A stretch of DNA of 64,000 nucleotides from Desulfurococcaceae archaeon (GTDB taxonomy: Archaea > Thermoproteota > Thermoprotei_A > Sulfolobales > Desulfurococcaceae): assembly GCA_038816475.1 (NCBI GenBank), contig JAWBAI010000005.1, positions 1 to 64,000 of the forward strand, read 5' to 3'. This document shows positions 1 through 64,000 of this stretch, in pieces. Below the pieces are notes generated by a model. The model did not search any database. It was given only the letters and a program-made list of their open reading frames with translations, and had not been told where the DNA came from. How positions within the stretch are numbered: the stretch's first letter is position 1; each line of letters begins with the position of its first letter. Made by a program: the position numbers and the translations under genes.

Positions 1-128
1 GCCCACCCGCCTCTCACCGTGACTAGCTCTGGTAGCATCCTTGGTGGCTCCTCCTCCGCGGTTACAACCAGTGGTACCATTAATCCAACTGCTACTACGG
101 CTACAGCGATCAAACCCAGGTACTTCAT
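1..128 (-). CDS. 5' part of a secreted protein (signal peptide), running off the window edge; possibly a solute-binding protein
   Basis: Not in the ORF track. The minus strand from ATG at 128 reads MKYLGLIAVAVVAVGLMVPLVVTAEEEPPRMLPELVTVRGGW (basic start, hydrophobic core, possible VTA cleavage site), with a GGTGA RBS-like motif just upstream. Confidence 0.7.
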   Translation of the reverse strand, partial: MKYLGLIAVAVVAVGLMVPLVVTAEEEPPRMLPELVTVRGGW

Positions 129-170
129 CCTTCTCACCCATGAAAAAGCTACGGTCATCGTTAAAAATAA

Positions 171-242
171 GGAACAACTCGGAACAGCCGCTGAAACACC
201 CGGCTCAAACCGTTCCAGATCGTTCCAGCACGCGGAACGATC
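171..242. promoter_or_regulatory. GGAAC/GTTCC repeat array with a 9-bp inverted repeat upstream of the secreted-protein gene
   Basis: GGAAC at 171, 181 and 234; GTTCC at 212 and 222; perfect inverted repeat GATCGTTCC (218-226) / GGAACGATC (234-242); AT-rich TATA-like tract at 160-170. Confidence 0.4.
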
Positions 243-324
243 GTGTAAATGCAAACCTCACAGTATTCCCTTATGGAGTCTGGTTGTGGTGGAGGAAGAA
301 AGAGCTGTGAAAAATCAAAAAGCT

Positions 325-1326
325 TTAAGGCTTTATTTCTCTTCTACGTTCAGGGTACACTACTACGCCATCTATTGGTTTGCCCTGTAGGTAGTTTTCA
401 ATAGCTTCTACGACAGCGTAGTCCATTCCTGCAAGTGCTTCGTACGTGTAGGCTGCTGTGTGAGGTGTTATTATGATGTTCTGGTACTTCAGGAACCTGT
501 GCTCCGGACCTATTGGTTCTCCTTCAACAACATCCGCAGCGTAAGCACTCACTAACCCTTTTTCTATGGCTTCTACTATAGCATCTTCGTCTACGAGCTC
601 CCCTCTTGCAGTGTTAACTATGATAATACCCTTCTTCGCTTTTTCTAGAACTCTCTTATTCACCATTTTTCTTGTTTCCTCAGTTAGTGGTGTGTGAAGT
701 GTCATTATGTCACACTTCGAGAAAACCTCCTCAAGAGTTTTAACGTACTCGTAGCCTAGTGCTTCCACTTTTTCTCTAGGAACGTAGGGGTCGTACACGA
801 CGATCTTGGTGTTAAACCCCTTAGCTAGTATTTCGGCAACGCGTGAACCAATGTTTCCAAACCCGACTACACCAACAACAAGACTGCTGAGTTCTCTTCC
901 AACGAACTTTGCACGCTCATGCCATTTACCTTCTCTAACAGCTATGTATGATTGTGGAACGTACCTCAGCGCTGAGAGCATTAGTGCTATGGTATGCTCG
1001 GCAACAGCTTCTCTCTCCCTCCAGCCTGGAACACGTGCAACAACAACGCCGTGCTCCTCTGCTGCTTTAACATCTATGTTGTCGTACCCTATACCGTGTC
1101 TAACTATCATTACAACATCGTTGTTTCTCTCGAAGAATTCTCTATCGTACAGTGGGGTTACACTCGCTACGATAAAGTGAAAACCCTGGAGAGCTTCTGC
1201 GAGCCTAGAACCTCTGTAATCCTTGGGAACCTCTACTCTAGATACTTCCCCCAGCTTCTTTAACCTCTCAATCGCATCAGTGTACACTCCAAAAGACTTA
1301 GAGTTCACCACGGCGATTCTGATCAA
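325..1326 (-). CDS. D-isomer-specific 2-hydroxyacid dehydrogenase (glycerate/phosphoglycerate dehydrogenase family)
   Basis: GIGYDNID, AVAEH, Rossmann GFGNIG, NTARG and catalytic ITPHTA motifs. Confidence 0.92.
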   Translation of the reverse strand: MIRIAVVNSKSFGVYTDAIERLKKLGEVSRVEVPKDYRGSRLAEALQGFHFIVASVTPLYDREFFERNNDVVMIVRHGIGYDNIDVKAAEEHGVVVARVPGWREREAVAEHTIALMLSALRYVPQSYIAVREGKWHERAKFVGRELSSLVVGVVGFGNIGSRVAEILAKGFNTKIVVYDPYVPREKVEALGYEYVKTLEEVFSKCDIMTLHTPLTEETRKMVNKRVLEKAKKGIIIVNTARGELVDEDAIVEAIEKGLVSAYAADVVEGEPIGPEHRFLKYQNIIITPHTAAYTYEALAGMDYAVVEAIENYLQGKPIDGVVVYPERRREIKP

Positions 1327-2219
1327 CGCTTAACCGCCTCAAGAACCTTCTGTAGCGTGTTCCTGGCTTCTTCAACGTGTCTAGGGTCGAACTCGTGCAC
1401 CATTTGAACAGGTGGATAACCTGGGTTTAGTCCTCTGTACCTGAGTACTTCGCGAATCGCTTCTTGACCCTCACTACTCAGCTTAGACAGTGCTTTTCTT
1501 AACTTGTTAGCGAGGTACTGCAGCTCAATGGCTTTCTTGTGATTCCCGTTGATGACGCTTTCGTAGATAGCTACGGCAAGCTCAGGTACTACGTTTGATA
1601 TTCCGCATATGTGTGCAGAAGCCCCGATAGCGAACGTGTAGTAAAGGAACGAGTCTCCGGCTCCAGCGATAAAGTACTTATCACCGAATCTTGTAGCGTA
1701 TTCAAGGAGTTGTTCAACATCCCTGCTCGTATCCTTTACTCCAACAACGTTTTTAACTCTATCAACTATTGCCTGGAAGTCGTCTGGAGTTACATTGTAA
1801 CCTTGTCTTCCAGGATTGTTGTATAGTACTATCTTGGTATCGATCTTTGAAGAGATGTACTCGTAGAACTCCACTAGTCCTCTCCTCGTGGGTTTATGAT
1901 AGAGAGGTGCTATGATACTCACTTCGCTGTATCCCAGGTCTCTGACCTTCTTACCAAGCTCTATGATCGAGTCAATTCCGGCTGTACCTATATGTGGTAG
2001 TAGGTACATACCACTAGGTGCGTACTCAATGGCTTTCTCGAATATCTTGAGCTTTATTTGAACCGGTAGGATTACACCTTCTCCATAAGTACCTGCTAGG
2101 TAGAGTCCATGAACACCGCTACCAGCTTGAAACTCTATGAGCTGCCTCAAGCACTCAACGCATAAATCTCCATCTTTGGTAAGAGGTGTTATTAGAGCTG
2201 TGATAATCCCATGCTTCAT
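1323..2219 (-). CDS. DHDPS/N-acetylneuraminate lyase/KDG aldolase family protein
   Basis: ALITP start, GTYGE motif, LYNNP Tyr and GVKDT Schiff-base Lys. Confidence 0.9.
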   Translation of the reverse strand: MKHGIITALITPLTKDGDLCVECLRQLIEFQAGSGVHGLYLAGTYGEGVILPVQIKLKIFEKAIEYAPSGMYLLPHIGTAGIDSIIELGKKVRDLGYSEVSIIAPLYHKPTRRGLVEFYEYISSKIDTKIVLYNNPGRQGYNVTPDDFQAIVDRVKNVVGVKDTSRDVEQLLEYATRFGDKYFIAGAGDSFLYYTFAIGASAHICGISNVVPELAVAIYESVINGNHKKAIELQYLANKLRKALSKLSSEGQEAIREVLRYRGLNPGYPPVQMVHEFDPRHVEEARNTLQKVLEAVKR

Positions 2220-2309
2220 GCATACCCGCCTGCTTTTCCCAGAAGACGGTCAAGCTTATAATACTTACATGGAAACATTTTTATTGTTCAAGGGAAGAGT
2301 CAACATCTT

Positions 2310-3809
2310 CTACATAGCAAATGAAGCAGTAAAGTGCAGTAGTTTCTTGAAAAACCCGTAGTTTCTTCTCAGTTTCTCGCTTAGTTTTAAATTAGGCGTT
2401 TTAATTTCCTTGGTGAACTTTTCTAGTAGAAGAGGAAGCTCGTTCCTCTTTATGGCGTTTAAAGCTAGCATAGCCAGCGTGGAGTTACCAAAGTGCGTTG
2501 CATCAGGTATCTCGGAAAAATGTACGTTCTTCTCCAGGGCACTTGCAAGCATTTCCCTAACTATCGGTATCTGTGTAACCTTACCTCCAGCAACCACGCT
2601 TTCGTAACGAGCACCCGATGCTCCAAGTAGCTCGTCCACGAACCTTAGTAACAGTACTAGTCCTTCAAGCGTCGAGCAGACGAGGAGTGGAACATTTAAA
2701 CCTTCTCTCATACCGGCAATCCAAACACCCGTGCTTTTTGAGAGTTGTGGGTGTCTCTCGGGGTATAGTAGTGGTATAATCAATGGTGTTTGAGCCTCAG
2801 CGTAGTTTTCCGGGGAAACTTCTCTAGCTTTTTCTACAAGCTGTTCAACGGTTAAACCTAGTGTTCCAGCAAGGTACTCCAGTACAATACCGCAGTTGTT
2901 TAAACCGAGCCCCGGTATCCACGTGTTCCGGTATAGATAGTAGGACTGTATGCTCATGGAGCTTTTATCTATAACGGGGCTTGGACTATTGACTCTCAGC
3001 ATGCTACTAGTACCCATGTTTACAACCCCAACGCTCCTCGTTCCGCCCGATAACCCGAATATCATGGATCCACCGTCGAATAGTCCCAGAACTACGCGGG
3101 TTTTCTCGGGTATCCCCATTGTACTTGCGATCCCGGGCTTAACCCATGTTACGTAGTCTCCTTCTTCTAATCTGGGTAACTGTGATTCATCCAATCCTAC
3201 GATCGAGAGCACGTAATCATCCCACTTCAGATTCCAAATGTTCATCAGCTGGTAAGTTCCACTAGCAGTCGAATAATCGGTTACTACCTCTCCCGTAAAG
3301 TAGCTCATGATCAATGATTTAGCGTCTGCTATTAAACTACTACGTACAACCTCAGGGTTCACGCGCAGCATGTAGAGTATCTTAGGCAGAGTGTAGATGT
3401 AGAGAGGTGGACAACCGGTCCTCATGTATATGTCTTCAGCATTCCTAAGTACGTAGTCAAGAGAACTCTCAGATCGCCTATCTAACCAGGTTATAATGTT
3501 GCTCACGAACTTCCCGCTTCTCGTCAATAGAACAGCTGAGAAGAGGTACACAGAGAACACGAGTACATCTGGAACACCTGATGTCCTAACTAGGTGCTTT
3601 ACGAGCTTTACAACCTCACCTAGTACGTAGCTGGGCATGTGCTCGTGAACAAGCCCGTCTGTTACGGCTTGTTGCCTAACGTTCACAGTGCTCAAAGTGA
3701 TCAGGGTTTTATCTTGCTCATTGAACTCCGTATATGCAGCCTTAATGTACGATGTACCAACGTCGATCGACACTATTCTCACATAAAACACCAACCTTGG
3801 TTTCATCAC
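2310..3809 (-). CDS. FGGY-family carbohydrate kinase (gluconokinase/xylulokinase-like); true start probably near 3783
   Basis: SIDVGTSYIKA phosphate motif, ITWLDRRS, TDYSTASGT, NMGTS, LEG and VAGG motifs. Confidence 0.9.
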   Translation of the reverse strand: MMKPRLVFYVRIVSIDVGTSYIKAAYTEFNEQDKTLITLSTVNVRQQAVTDGLVHEHMPSYVLGEVVKLVKHLVRTSGVPDVLVFSVYLFSAVLLTRSGKFVSNIITWLDRRSESSLDYVLRNAEDIYMRTGCPPLYIYTLPKILYMLRVNPEVVRSSLIADAKSLIMSYFTGEVVTDYSTASGTYQLMNIWNLKWDDYVLSIVGLDESQLPRLEEGDYVTWVKPGIASTMGIPEKTRVVLGLFDGGSMIFGLSGGTRSVGVVNMGTSSMLRVNSPSPVIDKSSMSIQSYYLYRNTWIPGLGLNNCGIVLEYLAGTLGLTVEQLVEKAREVSPENYAEAQTPLIIPLLYPERHPQLSKSTGVWIAGMREGLNVPLLVCSTLEGLVLLLRFVDELLGASGARYESVVAGGKVTQIPIVREMLASALEKNVHFSEIPDATHFGNSTLAMLALNAIKRNELPLLLEKFTKEIKTPNLKLSEKLRRNYGFFKKLLHFTASFAM

Positions 3810-3854
3810 TTGTGAGTTAAAACAGCATCGTAAAATACGGTTTTAAGTAGTAAC

Positions 3855-4788
3855 CTATACTGCTTCCTCGAAGATCTTCCTGAGCACTTTGCCAACAGCC
3901 TTCTTTAGGGTTATGCAAGCAGCTGGCTTAGAGGCTCCAATAGCCTTCGAGAAGGCGTCAAGCCCCCCGCTCTTTCTCGGCTGTACAATGTAGCCCGTTA
4001 CATAAGCCTTGTAGAGAACGTGTAGTTCTCGTGGTGTTAACTCAGACAACAGTATGTTGCGCGATGCGGTGATCAAGGCTTGCTCGAAGCATTGCTGAGG
4101 ATCCGTATTCTTTACGTACACGTATTTCTCGCCATAGTATGCTCTAAGGTTATCAAGGTACTTTTCGATGTCGACAGCATACCCGAATACGCAGAATCTT
4201 CGAAACCATTTCCCGCTCTAGGTTTTTGTGGGTTTTCCTAGGGCGGGTCATCACGGTTTCCCTGAGCCCCCTCCCCACGGTCTGCCGTGGGTCTCGGAAA
4301 CCCAGGGTCACCAGGAGCAGTTGTTACTCACCTGGTTTATAAACCTTGCTAAACTTAATCACCTCGAGAACCATAAGCATCCACGAGAAACCCACAAAAA
4401 CCTAGCACACAAAAACAGTTGTCAACCCTCTGTGAATAGTGTATGGGACAACGAGCTTCACGTTGTACGGGGTAAGTAGCTCAAGGAACTCGCAGGAATC
4501 CTTCAAAGCTAAAGCAAAGTAGCTTGTTGAGCTCTTGAACTCCTTCAATGCAATGATCTTTGACTTCTCTTTACCTCTAAGGTTTTTCACAGCTTCACTT
4601 AATGCGTCACTTTGGTTTATACGAGAGTGAAATGCTACGAAGTAAAGTTTGCTTTTCTCGTCTCTATCAACATACAGAACTAGAGGTTCGGCAATGCGCT
4701 TCGAAATACTAGCAAATAAGCTCTCTGGAGAAGCCTTAGCAGTTACAACGTAGCTTTTAATCTTCAAGTAACCACCGGGTACTCCCAT
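3855..4788 (-). pseudogene. HTH-10 (Bat-like C-terminal HTH) transcription regulator interrupted by a 220-bp insertion
   Basis: ORFs 4402-4788 and 3855-4121 are two halves. Deleting 4206-4425 joins ...PYTIHRG to FRRFCVFG... in frame, giving 237 aa. The C-terminus LTPRELHVLYKAYVTGY..PRK...LKKA is typical of HTH-10. Confidence 0.85.
4206..4427 (-). mobile_element. Non-autonomous insertion element (MITE-like), probably derived from the IS607 (or IS200/IS605) family
   Basis: Precise interruption of a gene; AACC at both junctions (4204-4207, 4424-4427); 18-bp subterminal inverted repeat (4218-4235 / 4388-4405); CACAAAAAC direct repeats (4393-4401, 4408-4416); internal GC-rich hairpin; no transposase. 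Confidence 0.8.
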
Positions 4789-4854
4789 TAAAATTTGAAA
4801 AGAACAAGCTCTTAATATGCTTTTAAGTGCTACAATAGTATATCGTGAATTGGT

Positions 4855-4928
4855 GGGCCCGTCGTCTAGCCTGGTAGGACGCCGCCCTCACACGGCGGAG
4901 GTCCGGGGTTCAAATCCCCGCGGGCCCA
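4855..4928 (+). tRNA. tRNA-Val(CAC), intronless, CCA not encoded
   Basis: Acceptor stem GGGCCCG/CGGGCCC; anticodon stem CCGCC/GGCGG with loop CTCACAC (CAC at 4889-4891); T-arm GGTTCAAATCC; discriminator A4928. Confidence 0.97.
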
Positions 4929-5011
4929 CTTCGGGATAAGCACGCACATGAAGTATAAAATCCGCCTGGAGACCGAATAAAAATCACCGGGGCTCGCGAA
5001 GTACTCGTAAA

Positions 5012-5716
5012 CTACTTTCTACGAGTAATTAGGATAACCGCTACTGCTACGATGACTACTGCGATAACCGCTAAAGCGATGTAGAGAAATGGTACTTCGG
5101 CGCGTGGAGGTTGAACAGTGGGTGTAGGTGTTTGTTCTACCTCCTCGAGTGGTATGAGTATCGTGATCATGGATAACCCTATACCTCTAAGCCTTAGAAT
5201 ACCCTGCTCTTCGTATACAGCTTCAACAACTGTACCACCAGATAATGATACCTCGAAGTTCACTGGAATACCGAGTCTCAGCTCAAATACTACGTTACTG
5301 AAGTTTCGTAGAACGGATGTATCCACGGAGAGTGAATAGGTTCCAAGACTCTGCTCTTCGAGAATGTTCGACACGGAGAACAGTAGTTCTACAGTACCCG
5401 GGTAGCAGGCAATAAGATCTACGAGCCCCTGCTCTTCGTCGTAGTTAACACCGAGAACCCTCGTACCAGTGCTAGTGTAGTTCAGGAATTCAACTACGGC
5501 TTGCTCATTCAGTATGTTCACAGGAATATAGTAGGCTAGACAGTTAGTCTCAGTTACGTTCACCTCAACTACAAGAAAACCAGTATCATCCACGATACTG
5601 TAGGATACAATGTAGCTTACTCCTGCAACTTCACTGTATGCTACTGGAGCAACCATAAGTAGTACTACGAGTAGCACAAAAAGCACAGCAGACATGAACA
5701 ACTTCACGTGCTCCAC
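5012..5716 (-). CDS. Secreted, C-terminally anchored hypothetical surface protein
   Basis: N-terminal signal peptide, QTPTPTVQPP linker, C-terminal TM helix followed by TRRK. Confidence 0.8.
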   Translation of the reverse strand: MEHVKLFMSAVLFVLLVVLLMVAPVAYSEVAGVSYIVSYSIVDDTGFLVVEVNVTETNCLAYYIPVNILNEQAVVEFLNYTSTGTRVLGVNYDEEQGLVDLIACYPGTVELLFSVSNILEEQSLGTYSLSVDTSVLRNFSNVVFELRLGIPVNFEVSLSGGTVVEAVYEEQGILRLRGIGLSMITILIPLEEVEQTPTPTVQPPRAEVPFLYIALAVIAVVIVAVAVILITRRK

Positions 5717-5850
5717 CTTTAGTGATCTTACATCGCCATGAGTTTAAAAGGATTTAGTGCTAGAAAGTGTAGCGTAAGCATTCTTCAACGCACTCTTTTT
5801 TCCCGCCACTGTTATAACCCGGGCATCTTGTACTGAACCATGGTGAGTGC

Positions 5851-6849
5851 TTGAAGTGCATTATTCTTGCGCATGGAGATAGTGATGGAGTAGCTTCAGC
5901 ATCCTTGGTTAAGGCGTACTTCGATAATTTGAATTATAGTGTTGAGGTTGTTTTCACACATCCAGCTGGTCTACTGAGTGATTTGAAGGAGTTCGTGAAA
6001 GACCATGAAGTAGTGTTCATTGTCGATGTAGCACTTAATGAACTGCACGCTACGGAAATACTAAATAACCTTAGTACTCTCGCTAATAGAGCTAAAGTAG
6101 TGTACGTGGATCATCATCCACTACCAGAGGACCTCAGACTAACCTTGAACGTAGATGTTGTTTACGATACGTGCTGCTCAGCATCTGAACTCACTTACAG
6201 GTACTTGCACAAAATGGGTCTCGGATCCGATTACGCGAGAATTGCGTTGTACGGTGCTATTGGTGATTACCTCGATGAAACACCATGGGTTAAGCAAGAG
6301 CTTGACAACTGGGATAAAAGGTCAGTGTACCTGGAAGCTGGAATTCTAATACAGGGATTGGAGTGTGCTAGAAGAGATTACGAGTTTAAACGACGCGTTG
6401 TAGAGCATCTCTCTAAAAACAACTTGCCGAGCACGATGACTGAACTCGTTGAAAGAAGCCTTAAGCAGGCTGCTGAAGACGAGAAGCTACGTTTATGGGT
6501 CAAGGAGAACGTTGTAAGTCGCGGCTTAGTAGCCTATGTTCTAAACCCATCGGGTAGCGTGGGTAGAGCTGCAAACTACGCTAGAGTCTACGGAAGAGCG
6601 AAGGTCGGCATTGCCATAGAAGAGCGGAAGGAAATGTACGTTATGAGCTTACGCTCAGAACCCGGCATAGACTTAAACAGAGTACTCAGAATTCTCAGTA
6701 GGGAGCTAGGCGTAAACGGAGGCGGACACCCTCGCGCAGCTGGCGCACGCGTGAAAAAAGAGCTGTTTGAGAGGTTCCTGTCGGAACTGGAAAGACTTGT
6801 TGCGAGCTCGGGATCATCGTTGTCTTCGAAGGTGCACTCTACCTCTTGA
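5851..6849 (+). CDS. DHH/DHHA1 family phosphoesterase (RecJ/NrnA-like)
   Basis: HGDSDG, YVDHH, GAIGD and C-terminal GGGHPRAAGA motifs. Confidence 0.9.
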   Translation: MKCIILAHGDSDGVASASLVKAYFDNLNYSVEVVFTHPAGLLSDLKEFVKDHEVVFIVDVALNELHATEILNNLSTLANRAKVVYVDHHPLPEDLRLTLNVDVVYDTCCSASELTYRYLHKMGLGSDYARIALYGAIGDYLDETPWVKQELDNWDKRSVYLEAGILIQGLECARRDYEFKRRVVEHLSKNNLPSTMTELVERSLKQAAEDEKLRLWVKENVVSRGLVAYVLNPSGSVGRAANYARVYGRAKVGIAIEERKEMYVMSLRSEPGIDLNRVLRILSRELGVNGGGHPRAAGARVKKELFERFLSELERLVASSGSSLSSKVHSTS

Positions 6850-7435
6850 TCTTCGATATGAAGTACTGGTATATCTTCTTGTCACCTGTTATTTCGGGGT
6901 GAAATGTTAGAGCTAGCATGTTGTTCTGCTCGGCTACAGCACCAACTCTTCCAACTGCTGGATGATCTACGTAGCCCGTTATTCTTGCAGGTGTCCATGC
7001 GTCAACTATACCTGGTGCTCTGATGAAAGCGGCTTTCACTATCCCCACGTTCTCCACTTCTACATCAGCTATGAAGGAGTTTCTTTGCCTGCCGAATATG
7101 TTCCTAACAATACTAATGTTCATGACCTTGAGCGTGTACTGACCCGTTTCACCGACAACTCTGTCAACGACTTTTCGTGCCAGTAGTATTGCACCAGCGC
7201 ATGTTCCCATAACGGGCAAACCGTTCTCTATGTGCTTAACCAGGTGATCGCCGAGACCTATAATTGCAAGTAGTGATCCAATAGTTGTTGATTCACCACC
7301 TGGTATTATCAGAGCGCTTACTGCGGAGAGGTCTTCGGGTTTCTTCACCGTCTTGGTTTCCACTCCTAGTTCTCTCAGGATCTCCAAGTGCTCCAGGAAA
7401 TCCCCCTGTAAAGCGAGAACCCCCACTACGACCAT
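6839..7435 (-). CDS. pdxT: Pyridoxal 5'-phosphate synthase, glutaminase subunit
   Basis: GVLALQGDF, PGGEST, GTCAG, FIRAP and FHPE motifs. Confidence 0.97.
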   Translation of the reverse strand: MVVVGVLALQGDFLEHLEILRELGVETKTVKKPEDLSAVSALIIPGGESTTIGSLLAIIGLGDHLVKHIENGLPVMGTCAGAILLARKVVDRVVGETGQYTLKVMNISIVRNIFGRQRNSFIADVEVENVGIVKAAFIRAPGIVDAWTPARITGYVDHPAVGRVGAVAEQNNMLALTFHPEITGDKKIYQYFISKIKR

Positions 7436-7437
7436 TC

Positions 7438-8469
7438 CTACTCGCCTCTAACCTGCATTAACTGCTCGGGTTTCAGCGTTCTGATGTCAATGCCGAGCAT
7501 AGAGTACTTCTCGGAGACCATTTTCTGGGCTTCGACAACCGTTTCGGGATCATCGTAGAATGATGTAGCTAGTACTATGGCTCTTGCTCTGCTCTCCGGG
7601 TCCTGGCTCTTGAATATGCCGGAGCCGACGAACACACCGTCTGAACCAAGCCACATCATTAGTGCTGCATCAGCGGGTGTTGCAATACCACCAGCAGCGA
7701 AGTTAACCACCGGTAGTCTCCCCAGCTTAGCTGTTAGTAGTGCAAGCTCGTAGGGTACCTTGTTCTCCTTTGAGTAGAACCATATAGCTTCGTAGTCACG
7801 AGCTAAGAAGTACCCTCTCAGTGTAGCTATGTCTCTGTTGACGAGCTTCATGTGTTTTACAGCTTCAGCAACGTTGCCTGTGCCCGGTTCACCCTTCGTT
7901 CTGATCATTGAAGCACCCTCGTAGACTCTCCTGAGGGCCTCCGGCAGGTTTCTAGCACCGTTGACGAAGGGTGTTTTGAAATCCCACTTGTTAATGTGGT
8001 TTTTCTCGTCAACGGGGGTTAGAACCTCGCTTTCGTCTATCAGGTCCACGCCTATTTCCTCAAGCAGTTTCGCTTCCTCGGCGTGCCCAATTCTGCACTT
8101 AGCTGAGACGGGTATTGTTATTGTGTTCATTACGCTTACTATGACGTTTAGATCGGCTGTCCTGGCAACTCCACCAGCCATTCTTACATCGTAAGGTAGC
8201 TTATCCAAAACCATTACACCAACAGCACCAGCATCCTCGGCGATCTCAGCTTGCTTCTCGTTTGTAACATCCATTATAACTCCTCCCTTGAACATGGATA
8301 TGAAGCCGTAGCGTACCAATGGTGTTGCTTCACGTATGGGTACAATCTCTAACCCGCTCTCCTCGACTCTATCCCTGTACTCTAGAAGCGAATATATGAG
8401 GTCTCTGAGCTTTTCAAGATAAACATAGGCGTCTACAAGCTTCAACTTAAAACCCCGAGGTAAGCTCAC
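7438..8469 (-). CDS. pdxS: Pyridoxal 5'-phosphate synthase, lyase subunit (start may be TTG at 8445)
   Basis: [41 protein letters not shown] and [11 protein letters not shown] motifs. Confidence 0.97.
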
Positions 8470-8480
8470 GCAAGCAGACT

Positions 8481-8505
8481 CATATAAAACTTATTGAACG
8501 TTCAA
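8481..8505 (-). promoter_or_regulatory. Putative pdxS promoter: TATA box plus an upstream 12-bp palindrome
   Basis: Minus-strand TTTTATATG at 8481-8489; perfect palindrome TTGAACGTTCAA at 8494-8505. Confidence 0.55.
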
Positions 8506-8511
8506 CAGAGA

Positions 8512-9639
8512 CTAGCAGAGCTTGTAGAGTTTAATCTTGCGTACACCCCTTGTTCTAACCTCGAAGCACAATTCCCCGCTGAGCTCCATGCTCTTAACAG
8601 CCTTGTACACCGCCCTAAGAGTGTACACAGGTTTCTCCTTCCATATCTCGTACGCTGTTACCAGGGGTTTTCTGGAGACGATGTCTAGTACAAGTTTCTT
8701 CACACTGCTTTCTCTACCCGTGGTTCGCGCCTTGTAACCCATGGTAACAACAGCTACCGAGTTTCCTGTGACCTCCGCTACGTAGTAGCTCAAAGCGGCG
8801 AGGGGCTTTATCTTGAATCCTTTCCTCAGAAGTTTCACGTAAGCTTCGTAGAGCTCAGCTTCTGAGACCTCGATGACCTTGACTCCTCTCAAGCACCTGA
8901 GTATCCTTGGATTAAAACCCTTCGGCGTAGCAGCTGTGACTTGAAAGTCTGTTTCTATTCCAGCTTCGTTCAAATCATCTACTCCCTTGTAGATCGACAG
9001 AGCTAGAACACCGCTTTTCGCTGGAACAACCACGTTTTCGGCTTTAACACCCTGTTCGTAGAGCTCGAAGACGATCGTCTTCAGTCCTTCAACGGTTAAA
9101 GGGTTTTCATAGTGTATGATCGTTGAACTTTTCGGGAACTCGTGAACGATCTTTAACCCTTTACTAGCAAAGAGCATGATATCCTCTGGGTCTATTTCGA
9201 AGACGCTACCTGCTACTACGTGTAGACTTACACCGGTTAGGTAGTGAACAAGGGATTTCGTAAACTCCTCGGAGTACTCAACGTAAACCTCTCCGACTCC
9301 GGTATCTCTGAGGAAGGACGAGATCAGTGCTGATGCTCTATCACTGTAAAGCCCTGTGGGATTGAACTTCTCGTTTTTAACTAGTACTCCTTCAACACGA
9401 CTTACAGGTGTTAAACCCTCACCAAGTGTTACTCTATTCTTGAAGAACGGTAGCAGAGAGTACCTCCACACACCTCGCTCGTTCTTTTTTACCTTGTAAA
9501 CGGGTTTACGGTACTTGACTAACAAAAGACCTCCGCACCTGGGGCATCTGCCGGTGAGAAGCAAGTTCACCTGGTTTTCATCGTGGACCTCGTACCAGCA
9601 CTGAGAGCACTTCAGGTAGGTTTCGCTGGCTAAGACCAC
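8512..9639 (-). CDS. Degenerate threonine-synthase-like (PLP fold-type II) protein with an N-terminal Zn ribbon and C-terminal winged helix
   Basis: CSQC..CPRC, GVWRY, TLGEGLTP, EGLKTIVFEL; NPTGLYSDR in place of canonical NPTGSFKDR; C-terminal ~65 aa wHTH-like segment (TAYEIW...TLRAVYKAVKSMELSG...KIKLYKL). Confidence 0.85.
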   Translation of the reverse strand: MVLASETYLKCSQCWYEVHDENQVNLLLTGRCPRCGGLLLVKYRKPVYKVKKNERGVWRYSLLPFFKNRVTLGEGLTPVSRVEGVLVKNEKFNPTGLYSDRASALISSFLRDTGVGEVYVEYSEEFTKSLVHYLTGVSLHVVAGSVFEIDPEDIMLFASKGLKIVHEFPKSSTIIHYENPLTVEGLKTIVFELYEQGVKAENVVVPAKSGVLALSIYKGVDDLNEAGIETDFQVTAATPKGFNPRILRCLRGVKVIEVSEAELYEAYVKLLRKGFKIKPLAALSYYVAEVTGNSVAVVTMGYKARTTGRESSVKKLVLDIVSRKPLVTAYEIWKEKPVYTLRAVYKAVKSMELSGELCFEVRTRGVRKIKLYKLC

Positions 9640-9654
9640 GTGGCATAGTCACCT

Positions 9655-10893
9655 CTAGGTGTGCATTTTCGCTAAGCCCATGTTCCGCTCCCCGGGTCCT
9701 ATGTGTCCTACACTTGTTTGAACAATAACCGTCTTTAAGCCCTGTTCTTCGAGTACTCTTTTAACCTCGAGCATCTCTTTGACCGTGGGTCTCCGGATCC
9801 ATCTTCTCCTGAAGGTGGGAAAGTAGTCTAGTAATGTAACCTGGATCCTAGGGTCCACAGACGCTATTCTTCTACCAGCTTCAGCGAGCTCGTTCAGAGT
9901 AACAAGGTCTTTGTTGTACACCAGGCCAACTCCAAGGTACACTCTATCTCCATAGTGCGTGTGTATGTACTCAACAGCTCTCCAAGCTGTTTCAAGGTAC
10001 TCGCGAGCCAGCTCCCTGTCCTTAATCCCGGTTATCTCCATGTACGTTTCAACCCTAGCACACTTTGGTTCAACACCTATGTTGTTGCAACCTGCTTCCA
10101 CGAGCTCGTCCACGTAGTCTGGTGTTAGAACTGTTCCATTGCTGTCCAAGTGCAGTCTTGTTCCAGGTTTTACCAGCCTTGCAGCAGTCTTGAAGAACTC
10201 GATAAGCCATCGTCTATTGATGGATGGTTCACCACCGCTAACAGCAATACCTTTCGTTCTGTACCTTTTGTGGCACGCTACTACGAGACGTGCTGCTTCA
10301 TTTGGTCTTGATGGTGGTGTTGTGTTATCGTATGTTACGTGGTAATTTTGGCACTGAGGACATCTAAGGTTACAACCAGCTGTCCATATGGCTGCTTCAA
10401 CGTAGCTCACGTAGTCTACTTCCCACCACGGAGTAGCTTTACCACCCACGGTGTGAGGCTCAGGCCCATGGATTATTCTTAAAGGTGCTAAGCCTTCTGT
10501 GCTTGTTTCAATGTTCATACCCTCCTTGACCGGGGTTATGCATGAGCGCTCGAGAGAACCATTGATCACCAATGCGCACGCCCAACAACCACCAGTTCTA
10601 CACGCTAAGCTACTACTCCTTGAACCAGGCTTATCGAACTTGAAACCAAGGTACTCTAGCGCTGTAGCTACACTAACCCCGAGAGGAGCGAGAACCTTAC
10701 TTCCATCAACGTAGATCTCCACGAGGCGTGGTTGAGCTTCAACCTCGATAATCCTTCTAGCCTCGTAGGGGCATGCCCAGAAGCATGAGAGACAGCCGAT
10801 GCATATGCTTTTGGAGTAGCACGCGTTAATAAGAGTGCAGAAACCACAGTTTTTGCACTTGTTCCAGTCAACGACAACCCTATGATACTTCAA
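9655..10893 (-). CDS. Radical SAM protein (PflA-like) with N-terminal 4Fe-4S ferredoxin and 2Fe-2S domains
   Basis: CKNCGFC..CIGCLSCFWACP; CRTGGCWAC...SC; radical SAM motif CNLRCPQC; SGGEP; DSNG. Confidence 0.88.
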   Translation of the reverse strand: MKYHRVVVDWNKCKNCGFCTLINACYSKSICIGCLSCFWACPYEARRIIEVEAQPRLVEIYVDGSKVLAPLGVSVATALEYLGFKFDKPGSRSSSLACRTGGCWACALVINGSLERSCITPVKEGMNIETSTEGLAPLRIIHGPEPHTVGGKATPWWEVDYVSYVEAAIWTAGCNLRCPQCQNYHVTYDNTTPPSRPNEAARLVVACHKRYRTKGIAVSGGEPSINRRWLIEFFKTAARLVKPGTRLHLDSNGTVLTPDYVDELVEAGCNNIGVEPKCARVETYMEITGIKDRELAREYLETAWRAVEYIHTHYGDRVYLGVGLVYNKDLVTLNELAEAGRRIASVDPRIQVTLLDYFPTFRRRWIRRPTVKEMLEVKRVLEEQGLKTVIVQTSVGHIGPGERNMGLAKMHT

Positions 10894-11010
10894 GGTGCAA
10901 CCCGGACGCTAGTTCTACTGCAAGGTCCAAAGTACAGTTAGTTGCTCAGAGGTCTATTTACCTTAACCTTATGGTAACTCCATGCGCGAGCTGAACACAC
11001 TTAGATAAGT

Positions 11011-11571
11011 TTGCCTGTTACTCTACATTTGAACGGGGTTTGTTTGAAAAAGCGTGCACTCTTCATTGGAAGGTTTCAGCCATTTCACAATGGGCATTTG
11101 TACGTTGTAAAGCATATACTGCGAGAGTTCGAAGAGGTTGTTATCGTTGTTGCAGCTGCTCAGTACAGCTTTACCATGGATAATCCCTTCACAGCTGGTG
11201 AAAGAATTGAAATGATACGTGAAGGCCTAGGAGACCTCTACGAGAGAACCTACGTTGTTCCCGTTGACAATGTTCCAAGCAACTACGAGTGGCCTCGGCA
11301 CGTGCTATCCTATACACCTCGGGTTGAAGCTGTTTTTAGTAACAATGAGCTGGTGAGAACATTGTTCGAGAACTACGGTTTAAGAGTTCATAGCACTCCA
11401 TTGCTGGAGAACGTAAGCGGTACACTTGTGAGAACACTAATGGCTACCGGCGGTGACTGGAAGTCCAAGCTTCCACCTGGAACAGCCAGGGTCGTTGAGG
11501 AGATAAACGGTGTTGAAAGAGTTAGAGTACTCTGGAGGTTATCACACAGAGTACCGGGTGAAAGGTTCTAG
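11011..11571 (+). CDS. nadM: Nicotinamide-nucleotide adenylyltransferase (start probably TTG at 11044)
   Basis: FIGRFQPFHNGH, NPFTAGERIEM and SGTLVR motifs. Confidence 0.93.
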   Translation: MPVTLHLNGVCLKKRALFIGRFQPFHNGHLYVVKHILREFEEVVIVVAAAQYSFTMDNPFTAGERIEMIREGLGDLYERTYVVPVDNVPSNYEWPRHVLSYTPRVEAVFSNNELVRTLFENYGLRVHSTPLLENVSGTLVRTLMATGGDWKSKLPPGTARVVEEINGVERVRVLWRLSHRVPGERF

Positions 11572-12320
11572 TGATCAAAGCTGCAATAGTTGTCGTGGGG
11601 TCCGAGATACTCCGTGGAGTAGTTCAGGACACAAACTCTCACTGGCTTGCAAGTAGATTAACAGAGCTCGGGTTCGAAGTTATGAGAATTGTGGTTGTAC
11701 CAGACGACTACGAGAGCGTGGAGTGGGCTGTACGCTCCTCGCTGGAGATCGCCGACGTTGTTGTAACAACGGGTGGTCTAGGCTTCACCGAGGACGATAT
11801 TACAGTACCTGCGGTTGCACGAGCACTAGGTCTTGAGCTACAACTAAGCCAGGAAGCAGTAGAGTACATCAAGAGAAGAGTAGGAGGAGAACCCACGTAC
11901 CAGCTGAAAGCAGCCTACTTACCGAAGGGTGGTAAACCACTGTACAACCCCGCTGGTGTATCCCCCGGAGTGTACCTGAGAATAGGTGGAAAACATGTGT
12001 TCATGCTACCAGGGGTGCCCCTCGAGCTAAAAGCTGTGTTTGAAAACGAGGTTGTTCAAATACTTGAAACAATACCTGGTAGACGCTATGTAAAGCGTGT
12101 CGAAGTGTTAACGCTACATGAGAGGGAAGCCGAGGTTGATCATCTCCTTAAGCCTCTGAGAGAGAAGTTCAGGAATGTGTACTTCAAAACTCACGCATCA
12201 AAACCCGTGAAGCTAAGCATTATAGTTGTAGCTTCCACGCAGAGCGAACTGGAGAACCTACTGGGTAAAGTTCTCGAAGATCTTAAGCAAAGCATCAGGG
12301 TGCAGAGCGTTGAGCTTTGA
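11571..12320 (+). CDS. COG1058 (CinA N-terminal/MoCF-like) protein, probable ADP-ribose pyrophosphatase
   Basis: VGSEILRG..DTNSHWLA, TGGLGFTEDDIT and LPGVPLE motifs; no PncC domain; start overlaps the nadM stop. Confidence 0.85.
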   Translation: MIKAAIVVVGSEILRGVVQDTNSHWLASRLTELGFEVMRIVVVPDDYESVEWAVRSSLEIADVVVTTGGLGFTEDDITVPAVARALGLELQLSQEAVEYIKRRVGGEPTYQLKAAYLPKGGKPLYNPAGVSPGVYLRIGGKHVFMLPGVPLELKAVFENEVVQILETIPGRRYVKRVEVLTLHEREAEVDHLLKPLREKFRNVYFKTHASKPVKLSIIVVASTQSELENLLGKVLEDLKQSIRVQSVEL

Positions 12321-12400
12321 ACGAGCGTTGATTCGAGCTCGAGTACTCGGGGCTGTGCCAGGAGTTGGCGGTCAGGTTGAAGTAGAGTAGGAGGTCAGCA

Positions 12401-13093
12401 ATGAAGACGCTAGTTCTAGTGCCGTTCCATGAAGATGCATATATGAAGCTCTCCGATTACCTTAGAAGAAGCCCTTACAAAGCCTACTTACCTCTGCCTA
12501 GAAGCTTTTGTATGGGCTCGAGTAGAGGGCTAGAAGACCTAGGGTATACGCTATCCTCTCTACTGAGAGTGTGGAAACCTCTGTTAGAGCTAATGGAGAA
12601 CGGTCTTCTGGTGAACTACGAGTGCTACCTTGAGGATGATACTATTCAACAGATAGTTAATACGGCTACCAAGGTAGCACTACTGGTACTGAAAGCTCGT
12701 GCTTACGGAAAAGCAGACCTTGGTGAGTGGCTTACCCTGGTTCCGGAAACCGTTGAACCCTCTATTACGAGTTGGAGTGGTGTATGCGTGGTTGACAGGT
12801 TCCTAGACTACTACATCATGATGAAGAAGGGCGTTGAGGTTAACCGAGTTCAGAGAATCGAGGTGTTCGCTCCAACGCCACTTGAACTGTTCACTCTGGT
12901 TGCCAAGGGACTAGTCAAATGGAAATGTAGCCTTGAGGAGGTGGTGTGGTGGATTGTAAAGTACCTCGCCGACTTCGTAATACCTAGTCCAAGCTTAACC
13001 AGTGCTTACAGAAAGCTTGCGTACTCCGATGACTACATAGCTTTCATAGAGAAGTGCGCTCCCGAAGAGGATTTGCTTCACTACTGGATGTAG
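12401..13093 (+). CDS. Hypothetical protein
   Basis: 230-aa ORF with a GGAGG RBS upstream; no motif recognised. Confidence 0.7.
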   Translation: MKTLVLVPFHEDAYMKLSDYLRRSPYKAYLPLPRSFCMGSSRGLEDLGYTLSSLLRVWKPLLELMENGLLVNYECYLEDDTIQQIVNTATKVALLVLKARAYGKADLGEWLTLVPETVEPSITSWSGVCVVDRFLDYYIMMKKGVEVNRVQRIEVFAPTPLELFTLVAKGLVKWKCSLEEVVWWIVKYLADFVIPSPSLTSAYRKLAYSDDYIAFIEKCAPEEDLLHYWM

Positions 13094-13139
13094 GGTTCAC
13101 AATAGCGGAGAGAGGCGGACGTAAGTTTTCTCAGCTCTG

Positions 13140-14451
13140 TCAGACTTTTCCATGATCCTCAACGTGTCTTAAAACAATGGTCAACCCGAGGTAGACCATG
13201 ATGAGTACTAGAGCAATGTTCCTGGCCATGCGAACCACTGCACTGGGCTATCAAGCGTCCAGGGGTTAAACTTAGGCTGTAAACCGAGTAGTCGGCGCAC
13301 TTCGCTATCCAGGAAAAACAGTGCTATTATAGCGGCATTGAAAACGTCAGCGATCGCGTACAACTTGAGAAGAACGGCATCAAGTACCAGTACTGAAACC
13401 GGGGAAAGCATGAGCATCATCTGAGGGGAGAAAACGTAGTTGAAGACTATCAACGAGTACAGCGAGAGAACCCAGTACAGCTTTTCAGCCTCTCGTGTAG
13501 CTTTTACTCTTGTTTGTAGCAGGAACAACCAGGTTAAGAGTAAAAAGCCTAAGTAGGCGTACTTGTGCTGTTCACTATGTATGTCTCTAACGAACACTAT
13601 CGTAATGCAGTTCTCGCAGTACCAGGTAGCGTGGTGCTGTACGAACGCGGTTAACCCCTCCTGAGCGAACAGAGCTAGTGGAGCAAAGAACACTGCGAGC
13701 ACGAGTCCTGCACTTAGAATGTACCTTGTAGTGCTTCTTCTATTGTCTTCGAGGAGGAGTTCTACGAAAAGCCATGTAGCTAACCCGATTGTTAAGATCT
13801 TCGTTGCGATCGATAAGCCCATGAAGAGACCACTCCTAAAGTACCTTTTCTTCAAGTACTCGTACAAACCGATCACAGCGAAACACGAGGCTATAACATC
13901 CCAGTTGTAAACAAGGTACATTGCAAGAGACGGTAGAACCAGGAAAAGCAGTAGCCTACGTCTACTAGGTACAAGCCTGCTCAAGTAATGAATGAGCGTA
14001 AAGTAGAATATGCCTATAAAAGCTGCTTGAACATGGTAGTGAACGCGTGCAGTGTAGTCGAGAAACTCCTTGTAGTTCGCTTCTCGTAGGCTTATTCTAG
14101 CAGTGTGGAACCCGATGCATGTTGAAGCATACCACAAAGCACCAATAACCGGTGGATACTCGAATCTGTAGTTCACGTAGGGCTTAGGACACTCCGCACT
14201 CATGTAGTTGAACCTAAACGCGTAGAAATCCTCCGGTTTAAACCATCTCTCACCTCTCTCGTAAACAGGGTAGAAGACTCCGTAGACTACGTCACTGTAC
14301 TTTAACCCCCAGTTGCCAAGTGGTACTGGTGTTGAGGGATCATGCATGTAAGCTGAAGCAAGGAACACAGCAACAGCTACTACAAGGATTGTAACCTTGT
14401 TCTCGGCAAGTTTGCGTACTACGGACCCCCACGTACTTGGTCTAAATCCAA
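13140..14451 (-). pseudogene. GT-C fold (GT87-like) membrane glycosyltransferase with two apparent 1-nt frameshifts
   Basis: Core ORF 13208-14368 has YSD, FEYPP, NWD and K motifs plus many TM helices. The expected last helix (MARNIALVLIMVYLGL..., stop at 13140) is in another frame from ~13229. A TTG start at 14451 is out of frame across a G5 run (14426-14430). Confidence 0.65.
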
Positions 14452-14472
14452 CGAGTACAGCACCTTTGATTC

Positions 14473-15306
14473 TTAGTCACCTTCGTAAGCATCTCCTGTG
14501 AAGCCAGGTTTACATGTTAAATTGTACTCGGAGCATAGCTTCAATATCATGCTTTCAACTCTGCGTCTCCATTCAGGTGTTACCTTGTTTGCTCTGTCGT
14601 AGAGAGGGTGCAACGGGTTCTTCATGAATGGCTTCACGTGAACAGGGTCGTAGTAGAGCTTCGAGCCTGTTTCAGCGGCCAGTTCTGCGATCTGCTCAGC
14701 TGTTTCAGCATCGTCGTTTAAACCGGGGATCACGGGTCCATAGAAAACCCACGTCTTCAGGCCATGAGAGCTTAGTTTCCTCAGTGCATCTGCTCGTGCT
14801 TGCGGAGAAGGAGCCTTGGGCTCTATGAAGCTGGAGATCTCCCTGTTCAGACTGGTTATAGTGAAGCCAACGTCCACTCTGTCGTTGTGCTTCAGCAGTA
14901 GGTCTAGGTCTCTTAGAACTAGTGGGTTCTTCGTTTGAATGCTCACCGAGAAGCCGTGCTCTAGCAGTATCTCTATGCTTCTCCTCGTGAGCTTGAAGTA
15001 GGCTTCAACTGGTTGGTAAGCATCCGTGATTGTTCCAACACCAACTACTCCTCGTTCAAGCACTTTAACCTCCTTCATAAGAACAGTCGGCAGGTTGACC
15101 TTGACTACAACCACGCTACCCCAGTTTCTACTAGCTCGTTCATCCCGGGTGTAAAGTCTTGCGTAGCAGTAAATACACCCATGTCCACAGCCAAGATAAG
15201 GGTTTAAAGCGTAATCAAGGTCTGGTAAACCACTCTTGGAAAGAGCTGTTTTAACCTGAGCATAGTATACTCTGAGACCTCTGAAGAGCGTTTGAACCAC
15301 CTGCAA
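14473..15306 (-). CDS. SplB-like radical SAM protein (COG1533, DNA-repair-associated)
   Basis: LNPYLGCGHGCIYCYA, TDAYQPVE, IQTK and GFTIT motifs. Confidence 0.9.
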   Translation of the reverse strand: MQVVQTLFRGLRVYYAQVKTALSKSGLPDLDYALNPYLGCGHGCIYCYARLYTRDERASRNWGSVVVVKVNLPTVLMKEVKVLERGVVGVGTITDAYQPVEAYFKLTRRSIEILLEHGFSVSIQTKNPLVLRDLDLLLKHNDRVDVGFTITSLNREISSFIEPKAPSPQARADALRKLSSHGLKTWVFYGPVIPGLNDDAETAEQIAELAAETGSKLYYDPVHVKPFMKNPLHPLYDRANKVTPEWRRRVESMILKLCSEYNLTCKPGFTGDAYEGD

Positions 15307-15309
15307 AGG

Positions 15310-16542
15310 TCACTTTTTCGCGAATTCGCTTATTTTCCTCACGTTGACAAGACGCTTCAGCAACCTGGAGGATTCAAGCCATTTACGGCAACCAAGCTTT
15401 GTTACTTTATTCAGGTACTCGCATACCTCCTTGAAGTCGTTTGTCCTGAGAACAGGCCCCCTTGAGAACATTGCTCTGCAGGATTCGCGAACAAACCAAA
15501 CACCTATTGGAACGTTGAAACCGGGGTATATCTCGCGGAGAAGTACAGCTGTTGCCTGCTTCTTAATGGACATCAGGTGCTCCAGGGTAGCAAGCATGCT
15601 AGCGTAGTAGCATCCCCCGATCCCCGGGTACGTTGTTCTCCCGAAGTAATCCTCGTAGTCTCCTTCGACCACGACGTTTAACCCTGCAGGGTTCCAGGTT
15701 GAACCAGGCCACCATGCCTCCATCCACTCGTAGCTCCACTTAGCCGGGTATATTATACCAACAAAGAGGTTCTCGTGAACTCTGTAGTCGTACACCATGA
15801 TCTCGTTCACAGGCGCGTACTCCTTAATGCTCTTGATCAGGGCTCTGCACAGTATGCTGTCAACAGCTGTTATACTCCACCGCGTGGGCACGAGTCTTCT
15901 TTGTTCCTTAACGCCTAGCGCTCCCACGCTGAAAACCTTTTGAATGTGCGAAACGGGTACTCCTGATTCATAAAGGTAAACAACAGCTTCAGACGCCTTT
16001 AGGTCGGTGTCGTAGTAGGCTTTTTCAAGAGGTTTCGGAATACGTGGGTTCCCCAGAACTCTTATAGATTGAAGTGGTGCACGTGGACCCTGAGGAGGCT
16101 CGTGCTCACCAAAGGTTATCATAGGTCTAGGCTTTTTCTCTAGTACCACTCTAACATCAACCGGTGTACTACTCAGAACAAGCAGTCTCACCTCCTCGAG
16201 AACACTGTCATACGGTTTTCTAACATCGTACAGCTTGTACCCTGTGATCAAGGTCCACCTGTACTCAAGTATGTCCTCTATACGCAGAGACCTCCACATC
16301 TCAGGGTAATCAAATACGCTTGTATCTCCAGTCAACGGTGGTGTTGCAGGTCCCGCGCGAACGTACGGGTACCCGATCCTACCTACGAACACAGACGGAG
16401 GTGTTGAACCATCAATAACGTTCGATGAGTAAACAGGTTTAAGACTAGCTATAGCTCTCGCTCTAGCTATAACAGGGCAGTACGCGAGACCGCATAGATC
16501 CCTTCCACGGCATAGAACACACAGTTTGGGGTCAATAAGCAA
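15310..16542 (-). CDS. nreA: Nre family archaeal DNA repair protein (DUF650/DUF651) with a C-terminal PIP box
   Basis: CVLCRGRDLCGLAYCP, GSTPPSVFVGR, LVPTRWSITAVD, GGCYYA and GVWFVRE motifs; C-terminal RKISEF PCNA-binding-like motif. Confidence 0.9.
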   Translation of the reverse strand: MLIDPKLCVLCRGRDLCGLAYCPVIARARAIASLKPVYSSNVIDGSTPPSVFVGRIGYPYVRAGPATPPLTGDTSVFDYPEMWRSLRIEDILEYRWTLITGYKLYDVRKPYDSVLEEVRLLVLSSTPVDVRVVLEKKPRPMITFGEHEPPQGPRAPLQSIRVLGNPRIPKPLEKAYYDTDLKASEAVVYLYESGVPVSHIQKVFSVGALGVKEQRRLVPTRWSITAVDSILCRALIKSIKEYAPVNEIMVYDYRVHENLFVGIIYPAKWSYEWMEAWWPGSTWNPAGLNVVVEGDYEDYFGRTTYPGIGGCYYASMLATLEHLMSIKKQATAVLLREIYPGFNVPIGVWFVRESCRAMFSRGPVLRTNDFKEVCEYLNKVTKLGCRKWLESSRLLKRLVNVRKISEFAKK

Positions 16543-16593
16543 GGCTATTCACGTTGAAACTCCGCTAATCATATAGTTAGTGCTCTAGGTTAT

Positions 16594-17427
16594 TTAACGC
16601 AGGGGTAGAAGGACGCCGCTATCGGGGACAACGTACAATCCCGACCTGCGGACCTCCATTCTTGCGTTTTGTATGTAGTAGTCTCCGGGTTCAAGCTCGG
16701 AGTAGACTTCTCTCAGAGACTCTAGAACAACGCTTCTGTTGTTGAGCAGAGCTTCATACCTAGCTGGTATTGTGTGCGGGTTGATTGGCTTCAATACCCT
16801 GATTTTACCCGTGACAAGCTTGAAGTCTAGAACAGGATCAATGCACTCCGTGTATCCATACTTGTACTGAACTAGCTTCAGGTTAACGTGAACTCCGAGA
16901 AGCATGAAGTGTAGAATAGTGCTCTTCTTAAGGTGCAGGTAATCAGCAAGACCCATGCTAGAAGAGTGCTTCCTAGCGTACTCGTTAACAAGCATCGATT
17001 CATTCTTCTTGAGCACACCGGTTTCAACCAGTTTCCTAGTCTTAGCAACAACATCCTCTGTTGCACCGTAGATAACGAAGTCCACGTCGTTGTAGTTCTC
17101 CAGAACAGATGCTGAACCAGTCAAGTAGAGCTCTACATCTAGTAGAGCTTCAAGGGTGCTCTTAACCTCGCAAACTATGCTCGACGTGCAAGTTGATCTG
17201 TAACCGTAGGATCCAGTAATCGGTACCATTGGAACGCGCTGCTTTATGCAATCCCAGTACGCAGGTTTTACCAGGACGCGAGCCTCATGTGGCTCCAGTT
17301 TGCATCTGAGCAGAAGGTTGTACCTTGGATACGCTACAGCGTACCCCTCCGGGTGCTGATACCCCTTTACAATGTACACGAAACCCTTGCGAATTAGCAT
17401 TTCGCCCTCTAGTAGTCTAAGGTTCAA
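16594..17427 (-). CDS. Predicted nucleotidyltransferase (COG1665-like)
   Basis: VKGYQHP, LTGS...DVDFVIYG (Pol-beta-type motif). Confidence 0.75.
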   Translation of the reverse strand: MNLRLLEGEMLIRKGFVYIVKGYQHPEGYAVAYPRYNLLLRCKLEPHEARVLVKPAYWDCIKQRVPMVPITGSYGYRSTCTSSIVCEVKSTLEALLDVELYLTGSASVLENYNDVDFVIYGATEDVVAKTRKLVETGVLKKNESMLVNEYARKHSSSMGLADYLHLKKSTILHFMLLGVHVNLKLVQYKYGYTECIDPVLDFKLVTGKIRVLKPINPHTIPARYEALLNNRSVVLESLREVYSELEPGDYYIQNARMEVRRSGLYVVPDSGVLLPLR

Positions 17428-17483
17428 GGTTAAGCCCGTTTAGATCTCCGGTGTTGGAGGTTAAAGCTGAGTTCTCGCAGAGC

Positions 17484-18221
17484 CTAATGCCAGTCCACGA
17501 CGTGAACGTGTCTTTCTATCTCGATTGCGCACTTCTTGTAGAACTTGCTTAAAACCTCGTACTTCATCAACTCCGAGGGTTCACCGTAAACGTAGTGGTT
17601 GTAGCCGAGTAGTAGCATCTTCTTCGTGTAATCGAGCACTAGGAGGGGGTCGTGATTTGTCATCACGATTAGCTTTCTCTTTGAGAGTTCTCCAAGAAGC
17701 TCCGCTATGTCTACTTTCCCCTCGGGGTCAACACCTGTCAAAGGTTCATCTAAAAGTAGAATAGGGGTGTTAGATGCAAGTGTTCTAGCTAAGAGAGCTC
17801 TGCGTACCATACCGCCTGATAATCTCGTCAACCTCTCACTCCACAGGCTTCTTGGGACACCGACCATTTCAAGGACCTCTGAGGTTCTCGTGTTCAAATC
17901 TACCTTTATCCCGTGCTTTCTTCTCCAGAGGTCGAGGTAGTTTTTAACAAACTCGTACGTTGATATAGGTGCTTCCATGGGTATGTTGAAGTCCTGAGGC
18001 ATGTAGGATACTCCGCCCTCATCAACACCGGGCTCAACGTGAATGCTTCCAGACTGGGGCTTCAAGGCTCCGAGTGTAGCTAGAATCAGTGTTGTTTTAC
18101 CTACACTGTTTGGACCTACAACCTGGTACAAGCCTGGTCCAGGCATTTCTGCTGTTAAATCAGTTATAACCTCTCTGCATCCTCTTTTGACTGTTAAACG
18201 GTTGTAGTGTATTCTGGTCAT
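17484..18221 (-). CDS. Metal (Zn/Mn) ABC transporter ATP-binding protein
   Basis: GPNSVGKT, YMPQ, LSGG, LLLDEP and H-loop motifs; His-rich C-terminus. Confidence 0.92.
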   Translation of the reverse strand: MTRIHYNRLTVKRGCREVITDLTAEMPGPGLYQVVGPNSVGKTTLILATLGALKPQSGSIHVEPGVDEGGVSYMPQDFNIPMEAPISTYEFVKNYLDLWRRKHGIKVDLNTRTSEVLEMVGVPRSLWSERLTRLSGGMVRRALLARTLASNTPILLLDEPLTGVDPEGKVDIAELLGELSKRKLIVMTNHDPLLVLDYTKKMLLLGYNHYVYGEPSELMKYEVLSKFYKKCAIEIERHVHVVDWH

Positions 18222-18227
18222 GCTCCC

Positions 18228-18270
18228 TTGTGCACAGTTTATTTAAGGGGGTTATAATATTTGTGCACAA
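18228..18270. promoter_or_regulatory. Divergent promoter with two TGTGCACA palindromic operators
   Basis: TTGTGCACA at 18228-18236 and TTGTGCACAA at 18261-18270, 33 bp apart, flanking two TATA-like tracts (18238-18246, 18252-18259). Confidence 0.7.
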
Positions 18271-18282
18271 CGTGGTGATACG

Positions 18283-19311
18283 TTGAGCGGAGAATTCAAC
18301 CTGACATTGCACCGAGCCGCTTCAATGCTCTTCCTGATATTTGTGCTCGCGTGTAGTTCAGCAATTTTACACAGCGAGAACAACCCTTTGATCGTTGTTA
18401 CGTTCTACTCGTTGAAAGAGGACGTTGAGCAGTTGCTCTGCGGATCCGGAGTGGTTCACTCCTTGGTTAACCCAGGGGTCGATCCCCACGAGTACCAGTT
18501 GTCCATGGAGGACATTAGAATCCTTAGCCTAGCAGACCTGATCATTTCAACTGGTCACACACACTTTGAGCTCAGGATCAAGGAGCTCGTCGAGAGGGGT
18601 GAAATCAAAGCAAAATACGTCGATATCGTGGATGATGCAACAGTGATTCTACGCGTGAATCCGGTTACCGGTAAACCGAATTACCACATGCCTATCAGAG
18701 ACCCCTACAACTACGTGGTCTTCGTTTTCAAGGTGGCAGAGGTCCTATCAGAGGTTGACCCCTCGAGAGCGAGTTGCTACTGGAGTAAAGCCTTCACCAT
18801 TGCGGGAAGCGTCCTGAACACAGCTTCAATGCTAGCTGGAAGGTTCAGGGGGTTGGTCGTTGTTGATAAACCACACGTGCAGTACGCTGTTTCGTGGCTT
18901 GGTTTCAATGTTACCTACATACTCAAGTACGAGGAGGAAGCACCACTAACACCTGAGCACGTGGACGTGCTTCTAGAGCTCCTGAATCGAGGAAACGTTA
19001 TAGCCGTGTTCGTAACAGACCCTCCTGATGCACCTGAATCCAGGGTTCTTCAGGAGGAAGCTCAAAAACGCGGTATACCTGTACTAAGAGTTCCTTCAGC
19101 GGTAACGACGGGCACGTACAAGACTATTAGAAGTGTAGCAGAGCAGGTATCTATGCTTGAGTTAGATAGCACTCGTGAGGTACCAGTGCATGGAGCTGAG
19201 CGTGGAGCTCTGGATATGTATGGCATAGCACTGGGGTTCACACTGGGTTTTGTAACCGGCTTTGCACTTCTTTACGTCATCTCCGCTAGGAGAAGACCAT
19301 ATACCAACTGA
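18283..19311 (+). CDS. Metal (Zn/Mn) ABC transporter substrate-binding protein (ZnuA/TroA family), C-terminally anchored
   Basis: GVDPHEY and NYH metal-ligand motifs; N-terminal signal and C-terminal TM. Confidence 0.9.
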   Translation: MSGEFNLTLHRAASMLFLIFVLACSSAILHSENNPLIVVTFYSLKEDVEQLLCGSGVVHSLVNPGVDPHEYQLSMEDIRILSLADLIISTGHTHFELRIKELVERGEIKAKYVDIVDDATVILRVNPVTGKPNYHMPIRDPYNYVVFVFKVAEVLSEVDPSRASCYWSKAFTIAGSVLNTASMLAGRFRGLVVVDKPHVQYAVSWLGFNVTYILKYEEEAPLTPEHVDVLLELLNRGNVIAVFVTDPPDAPESRVLQEEAQKRGIPVLRVPSAVTTGTYKTIRSVAEQVSMLELDSTREVPVHGAERGALDMYGIALGFTLGFVTGFALLYVISARRRPYTN

Positions 19312-19320
19312 AGAACTCGG

Positions 19321-20133
19321 GTGAGAACCCTGGTTCATCCCACCATGTACTACCGTTTGATCGCCTACGTAGCCATGGGTGGTGCCATGGCTGCCATCAG
19401 CTTCGTAGTCTACTACAGGAGGCTCGAGTTCCTAGCAGCTGGTGCAACACACTCCGCCTTACTCGCTGTCGTCCTCGGAGTCTTGTTGGAGTACTACACA
19501 GGTTTGAATCACTATGTTCTAGCACTGCTGATCGGACTCGCTATTATTTACGCAGCCGGTGTCCTAGTGAAGACGGGCTTAACACCGGAGAAGGCTTCTG
19601 CACTACTGGTATCTTTCACATCAGCATCAGCTGTTCTATCAGTGCACTACGCTTTGACCATGATGCCAGGTAGAGTATCGTTATCCGCGCTGATTCTCGG
19701 AGATCCTCTCCTTTTAACAGTAGACGAAGCAGTTCTTGGAATTACTTTGTCCTTCACTATTATCGCAGCTGTGTACCTGTTGCGCCGAGCTGTTGTAGAA
19801 ACCAGTGTAGACGAGGTCTCAGCCAAGATTGCAGGATTGAACACGGCTTTCTACGATCTAGTGGTTTACACGCTGATCGGCGCTGTAACTATTGGCATGC
19901 TGAGGCTCGCTGGGTACGTGATGGAGCACGTATTCGTACTCCTACCTGCACTCGCTACAGCTGAGTTCTCCGGTAGCACCGATGAGCACTTGGTTCTGAC
20001 GATCACAGCTGGTGTTCTCTCGGCTCTTCTAGGATTCCTTCTATCGTACTTAGTGAGGTCTATTCCAACCGGTGTAACAGGCTTACTGCTCCTAGCTCTA
20101 TTTATACTTGGTCGTCTTAAACCACGTAGATAG
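19321..20133 (+). CDS. Metal ABC transporter permease (ZnuB family)
   Basis: HSAL, ILGD and DEVSAKIAG motifs; multiple TM helices. Confidence 0.9.
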   Translation: MRTLVHPTMYYRLIAYVAMGGAMAAISFVVYYRRLEFLAAGATHSALLAVVLGVLLEYYTGLNHYVLALLIGLAIIYAAGVLVKTGLTPEKASALLVSFTSASAVLSVHYALTMMPGRVSLSALILGDPLLLTVDEAVLGITLSFTIIAAVYLLRRAVVETSVDEVSAKIAGLNTAFYDLVVYTLIGAVTIGMLRLAGYVMEHVFVLLPALATAEFSGSTDEHLVLTITAGVLSALLGFLLSYLVRSIPTGVTGLLLLALFILGRLKPRR

Positions 20134-20144
20134 GGTGGTAACGC

Positions 20145-20543
20145 TTGGTTTCAAAGAAGAGATTCGGTGTAAGTATTCCCGCAGATGTTGCTGAAGTGCT
20201 AGACGAGATCGCTGCCGAAACCAGGCGTAACAGGTCCAGCTTGGTTGCTAAAGCTATAGAGGAGTACATACACGAGGAGCTACACTACAGTAGAGAGCAC
20301 ACCTGCTCAGGAGTACTCATACTGTGGGGTAGTGGAGCACCAAGTGATGGTGACCTCGGAGACCTCAGGACGATCGTCAAAACATCGTGCTCTGTTAGAT
20401 TTGCAGACTACGTTGTTACCGTATTATTCGTTGAGGGCTCCTACGACAAGATCAGGTTTCTGATGAGCAAAGTAGCTGGTAAAACCGAGTTCTCAAGGTA
20501 TATACCGCTTTACTGTATCTACCGGAGGAAGAAGCAACGTTGA
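20145..20543 (+). CDS. CopG/NikR-like ribbon-helix-helix regulator with an ACT-like C-terminal domain
   Basis: KRFGVSIP...LDEIA...NRSSLVAKAIEEYI RHH motif; C-terminal VLFVEG segment as in NikR. Confidence 0.85.
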   Translation: MVSKKRFGVSIPADVAEVLDEIAAETRRNRSSLVAKAIEEYIHEELHYSREHTCSGVLILWGSGAPSDGDLGDLRTIVKTSCSVRFADYVVTVLFVEGSYDKIRFLMSKVAGKTEFSRYIPLYCIYRRKKQR

Positions 20544-21421
20544 GTATTGACTCGTACAGAGTATCCTTTAAACCCGTGAACGGCTACTGGTTTACATCCT
20601 TCCTGCTGAAAAGCATTGAGGGCAAAACAGGGTGCTTTACGACCACACTGGACCTCGGGGTCTCAACTACCAGGGTTTGCGTAGAGAACGGAGAGCTCGT
20701 GGTGAACAAGCTAAGAGTAAACATAGAGTCCGTTAAGCCCAGCGAGGACGATAGAGTAGTGCTACTTGAGGAGAGTGGAGCAATCTACGAGGTTGTTAAG
20801 CACACCATTATGGGTTTCTACAAGCTTAAAGCAGTAGCTGTGGATAAAGCACCTACACTCGAAATCAGTGGAATACACATGCACAGGATAACCAACGTAG
20901 ATCCGTGGACTGATACCCTACTCAAGGTTAAAGCTGCGAGAATCAAGCGTGGCTGCAGGGTGCTTGATACATGCATGGGTCTTGGTTACACCGCAATAGC
21001 ATCTGTTCTCAGAGGTTCAAATGAGGTTTACACGTTCGAGATCGACGAGAACGTTATTTGGATAGCTGAGAGAAACCCCTGGAGTAGGTTGCTAGCGGAA
21101 TTCTCGATAAGAGTTCATCTAGGTGATGTAACAAAGCTGGTACACTACCTGCCATCCAGCTACTTTCACAGAATAATACACGATCCCCCTAGGTTCACGA
21201 GAACAACAGGTGAACTCTACAGTACTGATTTCTACATGGAACTGTTCAGGGTTTTGAAGCCTAACGGTCTCCTCTTCCACTACACTGGTGAACCCCGAAG
21301 ACACGGTGCTCCAAGCATACTAAAAGGCATAAAGGAAAGACTAGAGAAAGCTGGTTTCAGGGTACTACGCTACGATGAGAAAGCACAGGGATACGTAGCC
21401 TATAAACCGTATTCTTTGTGA
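20540..21421 (+). CDS. Archaeal SAM-dependent methyltransferase (COG2521-like)
   Basis: APTLEISGIHMH, VLDTCMGLGYTA, NPWS, IIHDPPRF and FHYTG motifs. Confidence 0.88.
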   Translation: MSIDSYRVSFKPVNGYWFTSFLLKSIEGKTGCFTTTLDLGVSTTRVCVENGELVVNKLRVNIESVKPSEDDRVVLLEESGAIYEVVKHTIMGFYKLKAVAVDKAPTLEISGIHMHRITNVDPWTDTLLKVKAARIKRGCRVLDTCMGLGYTAIASVLRGSNEVYTFEIDENVIWIAERNPWSRLLAEFSIRVHLGDVTKLVHYLPSSYFHRIIHDPPRFTRTTGELYSTDFYMELFRVLKPNGLLFHYTGEPRRHGAPSILKGIKERLEKAGFRVLRYDEKAQGYVAYKPYSL

Positions 21422-21493
21422 CGCGCAGAGAGGCTACAGCACGCTCACCCATTCATACTCATCTATTTTAGCAACCATACGCATTCCAGAAAC

Positions 21494-21546
21494 ATGTGAT
21501 GAAAGCATCCTAAGCAGAGCTCGTGAAGAGGGTTAGGGGGCTGATG
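21494..21546 (+). ncRNA. C/D box sRNA (2'-O-methylation guide), candidate
   Basis: C GTGATGA 21496-21502, 12-nt guide, D' CAGA 21515-21518, C' GTGAAGA 21523-21529, 11-nt guide, D CTGA 21541-21544; intergenic; TATTTTA about 25 nt upstream. Confidence 0.75.
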
Positions 21547-21848
21547 ACCCTAATCCTGAATTCACCTATGTGTGTAAAGACCATGCTAGCTTGTTCAACG
21601 CATGAGCGCTTGTCCTACGTATGAGAGAACATGGCTGTAGACGCGGTTTCTAGGACTACTGATTTTCGAACCTTACCGATGCTAAACGTTGTTAACCTTG
21701 TAAGACTTCGTTAAACCCCGCAGGTGTTAATGCTTACATAAACAAGTTAATTCTTCATGCTGGCTCGGAACCAAAGGAGATGTACCATCAGGTGGAAATG
21801 CCGTATTTAGGTGGTACGTTGACTAGTCGCTGTGATCACTCTTTCTCT

Positions 21849-22388
21849 CTAGCTTAACGAGTTACGAGCGTCCACAGGTTTAACTTGGGGTTTGTAAATG
21901 TAGAAATCATCTACGCAGTTTAGCTTAAAAGAGTATTCCTGGTCGAGATCGCTTGGGAGAACCTTGTATGTTCTGGGATGCCCTGTGATTACAGCAACTC
22001 CTTTCTCGTTGATCACGCGCTTGAGTTCGTGAAGAGCTTTTCCTTTCTCTTCTATAGCGCCCCATGTTGAAATCGAGAGTGCATAATCGAAAACACCGCT
22101 TCTCAGTGGTAACTTCTCGGCGTACCCGAGGATGATCAGAGCTCTTGGTTCTTTTACTAGCTTTTTTTGAGCTTCGATGAGAATCTCTTCATCGGGGTCC
22201 AGGCATATGTACCTCTTGACTCTGTAGTTCTTGATTTTAAAGTACTCGTATAGTAGTGCTGTACCGCAACCAGCATCCAGCAAGTCTCCACGTGGTTCGC
22301 CTACAAGCTGAACGAGGCAGTTGTACTTCTCGAACTGCTCATCCTTGTACAGCTCGTCGTACACACTAGGCTTAACGAGGCGTATCAA
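21849..22388 (-). CDS. Class I SAM-dependent methyltransferase
   Basis: LLDAGCGTA and AEKLPLRSGVFD motifs. Confidence 0.88.
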   Translation of the reverse strand: MIRLVKPSVYDELYKDEQFEKYNCLVQLVGEPRGDLLDAGCGTALLYEYFKIKNYRVKRYICLDPDEEILIEAQKKLVKEPRALIILGYAEKLPLRSGVFDYALSISTWGAIEEKGKALHELKRVINEKGVAVITGHPRTYKVLPSDLDQEYSFKLNCVDDFYIYKPQVKPVDARNSLS

Positions 22389-22390
22389 GG

Positions 22391-23179
22391 TTACCCCTGC
22401 TTTCTAAGGAACTCGTCGAGGGGTTTTGCTCTTTTTACCTGCTTCTTCTTAACCAGCTCCCAGATTTTCCTTAGATCAACGTACCTGTACTCTAGTCCGA
22501 GCCTATGGAGCGTTTCTAGTGCTGTTGGTGAAAAGGATGGTGCTACGAGTATACCTCTGGGAGTTACACCGTGTTCTCGGCGGTAAGCTTCTACGTACTT
22601 GTAGAGTTGTAGTACGGCTTCGCGTGTGGCCGTTACACGTTTAAGCTCTATTAGCACCCGCCTCTTGTGCTTGTCCATGGCGTATATGTCTACGTAGCCG
22701 TCTCCAACTGGTTTCTCAACTTCAAGTACTTCTAAACCTTCCTCGATGATCCAGGGGTTTTCAGCAATCGTATTCCTCATAACATTCTCGTCTACGTACA
22801 TAACGAACTCAGCTTTGTCCACGAGTTTTCTCGCTATTGCATAGTACACCTTGCTGAATGTGATCGTTAAGTACTCTCGAGGCGAATCGCGAACACCATG
22901 CAGTAGAAGACCCACCTCGGGCTTGTAGGTGACTTCGATAACCGAGGTTGATGGTTGCCAGTTAACCGGTGAATAGCCTGTTGGTCTATGCACAAGCATA
23001 GCACCATCCTGCTTTATCACTACAATCCTCTCGCCGCGTTCGAGTCTCGAAGAGCCTCTGCCCTCATAGTCAACACTACACTCACCAATGATCACCACTG
23101 TGGATTTTTCAAGTAGAGCTCTTCTGATGAACTGCAGTACGTCCTCTAGCTCTGGTTCAACCAGTATTTCGCTTTTCAA
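22391..23179 (-). CDS. nucS: Endonuclease NucS (EndoMS)
   Basis: CSVDYEGR, IKQDGAMLVH, PVNWQP, VDI..IELKR, QLYKY and RGILVAP motifs; C-terminal KPLDEF PIP-like motif. Confidence 0.95.
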   Translation of the reverse strand: MKSEILVEPELEDVLQFIRRALLEKSTVVIIGECSVDYEGRGSSRLERGERIVVIKQDGAMLVHRPTGYSPVNWQPSTSVIEVTYKPEVGLLLHGVRDSPREYLTITFSKVYYAIARKLVDKAEFVMYVDENVMRNTIAENPWIIEEGLEVLEVEKPVGDGYVDIYAMDKHKRRVLIELKRVTATREAVLQLYKYVEAYRREHGVTPRGILVAPSFSPTALETLHRLGLEYRYVDLRKIWELVKKKQVKRAKPLDEFLRKQG

Positions 23180-23208
23180 TGCTGAATCCTCCTACCCAGT
23201 GTTAATAC

Positions 23209-24135
23209 TTGAGCATGCTGATAAACGTACAGGAGGGGTTAAACGGTTTGAAGATAAAGCTTGTAGCCTTCGACAGCATGGGAGTTAGAAGCATGGCTAC
23301 ATTCGTGGAGACAAGCGAAGCAACAATATTCATAGACCCTGGTGCAGCCCTCGGTCCACGCAGGTACGGTTTACCACCACACGATGTAGAACTCAAAGCA
23401 CTGGAGGAGAAGCTGAACGAGATATACAGGCTGATCCCCGAGTCACACGCTCTCGTTATAACCCACTATCACAGAGATCACTACCTCTACAGGCGTGGAG
23501 AAGAAGAATACTACAGCGGTAAAGTAATCTACGCTAAAAACCCATACAGCTCTATAAACCCGAGTCAGAGAATCAGAGCTTATGTTCTCTACAGAAAAAT
23601 GGGTGTTGAAGCAAAAGCCTCCAGGATAATCTACTCAGATGGACTATTGGAATACATTGGTAGAGTTAAACTAGAGTTCTCAAATCCACTGCCACACGGT
23701 GAATGCAACTCGAAGCTTGGCTGGGTCATAGGTGTAGCCATTGAGGAAGACGACTACAGAATTGTCTACGCTAGTGATGCTCAAGGACTTCTATGCAAGG
23801 ACTCATTAGACTTCGTAGTTAAAAAGCCCTGGAACATGCTGATCGTCAGTGGACCAGCAACATACCACATGAAAAACCCCGATCCACAGGTAGTCATGGA
23901 GAACCTGCTCAGAGCTACTAGCAATGCGGATGAGAAAGCAGTAGTCGTAGTTGACCATCACCTTCTCAGAGACATCAAATACAAGAAGTACCTGGAGTAT
24001 CTTAGAAGAATGAGTAGAGCTAGAGTAGTAACAGCGGCTGAGTACATGGGCTCCGAGGTTAAACAACTCGAAGCATACAGGTTCTCATTGTGGGGATTAA
24101 GATCACACGAGGAAACAGCAATCGAGGAGGAGTAG
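23209..24135 (+). CDS. UPF0282 metallo-beta-lactamase-fold hydrolase (start probably TTG at 23248)
   Basis: DSMGVRSMAT, IDPGAALGPRRYGLPP, THYHRDH, SDAQG and DHHLLRD motifs. Confidence 0.88.
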   Translation: MSMLINVQEGLNGLKIKLVAFDSMGVRSMATFVETSEATIFIDPGAALGPRRYGLPPHDVELKALEEKLNEIYRLIPESHALVITHYHRDHYLYRRGEEEYYSGKVIYAKNPYSSINPSQRIRAYVLYRKMGVEAKASRIIYSDGLLEYIGRVKLEFSNPLPHGECNSKLGWVIGVAIEEDDYRIVYASDAQGLLCKDSLDFVVKKPWNMLIVSGPATYHMKNPDPQVVMENLLRATSNADEKAVVVVDHHLLRDIKYKKYLEYLRRMSRARVVTAAEYMGSEVKQLEAYRFSLWGLRSHEETAIEEE

Positions 24136-24198
24136 AATCACGAGCTTGCACACAGACCTTGCAGATGCATATAAAGTCCCAGTATCCCAGAAGGATTA

Positions 24199-24258
24199 TA
24201 CGGATGATTTGCGTTGAGCCCCGCGACTGATGCGTGATGAAAGCGACCTCGAATGATA
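24199..24258 (+). ncRNA. C/D box sRNA, candidate
   Basis: CGGATGA 24201-24207, CTGA 24227-24230, GTGATGA 24234-24240, 12-nt guide, ATGA 24253-24256; TATAAA at 24170-24175; intergenic. Confidence 0.6.
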
Positions 24259-24321
24259 AGGTTTAAAAATCCTTGTTTAAACAACAATAACGTAGTCTAC
24301 TTTCACGGGTCATGGTGAGAA

Positions 24322-25215
24322 TTGAGTAAAACCATAAAAGTACTGTTCTCAATAAACCTGATCTCAGTTGTTCTCAAAACTCTCAGTGCAACTGGTACAA
24401 GCGCTGTTAGCGTGTTTCTCGATCTCCTGAACGACGCGGGCGATACAGTTGGATTAGGGCTTCTCCTCACGGGTCTACACTTCAAGCCTAAGAACCCCAT
24501 TGCGTATCCCTACGGAACTAGAAGAGCTGTGTACGTTCTCGGTTTGGTCTTCATAATTCTGGTGTCAGTTCTGCTTTTCGTAGTTTCATTGTTCAAGATG
24601 ATATCGTTGCTACAGGGAGAAGTTTCAGTAGAGTCTAAGCCGTACGCTGTTCTTGCATTTGCAGCTGCTTTTGCTTTAAACCTGTACGGCTTGTACGTTG
24701 TCTTGAAAACCAAGAGAACTGGTGCAAGCGATCCAGCATCCACCAGTGGTTTAATAGATGCTCTAAGCGATAGCATGGGCAGCTTTGTGGCATTACTCGC
24801 GATGATCACCGGCAGTATACTCGTGGATACCATTGGTAGCTTCCTAATACTAGCTGTAATACTCATCTCGGCTGTTACCATTTCGCACAGGTACTTCCAC
24901 GTACTAGTAGGTAAGTCTCCGCCTAAGGAAGTGCTCAGAAGAACACTTCAAACCCTGCTTTCGCTACTCGAGGTTAAAGACGTGAACGTTTTCAATGCAT
25001 CAATGATCACGGAGGACGAGTACATGCTTGTGCTGGAAGTCGAGGTAGACCGTGAAATGGATGTAGAAGACTTGGAGAAGCTCTCGAACATCATTGAGGA
25101 GAAAGTGAAGCAGGTTGAACCCAGGTTCAAGCACGTAGTAGTAGAGTTTGTAGCTGAGAGAAAAGACAAAACCTACAGAAGAATCGTCAGCGAAGTTGAC
25201 AACCTAGAGGAGTGA
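24322..25215 (+). CDS. Cation diffusion facilitator family transporter
   Basis: Six TM helices, DLLND and DALSD metal sites, YPYG motif, C-terminal dimerisation domain. Confidence 0.9.
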   Translation: MSKTIKVLFSINLISVVLKTLSATGTSAVSVFLDLLNDAGDTVGLGLLLTGLHFKPKNPIAYPYGTRRAVYVLGLVFIILVSVLLFVVSLFKMISLLQGEVSVESKPYAVLAFAAAFALNLYGLYVVLKTKRTGASDPASTSGLIDALSDSMGSFVALLAMITGSILVDTIGSFLILAVILISAVTISHRYFHVLVGKSPPKEVLRRTLQTLLSLLEVKDVNVFNASMITEDEYMLVLEVEVDREMDVEDLEKLSNIIEEKVKQVEPRFKHVVVEFVAERKDKTYRRIVSEVDNLEE

Positions 25216-25661
25216 ACTCCACGAGGTAAACCCAGGCTAACCGTACGATCATTGCCTAAGATGGGTTTAAACGTTAAATGGTGTTCTCGCATTTGCTCAA
25301 TATGAGCTTTTCTCCCTGGTTACCAATTTATTGAGCTCTTGAAAAGCCTTACCTTCTTATCGTCACCTATATCCGCTAATACATTCACAAGATCTCTTAT
25401 CGTGTAAGCAGAAACTCTTCATACTAGATAAGCTACTAGAAGCAAACAGCTTAACTACGGCAATAGCGTGGCTTAGTGCTGTGTACTACGCTACCCACGT
25501 AGCATCATAAAAGGCTGAAACGGAGAGTAAAGCCTACGACTAGTTAAACCTCTCCTACTTTTTAGACCTTTCATTGTCCTCTCACACGAACATTAGCCTA
25601 AATGAGCTTGATTGAAGTTGGGAAAGGAGGTTAAAACGTAGAGTTGAGGTTCTACGAACCG

Positions 25662-26195
25662 CTATCCGAACACTACTCCAGTGACTAGTAGGAGTCCCGG
25701 TATAAGTAGAGTTAAAAAGGAGCAGACAAGGCACCAGTACTTAGCTGCTTTACCGTACGTAGGCTTTCCTGTTAGTAACGCGAGGACGAATAGCAGGTAC
25801 ACTATAAAATATGCCCAGCAGAAAGCTGAAAATATCAACAGGCCTACTATTACGAAGTAAATTGCATACATAGCATCAGCTATTCCCAAGTACATGAGAA
25901 AGCATGCCAGTGTCTTAGGGCTTAAACCTCTTATACTCCATATACCAGCCATGATGAAGGTGAAAGCAAATACTATTACCAGAGCTTCAGGAAGAGCGAG
26001 TCCAAGCCCTATGTACGCGAACAACCCTGTAATCAACCCTATGAAACCTGCTGCAGTAACCAAAAAACCAACAGCCTTAGCTTCAGCTTTTCCAAATAGT
26101 TGCCGAGCGAACATGAAAAGTACCAGACCGTAGAACATCATAGCAGTTCCAACGGGTTCCAGGATTAGAAACTGCATACAGATAATCCTTTTCAA
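25662..26195 (-). CDS. AmiS/UreI-family urea/amide channel (start probably ATG at 26177)
   Basis: About six TM helices; GKAEAKAVG, FAFTFI and C-terminal TLLIPG resemble the AmiS/UreI signature. Confidence 0.7.
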   Translation of the reverse strand: MKRIICMQFLILEPVGTAMMFYGLVLFMFARQLFGKAEAKAVGFLVTAAGFIGLITGLFAYIGLGLALPEALVIVFAFTFIMAGIWSIRGLSPKTLACFLMYLGIADAMYAIYFVIVGLLIFSAFCWAYFIVYLLFVLALLTGKPTYGKAAKYWCLVCSFLTLLIPGLLLVTGVVFG

Positions 26196-26330
26196 TTTTC
26201 AATTTGTTTTTACTCATACAGGGGTCAGGTATCTTGGTTAATAGTTAGGTTCGATTAAGTTTGGTTCGGTTTTTTAACACCTGCATCGGGATTTTTCAAT
26301 GAACTTTTTCATACCCTGGTACCGTGCCGA

Positions 26331-26723
26331 TTAGTCCTCTACGTATTCTTTGAAATCTACTTCCTTCCCGTGCTTTACAAACTTTATTCTGAGTTCCGGT
26401 TTGATGTCTAGACCGAGACGCCTTATAATTGTGTATACTGTTAAGCCATCGATCTCCTTTATCACCCCGCTGTTCAGCAACTTGTAGAGCTCTGGTATGA
26501 GGACTCTATAGATATCCGGGTACATGTTCTTGAGCTTCTCCAGTAGTTCTACGGCTTTCTCATCGGTGGCTTTGCTTAAGACCACCTTCTCGGGGTCTTC
26601 ACCGGGTTCTTTCTTTGCCTCCTTCTGCTGTTGAGCAATCATCTTCATGTACTTCTTCATCTTCTGCATTACAATAAACTCTGGTAGGTCCTCTGTAAGC
26701 ATAGTGTTAAACCCTCTCTGCAT
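26331..26723 (-). CDS. Small PDCD5-like (dsDNA-binding domain-related) protein
   Basis: Charged N-terminal helix then KAVELLEKLKNMYPD...IDGLTVYTIIRRLGLDIK...RIKF, resembling PDCD5/COG2118 relatives. Confidence 0.55.
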   Translation of the reverse strand: MQRGFNTMLTEDLPEFIVMQKMKKYMKMIAQQQKEAKKEPGEDPEKVVLSKATDEKAVELLEKLKNMYPDIYRVLIPELYKLLNSGVIKEIDGLTVYTIIRRLGLDIKPELRIKFVKHGKEVDFKEYVED

Positions 26724-26785
26724 TCTCTACTTGTTGGTTTTATTTGAGTAGTGGTGTTTAAAGTGTTTGAAGATGTAGTTAGGTA

Positions 26786-27790
26786 TTGTTGCACATCGAA
26801 CGGCACTGCTCAACGCTGGTTGAACTGCAGGTGAGTTTTGACGTGAAGTGCTACGTTACGTGGAACGAAGGTCTTCAACGTAGAGGTGTTATTAGTGTTG
26901 TTGACTGCGTTCCAGGAGAGCTCGTGGAAGTCGCGGATGTTGATACACTGGCTTACACTGTACGTGGAATTGTGGGAAAAGTCTTTACGGGACTAGAGAG
27001 CTCCAGTGTAACATTTGATTCGAATGAACCCATAGGATCAACTCACATGATCTACAGGTACCACGTGAACATAACTGGTGATAGATACATTGGTGTTCGC
27101 GCTGTAGTCTATGGGAAAACGCTGGTAAGATTGCTCTTCACGGTTCCGAGCGGAGTCGGTGTTGAACTAGGGTTTAAGCCTGAACAGTACACTGCTGAAA
27201 AAGAGCTTGAAGCCGGTGGACCACCTCGGGAAATCACGGTTGCTCCTGGTCAAGTCTACGTGGATTACCCCGTAGTCTACAGTATTTTTGGGCTTCCACA
27301 GGTTGACGTATCCAAGTGGATGTTGTCAATTGAGGGTGAAGTTGATAAACCTTTGAAGTTAAGCCTTCTAGACCTGTATGAAATGGGTTTAGACGAGATC
27401 ATCGTGGATTTCCACTGTGTAACTGGATGGAGCGTTAGAGGACTTGTTTTCACGGGTGTAAAACTGAAGAAGATACTTGAAGCATCGAAGATTAAGCCGT
27501 CAGCTAAGTGGATTTACGTTGAATCTCTGGATGGCTACACAACGGTTTTGCCGATTGAGGAGGCATTCGACGAGAAAGCACTTATAGCGCTGGAGATGAA
27601 CAGGAAGCCTCTTAGTATTCATCACGGATACCCAGCTAGGCTACTAATACCGAGGCTATATGGCTGGAAGAGTGCAAAGTGGGTTTACAAGTTGCATCTG
27701 ATGAGCAAGTACAGAGACGGCTACTGGGAGTCACTTGGTTATCATCCGAGGGGTAGAGTGGACTTAGAGGAGAGGTTTAAGAAAGCGTAG
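26786..27790 (+). CDS. Sulfite-oxidase-like molybdopterin oxidoreductase with an extra N-terminal domain
   Basis: DFHCVTGWS, DGYTT, HGYPARL, YGWKSAKW and GYWESLGYH motifs. Confidence 0.9.
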   Translation: MLHIERHCSTLVELQVSFDVKCYVTWNEGLQRRGVISVVDCVPGELVEVADVDTLAYTVRGIVGKVFTGLESSSVTFDSNEPIGSTHMIYRYHVNITGDRYIGVRAVVYGKTLVRLLFTVPSGVGVELGFKPEQYTAEKELEAGGPPREITVAPGQVYVDYPVVYSIFGLPQVDVSKWMLSIEGEVDKPLKLSLLDLYEMGLDEIIVDFHCVTGWSVRGLVFTGVKLKKILEASKIKPSAKWIYVESLDGYTTVLPIEEAFDEKALIALEMNRKPLSIHHGYPARLLIPRLYGWKSAKWVYKLHLMSKYRDGYWESLGYHPRGRVDLEERFKKA

Positions 27791-27826
27791 AGAGCGAACA
27801 CGCATTTATCGTCCACGGTATTTACC

Positions 27827-29164
27827 ATGAGCACGTGGTTTAAGTCGAGAGCTGACAGCGAAATCCTAGAATCGCTGAAAGTTTCACTACCACTTGTTGT
27901 TGTTCAACTCATTGAATCCATCTACAGTCTAACAGACACGTACTTCGTAGGTGGACTTGGTAGAGAAGCCTTAGCTGGTGTAGGAGTGGCTGGTTACCTT
28001 ACATGGCTTATAGGAGTTCTAATAGCTGTTTTTCAAGCTCCAATAAGCATACTTGCAGCTCAGCTCGTGGGTGCTGATAAGCGTCTGGAGGCTTCAGCTA
28101 CAGCTGGAACAATACTACTGGTTGGTGTAGCGTATTCAGCTCTCATCTCCGCTGTTCTCTACGTGTTTGTTGAAGAACTTGTCTACGTTCAGTCGGGTGC
28201 ATCCGGATTAATGTTCAAGTACGCTGTAGACTACCTTAGAGTAAGAATCCTAGGTTTCACGGTACTTGCGGTAGCAATGATGCTGGACTCCGTAATAGTG
28301 GCTTCAGGGAGAACGAAGTACTCCATGATAGCTCATGCAATTGGTGTACTCCTGAACATAGCGCTAGATCCAATTCTGATCTACGGTTTGTACGGTTTCC
28401 CGAAACTAGAAACAGCGGGTGCGGCTCTAGCAACCGTAGTAGCGAGCACGGTTGCAATACCTGTTCAACTGCTTCTCCTCTCAAAGCTCGATCTTCTACC
28501 AAGGTTCTGCCTTAAGCTGAGTACTGTAAAGCAGGCTCTCTCTCTGGGTGCACCTGTGTTAGCCGAGAGAGCTGTAATGGCATTCGGGAACAACGCATAC
28601 GCGGGAGTAATCTCAAGGCTTGGAGAAGCGGCAATGGCTGCTCACAACATTGGTTTAAGAATAGAGAGCGTAGTGTACATGCCTGGCTTTGCTTTCATGA
28701 TGACTGCATCAACATTGGTTGGTCAAAGAGTTGGCAGAGGAGACCTTGAAGCGGCAAGGAGAATTGGGCTTAAGGTCGTACACCTAGGTTCAACTGTTAT
28801 GGCTGGTCTCGGTTTAATGATCGCTGCCCTCGGCTACTACCTGGTAGCACCGTTTTCACCGGATCACGATGTGAGAGTACTAGCATCAACGTACCTCCTT
28901 CTCGCTGGGTTAAGCGAGCTTGGACTTGGACTAGCCATGGTTTCAAGTGGTGCTATTAGAGGTGGAGGAGAAACGAGACTACCCTTTCTTGTTAACACGG
29001 TATCAATGATCCTCGCCAGAGTAGTACCAGCAGTAGTTCTAGCCAGGGTTCTGGGGGTTGTTGGACCCTGGTTAGCCATGTTCGTTGACGTCTACGTGAG
29101 GGGTTTCACTCTCTACGCTTTGTTCAGGCTGAGGTTCGAGAAGATTGCGAGAAAACTCGCATAG
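27827..29164 (+). CDS. MATE family efflux transporter
   Basis: DTYFVGGLG, NIALDPILIYG and GAALAT motifs; about 12 TM helices. Confidence 0.93.
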   Translation: MSTWFKSRADSEILESLKVSLPLVVVQLIESIYSLTDTYFVGGLGREALAGVGVAGYLTWLIGVLIAVFQAPISILAAQLVGADKRLEASATAGTILLVGVAYSALISAVLYVFVEELVYVQSGASGLMFKYAVDYLRVRILGFTVLAVAMMLDSVIVASGRTKYSMIAHAIGVLLNIALDPILIYGLYGFPKLETAGAALATVVASTVAIPVQLLLLSKLDLLPRFCLKLSTVKQALSLGAPVLAERAVMAFGNNAYAGVISRLGEAAMAAHNIGLRIESVVYMPGFAFMMTASTLVGQRVGRGDLEAARRIGLKVVHLGSTVMAGLGLMIAALGYYLVAPFSPDHDVRVLASTYLLLAGLSELGLGLAMVSSGAIRGGGETRLPFLVNTVSMILARVVPAVVLARVLGVVGPWLAMFVDVYVRGFTLYALFRLRFEKIARKLA

Positions 29165-29165
29165 C

Positions 29166-29831
29166 TTACTCGGTTAGCTCTCTCCATATGTCATCCCTGA
29201 TTCTCCTGTACTTCAAGTAGTACTCGAGTCCATCAGCTAGTAGGGGTTTTCCGTTCACGATGGGATATCTGAAGGGTAAATAAACCTCGCCGTGTTCTGC
29301 TTGCACTGTTACACCATCGACGTAGATGAAACCTTCTGTCCCCTTATGCTTCAGCACGTAGTTCACGTAGAAGACAGCACCATCAATACTGTACTGACCA
29401 TCACCAATATTGAACGATCTAACGCAGGCTGGCACCCTGCTCGTTATGTACTCCCAGGTTCTACCTCGTGGAGGATGGTCACCTAGAATACCTCCAACGA
29501 CGACGTAACCTGCTGAAGCAAGATCCTCGTACGTTAACGACCTCGAAGCCTTTGGGTCCAGAACAATTACCACGCTGGGATCTATGGCTCCAGTTCTAAC
29601 AAGGTCTATTACACTCTCGGATTTCACAAGACCATACTTTGATAGCAACCTGTGGTATCTTGAGGGGACATTTGTATACCAGACGTAGCTTCTACCGTAG
29701 ATCAAAGAGACGTGCCTGTACTCCAGTATAAGCCAAGGTGTAATCTCGGGTTCGCAGTGCTCTACGATTAAAATGGGCTTCCATGGTAAGTCAGCTTCAC
29801 CAGTTAACTGGGCTTTGTTCATTGAAATCAC
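29166..29831 (-). CDS. Sfm1-like SPOUT methyltransferase (COG2428)
   Basis: IVEHCE..W..LEY, VLDP, VVGGILGDHPPRGRT, QYSIDGA and LPFRYP motifs. Confidence 0.85.
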   Translation of the reverse strand: MISMNKAQLTGEADLPWKPILIVEHCEPEITPWLILEYRHVSLIYGRSYVWYTNVPSRYHRLLSKYGLVKSESVIDLVRTGAIDPSVVIVLDPKASRSLTYEDLASAGYVVVGGILGDHPPRGRTWEYITSRVPACVRSFNIGDGQYSIDGAVFYVNYVLKHKGTEGFIYVDGVTVQAEHGEVYLPFRYPIVNGKPLLADGLEYYLKYRRIRDDIWRELTE

Positions 29832-29910
29832 GCACTTGCACCGTTATGTACGAGTAAACCATCCGGTAAACTATTTTTCTTCAGCAATCGAAATCTTAAA
29901 CAGGGGTTAC

Positions 29911-31269
29911 ATGAGTTCTAGTGAGGTGGGTAAACTCGAAGAGTTCATTCTCAAAAAGCTTTCCAAGTACAGAATGCCAAGCCTGGTTATTGCTTTATCT
30001 AAGCGGGGAGAGCTTGTTTACCAGCGTTGCTTTGGGTTTAAAGACGTGGAATCCTCGTTGCCTCCTACTCCGAGAACAAACTACGGTATAGGCTCTGTTA
30101 CCAAAGCTTTCACAGCACTAGCTATTATGCAGTTGCAGGAGAGAGGACTTCTCAGCGTTGATGACCCTGTGAACAAGTACGTGGATATCTTTAAGACTAA
30201 TGAGGTAAGAATACACCATCTACTAACGCACACGTCCGGTATACCCGCGTTAGGCTACGCTGAAGCCTTAATTGACAGCTACTACGAGCTTGGTGGACCA
30301 TGGCTACCCGTATCGAATCCAGATGACGTTCTCGTCTACATGAGAAGCTACGAGTCGTGGATAACCTTCAAACCTGGTGAACGATGGTTCTACCTGAACG
30401 AGGGCTACGTGGTTCTCGGGAAGATCATCGAAAAGGCTACTGGTTTAAAGTACGAGGACTACGTGAAGAAGAACATCCTTGAGCCGATCGGAATGGACAA
30501 GTCTTACTTCACGAGAGAAGAGTATGTAAAGGACCCGGACAAGGCAACACCCTACAAAGTTCAGGACAACAAGCTGGTCAGAGCAGAGCCTGTTTTCGGT
30601 ATTAGTGCTGATGGAGGGCTATTCAGCAACGTTGTTGATTTGCTGAAGTTCACTGATACCTTGATCAACAGGGGTTCACGCTGCGGAGTAAGCATTGTGG
30701 GCAGGGAGAGCGTTGAGCTTATGGAGAAACCGCACGTGAAGCTACCATACGAATCGCCCACGAGCAGGTACTACGGCTACGGACTCATAGTTCACGACGA
30801 CTTCCACGGTAGAAAGCTCGTTGGTCACAGCGGGTCGGTGTACGTTTACACAGCCTACCTGGGCTACCTCCCCAGCGAAGGAGTAGCTGTCGCTGTACTA
30901 TCGAACTCCAGCGGTTATCCACTATCGCTGATCGGAGCGTACGCTTTAACCCTTGAGCTCGGCTACAACCCCGATGAGAAGCTGAACTTCGTTAAGGTTG
31001 AAAAGGTTCTGGAAAGAATCGAGGGGGCATACGCGGGTTACATGAACTCTGTTCAGCTCAGGGTGAAGGCAACAGGTGGTTCACTCTTAATCGAAGATCC
31101 CTACAGGAAAACTCAGATTCCAGCATTCCCCGAGAGGATCGAGGACAACTACGCTCTCTACTACGTGCACGGAGTCACGTACAAACTTCCCGTTGAGTTC
31201 TACATAGATGCCAGTGGAGTAACCATGGTTTACGAGAGGTACGTATTGAGAAAGATAGGTTCTTCCTAG
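29911..31269 (+). CDS. Beta-lactamase-family serine peptidase (Pab87-like)
   Basis: SVTK (SxxK), LLTHTSG, YLN and HSG motifs; ATG 29911 chosen because the longer ORF overlaps the upstream gene. Confidence 0.9.
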   Translation: MSSSEVGKLEEFILKKLSKYRMPSLVIALSKRGELVYQRCFGFKDVESSLPPTPRTNYGIGSVTKAFTALAIMQLQERGLLSVDDPVNKYVDIFKTNEVRIHHLLTHTSGIPALGYAEALIDSYYELGGPWLPVSNPDDVLVYMRSYESWITFKPGERWFYLNEGYVVLGKIIEKATGLKYEDYVKKNILEPIGMDKSYFTREEYVKDPDKATPYKVQDNKLVRAEPVFGISADGGLFSNVVDLLKFTDTLINRGSRCGVSIVGRESVELMEKPHVKLPYESPTSRYYGYGLIVHDDFHGRKLVGHSGSVYVYTAYLGYLPSEGVAVAVLSNSSGYPLSLIGAYALTLELGYNPDEKLNFVKVEKVLERIEGAYAGYMNSVQLRVKATGGSLLIEDPYRKTQIPAFPERIEDNYALYYVHGVTYKLPVEFYIDASGVTMVYERYVLRKIGSS

Positions 31270-31284
31270 TAAGCACAGCCTTTT

Positions 31285-32019
31285 TTACTCTCTGCTAGGC
31301 CTACCCTCGCTCTCCACCATTCTCTTGAGTAGTTCAAGTGCTTCGTACATGTCTTTTACCACCGTTAAACCGGCTACGTTTCTGCAGGCTTCCAATGAAC
31401 CTTTGCTTCGTGCGAGGAGCATGGGCTTCATGCCGGCTAATACAGCTCCTAGTGCGTCTCTAATGCAACTATCACCTATGTGAACAGCCTCCGAGGGTTC
31501 TGCTTGAACAGCTCTCAGTGCTACGTGGAATATGGCGGGGTTAGGCTTCATCAAGCCTAGGTCAGCTGAAGACGCAATGTAGTCAAACATGTTGCATAAA
31601 CCGGCATTGCAGAGGATTCTTTCAACGGCTTTAGCGGAGAAGGAGGTGTTGGTAACAACGACGATCTTTAAACCAGCTCTTCTCGCGAACGTCAGTAGTT
31701 CGCGTGCACCAGGGACGAGAACTGGTGTGTAGACGTATGATGCTTCCTCATACTCCTGAACAGCTTTCTCCACCACCGGGTCATCCGGTCGGTAGCCCAC
31801 CAGCAGTGCGATCATCTTAGCGAAAACCCTTGGTGGAATAACTCCCTTGTACTCTAAAACTCTCTTGTAGACTTCTAGGATATCGCTGAATGTAACTTCT
31901 CCTGATCCACCGAGAGCCCTCTGGAGAGCCTCAAGCTTCATGAGTGTGTATGACTCGAAGGGACCACGTTCTCTGCGTACTATGGTGTCCCAGAGATCGA
32001 TCGATAGAACCCTGATCAA
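31285..32019 (-). CDS. HAD-superfamily hydrolase
   Basis: DLWDT motif I, VTN, KPNP and HIGDS..D motifs. Confidence 0.92.
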   Translation of the reverse strand: MIRVLSIDLWDTIVRRERGPFESYTLMKLEALQRALGGSGEVTFSDILEVYKRVLEYKGVIPPRVFAKMIALLVGYRPDDPVVEKAVQEYEEASYVYTPVLVPGARELLTFARRAGLKIVVVTNTSFSAKAVERILCNAGLCNMFDYIASSADLGLMKPNPAIFHVALRAVQAEPSEAVHIGDSCIRDALGAVLAGMKPMLLARSKGSLEACRNVAGLTVVKDMYEALELLKRMVESEGRPSRE

Positions 32020-32381
32020 GTCTTTACACCCAGGTGTGTGAACACCTCGTGTAGTAGTATAGCCGTTAAAAGCCAGGTAGCGTAGAATGTTCCAAGTCCT
32101 CTAAGGTACAACTGGAAACGGCTCAGAGGCCTGTACTTTACGGCTACGTATATAACTGTCGAATAGTACACCAGGACTGATGCTAGCCACGAGTTGATGG
32201 AAAGGGTAATCGGGTTCACGAAGAACGAGAGTAAAAACACGGATAAACCGAAAACCAGCCCCGTGGTGAACCTTATCAATACGATCTTGTCTTCAACACT
32301 GAGACTACTCCATGATAATTTTATCAAGTGCAGGTCCCTTGGTATTAAGAAGCCAGGATATGAAATAAATACTGGGCGCAT
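32016..32381 (-). CDS. Small 3-TM membrane protein, EMC6-like (start possibly TTG at 32327)
   Basis: Three hydrophobic segments; C-terminal RGLGTFYATWLL resembles the EMC6/Rab5ip pattern. Confidence 0.55.
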   Translation of the reverse strand: MRPVFISYPGFLIPRDLHLIKLSWSSLSVEDKIVLIRFTTGLVFGLSVFLLSFFVNPITLSINSWLASVLVYYSTVIYVAVKYRPLSRFQLYLRGLGTFYATWLLTAILLHEVFTHLGVKT

Positions 32382-32384
32382 GCA

Positions 32385-34391
32385 ATGCTCAAAAAGTCCA
32401 TGGACATAGTAGACGTTTATGCATGGTTTGTTTCAAACGCTGATACGCTCAGAGAGTGCTTTGTGGACAACGCCTACAGGTACAAGTACGCGTGGATGCT
32501 TAAGCTAAGGTGCGCTGGCACAATCAGGCTCCTCAAGATCGAACCCGGTCAACGCGTGCACTTCTCCAGCACAGAGCCAGGTGAGAAAGGAGTGGACAGG
32601 TTTGCTCAGTTCATCAGAGCGCATTTACGTGATGGTAAAGTAGTAGAGCTCAGCATGCCGTGGTGGGAGAGAATACTAGTTATCAACGTTCTGCGTGGCA
32701 AAACCAGGCTCAGAAACTACGTTGAGCTTGTACCAAGGGGGCTCTGGGTTGTAACAAGTACTGATGACAAGGTACTCTACGCTTCGAGGTTCGAGATGTT
32801 CAGGGACAGAGCTGTTAAACCCGGTTTGCACTACAAACCACCACCTCCACGTGGAATACCTCCGTGGGATGAAGCAAAGCTTCTCGAGTCTCTGCTGGAG
32901 GACAGAGAGATGGTCAGGAACATAGTGTACAACTGGGGATTACCCGGCTACGTAGCGGAGGAACTACTCCTGAGAGCAGGACTCTACGAGTATAAGTCGA
33001 AGAGACCAGCAAGTGTAAGTAGAAGCGATCTCGAGAAGATTATTCAGGAGTACAAGGCTCTGCTGAAGGAGTCTGCAGAGGGTAAAGGGTACCTTGTGTA
33101 CGGTTCCCAGGGGATTGAAGCCTACACACCCTACAAGCCGAGACTATTCACGGAGGTTCATGAACTTGAGGTTAAGGAAGTAGCAAAACTCGACGAAGCA
33201 CTAGACATATACTTCTCAGAGCTCGAAGCACAGCAGGAATCGCTCGATAGAGCTAAGCAGCTGGAGAAGGAGCTTGAAGCCTGGAGAAAGCGTCTAATCG
33301 AACACGAGAAGCTTGTGGAGGGGTACAGAAGGGATCTTGAAGACGTAGTTAGAGTTCTCAACTTGATATACGAGAACTACGTGACCTTGGAGAACACTGT
33401 TGAGTGTGCTCGTAAAGCTAGAGCTGAAAGGGGATGGAGTGCTGTGAGAGAATGCGGCGTTGAAAGCTACGATGAAAAAACTGGTTTAATCGTAGTGAGA
33501 GTCTCTGGTGTTGAGCTGAAGTTCAGCGTGAGAGCGGGGTTCGCTGAGCAGGTGGTAGAGCTCGAGAGAAAGCGTGGTGAACTCGAGAAGAAGCTCGAGA
33601 GAGCACGAATCGCTCTGGAGGAGCTGAAGAAGAAGAGCCTGGAGCTGGAGAAGGAGCTTTCCATAAAAGTCTACACTAAGCCCTCACCAAGGTACTGGTA
33701 CGAGAAGTACAGGTGGAGCATTACAAGAAACGGGTTCCTCGTGGTAGCCGGTAGAGATGCTTCACAGAACGAGTCTCTCGTGAGGAAGTACCTCAGAGAT
33801 GACTACTACTTTCTTCACGCAGATATACATGGTGCTCCTGCAACAGTGGTTATCAAGCACTCTGGTGAACCATCGCGTGAAGACCTGGAGGACGCAGCTG
33901 TAATAGCTGCATGCTACTCTAGAGCATGGAAAGCCGGGTTCAGCTACGTAGAAGTCTACTGGGTTCACGGGAAACAGGTTTCCAAAACGCCACCTGCAGG
34001 CGAATACCTTGGTAAAGGAGCTTTTATGGTGTACGGTGAGAGACACTACATCACAGTCCCACTGAGGCTAGGTGTAGGTCTTAGGGTTTTCTGTGACCCT
34101 ACTTACGGAGATTACGTAAAGGTTTTCGCGGGAAATCCGAGCGTTGTAAAAGAAACATCACTATCTTACGTGGTTCTTGTACCCGGCGATGAGGAGTCTA
34201 GCAGAGTCGCCGAGGAGGTTGCAAGACTTCTCTCAGAGCTCGCATCCAGGAAGTCCAAAGTAAGGTTCAACATCAAGGCAGAGCATGTACTCGAAGTTTT
34301 ACCAGGCCCCTCTCGGATCGCAGAGTATGGAGAAGGGCTTGGAGAAGCATTCTGCGAGGAAACCGATAACCGGGAGGAAGCCCTAGAGTAA
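32385..34391 (+). CDS. rqcH: Ribosome quality control factor RqcH/Rqc2 (NEMF/NFACT family)
   Basis: ERIL..VELVPRG, HhH region, coiled coil, WYEKYRW, GRDASQNE, HADIHGAP and VSKTPPAGEYL.KGAFMVYG motifs. Confidence 0.93.
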   Translation: MLKKSMDIVDVYAWFVSNADTLRECFVDNAYRYKYAWMLKLRCAGTIRLLKIEPGQRVHFSSTEPGEKGVDRFAQFIRAHLRDGKVVELSMPWWERILVINVLRGKTRLRNYVELVPRGLWVVTSTDDKVLYASRFEMFRDRAVKPGLHYKPPPPRGIPPWDEAKLLESLLEDREMVRNIVYNWGLPGYVAEELLLRAGLYEYKSKRPASVSRSDLEKIIQEYKALLKESAEGKGYLVYGSQGIEAYTPYKPRLFTEVHELEVKEVAKLDEALDIYFSELEAQQESLDRAKQLEKELEAWRKRLIEHEKLVEGYRRDLEDVVRVLNLIYENYVTLENTVECARKARAERGWSAVRECGVESYDEKTGLIVVRVSGVELKFSVRAGFAEQVVELERKRGELEKKLERARIALEELKKKSLELEKELSIKVYTKPSPRYWYEKYRWSITRNGFLVVAGRDASQNESLVRKYLRDDYYFLHADIHGAPATVVIKHSGEPSREDLEDAAVIAACYSRAWKAGFSYVEVYWVHGKQVSKTPPAGEYLGKGAFMVYGERHYITVPLRLGVGLRVFCDPTYGDYVKVFAGNPSVVKETSLSYVVLVPGDEESSRVAEEVARLLSELASRKSKVRFNIKAEHVLEVLPGPSRIAEYGEGLGEAFCEETDNREEALE

Positions 34392-34631
34392 CATGGCGCT
34401 TCGTAGAGATTGAAGCGTTTACCAGGGTATCTGCACGATTCCTCTCGCCTAGACGAGTTTGCGTAGGATTAACATACAGGGGAACATTTGCAACGTTAAC
34501 CTCTTTGATTACTTTGATTACATCGTTAAAATAATGGCTGAAGGATGCGTAGAGGCCCCTGATTTAAGTTTAAAAACTTTAAATAAAAATCCCCAATAAG
34601 AGAGAACTCGTACAGTTGTGGTGTTTTAGCG

Positions 34632-35870
34632 GTGGGGGTTTCGAGAAACATAGAAGTTGAGCTTTTGAGAATGCAGAGCGTTAGGCATATGCGAGTTGAA
34701 CTTGTTGAGAGAAAGGGTCTAGGGCACCCGGACTACATAGCGGACTCTGCTAGCGAAGCTGCTTCTAGAGCGCTCTGCAAGTATTACCTCAAGGAGTTCG
34801 GTACAATACTGCATCATAACCTTGATAAAACGCTTCTCGTGGGTGGACAAGCTAGTCCTCGGTTTGGTGGCGGTGAAGTGCTTGAACCCATATACATAGT
34901 AGTAGCTGGTAGAGCTGCAACAGAGGTGAGATTAGGGGGAGCAATGTACAGTGTACCCTACGGTAAGCTGATCGTTGAAGCGGTTAAGGACTGGATTAGA
35001 AAGAACTTCAGGTACCTGGATCCGGATACCCACGTAATTGTTGACTACAAGGTTAGAAAAGGTAGTGCTGATCTCGTCGCGGTGTTCGAAGCTGGTAAAG
35101 AAGCTGTACCATTGGCGAACGACACCAGTATGGGTGTTGGTTACGCTCCACTAACTGTTCTCGAGAAGCTCGTTTACGAAACTGAGAGGTTGCTCAACAG
35201 CAAGGAGTTCAAGAAGAAGCATGCAGCTGTAGGAGAAGACGTGAAAGTTATGGGGTTGAGAAGAGACAAGCAAGTAGTACTAACGGTTGCAGCAGCGATC
35301 ATAGACAGAGAGGTTAGAGACAAGTACGAGTACATGAAGGTAAAGGAGGATATCGTTGAAGAAGTTGAAGCCCTTGCTCACAGCATAGCACCAGAGTACG
35401 ATGTCAAGATATACGTAAACACTGCAGATATACCGGAGAGAGACAGCTTCTACTTGACCGTTACAGGGACATCGGCTGAGCACGGAGACGATGGTGCAAC
35501 TGGTAGAGGCAATAGAGCAAACGGTTTAATAACACCTATGAGACCTGTAAGCATCGAGGCAACAGCAGGCAAAAACCCGGTGAACCACGTGGGGAAGATA
35601 TACAACGTCCTCGCAAAGCTCATTGCCGAGAAGGTGTACGCTGAGCACAGCGATCTCTTCGAGGACGTCTACGTTGAGCTTTTGAGTCAAATAGGTAAAC
35701 CCATAGATAAGCCACTGATAGCAAGCGTAAAGCTTGTTCCCAGAGACATGAGCATACTCGAAATACCAGGTCACGTGAAGAGCGATATTACAGGTGTTGT
35801 CGACGAGTTGCTAGCGAATATTAGGAAAACAACGGAACTTGTAATAAACGAGCAGGTATCTCTCTACTGA
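34632..35870 (+). CDS. mat: Archaeal-type S-adenosylmethionine synthetase
   Basis: [34 protein letters not shown] and [10 protein letters not shown] motifs. Confidence 0.97.
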
Positions 35871-37750
35871 GCTCCGAGACGACGAGACTCCTGGTACTCC
35901 TTGATCATTTTTAAAATCCTTTCACGTCTTTCACGTGCTTCAACCTCTTCGATAACCCTCCACATATCGCGTGCTTCTCTTAGGACTTTCGATTCAACGA
36001 TAACGTAGCTACCTGAATCGTAAACAACGGAGACCTCTACTACGGGTACTCTAAGGTTAATCCAGTCTATCTTCGACCCCATCGGTACTAGTATGGCTGT
36101 TTTTCTGCTCTTAGCACACTCCACGTAGAGAGAGATGTTCCTGGGGTCATCTACGTATACTGGATACTCGGGGCAGGTGTTGCGGGGATTCTTGATAGCA
36201 ACAATGAGTTTACCAGATGCTAACTCGAGGATTAGTTCCTCTAGTTTTCTGTTCCTCTCGCTAAGGACCTCCATAGCTTTCAGCTTCTCTTCGAGAACCT
36301 TTCTGAGGTGATCTACCATAGATCTCAGTTGGTTTACTCTTCTCTCGCATTCCTCGCTGAGAGCTTTCTTTGATGCCATCTTTAACTCCAGCTCAAGACT
36401 CCTGATGACCTCGTCTTTCGACTTGATCTCCTCCTCTAGTCTTCTGATCAGGGCTTCAAGCTCTCGCTGTTTAGCTTGTAGTTTTTCAACGTCAGGACAA
36501 GGCTTCTCTCTTATCTCCTCGTAGACCGCCTCTCTAGTCCTCTTACTAGCCAGTATCCTAGCGAAGATCTCTTCGAGAACGTGCGTTAAAGGTTTACCCT
36601 TGAGTACTTCAACGACGACAACATCTCGTTCAACTCCAGCTATGTCTCTGATCTTCGATTCAACCTCCTCTATAAGCGGTCTTATGAGCTTGTACGCTTT
36701 GAGAGCAGCAGCTAAAGCATCCCCTGCGTGCACGTCCGGTAATACGATGTTGAAAACCGAGATGTACTCGGAGATCATTCTCTGCTTTTCCTCGGTTGAA
36801 AGATCCCTGTCCGGTGCGTAGATCTGGGTGTTCGTCATCGCTGAGATCTTCTTTACGTACTCGGGCGGTTTAGCTGTGTCAACAGCGAATAGCACTGGTT
36901 TACCCTTAGACATTAAGAGCTCAATCAGCTTCTCACGGTCAGGGCTTCTCAAGCTTGTAATAAGCACGGGTCTTCCATCGAGGTCTAATGCAGCTACTCC
37001 AATTGTAGTACCAGGGTCTATGCCAACAATAAGGGGTCTTTTGCTGGATCCGGTGGCGGGTTTTCTCAATGGTGCAGGCTTAACTACTACTCTAATGTTT
37101 CTTGATTTCACCGGTGAAACAACATTCTTAACTACCTCTGGCGGTGCGTACACGATGAATACACCTCTCTCCAGTCCACCCTCGCTCTTCTTAACCACCA
37201 GGTCGTACTCCAGCTTTGCCTCGTCAAGCTTGCTTTTCACTTCTTTGACTAGCTGCAGTATGGAAGCTCTAATACTTCTCCTAAACCTACTTGCACTAGC
37301 TCCACCCTGAACCGGTGTTCGACCCTTGGTTACAACCACGTAGGTGTACTCCGAGTGAAGCGGAACCTCTTTTCCAAACCCTTTTGAAGCAGCATAAGCG
37401 TTTACTAGCGCTGTCTTAACGGGGTCTGTGACGTCGAATCCTAGGTTAAGGCTTTTTGCCAGCTCCTGTACGCTAATGAAACCCTCATCAGTTCTGGTAA
37501 CTTCAACTAGCTTACACCATGAGGGTATTACTTTTGAAAGCTTTATGATATCCCTTCGACTTCTAGCTATCTCCTGAACACTGTCTACGGCGAGTATGTC
37601 CACGTGGTATTCAAGTATAAACCTCACGATGATGTGCAGAGGAACATCATCAAGTGCTCGGATAACTTCATCATCTCTAAGAATAACAACAGCGTACCTA
37701 GGCTCTCTCGAACTCCTGGGCGAGTACCCTGGTTTTATATCTACACCCAT
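35864..37750 (-). CDS. DUF460 domain protein (RNase H-fold plus coiled coil)
   Basis: MGVDI start, ILAVDS, second IVGIDPGTT motif, DALAAA, long coiled coil. Confidence 0.85.
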   Translation of the reverse strand: MGVDIKPGYSPRSSREPRYAVVILRDDEVIRALDDVPLHIIVRFILEYHVDILAVDSVQEIARSRRDIIKLSKVIPSWCKLVEVTRTDEGFISVQELAKSLNLGFDVTDPVKTALVNAYAASKGFGKEVPLHSEYTYVVVTKGRTPVQGGASASRFRRSIRASILQLVKEVKSKLDEAKLEYDLVVKKSEGGLERGVFIVYAPPEVVKNVVSPVKSRNIRVVVKPAPLRKPATGSSKRPLIVGIDPGTTIGVAALDLDGRPVLITSLRSPDREKLIELLMSKGKPVLFAVDTAKPPEYVKKISAMTNTQIYAPDRDLSTEEKQRMISEYISVFNIVLPDVHAGDALAAALKAYKLIRPLIEEVESKIRDIAGVERDVVVVEVLKGKPLTHVLEEIFARILASKRTREAVYEEIREKPCPDVEKLQAKQRELEALIRRLEEEIKSKDEVIRSLELELKMASKKALSEECERRVNQLRSMVDHLRKVLEEKLKAMEVLSERNRKLEELILELASGKLIVAIKNPRNTCPEYPVYVDDPRNISLYVECAKSRKTAILVPMGSKIDWINLRVPVVEVSVVYDSGSYVIVESKVLREARDMWRVIEEVEARERRERILKMIKEYQESRRLGAQ

Positions 37751-37855
37751 TACTGTAACGATGGATAATTCACCAAGGTTAGAACAAACTGTTACACCTT
37801 GGTATGATAGAATACGTGGATTATAAGCGCAGATCCCGTGAACGCGATTTCATCT

Positions 37856-38752
37856 CTACGTATTCAGCTTGCTCCATTTAACCACGTAATCGAGCGCTTC
37901 GTTGATCTTCAGCTCAACTCCGTAGGTTTTAGAGAAAAACTTAACCACGTAACTTACATCCCTTTTCAGCAGGTCCACTGCCTGTGGATCATCTCTGTAA
38001 ACGTACTGAGGCCAGTCTATTATGAATGGTACTTCATCCTGCTTTCTAACCAGAATGTTGTACTCGCTCAGATCACCGTGAACTATGGAAGCTTTGTGGT
38101 ACGCTGTGGCTATGGTGTCTAGAACCATGAGTAGAACAGCCTCTGGGTCCTTTAGGGGAGGTTTTCTGTACAGCTCTAATCCGTCTATGTACTCTATTAC
38201 GACAACGTGCCTGTTGTAACCCAGGGGTGTAGGAACGTATGCTTTATACGTTGATAGCTCCTTGAGGGCTTTGAATTCTCTTTCAGCGGCTATCCTAGAC
38301 TGCTTATACCAGGGTAAGCTTAGTCCACTTGTCCATGTTCTACGGCGAACCGTTTGTCTAAAGCTCGTTCTTCCTATCCTTAGGAACTTAACAGCAACTT
38401 GAACATTGCCTGGTGCTAGGGCAAGGTATATCTCGCTCTCCTTTCCTTCACCAACTTTGTCACCCATAGCCTCGATCACGTTTCGGTTCACGAGTGCTCT
38501 GATCGCGAGCATGTCGTATCCCAAGTAGGTCAACCTGTAAGCCTTCTCACCAGAGATAGTTTCACCCTTGATCAACCCCAGCTCGTGAAGCTTGGATAAT
38601 ACCAGGAGAAGCTTTTCCTCATGGAAACCAGAAAGCTTTTCCAGGATTTGAAGTGTAACATACTCCCTTCTAGCGTGAGCTCTTTCAATCGCAGACAGCA
38701 CTCTGAAGTCGTCACGTAGTAAGCTCTTGTATATTAATGCTATTTTAACCAA
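37856..38752 (-). CDS. rio2: RIO2 serine/threonine kinase
   Basis: N-terminal wHTH (DFRVL..IE; YRLTYLGYD), GEGKES, KFLRIGRTSF, HGDLSEYN and IDWPQ motifs. Confidence 0.95.
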   Translation of the reverse strand: MVKIALIYKSLLRDDFRVLSAIERAHARREYVTLQILEKLSGFHEEKLLLVLSKLHELGLIKGETISGEKAYRLTYLGYDMLAIRALVNRNVIEAMGDKVGEGKESEIYLALAPGNVQVAVKFLRIGRTSFRQTVRRRTWTSGLSLPWYKQSRIAAEREFKALKELSTYKAYVPTPLGYNRHVVVIEYIDGLELYRKPPLKDPEAVLLMVLDTIATAYHKASIVHGDLSEYNILVRKQDEVPFIIDWPQYVYRDDPQAVDLLKRDVSYVVKFFSKTYGVELKINEALDYVVKWSKLNT

Positions 38753-38879
38753 GACTTTGTACCACCGTGGTTCTACTTCAAGGTTTTACTTAACAGAGCT
38801 AAGTCGTATTATAGCTATACACTTCCTCCCTCAGATAATAGCTACCTGTAGAATGAAAGATTTGTTGAGCACATGGTGA

Positions 38880-39896
38880 GTGCACTTGAGTACCTTGATC
38901 ACCGCAAAGCGTGTTAAGTGTGCAAAGTGCGATCTAGACGCAGCTGTAAGAGTGCACTACGCTAGGTTAAACCTCTGCAGAGAACACTTCCTTGAGTACG
39001 TTGAGAACAGGGTTGTTAAAACATCACAGTACTACGGCTTGTTCAATGGTGCGAGAAGAATACTAGTAGCTCTCTCCGGTGGAAAGGACAGCTTATCTTT
39101 AGCTAGAATACTTAGCAGAAGAAGAGGCGAGCTTGGGATCGAGAAAGTATACGGCTTACACCTGGACCTTGGGCTTGGAGACTACTCTAGAGCTTCGAGA
39201 ACAGCTGTTGAAAAGCTCTGCAAGGAGCTGAACCTAATGTGCATTTTCCTGGACCTAAGGGATCTCGTAGGATACAGTTTACCCGAGCTAGTGTCGTTAA
39301 CAAAGAGACCAGCCTGTAGCCTCTGCGGTATGCTTAAAAGGTACATAGTGAACGCTGCTGCCGTTGAACTGAACGTAGACGCAGTAGCTCTTGGTCATCA
39401 CCTCGATGATCTCCTCGTTTTCGCTCTTAAGAACATTCTCACACAGCAGGACTTAAACCAGCTAAAGTTGTCACCAATTGCCAGAGGGAGTCCAGGGCTT
39501 TTAGCAACAAAACTCAAGGTTCTCTACGAGATTTACGAGAGTGACTTAAAGCTCTACGCCGACTTGAGCGGCATAGAGTACGTGAGAATTCCGTGTCCGT
39601 TCAAGTACGTAGACACGGTTCAGGAGGCCGTGAGAGAACTACTGGAAAAGCTCGAGAGCAGTAGCCCAGGCTTCAAGGTATCGCTGATCAGGAGACTCTC
39701 AAGGTTGCTAAAGTCCGAGGAAGAACTGAACAAGGTAATGCAGTGCAAGTACTGTGGTATGCCAACCTCCACTGGAACATGTGCTCTGTGTAAACTAACA
39801 ACGCGTGTTCACGGTAAACCCCTTGGAAGCGAAGTGAGATCAAAGGTGAGAGAATCAGTAGTTCTCCTCGAAAAGCATGAAAGCCTGCACACGTGA
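38880..39896 (+). CDS. ttuA: tRNA 2-thiolation protein, TtuA/Ncs6 family
   Basis: N- and C-terminal Zn fingers, PP-loop SGGKDS, CSLC and GHHLDD motifs. Confidence 0.85.
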   Translation: MHLSTLITAKRVKCAKCDLDAAVRVHYARLNLCREHFLEYVENRVVKTSQYYGLFNGARRILVALSGGKDSLSLARILSRRRGELGIEKVYGLHLDLGLGDYSRASRTAVEKLCKELNLMCIFLDLRDLVGYSLPELVSLTKRPACSLCGMLKRYIVNAAAVELNVDAVALGHHLDDLLVFALKNILTQQDLNQLKLSPIARGSPGLLATKLKVLYEIYESDLKLYADLSGIEYVRIPCPFKYVDTVQEAVRELLEKLESSSPGFKVSLIRRLSRLLKSEEELNKVMQCKYCGMPTSTGTCALCKLTTRVHGKPLGSEVRSKVRESVVLLEKHESLHT

Positions 39897-39904
39897 CACG
39901 GCTT

Positions 39905-40615
39905 CTAGATGCAATCACCCTTATAAGCGAGAATACCTTTAACCTTGGCGATCCTCAGGTACTCAAGTACGTCCTGATCATCCAGATCTCTCCACTCCTG
40001 ATACGCGTCTGCAACTGCGTACAATGGTGTAGATCTCGGGTTTAAGCAGTAAACAGCATCAGCTAACTTCGCGATCCTGACTGCGGACACTGTGTGACAT
40101 GTTGGTACAGCTACAAGCACTTTGCTCACACCCAGCTTCCTCAGGAACTCAACAGCAGCTCTCATTGTGAAACCAGCTGCAATACCATCATCAACTACAA
40201 CCGCTCTGTCTCCGTATTTAACGTAGTTCTCGTTGCACCTGTACCTGGTAAGTCTTCTTGCAATTTCCTCGCGTTGCTCTCTAATAGCGTTTACGATGTC
40301 CTCGTAGGAAAGCCCTAGGCTTACAGCGTAAGCTACATCGAAGAAGAACGCGCCATCTGGTGCTACTGCTCCGAAGCCAGCCTCTCTATTCCACGGTATA
40401 AGTAGCTTTCTGCAGATTAATACATCAAGCTTGCACCTGAGGACCTCTGCAACTCTCAATGCAACCGGTACACCTCCAGCGGGAACACCATAAACTACAT
40501 CCGCGTCTACGCCTAGATCTCTAAGCCAGTAACCCAGCTTAGAACCAGCATCTTCACGGTTCCTGAAGACGTAGAACTTCTCAGCGAAATCCTCGTTGAA
40601 GAAAACAGATTTCAA
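39905..40615 (-). CDS. Phosphoribosyltransferase (COG1926-like)
   Basis: FRNREDAG, GVPAGGVPVA and PRPP-binding VVDDGIAAG motifs. Confidence 0.9.
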   Translation of the reverse strand: MKSVFFNEDFAEKFYVFRNREDAGSKLGYWLRDLGVDADVVYGVPAGGVPVALRVAEVLRCKLDVLICRKLLIPWNREAGFGAVAPDGAFFFDVAYAVSLGLSYEDIVNAIREQREEIARRLTRYRCNENYVKYGDRAVVVDDGIAAGFTMRAAVEFLRKLGVSKVLVAVPTCHTVSAVRIAKLADAVYCLNPRSTPLYAVADAYQEWRDLDDQDVLEYLRIAKVKGILAYKGDCI

Positions 40616-40626
40616 GTGTGATTCAC

Positions 40627-41571
40627 CTAGGTGATCTCTCTTCTCAGGTGATCAAGGAGAACTCGTGGTAGTGGTCCATGCTTAGCTTCATCGTACCTGG
40701 GTAACTTGCTTACCATATCTTTGATCAGCCTTTCCCCGAGCTCTTTGAGTGATTGTGCATTGTAGACCTCTCGAGCTATCCTTACTACAGCTTCTTTAGC
40801 GGAAACTCCGCTACTAGTGTACTCTAGTAGCCTCTTCCTATGCTGAAGCCTAATGTGCTTTAATGCTATTTTCTCGGGGCTTCTAACGTACGCTAGGTGA
40901 ACACCGAGGACTCGGTCTACGAGGATGGATTTGTAGAGTCTTAGTGGTGCTATTAGAGTTTCCATGTAAACACCTCCACCGTAGTCTAGGTACTTGTACT
41001 TCAGCTTCTGTGAGTAGGTTACAAGCCAGTGCTCGATGTGGTACGGTTCATCCCCGCATACGTGGTGTACATCACCACACATCAGTAGGTACTTCCAGTA
41101 GACAAGGTAGTGCCTCCTGGGGTTCAGGCTCTCAACAACCTCGTGGATTATCTTCGGAGCCCATTCGTAGAGAACCATGTCTCCATCGTGAATAAGTATC
41201 CACTTGTAGGATGAGTTCTTTAAACCGGTGAGCCTGGCTTCGGCTATACTACCGGATGGTATTCTTATCAACTTCAGGTTTAACCCGTGCTCCTCTGCAA
41301 CCTCTCTTACTATAAGCGGTGTTCTATCGCTGGAAGAGTCGACGACAACGTACTCGTCGACTAGCTCTTTCAACGACAGCATAGCAGGTTTAACCCAGTC
41401 TTCTTCGTTGTAAAGGCACATTACTGCTGAAATACCGTTTTTCCTACCCACAGAGTCGGCGTACTCGTAGAAAAACCCCATTCGGTAGGTTAATTCCGAA
41501 AGAACCGTTCTAAGAAGAAACGTTCCCCTTCTACCAAGAAATCTCCTGGCAAGCACTATGAGTGAAACCAA
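40627..41571 (-). CDS. Glycosyltransferase family 2
   Basis: YNEE, VVVDSSSDRT and DGD (DxD) motifs. Confidence 0.88.
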   Translation of the reverse strand: MVSLIVLARRFLGRRGTFLLRTVLSELTYRMGFFYEYADSVGRKNGISAVMCLYNEEDWVKPAMLSLKELVDEYVVVDSSSDRTPLIVREVAEEHGLNLKLIRIPSGSIAEARLTGLKNSSYKWILIHDGDMVLYEWAPKIIHEVVESLNPRRHYLVYWKYLLMCGDVHHVCGDEPYHIEHWLVTYSQKLKYKYLDYGGGVYMETLIAPLRLYKSILVDRVLGVHLAYVRSPEKIALKHIRLQHRKRLLEYTSSGVSAKEAVVRIAREVYNAQSLKELGERLIKDMVSKLPRYDEAKHGPLPRVLLDHLRREIT

Positions 41572-41684
41572 CGCAGTGCACCGTTAGAACCTGGTTCCAC
41601 CGGCTCGTATATTAAAAGACCCACTTACTCCTATAATATAATCTCAGTAGACAGTAACATCTCAACGTTTTCTGGTGGTGTACC

Positions 41685-43043
41685 ATGAGCGGTGTTCCCA
41701 TAAGAGTTGAACCGATTGCCAGGAGGAGAATCGGTGTTCACAGCCATATACGTGGACTAGGCTTAGATGAGCGTGGTAAAGCTATATTCAAGGCTGATGG
41801 ATTAGTTGGACAAGTAGAAGCTCGTGAAGCCGCTGGTATCGTTGTAAGAATGATCAAGGAGGGTAAAATGGCTGGCAGAGGCATTCTCTTGGTTGGTCCA
41901 CCGGGTACTGGTAAAACAGCTTTAGCTGTGGCTATCGCCAGGGAGCTCGGTGAGGATACACCCTTTGTAATGATGAGTGGTAGCGAAGTTTACAGCACTG
42001 AGAGGAAGAAAACAGAGATACTAATGGAGGCTATCAGAAAATCCCTTGGAGTTAGAATAAGAGAAGTTAGAAAAGTCTATGAGGGCGTTGTTAAGGAGGT
42101 TAAGATCAGGAGAGCTAGGCACCCGTTGATGCCTTACTACGCTCTACCCGTAGAGGCTAAGATAACTCTGGGTACCAAGGACGAGGAGCTAACACTAACT
42201 GTACCAGAAGAGGTTACACAGCAGATCGTTGAAATGGGTATTAGAAAAGGCGATGTTATATGGATTGATGCTGAAACAGGCAGAGTTCACCGTGTTGGTA
42301 GAACAAAGGAGATCGAGGGTGCACGAACATACGATATTGAGGTCAAGAAGGTTGTTGAGATACCAAAGGGACCTGTCAAGAAGGAGAAGGAAATAGTAAC
42401 GGTTGTAACACTTCATGACCTGGATCTACACTACGCTGTGCAGAGAAGCATAATAAGCTTCTTTGGTTTAACCTTCGAGCGTGAAATACCCAGTGAGGTT
42501 AGAAGAAGCGTAGATGAGCTTGTTAAGAAGTGGATTGACCATAAGAAAGCAGAGCTTGTTCCCGGTGTACTCTTCATTGATGATGCACACATGCTTGACA
42601 TCGAATCATTCAGCTTTCTCACCAGAGCCATGGAGATGGAGTTTGCACCAATAGTAATTCTTGCAACCAACAGAGGCTTTGCTCGAATAAGGGGAACAGA
42701 CCACGAGTCTCCTCACGGTATGCCGTTAGACCTGCTGGATAGGCTTCTCATAATACCAACAAGACCGTACACAGCTGAGGAGATTAGAGAAATACTCAAG
42801 ATCAGAGCTGAGGAAATGGAAGTAGAACTCAGCGGTAAAGCTCTCGAGAAGCTAGTTGAGCTTGGAGTCAAAAAGAGCCTAAGGTACGCTGTATCACTGC
42901 TTGAACCCGCAAGAATAATAGCTGAGGAGAGAGGTTCAAGCACCGTTGACGTTGAAGATGTTGAGAGAGCATCAAAGCTATTCATAGATGTATCAACCAG
43001 CGTTGAATACTTAAAGCAGTACGAGCAAATGTTCCTAAAGTAG
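41685..43043 (+). CDS. tip49: TIP49/RuvB-like AAA+ ATPase
   Basis: [31 protein letters not shown] and [13 protein letters not shown] motifs. Confidence 0.96.
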
Positions 43044-43244
43044 GATCCGCATTGTTTTCACCTAAACTGAAATACAAAAGAGATACATAGTAAAGTACCA
43101 ATGATAGATCCGAGCTAGACATCGCAACTTTCTTCTCAAACGAGCTCTTCCTAGTGGTCTATTGATTAGCGTTAAATGGATAGAAGTGAATGTTTTGGAG
43201 GCATTTATACGCCTTGCTCTGATCTGATAGAAAAAAGGGGGTCC

Positions 43245-44429
43245 ATGAAAACGGATAGCACTATCCCACTAATATCAATAATTATACTAGTGACATCGTT
43301 ACTCGATGTTCCATTCATCGTAGCCCATACTCCAGGAACAACGTTTAGCTATGAGGTTACAGCTAAGGTGGATTACGAGAGTACAGTTCAACTCGATCCA
43401 CTTTAACCTTTCCCCAATTTAACATCCAAGATGCTACTTCAAGGCGAAATCAACTATGGTGTTGTTTCGCTAGAGCGTGATGGCGTCACAGTTCACATTG
43501 AAATAGTTGTTAAGGACGTAAGATTCGACGCTAAACCACAAGAATTTAAAGCTTTCATTGAGCAATTAATTAACTTATCCGGCTTGATCGGGCAAAGAAC
43601 ATCGTTTACATTCACGATTCCATACTCAGGTAAGGGGTTTGACGCTTTTAACTTTTCGGGAATTCTGGGGATCGACTTACAGCAGAATCTTCAATACCTT
43701 CTTCAAATGTATGGGCTTTACGGTTTACAACCACGTATAATGATAGAAGTGACTACCTGGGAGAATATACCGTGTATTTGCATTAGCTCAAGTGCATTTC
43801 AGTCCATGGAGATTTACGAATTTAACGTTACTGAGAGGGTGGAAACTAGAACCTGCTATGATATGACTGGCGTGTTTCCATTGGGCTCGATGGGTATTAC
43901 CGAATATCGTTTGATGAATAAAAGTGATCCAACGCAGTACGTGAGAGTTTTAACAGAGTATACTTCAAGGTTAAAGGACATAGATGTAATCAAAGGCTTG
44001 ATCGTTAGAAGCTATGTTGTGAAACTCGAAAAAGGCGGTGTGGATATTCACCTCTCGGGTAGAAACCTCAGTGTTCTAGATATTAGTGCTCAGGGCAACA
44101 GACTAGTGCTTAGATTGACTGGAGAGGGTTTAGGATCCGTAGTCCTGCACTCGAGCAGGTATATTGAAATAGAGAAAGTTCTGGTTGACTCTACTCCTGT
44201 GGCGTACTATATTGACACAAGTGATGGTGTAGTTGTGATCAGGATACCGGTGATTTTCAGCGAGAGAACTGTTGAAATAATCTTCAAAGAGGAGATCGAT
44301 GGTATAGAAAGTAAAGAAGCAAAAGATACTGGGATTGGATGGTTGTTCTACGCGTTAATCGTAGTACTTGTCATAGCAGTTGCTGTGGTAGTCGTCTGGA
44401 AACTACTGAGAAAAACACCTCAAGCATAG
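43245..44429 (+). pseudogene. Secreted, C-terminally anchored surface protein with an in-frame TAA at 43404-43406
   Basis: ORFs 43176-43406 and 43431-44429 are in the same frame. A signal peptide (MKTDSTIPLISIIILV...) precedes the stop; a TM helix plus RK ends the second part. Confidence 0.7.
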
Positions 44430-44539
44430 CACTCTTTTTCATTTTATTCAATGTTTTTAACTACTAATAAACTCATTGCATGTACGCAGTTCGTACTGTT
44501 CTTCCTCGGGGGTTTACGCTTAAGTATCCATGTTCGTGT

Positions 44540-45457
44540 TCATGCTTTTTGTGCTGCTCCTACGAGGTCTTCGATTCTCGAATAGCCTACTGCTTTAAGC
44601 CACTCTTCTAAGCCTTGCAGGACCTCCCGGACGATGTTCCTGTTTCTTAGAAAAGCGCTTCCGATTTGAACGGCTTTAGCACCAGCAACTATGAACTCAG
44701 CTGCATCCTTCCAGTTGGTGATGCCTCCACAACCAATGATCTCGGCTTGATACTCTCTGTAGACATCGTACACTACTCTTACAGCAATTGGCTTTATCGG
44801 TGGACCAGAGAGTCCTCCGTACTTGTTCGAGAGTACAGGCTTGAAGGAGTATATATCTATGGCTATTGCTCTAATGGTGTTTATGAGTGTTAATCCACGA
44901 GCTCCGGCTTCAAGAGCTTTACCGGCTGATTCTACGACTTTATCGCAAAGCCCTAGTTTTGCCAGAATAGGTACTCTAGTGGTGGATGAAACTTCCTTAA
45001 CCACTCTATAGACGAGCCCGGGGTTGCTCCCGATCTCTAGTCCATGACCTCTCACGTGAGGGCAACTGAGATTCAGCTCAATAGCATCAGCACCAGCGTT
45101 CTCAGCTTTGATCGCAAGCTCCGCGAACTCTTCTTCCGACTTAGCACCAATGCTTACAACAACGGGTTTTCCCAGCCTATGGGCTTTCTCGACAACTAGG
45201 TCAACACTGTCTATGCCCGGGTTTGCAAGTCCAACAGCGTTCAGGAATCCACCGTTCTCGAGTTCAACCATAATGGGCATGGGGTAACCTGTGCTTGGCT
45301 TCAGAGTAAATGTCTTGGTTACTATAGCTGAGAAGCCTGCTGATGCAAGTATTTCAACGTGCTCCAGCTCTGAGCCCAGTATACCACTAGCGTTCATCAC
45401 GGGATGCTCTAGGTCTATCCCTACGACCTTAATTTTAAGCTTGCCTGAGGTGTTCAT
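44540..45457 (-). CDS. pyrD: Dihydroorotate dehydrogenase, catalytic subunit (family 1B)
   Basis: NASG, NAVGLAN, ELNLSCP, INT and GGLSG motifs; start trimmed to ATG 45457. Confidence 0.95.
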   Translation of the reverse strand: MNTSGKLKIKVVGIDLEHPVMNASGILGSELEHVEILASAGFSAIVTKTFTLKPSTGYPMPIMVELENGGFLNAVGLANPGIDSVDLVVEKAHRLGKPVVVSIGAKSEEEFAELAIKAENAGADAIELNLSCPHVRGHGLEIGSNPGLVYRVVKEVSSTTRVPILAKLGLCDKVVESAGKALEAGARGLTLINTIRAIAIDIYSFKPVLSNKYGGLSGPPIKPIAVRVVYDVYREYQAEIIGCGGITNWKDAAEFIVAGAKAVQIGSAFLRNRNIVREVLQGLEEWLKAVGYSRIEDLVGAAQKA

Positions 45458-46190
45458 ACACATCATCGCACCTGAATAATGGTCCATCTGTGCAGAGTAG
45501 TTTACTCGTCGGCTTGAGAGTACAGCTTCCACAAGCTCCATAACCGCATTTAACCATGGCTTCAAGGGAAACCCAGACATCGACTCTGTTACTCCTGAGT
45601 AAGCAGATCTCTCTCAGCATCTGAGTAGGTCCAACAGCTATTACAGCATCGTACTTCTTCTTATCGAGTAACCTGGGAAGTACTTGTGAAACCTTACCAC
45701 AGTACCCTACTGTGCAATCCTCGGTTGCTATGTATACATCTCCGTTGATTTTAGCTATGGTACTCAGCTCGAAGAGGTCATCAAAGGATCTAACACCCCA
45801 TAAAACATCGACTTGAACTCCTCTAGAAGAAGCGACCTTGCTGAAGAACGGTAAAGGTGCTATTCCAGAACCACCTGCTACGAAGAGGACTTCTCCCGTG
45901 AGATCGCATTCTAGACCTCTCCCCAGGGGACCCTTTACTCCGAAGAATCCCTGCAGATCCCTTATACTCCTTGTGCCTTCACCAACGACCTTGAAGAGTA
46001 TTGAGAGAGCGTTGTCATCCTCGTTGAACTGCGAGATCGACATGGGTACTTCGTCCACACCAGGGATCCATATGTTCACAAATTGGAAAGGCTGAGGTTT
46101 TCTCGGTAGGGGTTCAAGAAGCTTGAAGGTTGCGTAGTAATACTTACCACTGAGCTTCTCGGTGGATGTTTTCAAAGCTGGTTTAAACAC
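45435..46190 (-). CDS. pyrK: Dihydroorotate dehydrogenase, electron transfer subunit
   Basis: VGEGT, GPLG, AGGSGIAP and 2Fe-2S CGYGACGSC...LCTDGP motifs. Confidence 0.93.
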   Translation of the reverse strand: MFKPALKTSTEKLSGKYYYATFKLLEPLPRKPQPFQFVNIWIPGVDEVPMSISQFNEDDNALSILFKVVGEGTRSIRDLQGFFGVKGPLGRGLECDLTGEVLFVAGGSGIAPLPFFSKVASSRGVQVDVLWGVRSFDDLFELSTIAKINGDVYIATEDCTVGYCGKVSQVLPRLLDKKKYDAVIAVGPTQMLREICLLRSNRVDVWVSLEAMVKCGYGACGSCTLKPTSKLLCTDGPLFRCDDVYEHLRQA

Positions 46191-46797
46191 CGTTGTTCAC
46201 CTTCTTGAACTTCTCCAGGTACTTTATAACCCTGTCATAGTCTTCTTTACTGATGAGATTGTGCTCGAGTAGGACGTTAAACACGTCACTGGCTTTCATG
46301 AGAGCGTAGAAGTCTACACCTTCTTTCTCGAGAACGCGTCTTGCACCCTGCTCTCGGTCTATAATTACGATGGCTTTAACAGGTATAGCATATGCTTCCC
46401 TAAGGAACCTCACTGCTTTAACGAGCGATGAACCGGTTGTTGCTACATCATCAACTATAGCAACTCTTTTACCCACCACCTCTCCTTCAACCGCGGAACC
46501 TGTTCCGTGCTTCTTCTTCTCCTTTCTAACGTAGGCGAGTGGTTTGCTAACTAGGCATGAAATGTACGATGCTAGTGGTATACCAGCTGATTCTACACCA
46601 GCGAGAACTTCGACATCGTGTAGTGGTATCCTTGAAACAATCTCGGTGATCACGCGGCGAGTGAGCTCAGGGTAGCTGTACATTTTCCTAACATCAATGT
46701 AGAACGGGCTTGTTAAACCAGAGGAAAGCTTAAACTCACCCAACTGTACTAAGCCAGCTCTGTAGAACTCTACTGCTAAGCGTTTTACTGCATCCAT
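46183..46797 (-). CDS. pyrE: Orotate phosphoribosyltransferase
   Basis: FKLSSGLTSPFYID, RKEKKKHG and VDDVATTG motifs. Confidence 0.96.
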   Translation of the reverse strand: MDAVKRLAVEFYRAGLVQLGEFKLSSGLTSPFYIDVRKMYSYPELTRRVITEIVSRIPLHDVEVLAGVESAGIPLASYISCLVSKPLAYVRKEKKKHGTGSAVEGEVVGKRVAIVDDVATTGSSLVKAVRFLREAYAIPVKAIVIIDREQGARRVLEKEGVDFYALMKASDVFNVLLEHNLISKEDYDRVIKYLEKFKKVNNGV

Positions 46798-46974
46798 TCA
46801 AAGCACCTCATCGTCGACATAGGGTATAAACTTTCACGTGAACCCGCTCAACGCGAAAAGCTGGAGAGTTTTCGAGCTTCCGCGACTGAGCATTATGTAG
46901 TGCTCTGGTAGAACTTCGCACGTTGACTGGTGAGTAAATCCGCGGACCTAGGGTGTGAGGTTCTTTGAATCTGT

Positions 46975-47649
46975 TTAACTCTGGCATTTTCTAACACTCT
47001 CCACTTGTTTTTCGAACACTTCTCTTGCTTTCTCTCCGGGTTTAGGAGACCTGGTTATGTACCTACCGATGATTTCGTAATCTGCTCCAGCACAGAGAGC
47101 ACTACCTACCTCAGCCCCTTGTACACCGATACCTGGTGAGTATATGCGTAGATTGTTTCCAGCGATTTGCCTTGCTCTCCTGATTAAGCCTGGCTTGTTC
47201 GCGGGAACGACGACTCCGTGAACTCCTAGATCTAGCGATAGATTAACCAGCTCCTCGAAGTGCTTATCTATGAACTCCTCTGAGCCTCTGTGACTCATGG
47301 AAGCAACAAGAATAACGTCAAGCTTGTACCTGCTGGCTGCTTCCACCAGCTTATCAATGGAGTCTCTTAAACCGATAAACCCATGAGCGATCACAGCGTC
47401 CGCTCTGTACCTTGAAATCTTCTCGGCAACGTTTACCAGGATGTCTCCGATATCAGCTAGTTTGAAATCAACTATTACTCTTCCTTTACAGGTGCTTTTG
47501 ATCTCACTTACTACTTTTAAACCTTGTTCGAGAACAAGTGGTAATCCAACCTTGTATCCGTACGCTACTTCACACGTTTCCTCAACAATGTCGTATACCG
47601 AGTACTCTCCACTGGGTCCAAAGGGCGGGTCTAGTGCAACTACGAGCAC
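46975..47649 (-). CDS. pyrF: Orotidine 5'-phosphate decarboxylase
   Basis: VALD, KVG, DFKLADI, MSH, SPGIGVQG and IIGR motifs. Confidence 0.96.
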   Translation of the reverse strand: MLVVALDPPFGPSGEYSVYDIVEETCEVAYGYKVGLPLVLEQGLKVVSEIKSTCKGRVIVDFKLADIGDILVNVAEKISRYRADAVIAHGFIGLRDSIDKLVEAASRYKLDVILVASMSHRGSEEFIDKHFEELVNLSLDLGVHGVVVPANKPGLIRRARQIAGNNLRIYSPGIGVQGAEVGSALCAGADYEIIGRYITRSPKPGEKAREVFEKQVESVRKCQS

Positions 47650-47753
47650 AAGCCCTTTACAGCATATGATGTGGAGAGGAATATAAAGCCTGTTTCAGAT
47701 GACTTGACCATCGCTGAGCTTGCGTGTTTTGTGTTACCAGTATTGAAAGCTGG

Positions 47754-48164
47754 TTAATCGGTTACCTCAATGATTACCTCAACGGGTTCGTCATTCTCAA
47801 GCATCCAGGCTTTGTGTTCTCCAGAGGTACTGCTCACGATTAACCATACAAGAGAACCACTGTTCCTCATACCTTTAACGTCCTCGAGGCTTGGGTAGGG
47901 TGGAGCAGGGTGACTGTGAGCTAGGAGAACCACCTGTTCGCCTCTTTCCTCGGCTTCCCTGTAAACTCTGTAAACACAGAGAGGATCAGCCGTGAACCTT
48001 AACGTGGGTTTATCGGATACGTTCGGGCACTCGATAACACTGTTTACGGTTACTCTGTCACCCCTTAGGTAGCCTACCCCTAGGAAAACCCTTTCGTAGG
48101 TTGCTCCTTTGCAGGAGCTGATGATGTAGTCGAGAACTCTTCGTGGAATAACCAGTTTAACCAT
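47754..48164 (-). CDS. JAMM/MPN+ metalloprotease
   Basis: E...HSHP...PSLED JAMM motif. Confidence 0.9.
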   Translation of the reverse strand: MVKLVIPRRVLDYIISSCKGATYERVFLGVGYLRGDRVTVNSVIECPNVSDKPTLRFTADPLCVYRVYREAEERGEQVVLLAHSHPAPPYPSLEDVKGMRNSGSLVWLIVSSTSGEHKAWMLENDEPVEVIIEVTD

Positions 48165-48235
48165 GTGCTTGCACCATGGAATGCTTACTTTGTCTACTAA
48201 GCTTTATAGGGATTAACATGGTACATTAAACCTGG

Positions 48236-49087
48236 TTGAAGGTGTACATGAAGTCGGTTTTAAACACTGTAGTAAATCAACTTGAAAACCTAATCAGAGT
48301 TCTCGAGGAGAAGAACTACCCAGATTACTGCAGAAGAGAAGTTGCTAGGTTGAAGACGAAGCTGGAGAACGCGCAAGCACCGTTGATTCCTTCGCGAGTA
48401 ATATGGGATAAGTACATTGCCTTGATGTCGGCGATAGAAGAGGCTATTGCAACAGCGAGTAGAGAAGTTGATAAGCTCGTGGTTTGCTCAATCATTAATG
48501 GTGTCAAGGAGTACAGCGAAGGATTCTACAGTGCTCTCCGAAGAAGCTACTACATTGAGAGGATTCAAATAGCATTACCCGTTATAATAGCATTCTCAGC
48601 ATTTGCGTATAGAGTTTTAAACGAGATTTCTCCTGAAAACTTGTACTTGCTTGCAACATCACTAGTTTCCCTCGTACTGGTGTTTGCAAAGCCAATTGTA
48701 GGCTTAGCACTTCTCGGCCTTCTAGGGGTTCTAGTGCTGTACACGGCAACTACTCCAGTTGACTCAATGTTAGGTGCCCTACTCTTGTTTGCCAGTGTAT
48801 CGTACACCTATGTACTTTATACCACGAGATCAGCTGGGTTTGAGAAGAAGCTTAGAGAAGTATCGGAGAGTATTCGTAATATAATAGTGCAAGGAATGAA
48901 GCCCAGAGGCTTAGACGTAGATGAAGCATTGTCTCAGGCGATAGAGAAGTACAGAGTTCCAAGCAACGGTATCTTCAAGTTCATTGATAAAACCGAGGTT
49001 TTAAGATACAAGGCTGTTTTAATGAAAATGGCTGTGCACAACCTTAGTATTATAAAGGGAGTTGAAACTAGGAGTAATGGGATGTGA
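48236..49087 (+). CDS. Hypothetical membrane protein
   Basis: Soluble helical termini flanking about four TM segments. Confidence 0.75.
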   Translation: MKVYMKSVLNTVVNQLENLIRVLEEKNYPDYCRREVARLKTKLENAQAPLIPSRVIWDKYIALMSAIEEAIATASREVDKLVVCSIINGVKEYSEGFYSALRRSYYIERIQIALPVIIAFSAFAYRVLNEISPENLYLLATSLVSLVLVFAKPIVGLALLGLLGVLVLYTATTPVDSMLGALLLFASVSYTYVLYTTRSAGFEKKLREVSESIRNIIVQGMKPRGLDVDEALSQAIEKYRVPSNGIFKFIDKTEVLRYKAVLMKMAVHNLSIIKGVETRSNGM

Positions 49088-49572
49088 ACATGGGTGGCTT
49101 AAAGAAAACCAAAGTTGCTACAACTCAAACTGGTGGTGAAAAGGGTAAAGAAATAAGAATAGTCACAAAGCATGTGGTTACCGTTAGCGATGTAGAGAAG
49201 AACCCAAGGCTAGTTAAACTACTGTACGTTCTATCAATACCAAGGGATGGCATCAGTGAAAAGGGGTTAACGTACGTTCTTTACTATATGAGCGAGAAGA
49301 ACAAGAGCATAGGTTACACGTTCACCACGGTGAGTGGAACGCCGGTGAGCAGAGATCTAATGAACGATCTAACGCTACTCAAGTACACCGGCTTAGTTGA
49401 AGTAGATGAGTCAAAGAAGCTCAGAGTTACAGGCATGGGTAAAGAGCTCCTCGACAAGGTCTCCCAGAAGATGCTCAGCGACTTCGAGGAGCTAAGGAAG
49501 CTTTTCGAGGAAAACTGGCCTAAGGTTTTACCAATAGATGTAGAAGTCTCGTTGAAGTCGAGGAAACGCTAG
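49084..49572 (+). CDS. Hypothetical winged-helix protein (YwgA/DUF4065-like pattern)
   Basis: KLLY...GYTF...PVSRDLMNDLTLL..TGLV...RVTGMG pattern. Confidence 0.6.
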   Translation: MNMGGLKKTKVATTQTGGEKGKEIRIVTKHVVTVSDVEKNPRLVKLLYVLSIPRDGISEKGLTYVLYYMSEKNKSIGYTFTTVSGTPVSRDLMNDLTLLKYTGLVEVDESKKLRVTGMGKELLDKVSQKMLSDFEELRKLFEENWPKVLPIDVEVSLKSRKR

Positions 49573-49976
49573 ATAACTGGTGTTGGTGGCTGTCTTTTCT
49601 GCTCTTTCTCCTCTCTTACGAGTCTAATGGTGAACAGTGGGTTTATCATGTTGTTTTCTTCTAGTTTCCTTAGGTACTCGGAGAACTTGGAGGTATGCTC
49701 TACGTCCAGGTCTATCAGCAGGTAGAATATTTGTCTTAGTTTCTCCCAGAGATCAACGAGCATTTCTCTGGGCATGTGCGTTGTTATCAAGGGGTCCTTT
49801 AGCCAGTTGTCGAACGCTTCAATGGTTCTCTCCATGTGCTGGAATGCTAGTCTTGAGAGTGTTATTAGTGTAAGTCTATCTGCTTCTCTGTAGGCTTCCT
49901 CAGCCTTCATGAACAAGCTTTTCACTTCCAGCTGTTTTTTAACCCATGATTCCAGGTTTTCGTAGAATCCGGTCAT
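49569..49976 (-). CDS. DUF2153 family protein
   Basis: ADRLTLI...AFQHMERTIEAFDNWLKDP...HMPREML...LDVEHTS, typical of this archaeal family. Confidence 0.8.
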   Translation of the reverse strand: MTGFYENLESWVKKQLEVKSLFMKAEEAYREADRLTLITLSRLAFQHMERTIEAFDNWLKDPLITTHMPREMLVDLWEKLRQIFYLLIDLDVEHTSKFSEYLRKLEENNMINPLFTIRLVREEKEQKRQPPTPVI

Positions 49977-50168
49977 TTAGATATGCACCCTTGAGTCTTT
50001 AAGCTAAAATCTACTTTATACTTTTCGGTAACTCTACTTTATGCTTTTCGGTTCCATAGTACTAGAGGTGCTTTTTAAACAGTTCAGCGGATTTGCTTTA
50101 AAGCTGATAAACTGAAAAGTATAGTCTAGACATGGATTTAGACTTCGTTGCATTAGAGCACTAGTGCA

Positions 50169-50897
50169 GTGTTCTTCATGAAGACCAGTGATAAGGTTCT
50201 TATAGGTGTAGATGAAGCTGGTCGTGGTCCATTGATTGGTGACATGGTTATAGTTGCAGTAGCTATTCCTCAATACATGGAGAATACTCTTTTGAACGAG
50301 GGTGTAAGAGATAGCAAAACCCTGAATCCAGAGAAAAGGAGGAGACTTTCCTATTTCCTCCTGGGGAGCGATCTCTTGTCTGTTGCAGTATACGTTCCAC
50401 CGTGGAGAATAGATGAATCTAATCTGAACGATGTTGAAGCTAGGTACATTGGTAAAGCACTAGGAATGCTATCAAGAGTTCTCAACAAGCTACAACCGAG
50501 CGAAGTACATGTATACGTGGATGAAGTCAAAGGTCGTAGTGAAATGATAAAGAAACATGTTGCCAGCATGTTCAGAGCGTGTGAAAGGCTCAACGTGAGA
50601 GTAGAACCAGATGCGGACGCAAAGTACACAGCTGTATCAGTAGCCAGCATACTGGCAAAGGTGTTTAGAGACTCCTCGTTGACTCCTCTACGCAGAATCT
50701 TCGGGGATTTTGGTTCAGGGTATGCTTCGGACAGTAGAACCATAAGCTGGGTATCCAGTTACTACGCTAGCCGCAGAGAACCTCCTGTTTTCATAAGGAG
50801 AACCTGGAGAACTCTCAGGAATATAGCTCCGGACTGGTACACTAGCAAGAGGAGAACAAGTGGATACAGAACTCTACTGGATTACGTTAAGAGGTGA
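50169..50897 (+). CDS. rnhB: Ribonuclease HII
   Basis: GVDEAGRGP, DSK, ASILAK and GSGY motifs; C-terminal RTLLDY PIP-like motif. Confidence 0.95.
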   Translation: MFFMKTSDKVLIGVDEAGRGPLIGDMVIVAVAIPQYMENTLLNEGVRDSKTLNPEKRRRLSYFLLGSDLLSVAVYVPPWRIDESNLNDVEARYIGKALGMLSRVLNKLQPSEVHVYVDEVKGRSEMIKKHVASMFRACERLNVRVEPDADAKYTAVSVASILAKVFRDSSLTPLRRIFGDFGSGYASDSRTISWVSSYYASRREPPVFIRRTWRTLRNIAPDWYTSKRRTSGYRTLLDYVKR

Positions 50898-50904
50898 ACA
50901 ATCT

Positions 50905-52068
50905 ATGCCAACGAACCTACCAGCTGAAGCCAAAGCAAAGTGGATCAAGGTGATGGAAGCTCGAACAACAGAGGAGAAGATCAGAGCATTAGAGGAGTTC
51001 CTATCAAGTGTACCCAAGCACAAGGGTACAGAGAGACTGAGAGAGTGGGCAACAAAAAGGCTTGCTCAGCTCCGCGAGGAGCTAGAGGAGAAGAGGAGGA
51101 AGAGAACAGGGGGTAGATCTCTGTACTTCGTTGAGAAGGAGGGTGATGCACAGATAGTGGTCATAGGGTTACCGAACAGTGGAAAAAGCACGCTTGTACA
51201 CAGGCTTACAGGTGCTAAAACAGTAATCGCGGATTACCCCTTCTCAACAACGTACCCTGTTCCAGGTATGCTTAAGTACAACGACGTGTACTTTCAGCTA
51301 GTTGATACAATGCCACTGTACCCAGGATCAGCGCTCTCAAGTAAAACCATTGGCTTGATCAGAAACGCAGACGGTGTAGTTGTAGTGCTGGACGCGACGC
51401 AGGACCCGGTTAAACAGCTTGAAACGATCTTGAACATACTGAGAGAAGAGGGAGTTCACCTCGCGAAACCCAAGGGTAGAGTACAGATAGACATTGTGAG
51501 AGCAGGTAAAACCGGAATTAGAGTAACTGTACTTGGAAAACTTATAGATGCCACAGTCGACGATGTAAGAAAACTGCTGGAGAGCTACAGAGTGTACAAT
51601 GCACACGTTAAGTTGTACGGCGAGGTAACCATAGACGATGTAGAGCTAGCACTGTTCGAAGCTACGATGTACAAGCCGGCACTAGTCTTCGTAAACAAAT
51701 CGGATGCAGCTAAGCCAAGTGAGCCCGTGATCGAGGACTTAAAAAAGCTTCTTCCCGGCTCACACATTGTAATCGGTTCAGCGCTAAAAGGCATTGAAAT
51801 AGATTGTATTGGAAGAGCCATATACGATATGCTAGAGATCATTAGAGTTTACACGAAAGCACCCAATGCTCCACCAGCTAGGAAACCACTAGTACTAAAA
51901 CGTGGTGCAACAGTGCGAGATGTAGCTGTAAACGTGCACAGCGAGTTCCTGGAGAACTTTCTCTACGCAAGAGTATGGGGTCGCTCCGTGAACTACCCCG
52001 GTGAGAAAGTTGGATTGGATCACGTGCTTGAGGATGGTGATGTGGTTGAAATACACGTTCGTGGTTAA
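50905..52068 (+). CDS. DRG/OBG-family GTPase with TGS domain
   Basis: MPTNLP start, PKHKGTE, GLPNSGKS, YPFST and NKSD motifs; TGS domain ending LEDGDVVEI. Confidence 0.93.
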   Translation: MPTNLPAEAKAKWIKVMEARTTEEKIRALEEFLSSVPKHKGTERLREWATKRLAQLREELEEKRRKRTGGRSLYFVEKEGDAQIVVIGLPNSGKSTLVHRLTGAKTVIADYPFSTTYPVPGMLKYNDVYFQLVDTMPLYPGSALSSKTIGLIRNADGVVVVLDATQDPVKQLETILNILREEGVHLAKPKGRVQIDIVRAGKTGIRVTVLGKLIDATVDDVRKLLESYRVYNAHVKLYGEVTIDDVELALFEATMYKPALVFVNKSDAAKPSEPVIEDLKKLLPGSHIVIGSALKGIEIDCIGRAIYDMLEIIRVYTKAPNAPPARKPLVLKRGATVRDVAVNVHSEFLENFLYARVWGRSVNYPGEKVGLDHVLEDGDVVEIHVRG

Positions 52069-52439
52069 CACGTGTACAACTCCACACCCGCTACTGTAAG
52101 AAACCTGGTTACAGGATCCAGGGAGCTTTTCTCATCGCATAAGTATACTCTTGATGGCTTCACCAACGTGAAAACTCTGAGAGCAGTTTCTTCGGGGTTT
52201 CTACCAGCGTAAACGATTACCTTCTCCACTAGAAGCTCTCTCAGTAGACCCATGGATGCTAGTACTCTCATTGTTGATCTGTCAACGACTAACCAAACGT
52301 TCTCGCGTCCAAGCGTGTTCAGAATCTCGCTGAGAAACCTCAAGCCCCTCGGTGTACTGGTCGAGAGTACAACTAGCAACTGTTCGTTTCTTCGACTGCT
52401 CCTCAATAGGTTCACCCAACTCTTATAAACCATTAGCAA
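52065..52439 (-). CDS. Hypothetical protein
   Basis: 124-aa ORF filling the gap between convergent and divergent neighbours. Confidence 0.6.
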   Translation of the reverse strand: MLMVYKSWVNLLRSSRRNEQLLVVLSTSTPRGLRFLSEILNTLGRENVWLVVDRSTMRVLASMGLLRELLVEKVIVYAGRNPEETALRVFTLVKPSRVYLCDEKSSLDPVTRFLTVAGVELYTC

Positions 52440-52491
52440 AATATATCTACAACGAGAGCACTGTGCTTAGTGGTTTAAAGGTGCAAACATT

Positions 52492-52872
52492 TTGAGCACT
52501 GCAGAACTGGCATCGTACCTTGAATCCCTTGGCTACAGGGTTCATCAACTTGAGGATAAGAAACTGGTAATTGTTCACCCCTCGCTTCCTCTTCAACTCT
52601 ACATCGAGTTCAAGGAACCACTGGTTTACATAGGGATAAGGTTTGATAGAGACGAGCTTGCGGATGTGCTTAGGGATATTCACGAATCGGGTGAAAGCAT
52701 CGAGGAGGTTGTCGAGGAAGCTTTAAGCTACCTTAGCGTGGCATCTCTGAGAGCGCGTAAATGGCTCGAAGATAAGGGATATACGCCAGTTTTCAGACTC
52801 AGGGATAGTAGTGTTGAGGTGTACGAGTTGCTCGAGGATCTCCGGGAAGAGCTTGAGTTGGAGGAGGAGTAG
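52492..52872 (+). CDS. Hypothetical acidic protein
   Basis: 126-aa ORF abutting the next gene; RBS-like AGGTG upstream. Confidence 0.7.
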   Translation: MSTAELASYLESLGYRVHQLEDKKLVIVHPSLPLQLYIEFKEPLVYIGIRFDRDELADVLRDIHESGESIEEVVEEALSYLSVASLRARKWLEDKGYTPVFRLRDSSVEVYELLEDLREELELEEE

Positions 52873-54243
52873 ATGACTCAGAGACAGAGGCTCTTTGGAA
52901 CAGATGGTGTACGAGGAGTTGTTGGAGTAGATTTGAACCCAGTATTCATCTCTAGGCTAGCATCAGCGATTGCCTTCTTCTTTGGAGAAGGCTCACGGAT
53001 CCTAGTTGGAAGAGATACTCGCGCAGGCGGAGAAGCTGTTCAAGCCATAGTTACCGGTACTCTTCAGCTATCAGGTATAAAAGTCTACGATGCTGGTGTA
53101 GTACCAACACCCGCGCTACAGTACGCTGTGAAAACACAGGGTTTCGACGGCGGAATTGTGATCACGGCAAGCCACAACCCACCGGAGTACAACGGAATAA
53201 AGGTGATTGGACCAACGGGGATAGAAATAGACAGAGATGAAGAGAGAGTAGTTGAGGAGTACTTCTGGGAGGAGAAGTACAAACCCGTGGACTGGAGAGC
53301 TGTTCAAAACGTTGAGAAGTACCCTTGCGTAAACGACATCTACGTTAAGGCTGTTGTTGAGCTTGTTGACAGAGAATCCATAGCTTCAAAAGGCTTCAAA
53401 GTTCTCGTAGACCCGGCGAACGGTCCAGGCGCTTTGACAACACCTAGGATTCTTAGAATGCTCGGTGCTAAGCCATTGGTGATCAACGGTGATCTCAGCC
53501 CTGTACCAGCTAGACTACCAGAGCCAACTCCTGAAACTCTATCCAAGGCAGCATATGAAACAGTAGCAACTGGGTGCGATCTAGGCGTTGGACACGATGG
53601 TGATGCTGATAGAGCAATATTCATAGATGAAGCTGGCCGTGTTCACTGGGGAGATAGATCAGCCGTGTTGCTCATAAAGCACCTATGGGTTAACCGAGGT
53701 GAGAGAGGCCGAGTATACACAGGGGTTTCCTCGAGCATCGTTGTCGAAGAAGTTCTCAGACCTCTCGGTGTAGAAGTTGTTTGGCTTAAGGTTGGGAGCG
53801 TGGATATAGCACACGCTATGAGGAGAAGTGGTGACGCTCTCTGCGGGTTCGAGGAGAACGGAGGCTTCTTCTACGTTAAGCACCAGTACGTTAGAGACGG
53901 AGGAATGACTACAGCGCTCTTCCTCGAGTTCATGGCTAAGGAGAGGAGAAAAGCATCAGAGCTGTTCGATGAGCTACCGAGGTACATTACTGTGAAAACC
54001 AAGTACACTATGAGCCGTGATAAAGCACTCATGGTGGTTGAAAAAGTAAAAGAGCTCTTCAAGCACGAGCGACTTGTAACAGTGGATGGTGTTAAGGTAA
54101 TATCGAGTGACTACTGGTTACTGGTGAGACCAAGTGGTACAGAGCCTCTTCTCAGAATTATGCTTGAAGCTAAAACAGAGGATAAGGTCAAGGAGCTACT
54201 CGAATCAGTGGACTCTGTTATAAAGGAGGTGATTAAGCATTGA
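52873..54243 (+). CDS. Phosphoglucomutase/phosphomannomutase/phosphoglucosamine mutase family
   Basis: FGTDGVRG, TASHNP, DGDADR, GFEENG and RPSGTEP motifs. Confidence 0.95.
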   Translation: MTQRQRLFGTDGVRGVVGVDLNPVFISRLASAIAFFFGEGSRILVGRDTRAGGEAVQAIVTGTLQLSGIKVYDAGVVPTPALQYAVKTQGFDGGIVITASHNPPEYNGIKVIGPTGIEIDRDEERVVEEYFWEEKYKPVDWRAVQNVEKYPCVNDIYVKAVVELVDRESIASKGFKVLVDPANGPGALTTPRILRMLGAKPLVINGDLSPVPARLPEPTPETLSKAAYETVATGCDLGVGHDGDADRAIFIDEAGRVHWGDRSAVLLIKHLWVNRGERGRVYTGVSSSIVVEEVLRPLGVEVVWLKVGSVDIAHAMRRSGDALCGFEENGGFFYVKHQYVRDGGMTTALFLEFMAKERRKASELFDELPRYITVKTKYTMSRDKALMVVEKVKELFKHERLVTVDGVKVISSDYWLLVRPSGTEPLLRIMLEAKTEDKVKELLESVDSVIKEVIKH

Positions 54244-54647
54244 TGAGGTACTGGGGTTTAGATGTTCTCAAGTGTGTTAACTGCAAAAGGTTTCCACTAG
54301 AAATGTACGTTATCGAGGAAGAGCGTCAAAACGTAGATACAAGTGGAATCGAGAAACCTCTATGCAAAGAGTTCTGCGGTTTCCTGAAAGCGAAGATTGA
54401 ACCCGGTTCTGAGTACCCCTGCGATGAGTGCTTGAGAATAGGCATTAAAACAGCTGTACTGTACTGTCCTGACTGCAAGCACTGGTACCCGGTTAGAGAT
54501 GGAATAGTAATAATGCTAACGGACAACAAGAGGAAGCGAGAAAGGGATCTCGATTTCCTCAGGAAGTACGTGGACAAAATACCAGAGCATATAGTAAGAG
54601 AAGGAAAACCATTCAACTTAACCTCAGATGAACCTCGAGAAGCTTAA
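54240..54647 (+). CDS. Trm112-family methyltransferase activator
   Basis: LDVLKCVNCK..PL and LYCPDCKHWYPVRDGIVIML motifs, with an extra Cys-rich insert. Confidence 0.85.
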   Translation: MMRYWGLDVLKCVNCKRFPLEMYVIEEERQNVDTSGIEKPLCKEFCGFLKAKIEPGSEYPCDECLRIGIKTAVLYCPDCKHWYPVRDGIVIMLTDNKRKRERDLDFLRKYVDKIPEHIVREGKPFNLTSDEPREA

Positions 54648-54772
54648 TAGTATAAGATTCTATTAACGAGAAAGCTCTGGGATTCGCATCTTCCAAAGTG
54701 TTTATCTTATTGAAGTAAAGGCCAAAAAGTTAGGTTTATAAACTTGAGCAACAAAGATCTTGATCGTACAAG

Positions 54773-56173
54773 GTGAAGAATATGTCTATTCCCTCAAAGA
54801 TCCTGGTACCAGCACTAGCAATTCTAATAGTTCTTGCAGCTGTTGGTGGATATCTCGCTGGATACTACACTGGTAGACCTCCTGCTGTTGTTGAGTACAA
54901 ACCACCGGAGAAGATCAAGGCTGCTTGGATATACGTGGGTCCTGTGGGTGACATGGGTTGGTCATACATGCACGATATTGGTAGAAGATTCGTAGCAGAG
55001 CTCTTCAAAGACTGGCTTGAAACAACCTACGTAGAGGCTGTTCCCGAGCCCAGGTTGCTAGAGGTCATAGATGACCTTGTTGCAAAGGGCTATAACGTGA
55101 TATTCACAACATCATTCGAGTTCATGGATAAGACGATTGAGGCTGGTAAGAAGTACTCCAACGTAATGTTCTTCCACTGCTCTGGCTACAAGAGGTATAG
55201 AAACGTGGGAACTTACTTTGCGGACTTATACCAGGTTTACTACTTGAACGGACTGATGGCTGGTGCTTTAACGAGGACGGGTCAAATAGGATACGTAGCA
55301 GCGTTCCTAATACCTGAAGTCGTAAGGCATATCAACGCTTTTGCACTAGGAGCAAAGGAGATCGGTGAACAACTAGGAAAGAACATAACAGTTCACGTAA
55401 TTGAGATTGGAGCGTGGTATGCACCTGAAAAAGCAAGAGAAGCTGCTGAAACTCTTCGCAGGCTTTACAACGTAGATGTCATAGCTTTCACAGAGGATAG
55501 CACAGCTATAGTGGAATGGGCTGAAGCCAACGGGGTATACGTGTTCAGCCACTACGGTCCAATGCTGGAGTATGGACCTAGGTACATTGTTAGCGGTCAG
55601 CTAGTTAGGTGGGAGGTTATATACGCGGATATCCTCATCAAGGTCAAGACTGGTGTTCTAAGACCAGACAACTTGGAGAACGTAGACTACTGGTACCTCC
55701 TAAGTAGTGGAGCAGTTGAAATGGCAGCAGGTATTGATAGGAACGGTAGACCAATCTACATTAATCCAGTATATGAAGATGTGTTCAAGAACATCAGAGT
55801 CAAAGATAAGCTAACGGGTGAGGAAATAACCCTCTACGACTTAATATGGAGAAGATACTGGCAAATGAGAGGTGCATTCATGGTACTACCATTGCAGTTC
55901 TCAGCTCTTACTCACATGTACGAGCACATAACTCATATAACCTTAGAATGGGGTGGAAAAATAGGTAGATTACCATACCCAATAGCCGCGGAGTTCGACC
56001 CGTTCACTGGTCCGCTTAGAGGGTACTGCCTATACGATGCAGCTGCATCGTTCTCAAAGGAGTGCAAAGCTCTGGGTAAAGGAGGAATAGTAACCATACC
56101 AACAGGTGTTCGATTAACTCACGAAGACCTCTGGAACATGGACTGGTTCTTGGACTTCGTCATCAAGCGTTAG
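54773..56173 (+). CDS. BMP-family (nucleoside) ABC transporter substrate-binding protein
   Basis: N-terminal anchor; YVGPVGDMGWSYMHD, IFTTSF and IPEVVRHINAFALG motifs. Confidence 0.92.
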   Translation: MKNMSIPSKILVPALAILIVLAAVGGYLAGYYTGRPPAVVEYKPPEKIKAAWIYVGPVGDMGWSYMHDIGRRFVAELFKDWLETTYVEAVPEPRLLEVIDDLVAKGYNVIFTTSFEFMDKTIEAGKKYSNVMFFHCSGYKRYRNVGTYFADLYQVYYLNGLMAGALTRTGQIGYVAAFLIPEVVRHINAFALGAKEIGEQLGKNITVHVIEIGAWYAPEKAREAAETLRRLYNVDVIAFTEDSTAIVEWAEANGVYVFSHYGPMLEYGPRYIVSGQLVRWEVIYADILIKVKTGVLRPDNLENVDYWYLLSSGAVEMAAGIDRNGRPIYINPVYEDVFKNIRVKDKLTGEEITLYDLIWRRYWQMRGAFMVLPLQFSALTHMYEHITHITLEWGGKIGRLPYPIAAEFDPFTGPLRGYCLYDAAASFSKECKALGKGGIVTIPTGVRLTHEDLWNMDWFLDFVIKR

Positions 56174-56179
56174 GTCACC

Positions 56180-56191
56180 TATTTTTTTCTT
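56180..56191 (+). terminator. Oligo-T tract after the BMP gene (archaeal terminator-like)
   Basis: TATTTTTTTCTT immediately downstream of the stop codon. Confidence 0.45.
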
Positions 56192-56235
56192 GAAGACTTA
56201 ACCTTCATTTTTTGCTTAAATCATCGTGAAAGGGG

Positions 56236-57771
56236 TTGGTGTTGGGTCTCAAGCCCATAGTAGAAGCAGTAAACATAACTAAGAGATTTCCCGGGGGAGT
56301 AGTAGCGTTAGATAGTGTAAGTCTCGAGCTTTACGAGGGCGAAGCAGTAGCACTTCTCGGTGAGAACGGATCTGGGAAATCTACTCTTGTTAAAGTACTA
56401 TCTGGAATATATACACCGGATGAAGGACTGGTGAAGATCAGCGGAAAAGAGGTAACTATGAGAAACCCGAGTGATGCGATTAAACATGGAATAATTCTCA
56501 TATCTCAGACACCTCAACTAGTTGAAAGATTAACTGTAGCTGAAAACCTTGCAGTTTTTCTATCTGCTCTTAAGATGAGTAAACCATTCTCGAGCATTAA
56601 GTGGATTGGAAAGTACGTTGAGAAGGAAGCTTTGAAACTCGGTATACGCGTAGATCCGTTCGCAAGGGTCCATACTCTTAGCTATACTCAAAAGCAGCTC
56701 GTGGAGATACTTAAGGCTGTGTTAGCGGGAGCACGAGTACTACTGCTCGATGAAGCTCTAACCTACTTACCTGTTGAGGAGCGGAAGAAACTGTACAACT
56801 ACGTGGTGGAGTATAAGAAGAAAGGAGGCACAGTCGTCGTTATAACACATAAGCTGAGTGAAGCATTAGAAGTAGCTGATAGAATAGTTGTTTTAAAGGA
56901 TGGTCGAGTAAGAGGTATTCTAAGGAGGGAAGAGGCCACATTAGACAATGTAAGATATTTAATGTTCGGTGAATGTGCTAGAGAAATAACCTACGAGAGA
57001 CTCGTTAGTCGTAGTACTCCAGATGAGCCAGTTATAGTTGCAAAAGACCTGCGAGTTCTTGATGATTATGGTAGAGAAGCTGTTAGAGGAGTTAACCTGG
57101 AGGTTAGAAGTGGTGAAATAGTCGGCATAGCGGGTATTACGGGGAACGGCCAAAAGGAGCTTTTGGAAGCCATAGCTGGTTTACGTAGAGTTAAAAGTGG
57201 TCGTATTTATGCTAAAGACCTTTCCTCGGGCAACTTCGTAGAAGTTACAAATAAGGGTGCACGAGTGATCCGAGAACTCGGAATCGGTGTTATACCTGAA
57301 AACATACTTCTACATGGTGTATCAATAGAAGACCCAATCGTAGTAAACTTGATTGCTCTATATCAGAGAAACGGTTTTCTTGTAGATTGGCGTAAAGCGT
57401 CTAGCTTGGCAAAGGCTTTGATCAACGAGTTGAGGATCTTAACTCGAGATGAGCACACTCCGTGTAAACTGCTTTCCGGGGGTAACTTAATGAAGGTTGT
57501 CGTGGGTAGAGAACTGATGTACAGTAGAAGTGCACTCCTCGCGTACAATCCAACGAGAGCTCTAGACGAGGTGACGGCTATTCGTGTTAGAAAGATCATG
57601 AGTTATAAGGCGTTAAACGAGAAGCTCGCTGTTCTACTGGTCTCCGAGGACCTCGACGAGGTGCTACAAGTTAGTAGTAAGGTGTACGTTATGAACTCAG
57701 GTAAGCTCTACGGTCCATTTGACCCAGAGCAAACTAACCGTAGTGAGATCGAGAGCTACATGGTGATGTAA
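56236..57771 (+). CDS. Nucleoside/sugar ABC transporter ATP-binding protein (two ABC domains)
   Basis: GENGSGKST, LLLDE, GITGNGQ and LSGGN motifs. Confidence 0.93.
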   Translation: MVLGLKPIVEAVNITKRFPGGVVALDSVSLELYEGEAVALLGENGSGKSTLVKVLSGIYTPDEGLVKISGKEVTMRNPSDAIKHGIILISQTPQLVERLTVAENLAVFLSALKMSKPFSSIKWIGKYVEKEALKLGIRVDPFARVHTLSYTQKQLVEILKAVLAGARVLLLDEALTYLPVEERKKLYNYVVEYKKKGGTVVVITHKLSEALEVADRIVVLKDGRVRGILRREEATLDNVRYLMFGECAREITYERLVSRSTPDEPVIVAKDLRVLDDYGREAVRGVNLEVRSGEIVGIAGITGNGQKELLEAIAGLRRVKSGRIYAKDLSSGNFVEVTNKGARVIRELGIGVIPENILLHGVSIEDPIVVNLIALYQRNGFLVDWRKASSLAKALINELRILTRDEHTPCKLLSGGNLMKVVVGRELMYSRSALLAYNPTRALDEVTAIRVRKIMSYKALNEKLAVLLVSEDLDEVLQVSSKVYVMNSGKLYGPFDPEQTNRSEIESYMVM

Positions 57772-58908
57772 ATGCACGTGGTTGTCTTAAAGAGAAAGCA
57801 ACCACTTAAATACGGTGTACTCGCTGTAATGCTACCCTCGATAATACTGGGAGTAGCTGTATTCACGTTAATCAACTGGATCTCAGGTGCAGACCCGATC
57901 AGCACACTACAACTCATAGCAACATCCTTTGTATCTCCTATTGTGATCAAGGACGTAATACTACTAACCATGCTCGGCTACGCTTTACTAGTCTCGTTCA
58001 AAGCAGCTATTTGGAACATAGGTGGAGAGGGGCAATTCTTCATGGGTGCTCTTGCAACCGTAGTTACAATACTGCACTTGCTACCGGAAAACCCGCCAGA
58101 AAACCAAGCACCACTCTACATGGTAGCAGGACTCTTTTTCTCCGTTGTTCTCGCATCTCTAGCTGGTGCTGCCTGGGCGTTCATCGCTGGTTTAATCAAA
58201 GCCTATGCTAAACTGGATGAAGTTCCAGTTACACTCCTGCTGAACTACATTGCATACTACTTGATAAACTACCTAGTGTACTATCCTCTACGTGGAAGAA
58301 GAGTCTACGGTTACGTTAGAACAGATGAAATACCATCAGTGTACCGGGTAAACATACGCTTACTTATACCAACGCCTGAGGACCCGGTTACTAGAGCACT
58401 TGTTTTCGCAGTTCAGCAGGTAATCTACTACGCCGTATGGATACTGGGTGCTCTTCTACTAGCTGTCTTGACTTGGTTTATACTGAGAAGAACTAGGATC
58501 GGCTTGTACATTCAGATCCACGGTTCAAACCCTGAGTACCTCGCTGCACTAGGTATTGACCCGAGGAAAGTAGCCATATCTGCAATCACTCTATCTGGAC
58601 TACTCGTGGGCTACGCATCCACGTTCTACACTCTAGGTGATATGTTCAGAATCAGCTACCCTGTTCAAGAGGTTACAGGTGGTTATGGTTTCCTCGCTGT
58701 TCTTGTAGCATGGTTATCACTACTGGAGTTCAAGTACATTCCGATCTCAGCGTACATTGTATCATCACTGCGGAGTGCTGGCTATGCTCTTCAAATAGGT
58801 GGATTAGGCGCCATGGAGCAAATGCTAATTCTCATTGGAGTAGTACTTCTCTTCTCTTCTACACTCAGATTCTTAACTGAGTACGAGGTGAAGGTGAGAT
58901 TCAAGTGA
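57772..58908 (+). CDS. Nucleoside ABC transporter permease
   Basis: WNIGGEGQ, E..TLLLNY and GYGF motifs; multiple TM helices. Confidence 0.92.
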   Translation: MHVVVLKRKQPLKYGVLAVMLPSIILGVAVFTLINWISGADPISTLQLIATSFVSPIVIKDVILLTMLGYALLVSFKAAIWNIGGEGQFFMGALATVVTILHLLPENPPENQAPLYMVAGLFFSVVLASLAGAAWAFIAGLIKAYAKLDEVPVTLLLNYIAYYLINYLVYYPLRGRRVYGYVRTDEIPSVYRVNIRLLIPTPEDPVTRALVFAVQQVIYYAVWILGALLLAVLTWFILRRTRIGLYIQIHGSNPEYLAALGIDPRKVAISAITLSGLLVGYASTFYTLGDMFRISYPVQEVTGGYGFLAVLVAWLSLLEFKYIPISAYIVSSLRSAGYALQIGGLGAMEQMLILIGVVLLFSSTLRFLTEYEVKVRFK

Positions 58909-59834
58909 TCGAGTTGTTGAGCACTGTTTTACTCTCGGCTATTCCAGCTTTTGTTTTCATATACCTTGTATCTCTGGGTCACAGTATTGCAGAGAAGTCT
59001 GGTGTACTGAACTTAGCTGTGGATGGCATGTTCTTTCTATCAACAAGCATAGCTGTACTGGTAAGCTACAATGTATACGCTTCAGCGGGGTTCACTGAGG
59101 TACCTGCTGCTGTCTGTGGAACACTAGTAGCAGCAACTGTAGTAGCATTGATCGGCGCGTTGATGGCGGTGATTCTCACGGTTTTCCCAGTGAACCATGC
59201 AGCGTTCGGTTTATCACTGATGTTCCTTGGATATGGACTCGGTGTAATGGCTGGTTATCCTGTTAGACTCCGGGTGGGTGTTATTGAGCCGTTCACGTAC
59301 CCCGCTGATCTCACAGTTTACCTTGCACTGCTCTCATTATCGGTGGGAGTATCAATCGCTGCTCACATCCTTATGTCTAGAACATCCCTTGGAGCATCCA
59401 TTAGAGCTGTTGGTGAAAAACCGCACAGTGTTCTAGCCATGGGAATGAGCGTTGCTAAGATCAGGGTTATAGCGTGTTTAATAGGTTTCTTCATACTGGG
59501 CGTAGGAGCCTCCATGTACTCACTACTATGGAGTAGAATGTGGGGTCCAAGAGATTACCTGCTTGGCTACGGATGGATAGCTTTCACAATAGCCTTGGCT
59601 GCTGGTAGACACCCACTACTGCTACTGGCTTTATCCCTAGTGTTCGGAGGAATACTGGGTAACAGGTACACAATACAGGTTCTTCTAGGAATACCACCAG
59701 ACATATCACACATGATACCCTACATCTCAGCACTAGTAGCAATGCTAATATACAGCACCACGAGATTAAGAGAAGTACTAGCACCACCTGGAGCTCTCGG
59801 AAAAGTATTCTACAAGGAGGAGAGAACAGTATAG
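58905..59834 (+). CDS. Nucleoside ABC transporter permease
   Basis: EKSGVLNLAVDG, RAVGE, GWIA and IPY motifs. Confidence 0.92.
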   Translation: MIELLSTVLLSAIPAFVFIYLVSLGHSIAEKSGVLNLAVDGMFFLSTSIAVLVSYNVYASAGFTEVPAAVCGTLVAATVVALIGALMAVILTVFPVNHAAFGLSLMFLGYGLGVMAGYPVRLRVGVIEPFTYPADLTVYLALLSLSVGVSIAAHILMSRTSLGASIRAVGEKPHSVLAMGMSVAKIRVIACLIGFFILGVGASMYSLLWSRMWGPRDYLLGYGWIAFTIALAAGRHPLLLLALSLVFGGILGNRYTIQVLLGIPPDISHMIPYISALVAMLIYSTTRLREVLAPPGALGKVFYKEERTV

Positions 59835-59920
59835 CCGAGTACAATTGCAAGCAAAAACAGGATCCATAAGCAGAGAGACATTTAAGTAAAAAACTCGTTT
59901 AAACTACTCGTATAGGGAAA

Positions 59921-61984
59921 CTAGTGCTTTCTTTTCTTCACGATCAGCGAGTAGGTTACGAATGTAGCAGTCGCTGTAGCTACTACTACGGTAATATACC
60001 ATGGTTCAGGTATTGGTATAGGTTCCTGAAGCTCAGGGTAAGATTCGGATACTAGGTGAACAACGAGATTACCTCCTACATCTCCTTCAAGTGTAACTAT
60101 TGCAATCCTTCCTGGTTGACCTGGGTTTGCTCGCAGTACAGCTACGTATAGTGGAGTTTCGTGAACACCCTTAACAGTGGATACTGGTAGTACCCATGGT
60201 TCAAGAGTATCTGTGCTCGTATCATAGAAAGCAACGTAGAGGTTCCTAGTACCTGTTTCATCCGTAATAGCATACGGTATAATGTATTTACCAGAGCCCT
60301 CGTCGAATACTACACGAACATAGCTAGCGTTCCCATCAGCTAGCACAAAGCTTCTAACCACTCCACTCGTATCTAAGAGAGATAAGTTAACCCATCCAAC
60401 AGCACTCCAAGCAACAAGCCAAGTAGAGTAGTTACTTGCAATCCACGGATAGAAAGTAGTTGGTACACCACGATCAATTAATGCTCCTCTCGATACGATG
60501 GGAGACGGTGGCTGTAAATCTATGATCGCGTAGTCAAGGCTCGTAGAACTAGCATTGTACACTGTTAACACGTAACGACCTTGTCCAAGGATTTTACTGT
60601 AGATCGATGGATAAAGGTTGAAGTACGAATAGTAATTCCCACCTGATACGTACAGATCCGGTTCTGGACCCTGATCTCCTTCTCTATCATCGACAGAATA
60701 CTGAGTTATGAAGAATCCTAAGGTTGGATCAGACCTGCCCACGATTACCACAATATCATGACCAGTAGTAGCAGTTACATTTCTTGCTAGTAGCGTGAAG
60801 TTTCTTGTTAATGGATCGTAGATTAGACTACCTATGATGTCTACTCCAACGCGTGGCGTAGTATCGGGGGAGGATGTGACACCTCCACCTAATGGAACAA
60901 GAAGGTATCTTCCTGTGTACACGGGCGTTTCGTTCAAGAGGTTAATGGTGTACCGAGCCACAGCTGTGGTTTGAGATGAGTGTCCTACTACCCACCACCT
61001 GGTTTCATTGGAATGAATAAAGAACGTTACCGTGGGATGATACTGGTAACTCGCACCATAAATGTGCATCGGCGTTGTTGGTTCTCCAACGATTGGTACA
61101 TAGCTGTACAACACAGTTCTAAAATATGTAGTAGTACCGACCACTCTTGTGAAATTCGTCCATGCAACTAGGAACCCTGTTTCATTAGCTGCAATATCTA
61201 TCATTCCTCGGAACACGTTTGCGTAGATCAATGAACCCTTATCTGGACTAAACGCGTATTGATTAACGATTTCTCCCTCATTATTCAAGATGTATACTCT
61301 CAAAGTATAGTTCGGGGCACCTTCTGAGAATGCTATTCCAAGATACTGCTTGTCGGGTGTTACAGCTACTCGGATACCCCATGATGTAGGGTACTGAATG
61401 GTCCCAGTGTATATCGACACTTTTTTTACTGTGGGAAGCTTCTCAGACTCTACTGAGTACTCCAGGTACAAGCTCCACTTACCTGGGTCGAAGTCGTCGT
61501 CTTGGAAGTCCTGGATCACAGCGTAGCCGTTATCAACCATCCACTTGTTAACGTTCAATATGTGTGTTCTGTTCACTCTTACGTAGAGTACTGCTACAAT
61601 TCTTCCGTAGTTATCTACAAGTCCACTACTGCATCCAGCTTGTCTTGAGTAGTTGGCTATATCCAAGTACACTGTGTTGTTGTATGCTGCAAGCAGGTTT
61701 ATCAGTGCATTCCGCGCTTCCTCTCCCTCTGGTGTATTTAGTTCGGGTGCATCTATGTCTGCTAATCTAACAACTGTTCTGTATTCACCTGCAACACACA
61801 CAGGTGGTGAAATATGCACTGTGTCTCCGTCGACAACCCTGGTTACTACTACGCGTGCATGTGGAAAATCAGGGTGAAAACCAACTCTGTTGCTGGATGT
61901 TAGTAGAATTGCTGGTTGAGCTAGTAGTAGCATGATTAGTGATAGTATTATTAAACCCTTGATCCTCAACCACAACACCTTCAA
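59921..61984 (-). CDS. Secreted, surface-anchored thermonuclease (SNase) family protein with a large C-terminal beta-rich domain
   Basis: Signal peptide; RVVDGDT, VRLADIDAPE, DNYGR and N..MV..GYA SNase motifs; C-terminal PIPIPEP + TM + KKRKH. Confidence 0.88.
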   Translation of the reverse strand: MKVLWLRIKGLIILSLIMLLLAQPAILLTSSNRVGFHPDFPHARVVVTRVVDGDTVHISPPVCVAGEYRTVVRLADIDAPELNTPEGEEARNALINLLAAYNNTVYLDIANYSRQAGCSSGLVDNYGRIVAVLYVRVNRTHILNVNKWMVDNGYAVIQDFQDDDFDPGKWSLYLEYSVESEKLPTVKKVSIYTGTIQYPTSWGIRVAVTPDKQYLGIAFSEGAPNYTLRVYILNNEGEIVNQYAFSPDKGSLIYANVFRGMIDIAANETGFLVAWTNFTRVVGTTTYFRTVLYSYVPIVGEPTTPMHIYGASYQYHPTVTFFIHSNETRWWVVGHSSQTTAVARYTINLLNETPVYTGRYLLVPLGGGVTSSPDTTPRVGVDIIGSLIYDPLTRNFTLLARNVTATTGHDIVVIVGRSDPTLGFFITQYSVDDREGDQGPEPDLYVSGGNYYSYFNLYPSIYSKILGQGRYVLTVYNASSTSLDYAIIDLQPPSPIVSRGALIDRGVPTTFYPWIASNYSTWLVAWSAVGWVNLSLLDTSGVVRSFVLADGNASYVRVVFDEGSGKYIIPYAITDETGTRNLYVAFYDTSTDTLEPWVLPVSTVKGVHETPLYVAVLRANPGQPGRIAIVTLEGDVGGNLVVHLVSESYPELQEPIPIPEPWYITVVVATATATFVTYSLIVKKRKH

Positions 61985-62064
61985 GTATAAACTTACATCG
62001 CGGTGGGTTTATAAGCAGATATGTGTGGAAGCAGAGATCGACTTGTTCATCGTGGTTGTTGAAG

Positions 62065-62937
62065 CTAGGATTTGTACTTGAACTCTGATACTGTTGCAAC
62101 GTAGAGTGCTACAAGTATTAATCCACCACCGAGAACCTTGTACAAGGCTAGTTCTTCAAGCTTCATTAAAACCGAGAAAACCAGTGCGAAAACAGGCTCT
62201 AGAAGAAACACCAGTGCAGCTGTTTCAGGTGAAACGTACCTCTGTCCTAGAACCTGGAAGAAGGTTGCACCAATTGAGCAAACCAGTGCAAGGTACGCAA
62301 TGTAGACGAGTGCTTCCGTTGATAACTGTGGATTGTGCAGAATTGATAACGGAGCGTAGAGTAAGCCCACAGCAAAGCAACCAAGGAGAAACTCGTACAT
62401 TGAGGAACCCTTGAACCTGGCTATTAGGAGGATCTGAGCTGCCCAAGCAAAGGTAGCAGTAAACACCAGTAGTTCACCGACCCCGAATCCACCAGCAGGT
62501 GTTGTCAGAGCGTAGAGACCAGTTATTGCTAAAGCAAGGCTCACGAGATCCAGCATCGTATACCTCTTCGCTACGAACCCAGCGTACAGGTGAACGTGGA
62601 TTGTGCTTAAACCCGTGATGAAGGCACTTGTGGATGGATCTACGTAGGCTGTTCCCGCTGCTTGAAGACAAAGCCCTACAGTGTACGCTAACCCGGTGAT
62701 GAATCCTCGTTTAAAGCTCAACGAGTCAAAGGACCCGTTTGCTATTCTGCGAGCAACCAGTGGCGTAAGAACCAGTATTGCTAAAGCTGTCCTCGCAAAA
62801 GTATAGGTGTAAGGATCTACTTCACCCATGGATAGCTTTATGAAAGCAAAGGATGTTCCCCACAAAATCGTCGTTGTAATTAGAGAAAGCAAACCAAGAA
62901 ACTTAAGCTTACTACTGGTGCTTCCCATAAGGTACAC
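62065..62937 (-). CDS. DMT/EamA family transporter
   Basis: LWGTSF, SAFIT and LEPVFA motifs; about 10 TM helices. Confidence 0.92.
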   Translation of the reverse strand: MYLMGSTSSKLKFLGLLSLITTTILWGTSFAFIKLSMGEVDPYTYTFARTALAILVLTPLVARRIANGSFDSLSFKRGFITGLAYTVGLCLQAAGTAYVDPSTSAFITGLSTIHVHLYAGFVAKRYTMLDLVSLALAITGLYALTTPAGGFGVGELLVFTATFAWAAQILLIARFKGSSMYEFLLGCFAVGLLYAPLSILHNPQLSTEALVYIAYLALVCSIGATFFQVLGQRYVSPETAALVFLLEPVFALVFSVLMKLEELALYKVLGGGLILVALYVATVSEFKYKS

Positions 62938-63000
62938 GGATCACGCTTACTCAACTAGGAAGTACACGTGCTCTCTTCAACCAGTTTGAATGTAGCTTGT

Positions 63001-63966
63001 TCACCCGGGAATTATTCTTGTTCCAGCTTCTCCTCTGAGAGCTTCAGCTGCTTGCTTAAGATGAGCTATTACTGCTAGTTTACCACCGTTCTGTATGAAC
63101 CTGACGCCGGCTAGCACCTTTGGACCCATGCTTCCAGGTTTGAAGTGACCTTCCTTGTAGTACTTTAGTGCTTCGCTCACCGTTAGAACTTTGACTGGTT
63201 TAGCGTTGGGTGTTCCGTAGTCTAAGTACACGTAGTCAACGTCTGTTAGTATCATGAGAACATCTGCTCCAAGCGAACTAGCCATTCTCTCTGCTCCAAG
63301 GTCCTTGTCTATTACAGCTTCCACTCCGCTGAGCCTCCCGTTTTCCTCAACAACTGGTATTCCTCCTCCACCATCCGCTATTACAATGAAGCCTTTTTCA
63401 ACCAGTGTTCTAATAGCCTCGATCTCCACTTGGATAAGCGGGTCAGGTGATGGTACGACTCTTCTGAATCCACCGCGAGGATCAGGCTTAAAGATCCACT
63501 TGTATTCTGCTGCTAGCTTATCAGCCTCCTCCTTCTCGTACCATGGACCAATGTACTTTGAGGGGTCTTTGAAGTCGGGGTCATCTCTTCTAACGAGAGT
63601 TTGTGTAACAACGGTGACTACGCCCTTAACCACGCTGGGGATTAGTTCTTTCTCTTTGAGCTTGTTGTAAAGTGCTTGCTGAAGTATGTAGCCAAGCCAA
63701 CCCTGAGTCATAGCACCAGCTATGTCCAGGCTCATTGGTGGAATGTTCTTGTGCTTAAGTCCAAGCACCATTAGTTCAGCGAGTATACCAACCTGTGGTC
63801 CATTACCGTGGGTTACAACAACTCTGTAGCCTTCCTCAACGAGGCTTACAACAGCTTCTGCTGCTCTGTACGCGTTTCGCCAGTAGTCCTCAACAGTACC
63901 CTTCTCGCCTTTCGACTGAAAAGCGTTTCCACCAAAGGCTATAACAACTAATCCTTTATTCTTCAA
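63001..63966 (-). CDS. arcC: Carbamate kinase
   Basis: AFGGNA, THGNGPQVG, RRVVPSP, GGGGIPV, EAVIDKD and GSMGPK motifs. Confidence 0.96.
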   Translation of the reverse strand: MKNKGLVVIAFGGNAFQSKGEKGTVEDYWRNAYRAAEAVVSLVEEGYRVVVTHGNGPQVGILAELMVLGLKHKNIPPMSLDIAGAMTQGWLGYILQQALYNKLKEKELIPSVVKGVVTVVTQTLVRRDDPDFKDPSKYIGPWYEKEEADKLAAEYKWIFKPDPRGGFRRVVPSPDPLIQVEIEAIRTLVEKGFIVIADGGGGIPVVEENGRLSGVEAVIDKDLGAERMASSLGADVLMILTDVDYVYLDYGTPNAKPVKVLTVSEALKYYKEGHFKPGSMGPKVLAGVRFIQNGGKLAVIAHLKQAAEALRGEAGTRIIPG

Positions 63967-64000
63967 CCATTCACACCCCTTGGTTCAAAACGTGTGTTAA

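Follow-up and report, generated by a model that had tools for sequence, protein, structure and literature searches.

The locus analysed here raises two questions: what kind of element interrupts a regulator gene in a Desulfurococcaceae archaeon, and whether that element encodes a guide RNA. The window, by which we mean the whole stretch of DNA analysed, comprises 64,000 nucleotides of contig JAWBAI010000005.1. The insertion is 220 bp long and occupies window positions 4206–4425; it is read on the minus strand, as are all features described below unless stated otherwise. It lies at the site AGGG^TTT, within a gene for an HTH_10 regulator of around 237 residues, and inactivates it. The N-terminal part of the gene (121 codons, 4426–4788) has 89% amino acid identity to its counterpart on contig C38 of the congener G009, where it is contiguous with the C-terminal part. 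In the window the C-terminal part (116 codons and the stop, 3855–4205) carries the HTH_10 DNA-binding domain (Pfam PF04967; 31.6 bits, cut-off 23.1). The two parts are contiguous in four homologues, and uninterrupted homologues of 226–247 residues are found in genomes G002 and G008.

The empty site is present in G009, where the sequence runs uninterrupted as ...CACAGAGGG|TTTCGAAA... and the DNA matches both flanks across the junction. In the window, host CACAGAGGG (4434–4426) adjoins the left end, while the right-end GG (4207–4206) is followed by host TTTCGAAGA. The junctions read ..AGGG|TTGAC.. on the left and ..AATGG|TTTCG.. on the right. Both have a GG core, there is no target-site duplication, and the presence of GGTT at both allows the boundaries to shift by up to 4 nt. 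The host AGGG next to the left end (4426–4429) is a TAM-like or target motif that includes the GG core. Among 13 elements with a placeable left end, 12 have GG directly 5' of it and 10 have GGG. The initial annotation proposed an IS607-type mini-element, which the GG cores, the missing duplication and the precise empty site bear out. The motifs it listed are all found at their coordinates on the minus strand, including CCCACGG..CCGTGGG (4291–4274) and GTGATGA (4254–4248). Since the insertion is polymorphic among close relatives, the element has been mobile recently. The only inverted repeat is a subterminal one of 18 nt and the target is not duplicated, which departs from a classical MITE; that term applies only loosely, in the sense of a miniature non-autonomous element.

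The element is in the sense orientation relative to the host gene, and its removal restores the reading frame. This could suggest an intron-like element that is spliced from the host mRNA in the manner of IStrons, leaving the regulator functional, and one public run containing the joined form was guessed to be RNA. However, the congener assembly has the empty site as DNA. The joined forms come from contigs in two public runs of unspecified kind that skip the 220 bp, and they give a hint only, their shorter sides being just 21 and 28 letters at 85% likeness, under the 31-letter rule. None of the sequencing runs found to contain this sequence is on record as RNA. Rfam gave neither a group I intron nor any further ribozyme family in positions 3000–6000 or 4150–4480, and by inspection the junctions lack the complementarity required of a bulge-helix-bulge intron. 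Splicing is thus an extremely improbable explanation.

The 220 bp recur at three more places in the same genome (82–93% identity), each time with different flanks, making four copies in total. Matches are found in 14 of 41 related genomes, this one (G000) included, and the genome also holds several further partial copies of the element ends. A full IS607 copy at C7:71016-72973 in the same genome encodes both TnpA and TnpB. Its tnpA (C7:71040-71714) is intact, with matches to the Resolvase (91.4 bits) and HTH_17 (55 bits) domains, and its TnpB scores 63 bits with PF07282 and 106.2 bits with the NCBIfam guided_TnpB model (cut-off 100). A second tnpA, 44.6% identical to that of C7, is at C12:27840-28427. 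The left end of the mini-element (4353–4425) is identical to that of the full copy at 35 of 45 nt (score 19; the best of 1000 shuffles scored 14), and the right end at 41 of the 45 terminal nt. The left end contains two GTTTTTGTG subterminal repeats (CACAAAAAC on the plus strand) at 4416–4408 and 4401–4393, 15 bp apart, and BLAST identifies a perfect 18-nt inverted copy of the left repeat at 4235–4218. The element is a non-autonomous member of the IS607 group. A search for further copies in this genome and its relatives, and for a full-length tnpA+tnpB parent with the same ends, had been suggested as a check; the C7 copy has similar ends, but it is not the closest parent, as discussed below.

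What the element carries between its ends is a predicted ωRNA-type scaffold of around 107 nt (4206–4312), running from GGTGACCC to ...AAATGG. A covariance model of this RNA, R1, scores the window copy at 131.1 bits, the second-best score in the order search and the top score in G000. R1 also matches the 3' end of the resident tnpB (43.5 bits, E 1.9e-8) and two tnpB-derived mini-elements; similarity to tnpB 3' ends had been named in advance as a test of the guide RNA proposal. A frame reading DPR...TRPRKT.KNLERE is common to the element and the TnpB C-terminus. Rfam returned no family at E up to 1 for positions 3000–6000, or at E up to 10 for positions 4150–4480. A 106-nt segment spanning the RNA folds at −52.8 kcal/mol, as against −34.6 ± 3.4 kcal/mol for shuffled sequences (z −5.4; 0 of 200 shuffles as good).

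The structure is supported by covariation. In an alignment of 56 homologues, which was fitted to the R1 model and so favours the structure of that model, and whose members are relatives and not independent, 91.3% of the cells are paired (34–52% in slid-partner controls) and 26 of the 29 base pairs show changes on both sides. The alignment contains 304 compensatory cells; shuffles give 94.5 ± 7.8, and none of 500 reaches the observed number. Three helices can be recognised. The outer stem with its enclosed inner hairpin occupies 4260–4307. The outer stem (4307–4296 with 4271–4260) is 96.4% paired, with changes on both sides in 8 of 11 pairs (59 cells), while the inner hairpin (4291–4285 with 4280–4274) is 94.0% paired, with changes on both sides in all seven pairs. 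The terminal hairpin (4212–4247; 4247–4237 with 4222–4212) is 84.9% paired, with such changes in 11 of 11 pairs, and carries in its loop the inverted left-end repeat (4235–4218). Ten bases of this loop are missing from three of the four copies in the genome. Some G000 copies also have stem-breaking changes (an A-C mismatch in C1 and a C-A mismatch in C12), which speak against the explanation favoured below.

The nested stem-loop of the initial annotation is partly retained in this structure. Its inner hairpin stands, but its outer stem, GGTTTCC (4302–4296) with GGAAACC (4261–4255), is less well supported (85.1% paired; changes on both sides in 3 of 7 pairs, 4 cells) than the 11–12-bp stem of CCCTGGGTTTCC with GGGGGCTCAGGG, which is favoured here. 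The two stems are mutually exclusive, and the RNA may switch between them. Between the outer stem and the terminal hairpin lies a conserved GTGATGA linker motif (4248–4254), in which T66, G67 and A68 do not vary across alignment A2; it is missing from the tnpB-embedded versions of the RNA. A reading of this motif as part of a C/D box sRNA or k-turn was rejected: no C/D family was matched at E up to 10 (4150–4480), and inspection found no suitably placed CUGA partner. A helix of CCGT with the final ACGG, seen in the single-sequence fold, was also dropped, as it is not kept in divergent copies.

The same conservation might be explained at the level of DNA, if the conserved sequences were merely recombinase binding sites for transposition and the TATA box described below were incidental. 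The inverted left-end repeat within the loop of the terminal hairpin, and the fact that the last 45 nt are common to the autonomous IS607 copy, do fit recognition by a transposase. Serine recombinases, however, work on duplex DNA and do not require hairpins. Moreover, the covariation maintains pairing 40–105 nt inside the end, and the fold is strand-specific, since U-G pairs found at three positions of the outer stem (in 34–43 sequences each) would turn into A-C mismatches on the complementary strand. The distance from the TATA box to the RNA start is also conserved, but the sequence of the spacer is not. A role in DNA alone is accordingly very improbable, and the conserved unit is better regarded as an RNA.

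The promoter of this RNA is also conserved. A TATA box, TTTATAAA (4336–4343), lies within the palindrome GGTTTATAAACC (4334–4345), 23 nt ahead of the predicted ~107-nt RNA, and is followed by an A/T-rich −10 region. Of 46 homologous RNA loci, 36 match at least 7 of the 8 letters of the box, and in 32 the box starts 28–33 nt before GGTGAC. Over the same 46 loci, A+T content peaks at −30 to −25 and at −13 to −7. The box is retained in all four G000 copies. The estimated start at 4312 agrees with the earlier prediction of around 4310. We consider it quite probable that the RNA is transcribed.

The closest parents of the mini-element are found not at C7 but in two other genomes, at G100:C5 and G108:C1. 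In these, the RNA has its own promoter, located 49–92 nt from the start of a TnpB-like gene of around 375 codons. Positions 1–73 and 84–220 of the mini-element match G100:C5 at 81% and 88%, flanking the 1.1-kb TnpB-like gene, and positions 113–220 match G108:C1 at 96%; the left end is 81% identical over 69–73 nt to the left ends of both parents. A fossil of the lost gene is visible within the left end. On the plus strand, 4361–4405 reads TSRTISIHEKPTKT*, corresponding to the last 14 codons and the stop, which can be compared with the C-termini ...ATRALGILERPTKT (G100) and ...ASRALNILERPTKT (G108). These comparisons support an origin of the mini-element through internal deletion of the protein gene, in agreement with the initial annotation, the ends being matched either side of the gene that was lost. 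The same annotation had the deletion fuse the left-end promoter of a tnpA+tnpB parent to the scaffold. This is not what is observed: in the closest parents the RNA is already equipped with a promoter, and the TnpB-like gene is on the opposite strand. As judged from these matches, the parent is an element in which a gene for a ~375-residue, zinc-finger-less TnpB/Cas12f-like protein lies opposite in strand to an RNA with its own promoter.

This divergent arrangement is not limited to the two parents. At 15 of the 46 RNA loci a TnpB-like gene is found on the opposite strand, the RNA not overlapping the 3' end of that gene; 27 loci are protein-free. The 375-residue protein is present in 32 of 56 RNA-positive genomes and in 13 of 95 RNA-negative ones, tallies which take the three order searches to have covered one set of 151 genomes (their handles recur) and which carry no statistic because the relatives are not independent. 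Of the 24 RNA-positive genomes without this family, five also have no match to a TnpB of the C7 type.

The 375-residue family scores below the cut-offs of the curated TnpB models. The guided_TnpB model gives 16–23.4 bits in two of three members scanned and nothing in the third (cut-off 100), and PF07282 gives 17–19 bits (cut-off 26.3); the protein database label for the family is PF27229. A profile of the family finds no match among PDB sequences at E up to 1, the link to Cas12f and TnpB being made only by comparison of folds. The predicted fold (pLDDT 83.3) has 55 Foldseek matches at E ≤ 0.001, including Cas12f1 (7c7l, E 2.2e-9) and TnpB (8h1j, E 4.4e-6). In the family alignment, two residues do not vary, the D of GxDVN and the E of LExP, and a third acidic residue (LDxH) is present in six of seven sequences; by analogy, these would form the RuvC triad. 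The CxxC cysteines of the zinc finger are missing from the alignment. For the family as a whole, we consider it rather likely that the RNA is loaded into a nuclease of the TnpB family.

It is worth adding that a related RNA is already listed in Rfam. The family Sso133 (RF02814, Sulfolobus sRNA133) reportedly stems from a Sulfolobus transcriptome study. Its model covers 73 nt only, and it matches the 5' two thirds (outer stem and inner hairpin) of the same RNA in genome G075 at 37.3 bits, below the gathering score of 44. Of the 11 best Sso133 loci examined, 5 have it upstream of a 375-residue gene homologue on the opposite strand. The window gives no match to Sso133 at E up to 10; G000 gives none either, nor does its family (0 of 18 genomes), and our literature search found no paper on its function. 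The finding of the same RNA beside the same gene family suggests that Sso133 is a precedent for expression in relatives of the archaeon studied here.

Taking these observations together, we think it likely that the element is a protein-free deletion derivative of the IS607 group, which has kept its left end, its right end and a complete ωRNA-type gene with an archaeal TATA promoter. We propose that the RNA starts at around 4312 (GGUGACCC) and forms the outer stem, the inner hairpin and the terminal hairpin. The R1 match stops at the right-end GG (4206); in 32 of 46 homologues the 3' end is ACGG, and the next base is T in 41 of 46. Because the scaffold ends at this GG, transcription would run on into host DNA and append the guide UUUCGAAGAUUCUGCG... 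to it. The initial annotation is supported in this respect: the TATA box is spaced as a promoter would be ahead of a conserved, structured RNA whose 3' end coincides with the right end, so that the flank would supply the guide. By analogy with TnpB, the guide would be the host flank at 4186–4205, starting TTTCGAAGATTCTGCG..., if a length of 20 nt is assumed. In the empty site, AGGG stands immediately ahead of this would-be guide sequence, so that the site rejoined after excision, AGGG|TTTCGAAG..., would have a TAM-like motif beside the guide match. The copy within the element carries ATGG instead, which may follow the same self/non-self logic as TGGG and TCGG in CboIS607. Movement would depend on a serine-recombinase TnpA supplied in trans, of which an intact one is encoded at C7:71040-71714. 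The native partner of the RNA would be the ~375-residue zinc-finger-less TnpB/Cas12f-like nuclease, encoded divergently beside the RNA in the parents from other genomes. Of this picture, the insertion with its boundaries, the descent from the parent, the covarying structure, the conservation of the promoter and the linkage of RNA and protein in other genomes are shown by the data; transcription, loading into a nuclease and use as a guide are inferred.

Whether the RNA acts as a guide in this particular genome is a separate matter. The 375-residue family was not found in the G000 assembly by tblastn, single-protein search or profile search, so that a guide role for the RNA in this organism is putative; the assembly is 92% complete, with mobile elements at contig ends. 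The only candidate nucleases in the genome are the 439-residue TnpB resident at C7 and a further TnpB that contig ends truncate. The RNA of the resident TnpB has a similar architecture and shares the last 45 nt, but its 5' two thirds differ in sequence, so that use of the window RNA by this TnpB is a guess. Actual use as a guide in this genome is therefore a tentative suggestion, which we regard as possible though somewhat doubtful.

A simpler view of the same descent is that the RNA has no partner nuclease here and that the element is an inert relic, the window copy persisting only since it is young. Besides the missing nuclease family, this is favoured by the fate of older orthologous copies in sister species, where the promoter or a portion of the RNA is gone: the orthologue of the G000:C3 insertion in G015:C47 is without the TATA region, and in the orthologue of the G000:C1 insertion in G009:C29 the RNA is broken. 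The excess of protein-free loci over paired ones, 27 against 15 of 46, points the same way. Against it, among seven protein-free copies from four genomes conservation is 90% in the RNA part, as compared to 77% in the left end and 68% in the promoter spacer; all four G000 copies retain the TATA box; the window copy has the best R1 score in the genome; and the assembly is incomplete. We judge an inert relic to be unlikely, yet an explanation to be taken seriously.

Elements of this general kind are already known, and what is unusual is the layout of the parent. The initial annotation spoke of a minimal protein-free RNA-guided parasite, an idea that is already in print for other families (PMC10691335, PMC10055086, PMC3674436). 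The stand-alone ωRNAs and ωRNA-bearing PATEs of IS200/IS605 are described as mobilised copies without nuclease or transposase that keep the ends and the scaffold (PMC10691335, PMC10055086); work in trans with a compatible nuclease is proposed there for PATEs, and reported for stand-alone ωRNAs (PMC10691335, summarising a 2021 Science study; PMC10055086). As described, they resemble the window element in being protein-free, with transposon ends and a guide scaffold. They differ in being bacterial, with Y1 (HUH) ends and hairpin-guided single-strand transposition, whereas the window element is archaeal and has IS607 serine-recombinase ends with a GG core. Unlike the IS200/IS605 ωRNAs as presented in those accounts, the window RNA is served by a TATA promoter of its own, which goes back to a parent whose RNA and nuclease genes do not overlap.

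Among IS607 elements, the closest comparison is with CboIS607 and its IStron, where the TAM TGGG is described as the transposase target, the scaffold ends in ..CGG and the donor joint is scarless (bioRxiv 10.1101/2023.11.20.567912). The same account gives a GG core and self/non-self discrimination at position −3, for which the equivalent here is AGGG versus A(C/T)GG. CboIS607 is, however, bacterial and has tnpA, tnpB and a group I intron, its ωRNA overlapping the 3' end of tnpB, whereas the window element has neither gene nor intron.

In crenarchaea, mobility in trans has also been described. The insertion sequence ISC1733 is presumably of the resolvase+orfB type. SMN1 of S. islandicus, a non-autonomous element of 320 bp described as a MITE, depends on it (PMC3718332). 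By its description, SMN1 resembles the window element in being short, protein-free and crenarchaeal, and in being mobilised in trans by a resident IS transposase, but it differs in that this description includes no RNA.

A further precedent suggests a different function for the RNA. The RNA-257 paralogues of S. solfataricus come from the distal part of orfB in a resolvase+orfB element, ISC1904 (Maertens et al. 2013, PMC3674436). They are described as intergenic and transcribed, with consensus-like promoters, and as homologous to distal coding sequence in a transposon gene beside a resolvase gene; they lower the stability of an mRNA that has a transposon copy overlapping its 3' UTR. Compared by description, they are, like the window RNA, crenarchaeal, stand-alone and promoter-bearing, and come from the ωRNA region of an IS607-type element. 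If the window RNA acted in the same way, it would be a riboregulator that base-pairs with mRNAs carrying complementary transposon sequence, and the several partial copies of the element ends in this genome could provide such sequence. The paralogues differ, however, in that the same account reads them as antisense regulators with a promoter made by point changes, and describes for them no transposon ends, mobility or link to a nuclease. The strong covariation in three helices, and an RNA 3' end that falls exactly at the end of the transposon, are more in keeping with a scaffold bound by protein than with a simple antisense RNA, and 15 of 46 loci have a TnpB-like gene in physical linkage with the RNA. 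We thus regard riboregulation as improbable, and prefer to see the RNA as a guide scaffold.

A broader interpretation can be put forward tentatively, at slightly less than even probability. The window element would be a guide-only offshoot of a TnpB lineage that combines a ~375-residue Cas12f/TnpB-fold protein without a zinc finger with a separate guide gene. This guide gene would have its own, possibly bidirectional, TATA promoter, would be transcribed away from the nuclease gene and would end at the IS607-type right end; Sso133 would be the Sulfolobaceae version. A full-text literature search found no paper on an IS607-derived archaeal ωRNA mini-element or on a divergently encoded TnpB guide, within a scope in which the Greek-omega spelling may evade a match. 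If the lineage exists, the uncoupling of the RNA from the protein would account for the excess of RNA-only copies over paired ones and for their spread in Desulfurococcaceae, Ignisphaera and allied hot-spring archaea. The layout would then be a natural intermediate between transposon ωRNAs that overlap a gene and free-standing guide loci.

The guide of such a compact, zinc-finger-less nuclease from thermophiles would escape pipelines that confine their search for ωRNAs to tnpB 3' ends, and the Rfam family Sso133 gains a testable function. If the RNA is a working guide, then two ends, a promoter and a guide RNA are all that a transposon need retain, with the transposase and the nuclease borrowed from other elements, and such a reduction would have occurred also on the IS607 (serine recombinase) side, in hyperthermophilic archaea.

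The element occupies 220 bp on the minus strand (4206-4425), and because GGTT is present at both junctions its boundary may slide by four letters. All the features listed in the initial annotation are found in place on that strand: host sequence ending ...CACAGAGGG, two GTTTTTGTG repeats 15 bp apart, a palindromic TATA element (4334-4345), a GC-rich nested hairpin followed by GTGATGA, a perfect 18-nt inverted copy of the left repeat (4235-4218), and a GG (4207-4206) after which the host continues as TTTCGAAGA. Both flanks are halves of one minus-strand gene, with 121 codons upstream (4788-4426) and 116 codons plus the stop downstream (4205-3855), and their reading frames agree once the 220 bp are taken out. 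HTH_10, a DNA-binding domain, is recognised in the downstream half (31.6 bits; cut-off 23.1). Four related genomes have the two halves joined without interruption, at precisely this codon. The closest uninterrupted homologue, on contig C38 of the related genome G009, has amino acid identities of 89% and 68% over the two halves; its empty site reads ...ACTATTCACAGAGGG|TTTCGAAAATTCTGCG..., and comparison with it reveals no target duplication. Contigs from two public runs of two studies join 4203 to 4424, with short sides of only 21 and 28 letters and an uncertain kind of run, and give at most a hint of close relatives without the insertion. The element is a recent insertion, a guide-RNA-only form derived from an IS607-group transposon. 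The plus strand has a tRNA gene (Rfam tRNA, 64.4 bits) at 4855-4928, 67 bp before the start of the interrupted regulator gene.

The genome assembly (1.15 Mb, 18 contigs, 92% complete) contains four full copies in all, on contigs C5, C12, C3 and C1, which are 82-93% identical and have unrelated flanks. The loop of the terminal hairpin (4218-4227 region) has 10 extra bases between two AAAACC repeats in the window copy; the other three copies lack them, together with most of the inverted left-end repeat, a difference that looks like slippage. The RNA has a fifth copy, which is decayed and lacks a recognisable TATA box (C13:16022-16135, minus strand of locus L094 at 1523-1636; 32.2 bits).

Kinship with IS607 is seen at both ends. 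A complete 1958-bp IS607-type element (C7:71016-72973) encodes a serine-recombinase TnpA (Resolvase 91.4 bits, HTH_17 55 bits) and a 439-aa TnpB (PF07282 63 bits; NCBIfam guided_TnpB 106.2 bits, cut-off 100). The mini-element matches it in 35 of 45 letters at the left end (score 19, against 14 for the best of 1000 shuffles) and in 41 of 45 at the right end. A second tnpA+tnpB element of this type is split by contig ends (C12:27840-29492 and C9:1-390) and is 44.6% (tnpA) and 25% (tnpB) identical to the C7 copy; the RNA model described below finds no match in its right-end region. A further tnpA start is present at C9:63531-63680. Thirteen elements have a left end that can be placed; in 12 of them the left flank ends in GG, and AGGG predominates. 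Right ends read ...A(C/T)GG. The two motifs mirror what is reported for CboIS607, a target/TAM of TGGG and a scaffold ending in ...TCGG. Since T directly follows the terminal GG in 41 of 46 RNA loci, and left ends mostly start with T, the recombination core or target preference may be GGT instead of GG.

The predicted RNA, on the minus strand, would begin with GGTGACCC at 4312 and end with the terminal GG. This segment has a folding energy of -52.8 kcal/mol, against -34.6 +/- 3.4 for shuffles. A covariance model built from an alignment of 16 relatives was searched against 151 genomes of the order, and matched in 56 genomes from 27 of 58 genera. In an alignment of 56 collected sequences, itself fitted to the model, a three-helix structure has 91.3% of cells paired (34-52% with slid partners), changes on both sides in 26 of 29 pairs, and 304 compensatory cells, compared with 94.5 +/- 7.8 in shuffles. 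Its inner hairpin is the one originally drawn. The outer stem is better redrawn: the GGTTTCC/GGAAACC pairing first proposed is 85.1% paired with 3 of 7 pairs covarying, whereas CCCTGGGTTTCC with GGGGGCTCAGGG is 96.4% paired with 8 of 11 covarying. At three outer-stem positions U-G occurs in 34-43 sequences, which confines the fold to this strand, and therefore favours an RNA and disfavours a DNA cruciform. Seven protein-free copies, drawn from four genomes, are on average 90% identical in the RNA part, 77% in the left end and 68% in the promoter spacer.

Archaeal promoters comprise a TATA box and a melted -10 region. A TATA octamer matching in at least 7 of 8 letters lies upstream in 36 of the 46 non-embedded RNA loci, and in 32 of them starts 28-33 nt before GGTGAC. 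Over the 46 loci the A+T content peaks at -30..-25 (0.83-0.91) and -13..-7 (0.76-0.89), with no conservation of the spacer between the peaks. The pattern has the layout of an archaeal promoter, which predicts a start near 4312, the first G of GGTGACC.

The proposed relationship to tnpB is borne out, in that the RNA model matches the 3' end of the resident tnpB with 43.5 bits. It also matches two 225-bp mini-elements in this genome (C7:42250-42476, locus L008; C11:4771-4994, L007), which are plain fusions of an IS607 left end, including the tnpA TATA box, to the last ~139 nt of tnpB. Because of these matches, because the stems covary within the coding region in tnpB-embedded versions, and because the window RNA read in frame gives DPR...TRPRKT.KNLERE, resembling a TnpB C-terminus, the predicted RNA is by homology of the tnpB-3'-end (omega RNA) kind. 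Mini-elements of this second kind, left end plus tnpB 3' end, also occur at loci L015, L032 and L036; they have at least two junctions, joining left-end 8-68 to full-length 1836-1977, and left-end 20-55 to 1859-1975.

Inspection of genomes with the RNA and without a TnpB match identified a conserved ORF of ~375 aa on the strand opposite the RNA, starting some 50-90 nt from it. The family is present in 45 of 151 genomes, and by tally in 32 of the 56 RNA-positive and 13 of the 95 RNA-negative ones; 15 of 46 RNA loci have the gene, 27 lack it with at least 1300 nt upstream covered, and four are not judgeable. Curated TnpB models fail on this family (guided_TnpB gives 16-23.4 bits where it matches, against the cut-off of 100), and it has no zinc-finger cysteines. 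The predicted structure (pLDDT 83.3, pTM 0.76) matches Cas12f, Cas12k and TnpB, with a best E of 2.2e-9 and 4.4e-6 for TnpB 8h1j. All seven sequences compared have the GxDVN aspartate and the LExP glutamate, and six of the seven have the LDxH aspartate.

The gene belongs to parent elements of ~1.3 kb (L091 1986-3268, G026:C72; L092 1773-3055, G047:C57; L142, G100:C5; L143, G108:C1), in which an IS607-type left end adjoins its 3' end, and the right end adjoins the RNA. Gene and RNA share a short promoter region between them; its single TATA box is nearly palindromic and might serve both directions. The G100 parent lies inside a serine-recombinase tnpA (insertion at ..TTCGGG|TT.., L142 about 1400-1468; flank like ...VVAYPDRLTRFG), so that transposons are nested there. 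Near the G026 parent, the C/D box sRNA family sR55 scores below threshold (L091 4369-4425, plus strand; 31.9 against 35 bits), a match that has no connection with the RNA described above.

The window element matches the G100 parent on both sides of its 1.1-kb gene (positions 1-73 at 81%, 84-220 at 88%), is 96% identical to the G108 parent over the RNA, and retains the last 14 codons and stop of the 375-aa gene. The flanking matches and the remnant therefore indicate internal deletion of a reverse-oriented TnpB-like gene. The initial annotation was thus right about a deletion and mistaken in taking tnpA/tnpB as the lost part; nor did the deletion bring a left-end promoter to the scaffold, the promoter being the RNA's own, as in the parents.

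That the element is by descent and design a stand-alone omega-RNA cassette can be held with high confidence. The predicted RNA is probably transcribed; its use as a guide in this genome is somewhat less likely than not. Neither tblastn, protein search nor profile search found the 375-aa family in this assembly. In this genome the RNA might be used by the C7 TnpB (439 aa) or by the one that contig ends interrupt. The RNA of the former has its architecture and terminal 45 nt in common with the window RNA, but not its 5' sequence. Two copies share their flanks with copies in sister species (C3:96878-97081 with L025, G015:C47; C1:150043-150254 with L024, G009:C29) and are therefore old common insertions. 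A loss of about 55 nt in the G015 copy includes the TATA box, and the 3' half of the RNA is disrupted in the G009 copy; both changes speak against function.

The idea of a protein-free RNA-guided element is right in outline and is not new. Published work describes mobilised stand-alone omega RNAs that lack both effector and transposase and have been demonstrated to act in trans (PMC10691335), and PATEs that often encode omega RNAs needing use in trans (PMC10055086). A 2013 study describes RNA-257 1-4 of S. solfataricus as intergenic, transcribed, promoter-bearing sRNAs derived from the distal orfB of a resolvase+orfB transposon, and interprets them as antisense regulators (PMC3674436).

The Sulfolobus sRNA family Sso133 (Rfam RF02814) scores 37.3 bits on the RNA in genome G075, below its threshold of 44; it exceeds threshold in 14 of 151 genomes, none in the window's family. 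In five of 11 Sso133 loci examined, the upstream region encodes a homologue of the 375-aa protein on the opposite strand. What Sso133 models in the order's other families (L093 1598-1665; L151-L162) is the 5' portion of this RNA. At these loci the predicted transcript seems longer, with an extra 5' stem and a TATA box that precedes the model start by about 65-70 nt. Full-text search found no paper on Sso133 function, and none on a divergently encoded TnpB guide, in a search that does not reliably match the Greek omega. Relative to the literature searched, what is new is the connection of the window-type RNA to Sso133, the parent layout, in which the guide gene is separate from the zinc-finger-less TnpB-like gene next to it and is transcribed away from it, and the wide spread of this layout among Desulfurococcaceae, Ignisphaera and allies, with 40 of 42 exact-pattern matches bearing such archaeal (Thermoproteota) titles.

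Follow-up and report, generated by a model that had tools for sequence, protein, structure and literature searches.

A lysine-less threonine-synthase-like protein with a winged helix as the probable, hitherto missing regulator of vitamin B6 genes in hot-spring archaea

MocR proteins bind PLP at a lysine, and in Archaea the thiamine regulator ThiR is an enzyme-derived vitamin regulator in which a biosynthetic-enzyme domain is joined to a winged helix. To our knowledge, no mechanism is known for the control of vitamin B6 synthesis in Archaea. Suvorova & Rodionov (2016; PMC5320631) describe MocR as "not present in Archaea". For the archaeal riboflavin regulator RbkR, the original study places its sites 1-12 nt upstream of promoter elements, which its authors read as activation (PMC5397151). 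According to a 2023 survey of PLP metabolism, most prokaryotes have B6 transporters that are still to be identified (PMC9997740).

In the window (the whole 64,000-nucleotide stretch of DNA that was analysed), a gene for a 375-aa protein, here termed TW, immediately precedes pdxS and pdxT, all on the same strand. With TW, hot-spring archaea seem to have the regulator of vitamin B6 genes that they had been missing, and we assign a probability of about 0.72 to the reading in which it acts as a one-component transcription factor for the Thermoproteota vitamin B6 regulon, derived from a zinc-ribbon threonine synthase and sensing PLP or another B6 vitamer. The interpretation as a B6 regulator is strongly supported by comparative genomics. 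In the literature searched, which for PMC5320631, PMC9997740 and PMC5397151 covered passages of the article text, we found no description of the TW family as a regulator nor of the palindrome reported below. The features of the locus are as follows.

8512..9639, minus strand: TW gene, encoding the 375-aa zinc-ribbon, Lys-less threonine-synthase-like and winged-helix protein, a candidate B6 regulator (ORF, domain searches, structure model).
9526..9615, minus strand: N-terminal 4-Cys zinc ribbon (C11, C14, C32, C35; alignment conservation, PDB match).
8731..9477, minus strand: threonine-synthase-like domain (fold-type II PLP enzyme), the putative sensor, residues ~55-303 (PF00291, Foldseek).
9337..9363, minus strand: NPTGLYSDR, residues 93-101, with Ser99 at the position of the Schiff-base Lys (ORF translation, alignment).
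8515..8712, minus strand: C-terminal winged helix-turn-helix, residues 310-375, putative recognition helix ~341-353 (DSSP, Foldseek).
8494..8505, no strand assigned: candidate operator, the perfect palindrome TTGAACGTTCAA, beginning 6 nt past the TW stop codon.
8482..8489, minus strand: TATA-like box TTTTATAT, a putative promoter element 4 nt downstream of the palindrome (sequence, fixed-offset T-rich element).
7438..8445, minus strand: pdxS (PLP synthase lyase subunit), probable start TTG 8445, 335 aa (PF01680, 2e-91; NF003215, 453 bits, cut-off 395).
6839..7435, minus strand: pdxT (PLP synthase glutaminase subunit; PF01174, 5.4e-51; TIGR03800, 2.8e-53).

The original prediction had described TW as a protein with the scaffold of threonine synthase (ThrC), and the domain and structure searches agreed: Pfam PALP (PF00291) scored 49.4 bits (cut-off 35), and the PDB structures closest to the AlphaFold2 model (mean pLDDT 92.3) were the threonine synthases 2c2b, 6nmx, 2zsj and 1uin (Foldseek, E ~1e-13). 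The N-terminal zinc ribbon resembles that of RpoP/Rpo12 (PDB 36rp_P, E 7.8e-5); in alignment A1, C32 and C35 never vary and C11 and C14 reach at least 90% conservation, and the same four cysteines are also conserved in Lys-bearing archaeal threonine synthases. The TW family groups into ~75 clusters at 90% identity, or 34 at 50% with E<=1e-30, and forms its own clade in a midpoint-rooted FastTree tree of the ThrC-like domain. The predicted loss of the Schiff-base lysine extends across this family: among the 75 closest clusters listed, the lysine was absent in all 73 in which the motif was found (it was not found in 2), and the Schiff-base column held K in 62/62 Lys-bearing threonine synthases as against A, M, S and other residues, never K, in 27/27 TW representatives. 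Where the window protein has Ser99, other family members have A, S, T, V, I or G. TW was rejected as a threonine synthase (EC 4.2.3.1), since the lysine is gone and the scores lie far below every family cut-off, including the curated NCBIfam equivalog cut-off (top NCBIfam model, the threonine-synthase model NF004170, 106 bits vs 421; NF006205, 72.5 vs 358; TIGR00260, 15.6 vs 167), with the fold-type II fold itself present. Two ThrC paralogues with the lysine (NPGGSFKDR and NPTGSFKDR) remain in the window genome, so that TW is not needed as the enzyme.

The pocket is altered well beyond the lysine, as the Gly-Asn of the S-x-G-N motif has become Glu-Asp in the TW family, most members have Glu in place of one phosphate-loop Gly, and one segment is deleted; PLP binding by TW therefore cannot be assumed. 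The window protein reads YSEEFT at residues 122-127 and VPAKSG at residues 205-210, as had been pointed out for the STGN region and the phosphate loop, but the term "degenerate" given to them is misleading, because the replaced positions are themselves conserved inside the family. The same conservation bears on whether TW is simply a functionless, decaying threonine-synthase paralogue in a coincidental neighbourhood. A missing catalytic lysine and low scores against every threonine-synthase model would be expected of such a relic, but the conservation data contradict it: the family ranges over Desulfurococcaceae, Ignisphaera, Acidilobaceae, Pyrodictiaceae, Methanomethylicia and Nitrososphaeria-labelled MAGs, its frames are intact, 38 columns are invariant, the replacement residues are conserved and the TW model reaches a pLDDT of 92. 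We regard decay as very hard to believe.

A C-terminal winged helix had been named beforehand as one of the features on which the prediction would stand or fall, and the fold search returned winged-helix domains only. Residues 310-375 form three helices followed by a beta-hairpin (H-H-H-E-E; DSSP on the model), and the domain modelled separately (pLDDT 89.9) matched those of the PadR family, TFE, Fur/PerR, MecI, HxlR and Z-alpha at TM 0.7-0.8 (Foldseek). It took the fold search to establish this identity, as sequence searches gave sub-threshold matches only and no curated Pfam winged-helix membership: PadR was matched in 24, TrmB in 23 and FUR in 13 of 49 family members, the strongest match being PadR in one member (1.3e-4), the window protein matched HTH_13 alone (E 0.14), and the lowest E in a PDB profile search was 0.025. 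In TW, model confidence is high for the ThrC fold as well as for the winged helix. The protein would probably act as a dimer. A two-copy complex prediction scored 0.31 against a mark of 0.42, which weighs neither way on this point.

TW orthologues proved to be linked to pdxST, as had been proposed, with pdxS within 4 kb in 36/67 TW loci and pdxT in 37/67, and the next commonest neighbour family was found in 8 of 67. Two gene orders recurred: TW-pdxS-pdxT is seen in the window and 6 other loci, pdxS-pdxT-TW in ~30. No pdxST adjoins TW in ~30 of the 67 loci. In the window, the strand and adjacency given in the original prediction hold, but its 42-bp gap to pdxS, measured from the longest ORF (GTG 8469), does not; the pdxS start was revised to TTG 8445 because orthologous PdxS proteins begin M-K-L-V-D, which leaves 66 bp. 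In a 301-genome sample, 96 of the 153 pdxS-bearing genomes were without TW, which is thus not a general requirement for pdxS. A radical-SAM gene (9655-10893), 15 bp upstream of TW, was rejected as part of the system, since this adjacency recurred in the closest relative (L004) only.

The regulator reading gained support from a conserved palindromic candidate operator, identified by sequence, that falls inside the interval suggested for EMSA (8470-8511), is seen again throughout Thermoproteota in front of pdxS or of candidate B6 transporter genes, and whose presence tracks TW. The exact palindrome occurs once in the 1.15-Mb window genome, at pdxS, and the reversed control does not occur. With at most two mismatches allowed, it was found in 35/35 related loci whose sequence reaches beyond the 5' end of pdxS (exact in 17, with one mismatch in 13 and with two in 5), 48-65 nt ahead of the pdxS start codon; by our own arithmetic, chance would give such a match in ~0.004 of loci. 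In the frequency matrix, the core GAACGTTC is retained in 35-38 of 38 sites, and a T-rich element follows at a fixed offset, with T at the 8th position past the palindrome in 37/38 sites. The candidate operator may extend to T(A/G)TTGAACGTTCAA(T/C)AA (12-16 bp). On the protein side, no stretch of the C-terminal domain is more conserved than the putative recognition helix (L341 and Y345 invariant, R342 and K346 conserved to at least 90% across the family), and these near-invariant residues parallel the invariant operator core. A single one-mismatch palindrome elsewhere in the window genome (C4:18896) was set aside as a further operator, as it lies inside the coding sequence of sucC (succinyl-CoA synthetase beta-subunit) and was taken as chance.

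Many loci without adjacent pdxST had no palindrome near TW, including those of Acidilobus/Hestiella type (L053, L054, L056, L063-L067, L070, L075). In loci of this type, TW sits between a gene for a 9-TM membrane protein (no Pfam match) and a ThermoDBP-RP gene. One such genome has a one-mismatch site before pdxS elsewhere (L086), and the sole near-match of another is without a clear target (L085).

The 301 genomes (84 with TW, 217 without) were cross-tabulated by hand. The exact palindrome was present in 35/84 genomes with TW and in 11/217 without, a comparison that overstates independence, the sampled genomes being mutually related; the reversed control pattern was present in 16/301, a rate close to that of the palindrome in genomes without TW. 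The 35 exact sites in TW-bearing genomes were distributed as 21 at the TW-pdxST locus, 1 before TW and 13 elsewhere (3 before pdxS, 7 before transporters, 1 before an M20 peptidase gene and 2 without clear target). Many of the 49 TW-bearing genomes without an exact palindrome probably carry sites with 1-2 mismatches, and one genome without TW (G277, 88% complete) has a site before pdxS (L110). That TW binds the palindrome is suggested by this correlation. Alternatively, TW might be a PLP-handling accessory (a carrier, a buffer or a protein that partners PLP synthase or the transporters) that is co-regulated with these genes by another factor; the commonest gene order does place TW last in the cluster, like a structural gene, and winged helices can also mediate protein contacts. 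This we hold to be quite improbable, given that TW is the sole DNA-binding-type protein recurring at these loci, that the palindrome follows its presence, that conservation in the C-terminal domain peaks at the putative recognition helix and that TW persists in genomes without pdxS.

The last point concerns 27/84 TW-bearing genomes without a PF01680 match, including all 9 of genus g26, two of which are single contigs and 99% complete. In TW-bearing genomes without detectable pdxS, the palindrome stands 44-67 nt before transporter genes, namely those for PF07155 ECF S components (L006, L010, L097, L101), for an SBP_bac_1/8/11 binding protein with a fused double permease (ABC; L091-L093), for AA_permease (L094, L096) and for MFS carriers (L045, L048). 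According to the 2023 survey, two known B6 carriers, PdxU and HmpT, belong to PF07155 (PMC9997740), and PdxU-type transporters of this family are listed among PdxR regulon targets (PMC9997740, PMC5320631). As is expected of a vitamin regulon, the candidate operator is conserved before pathway and transporter genes alike and co-occurs with TW.

The identity of the ligand can be weighed against this predicted regulon. The original prediction had already raised the possibility that TW responds to something other than a B6 vitamer while still regulating these genes. Such a ligand might be an amino acid, with or without a phosphate group, or an adduct of PLP with one, and B6 supply would then be tied to amino-acid metabolism. 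The descent of the sensor from threonine synthase (substrate O-phosphohomoserine) and the heavily altered PLP-contacting motifs would both suit such a ligand. Even so, the predicted regulon holds only B6 synthesis and candidate B6 uptake genes, the one other near-match in the window genome being the site within sucC. A phospho-amino acid also seems less likely than a B6 vitamer because positions conserved near the substrate site of Lys-bearing threonine synthases (the Arg/Asn/Ser region before EG-KT, and Gln238) are lost from the TW family too. End-product sensing is, moreover, the rule among the vitamin regulators known to us. A non-B6 ligand thus seems unlikely, and we infer that the ligand is a B6 vitamer, probably PLP.

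Under the B6-sensing reading, an archaeal zinc-ribbon threonine synthase would have lost its Schiff-base lysine and other catalytic positions and gained a C-terminal winged helix, its fold being kept as a ligand-sensing domain with a pocket remodelled yet conserved. TW, probably dimeric, would bind T(A/G)TTGAACGTTCAA(T/C)AA adjoining the BRE/TATA region of its target promoters, which would be pdxS-pdxT in genomes that make PLP and the B6-uptake candidates (PdxU/HmpT-type ECF, ABC, APC and MFS carriers) in those that do not. PLP or another B6 vitamer, the pathway end product, would sit in the former active site without a Schiff base and alter DNA binding, such that plentiful B6 leads to less synthesis or uptake; TW might be either an activator released by PLP or a repressor needing it.

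The locus offers a candidate regulator, a 12-16-bp candidate operator and a short list of candidate transporters picked by that operator, so that the palindrome also points to candidate B6 transporters of these archaea. We further lean, somewhat less firmly than for the regulator itself, towards a wider view: TW would be the first of a hitherto unrecognised class of one-component regulators in Archaea whose scaffold is a fold-type II (threonine-synthase) domain without the lysine, with a group of 420-490-aa proteins as its sister class; the regulon would be the first genomic handle on archaeal B6 transporters (ECF PdxU-like, AfuABC/P5PA-like ABC, APC-type and MFS); and whole hyperthermophile genera would be B6 auxotrophs that retain the regulator. 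Systematic misannotation is probable, with Lys-less winged-helix proteins named threonine synthase or PLP-dependent enzyme.

Compared with its enzyme relatives, TW shares with archaeal zinc-ribbon ThrC (NF006205 / NF005035 / NF004170) the ribbon, the overall fold and the motifs EG-TP, K-E--NPTG, DR, EG-KT and the P--G loop, but lacks the Schiff-base lysine, the Gly-Asn of S-x-G-N and one segment, and has the winged helix added. The 420-490-aa Lys-less ThrC-like group (NF004170 / PRK05638, named "threonine synthase") has the same three-part architecture with a C-terminal PadR/HTH_5-type domain; its lysine is likewise replaced (by R, I, L, V, T or M), and its helix motif (H/T)(G/A)YEIWK is homologous to that of TW. 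In contrast to TW, these proteins have a greater length and retain the majority of the other active-site motifs (Gly-Asn, Gly-rich loop, TG-G-K). The group is much larger than the TW family, falls on separate branches in the ThrC-domain tree and has no member in the window genome. As for vitamin regulators, RbkR and ThiR differ from TW in vitamin, enzyme fold and operator. RbkR likewise joins a biosynthetic-enzyme domain to a winged helix, has a regulon that spans synthesis and transporters and an operator a few nt upstream of promoter elements, but keeps its kinase activity, whereas TW is without the catalytic lysine (PMC5397151).

The comparison with bacterial PdxR and the MocR subfamily, made in the original prediction, stands. 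In these regulators, as proposed for TW, the fold of a PLP enzyme serves anew as the sensor of a one-component protein controlling pdxST together with B6 salvage or transport genes. PdxR/MocR proteins combine an N-terminal GntR-type winged helix with a fold-type I aminotransferase-like domain, whereas TW combines fold type II with a C-terminal PadR/TrmB-like winged helix; Pfam gave no GntR or Aminotran_1_2 match in TW, placing it outside the MocR/PdxR family, and the Schiff-base lysine is absent in TW, unlike the PLP-binding lysine of MocR. TW and MocR/PdxR are of independent origin and their likeness is convergent: if the B6-sensing reading is true, a B6 sensor arose from a fold-type I PLP enzyme in Bacteria and from a fold-type II one in these archaea.

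TW, the 375-aa protein encoded in the window, combines a zinc ribbon, a threonine-synthase-like domain that lacks the Schiff-base lysine, and a winged helix. Its gene lies within a minus-strand row, and the elements of this region are as follows:

9655-10893, minus strand: radical-SAM gene, first in minus-strand order
8512-9639, minus strand: TW gene, 375-aa ORF, second
8494-8505: perfect palindrome TTGAACGTTCAA, starting six nt past the TW stop codon
8482-8489: TATA-like element TTTTATAT, with TAAG between palindrome and element
7438-8469, minus strand: pdxS as longest ORF, start GTG 8469, third
6839-7435, minus strand: pdxT, fourth

Since orthologous PdxS proteins start with M-K-L-V-D, the window equivalent of which is TTG 8445 with GGGG just before it, the true pdxS probably encodes 335 aa from this TTG and has a short leader. 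Downstream, a DHH/DHHA1 phosphoesterase gene (5851-6849, plus strand) is convergent with pdxT, with an 11-bp overlap of the 3' ends. The radical-SAM protein (412 aa) has N-terminal 2Fe-2S and 4Fe-4S ferredoxin-like domains, and its best matches, at low score, were anaerobic RNR activase models. Its gene ends 15 bp before the start of TW and may be co-transcribed with it; it adjoins TW in only one relative, the closest (locus L004).

The strings on which the original prediction was based, NPTGLYSDR (93-101), YSEEFT (122-127) and VPAKSG (205-210), are all present in TW. A PALP domain was detected at 49.4 bits (Pfam cut-off, 35), and the top NCBIfam match was the threonine-synthase model NF004170, at 106 bits versus a cut-off of 421. 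An AlphaFold2 model resting on 57 family members had a mean pLDDT of 92.3, with weak stretches only at residues 1-4 and in the linker 304-309, and its best PDB matches were the threonine synthases of Arabidopsis, Bacillus, Aquifex, Thermus and Mycobacterium (E ~1e-13). Four N-terminal cysteines (C11, C14, C32 and C35) form the zinc ribbon, which is common to archaeal threonine synthases that keep the lysine. Residues 310-375 were modelled as three helices and a beta-hairpin. Taken alone (pLDDT 89.9), they matched winged-helix domains only (TM 0.7-0.8), among them PadR-family repressors, TFE, PerR/Fur/Zur, MecI, HxlR and Z-alpha, in agreement with the predicted C-terminal winged helix. At the sequence level, all matches of this domain were sub-threshold: of 49 members, 24 matched PadR, 23 TrmB and 13 FUR. 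The best E value against PDB sequences was 0.025. L341 and Y345 of the putative recognition helix are invariant, and R342 and K346 are conserved in at least 90% of members. The wing hairpin (window 8515-8568) has two cysteines that are likewise at least 90% conserved in the family, C358 and the terminal or near-terminal C375; they could form a disulfide bond or a metal or redox site.

A search of 5.8 billion proteins gave ~75 clusters of close TW relatives (185-796 bits), after which scores fell sharply, ordinary threonine synthases reaching no more than 82 bits; an exhaustive HMMER search of 1.84 billion representatives gave 34 clusters at E<=1e-30. By source names, the family comes from Desulfurococcaceae, Thermosphaera, Ignisphaera, Acidilobaceae and Sulfolobales MAGs, and a genome scan extended it to Pyrodictiaceae, Fervidicoccaceae, Methanomethylicia, Conexivisphaera and Nitrososphaeria-labelled MAGs. 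The motif NPTG(S/T/L)Y(A/S/T/V/I/G)DR, in which the lysine is absent, was present in all 73 of the ~75 close clusters where the motif was found. We then aligned 27 TW representatives column by column with 62 lysine-bearing relatives; here we take residues to match parts of PLP as in threonine-synthase structures. TW keeps the scaffold columns EG-TP, K-E--NPTG, DR, Y133, EG-KT, E192, P206, G210 and T299. Conserved changes are Phe to Tyr at 98, a conserved Lys to Glu/Asp at 153 and Glu to Lys/Arg at 278; the Gly-Asn of S-x-G-N has become Glu-Asp (Asp in 25/27), the loop Gly is Glu in 18/27, and one segment is deleted. The PLP motifs had originally been described as eroded, but the replaced positions are conserved within the family. 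Because the scaffold is kept and the changes are conserved, the pocket, judged by the alignment, has been remodelled and not eroded. Two threonine-synthase paralogues with the lysine kept are also encoded in the window's genome (1.15 Mb, 18 contigs, 92% complete), so that TW is not required as the enzyme.

The linkage of TW to pdxST was examined in 80 loci from a single scan across 185,579 species genomes; 67 of these loci had a TW match above 150 bits. Bearing out the expected linkage, pdxS was found within 4 kb of TW in 36 of these 67 loci and pdxT in 37, while the next commonest neighbour family occurred in 8. The order TW-pdxS-pdxT was seen in the window and in loci L005, L007, L009, L032, L036 and L042, and the order pdxS-pdxT-TW in about 30 loci; this persistence through rearrangement argues for a functional tie between TW and pdxST. 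The lower range of PF01680 scores in TW-bearing genomes (~294-327 bits, versus ~313-344 in most TW-lacking genomes) suggests that TW-linked PdxS is a distinct subgroup. Some genomes (G154 and G220 of the class sample) hold two complete TW-pdxS modules, one per gene order, and L005 and L046 share one MAG. The TW copies of two-module genomes are only ~40% identical to each other, and the double modules could be due to a genuine duplication or to a mixed bin. A second ThrC-like gene (359-432 aa) is present at three loci, convergent to TW or within ~1.4 kb of it (L028, 7241-8347; L052, 7478-8776; L057, 8385-9464).

The palindrome in the window starts 60 nt ahead of the likely pdxS start, TTG 8445. 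It was present in all 35 loci containing the pdxS 5' region (exact in 17, one mismatch in 13, two mismatches in 5), in every case starting 48-65 nt ahead of the predicted pdxS start codon; by chance, a match with up to two mismatches is expected in ~0.4% of loci (110 positions, equal base frequencies). The core GAACGTTC was retained in 35-38 of 38 sites, and the flanks lengthen the symmetry to ~16 bp, T(A/G)TTGAACGTTCAA(T/C)A. The sites are followed at a fixed distance by a T-rich, TATA-like element, with T at the 8th position after the core in 37/38 sites. This conservation spans lineages whose TW proteins are merely 34-45% identical. The window's genome has one exact palindrome, at pdxS, and no reversed control; its sole one-mismatch palindrome lies inside the sucC coding sequence.

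Where TW is not beside pdxST, the palindrome was often found 44-67 nt ahead of a transporter gene, and at one locus ahead of TW:

L006, L010, L097, L101: ECF S component (PF07155), then ECF ATPase and T components
L045, L048: MFS carrier
L091, L092, L093: SBP_bac_1/8/11 binding protein; a 555-aa double permease is encoded divergently from it
L094, L096: AA_permease
L059: TW itself

PdxU and PdxU2/HmpT belong to PF07155, and the PLP-binding protein P5PA to PF13531 (SBP_bac_11); according to PMC9997740, these three are the sole characterised prokaryotic B6 transporters. In Acidilobus-type loci (L053, L056, L063, L064, L066 and L075), a same-strand gene upstream of TW encodes a 363-aa protein with ~9 TM segments and no Pfam match. 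A ThermoDBP-RP (PF10015) gene lies downstream of TW in L053, L054, L056, L063, L064, L067, L070 and L075, of which L054, L067 and L070 are Hestiella-type. No palindrome was found near TW in the Acidilobus- and Hestiella-type loci.

To place these loci in their phyletic setting, the TW, pdxS and palindrome tables of 301 genomes sampled from the window's class were cross-tabulated by hand, with TW called at E<=1e-55 (the next matches, at E>=1e-44, were other ThrC-like proteins). TW was found in 84 genomes, 57 with pdxS and 27 lacking it. The exact palindrome occurred in 46 genomes, namely 35 of the 84 with TW and 11 of the 217 without, ratios that give a direction and not a P value, the sampled genomes being related and hence not independent; the reversed control pattern occurred in 16/301. 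Of the 35 palindromes found in genomes with TW, 8 are immediately downstream of TW, 1 is before it and 13 are ~1.7 kb upstream of it, as in the order pdxS-pdxT-TW. The other 13 comprise 3 before pdxS, 7 before transporters, 1 before an M20 peptidase gene and 2 that were examined and had no evident target. Seven of the 11 sites in TW-lacking genomes were examined: 5 fell within coding sequences, and one was intergenic with no B6 link found. The seventh, at locus L110, precedes pdxS in a TW-lacking genome that is 88% complete and has congeners with TW. All nine genomes of genus g26, two of them single-contig and 99% complete, carry TW, and none has a pdxS (PF01680) match; three (L091-L093) have the exact palindrome between the ABC binding-protein gene and the 555-aa fused permease gene. 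From this gene content, the g26 genomes are probably those of B6 auxotrophs whose uptake system is regulated. TW is absent from 96 of 153 pdxS-bearing genomes (e.g., family f4), and pdxS must therefore be under some other control in other lineages.

Architecture, linkage, site conservation and co-occurrence are direct observations on TW, and a one-component regulator is their most economical reading. We infer that TW forms a dimer, as its palindromic site leads one to expect, and binds the palindrome through its winged helices, and that PLP or another B6 vitamer, the end product, would be held without a Schiff base in the former active-site cleft. Occupancy beside the BRE/TATA region would then set transcription of the B6 synthesis or uptake genes. 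As for the sign of regulation, bacterial PdxR activates pdxST. The candidate site ends about 4-7 nt before the TATA-like element, and TATA box and start site are uncovered. For the similar geometry of RbkR, Rodionova et al. deduced activation, with the effector switching it off (PMC5397151). A site in contact with the BRE could just as well block TFB, and TW is as likely to be a repressor as an activator.

The nearest relatives of TW are a large group of archaeal proteins of 420-490 aa (P0157-P0263) with the same three-part architecture of zinc ribbon, ThrC-like domain and C-terminal PadR/HTH_5-like winged helix; none was found in the window's genome. In this group the lysine is replaced by R/I/L/V/T/M and most other enzyme motifs are kept. 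Overall, the lysine is absent from 73 of 135 aligned relatives, and 65 of these 73 end in a winged-helix-like tail, as judged by a crude pattern. Since NF004170, the best NCBIfam match of TW, is 442 positions long, the name 'threonine synthase' is probably wrong for the 420-490-aa group. In the literature searched, we found neither TW nor this group described as regulators, nor the palindrome described.

Overall, what the original prediction had observed of TW (ORF, motifs and fold) was confirmed, and within the reach of sequence analysis the interpretation given there finds support. Regulator, operator and candidate archaeal B6 transporters are all directly testable. TW does not share the defining features of threonine synthase, as it is without the lysine and scores under the cut-offs, and it differs from MocR in fold type and in the position of the winged helix. 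In its predicted way of working it resembles PdxR/MocR and the archaeal enzyme-derived vitamin regulators, although it falls outside all of these families, and we would assign it to a known kind, the enzyme-derived vitamin-sensing transcription factors.
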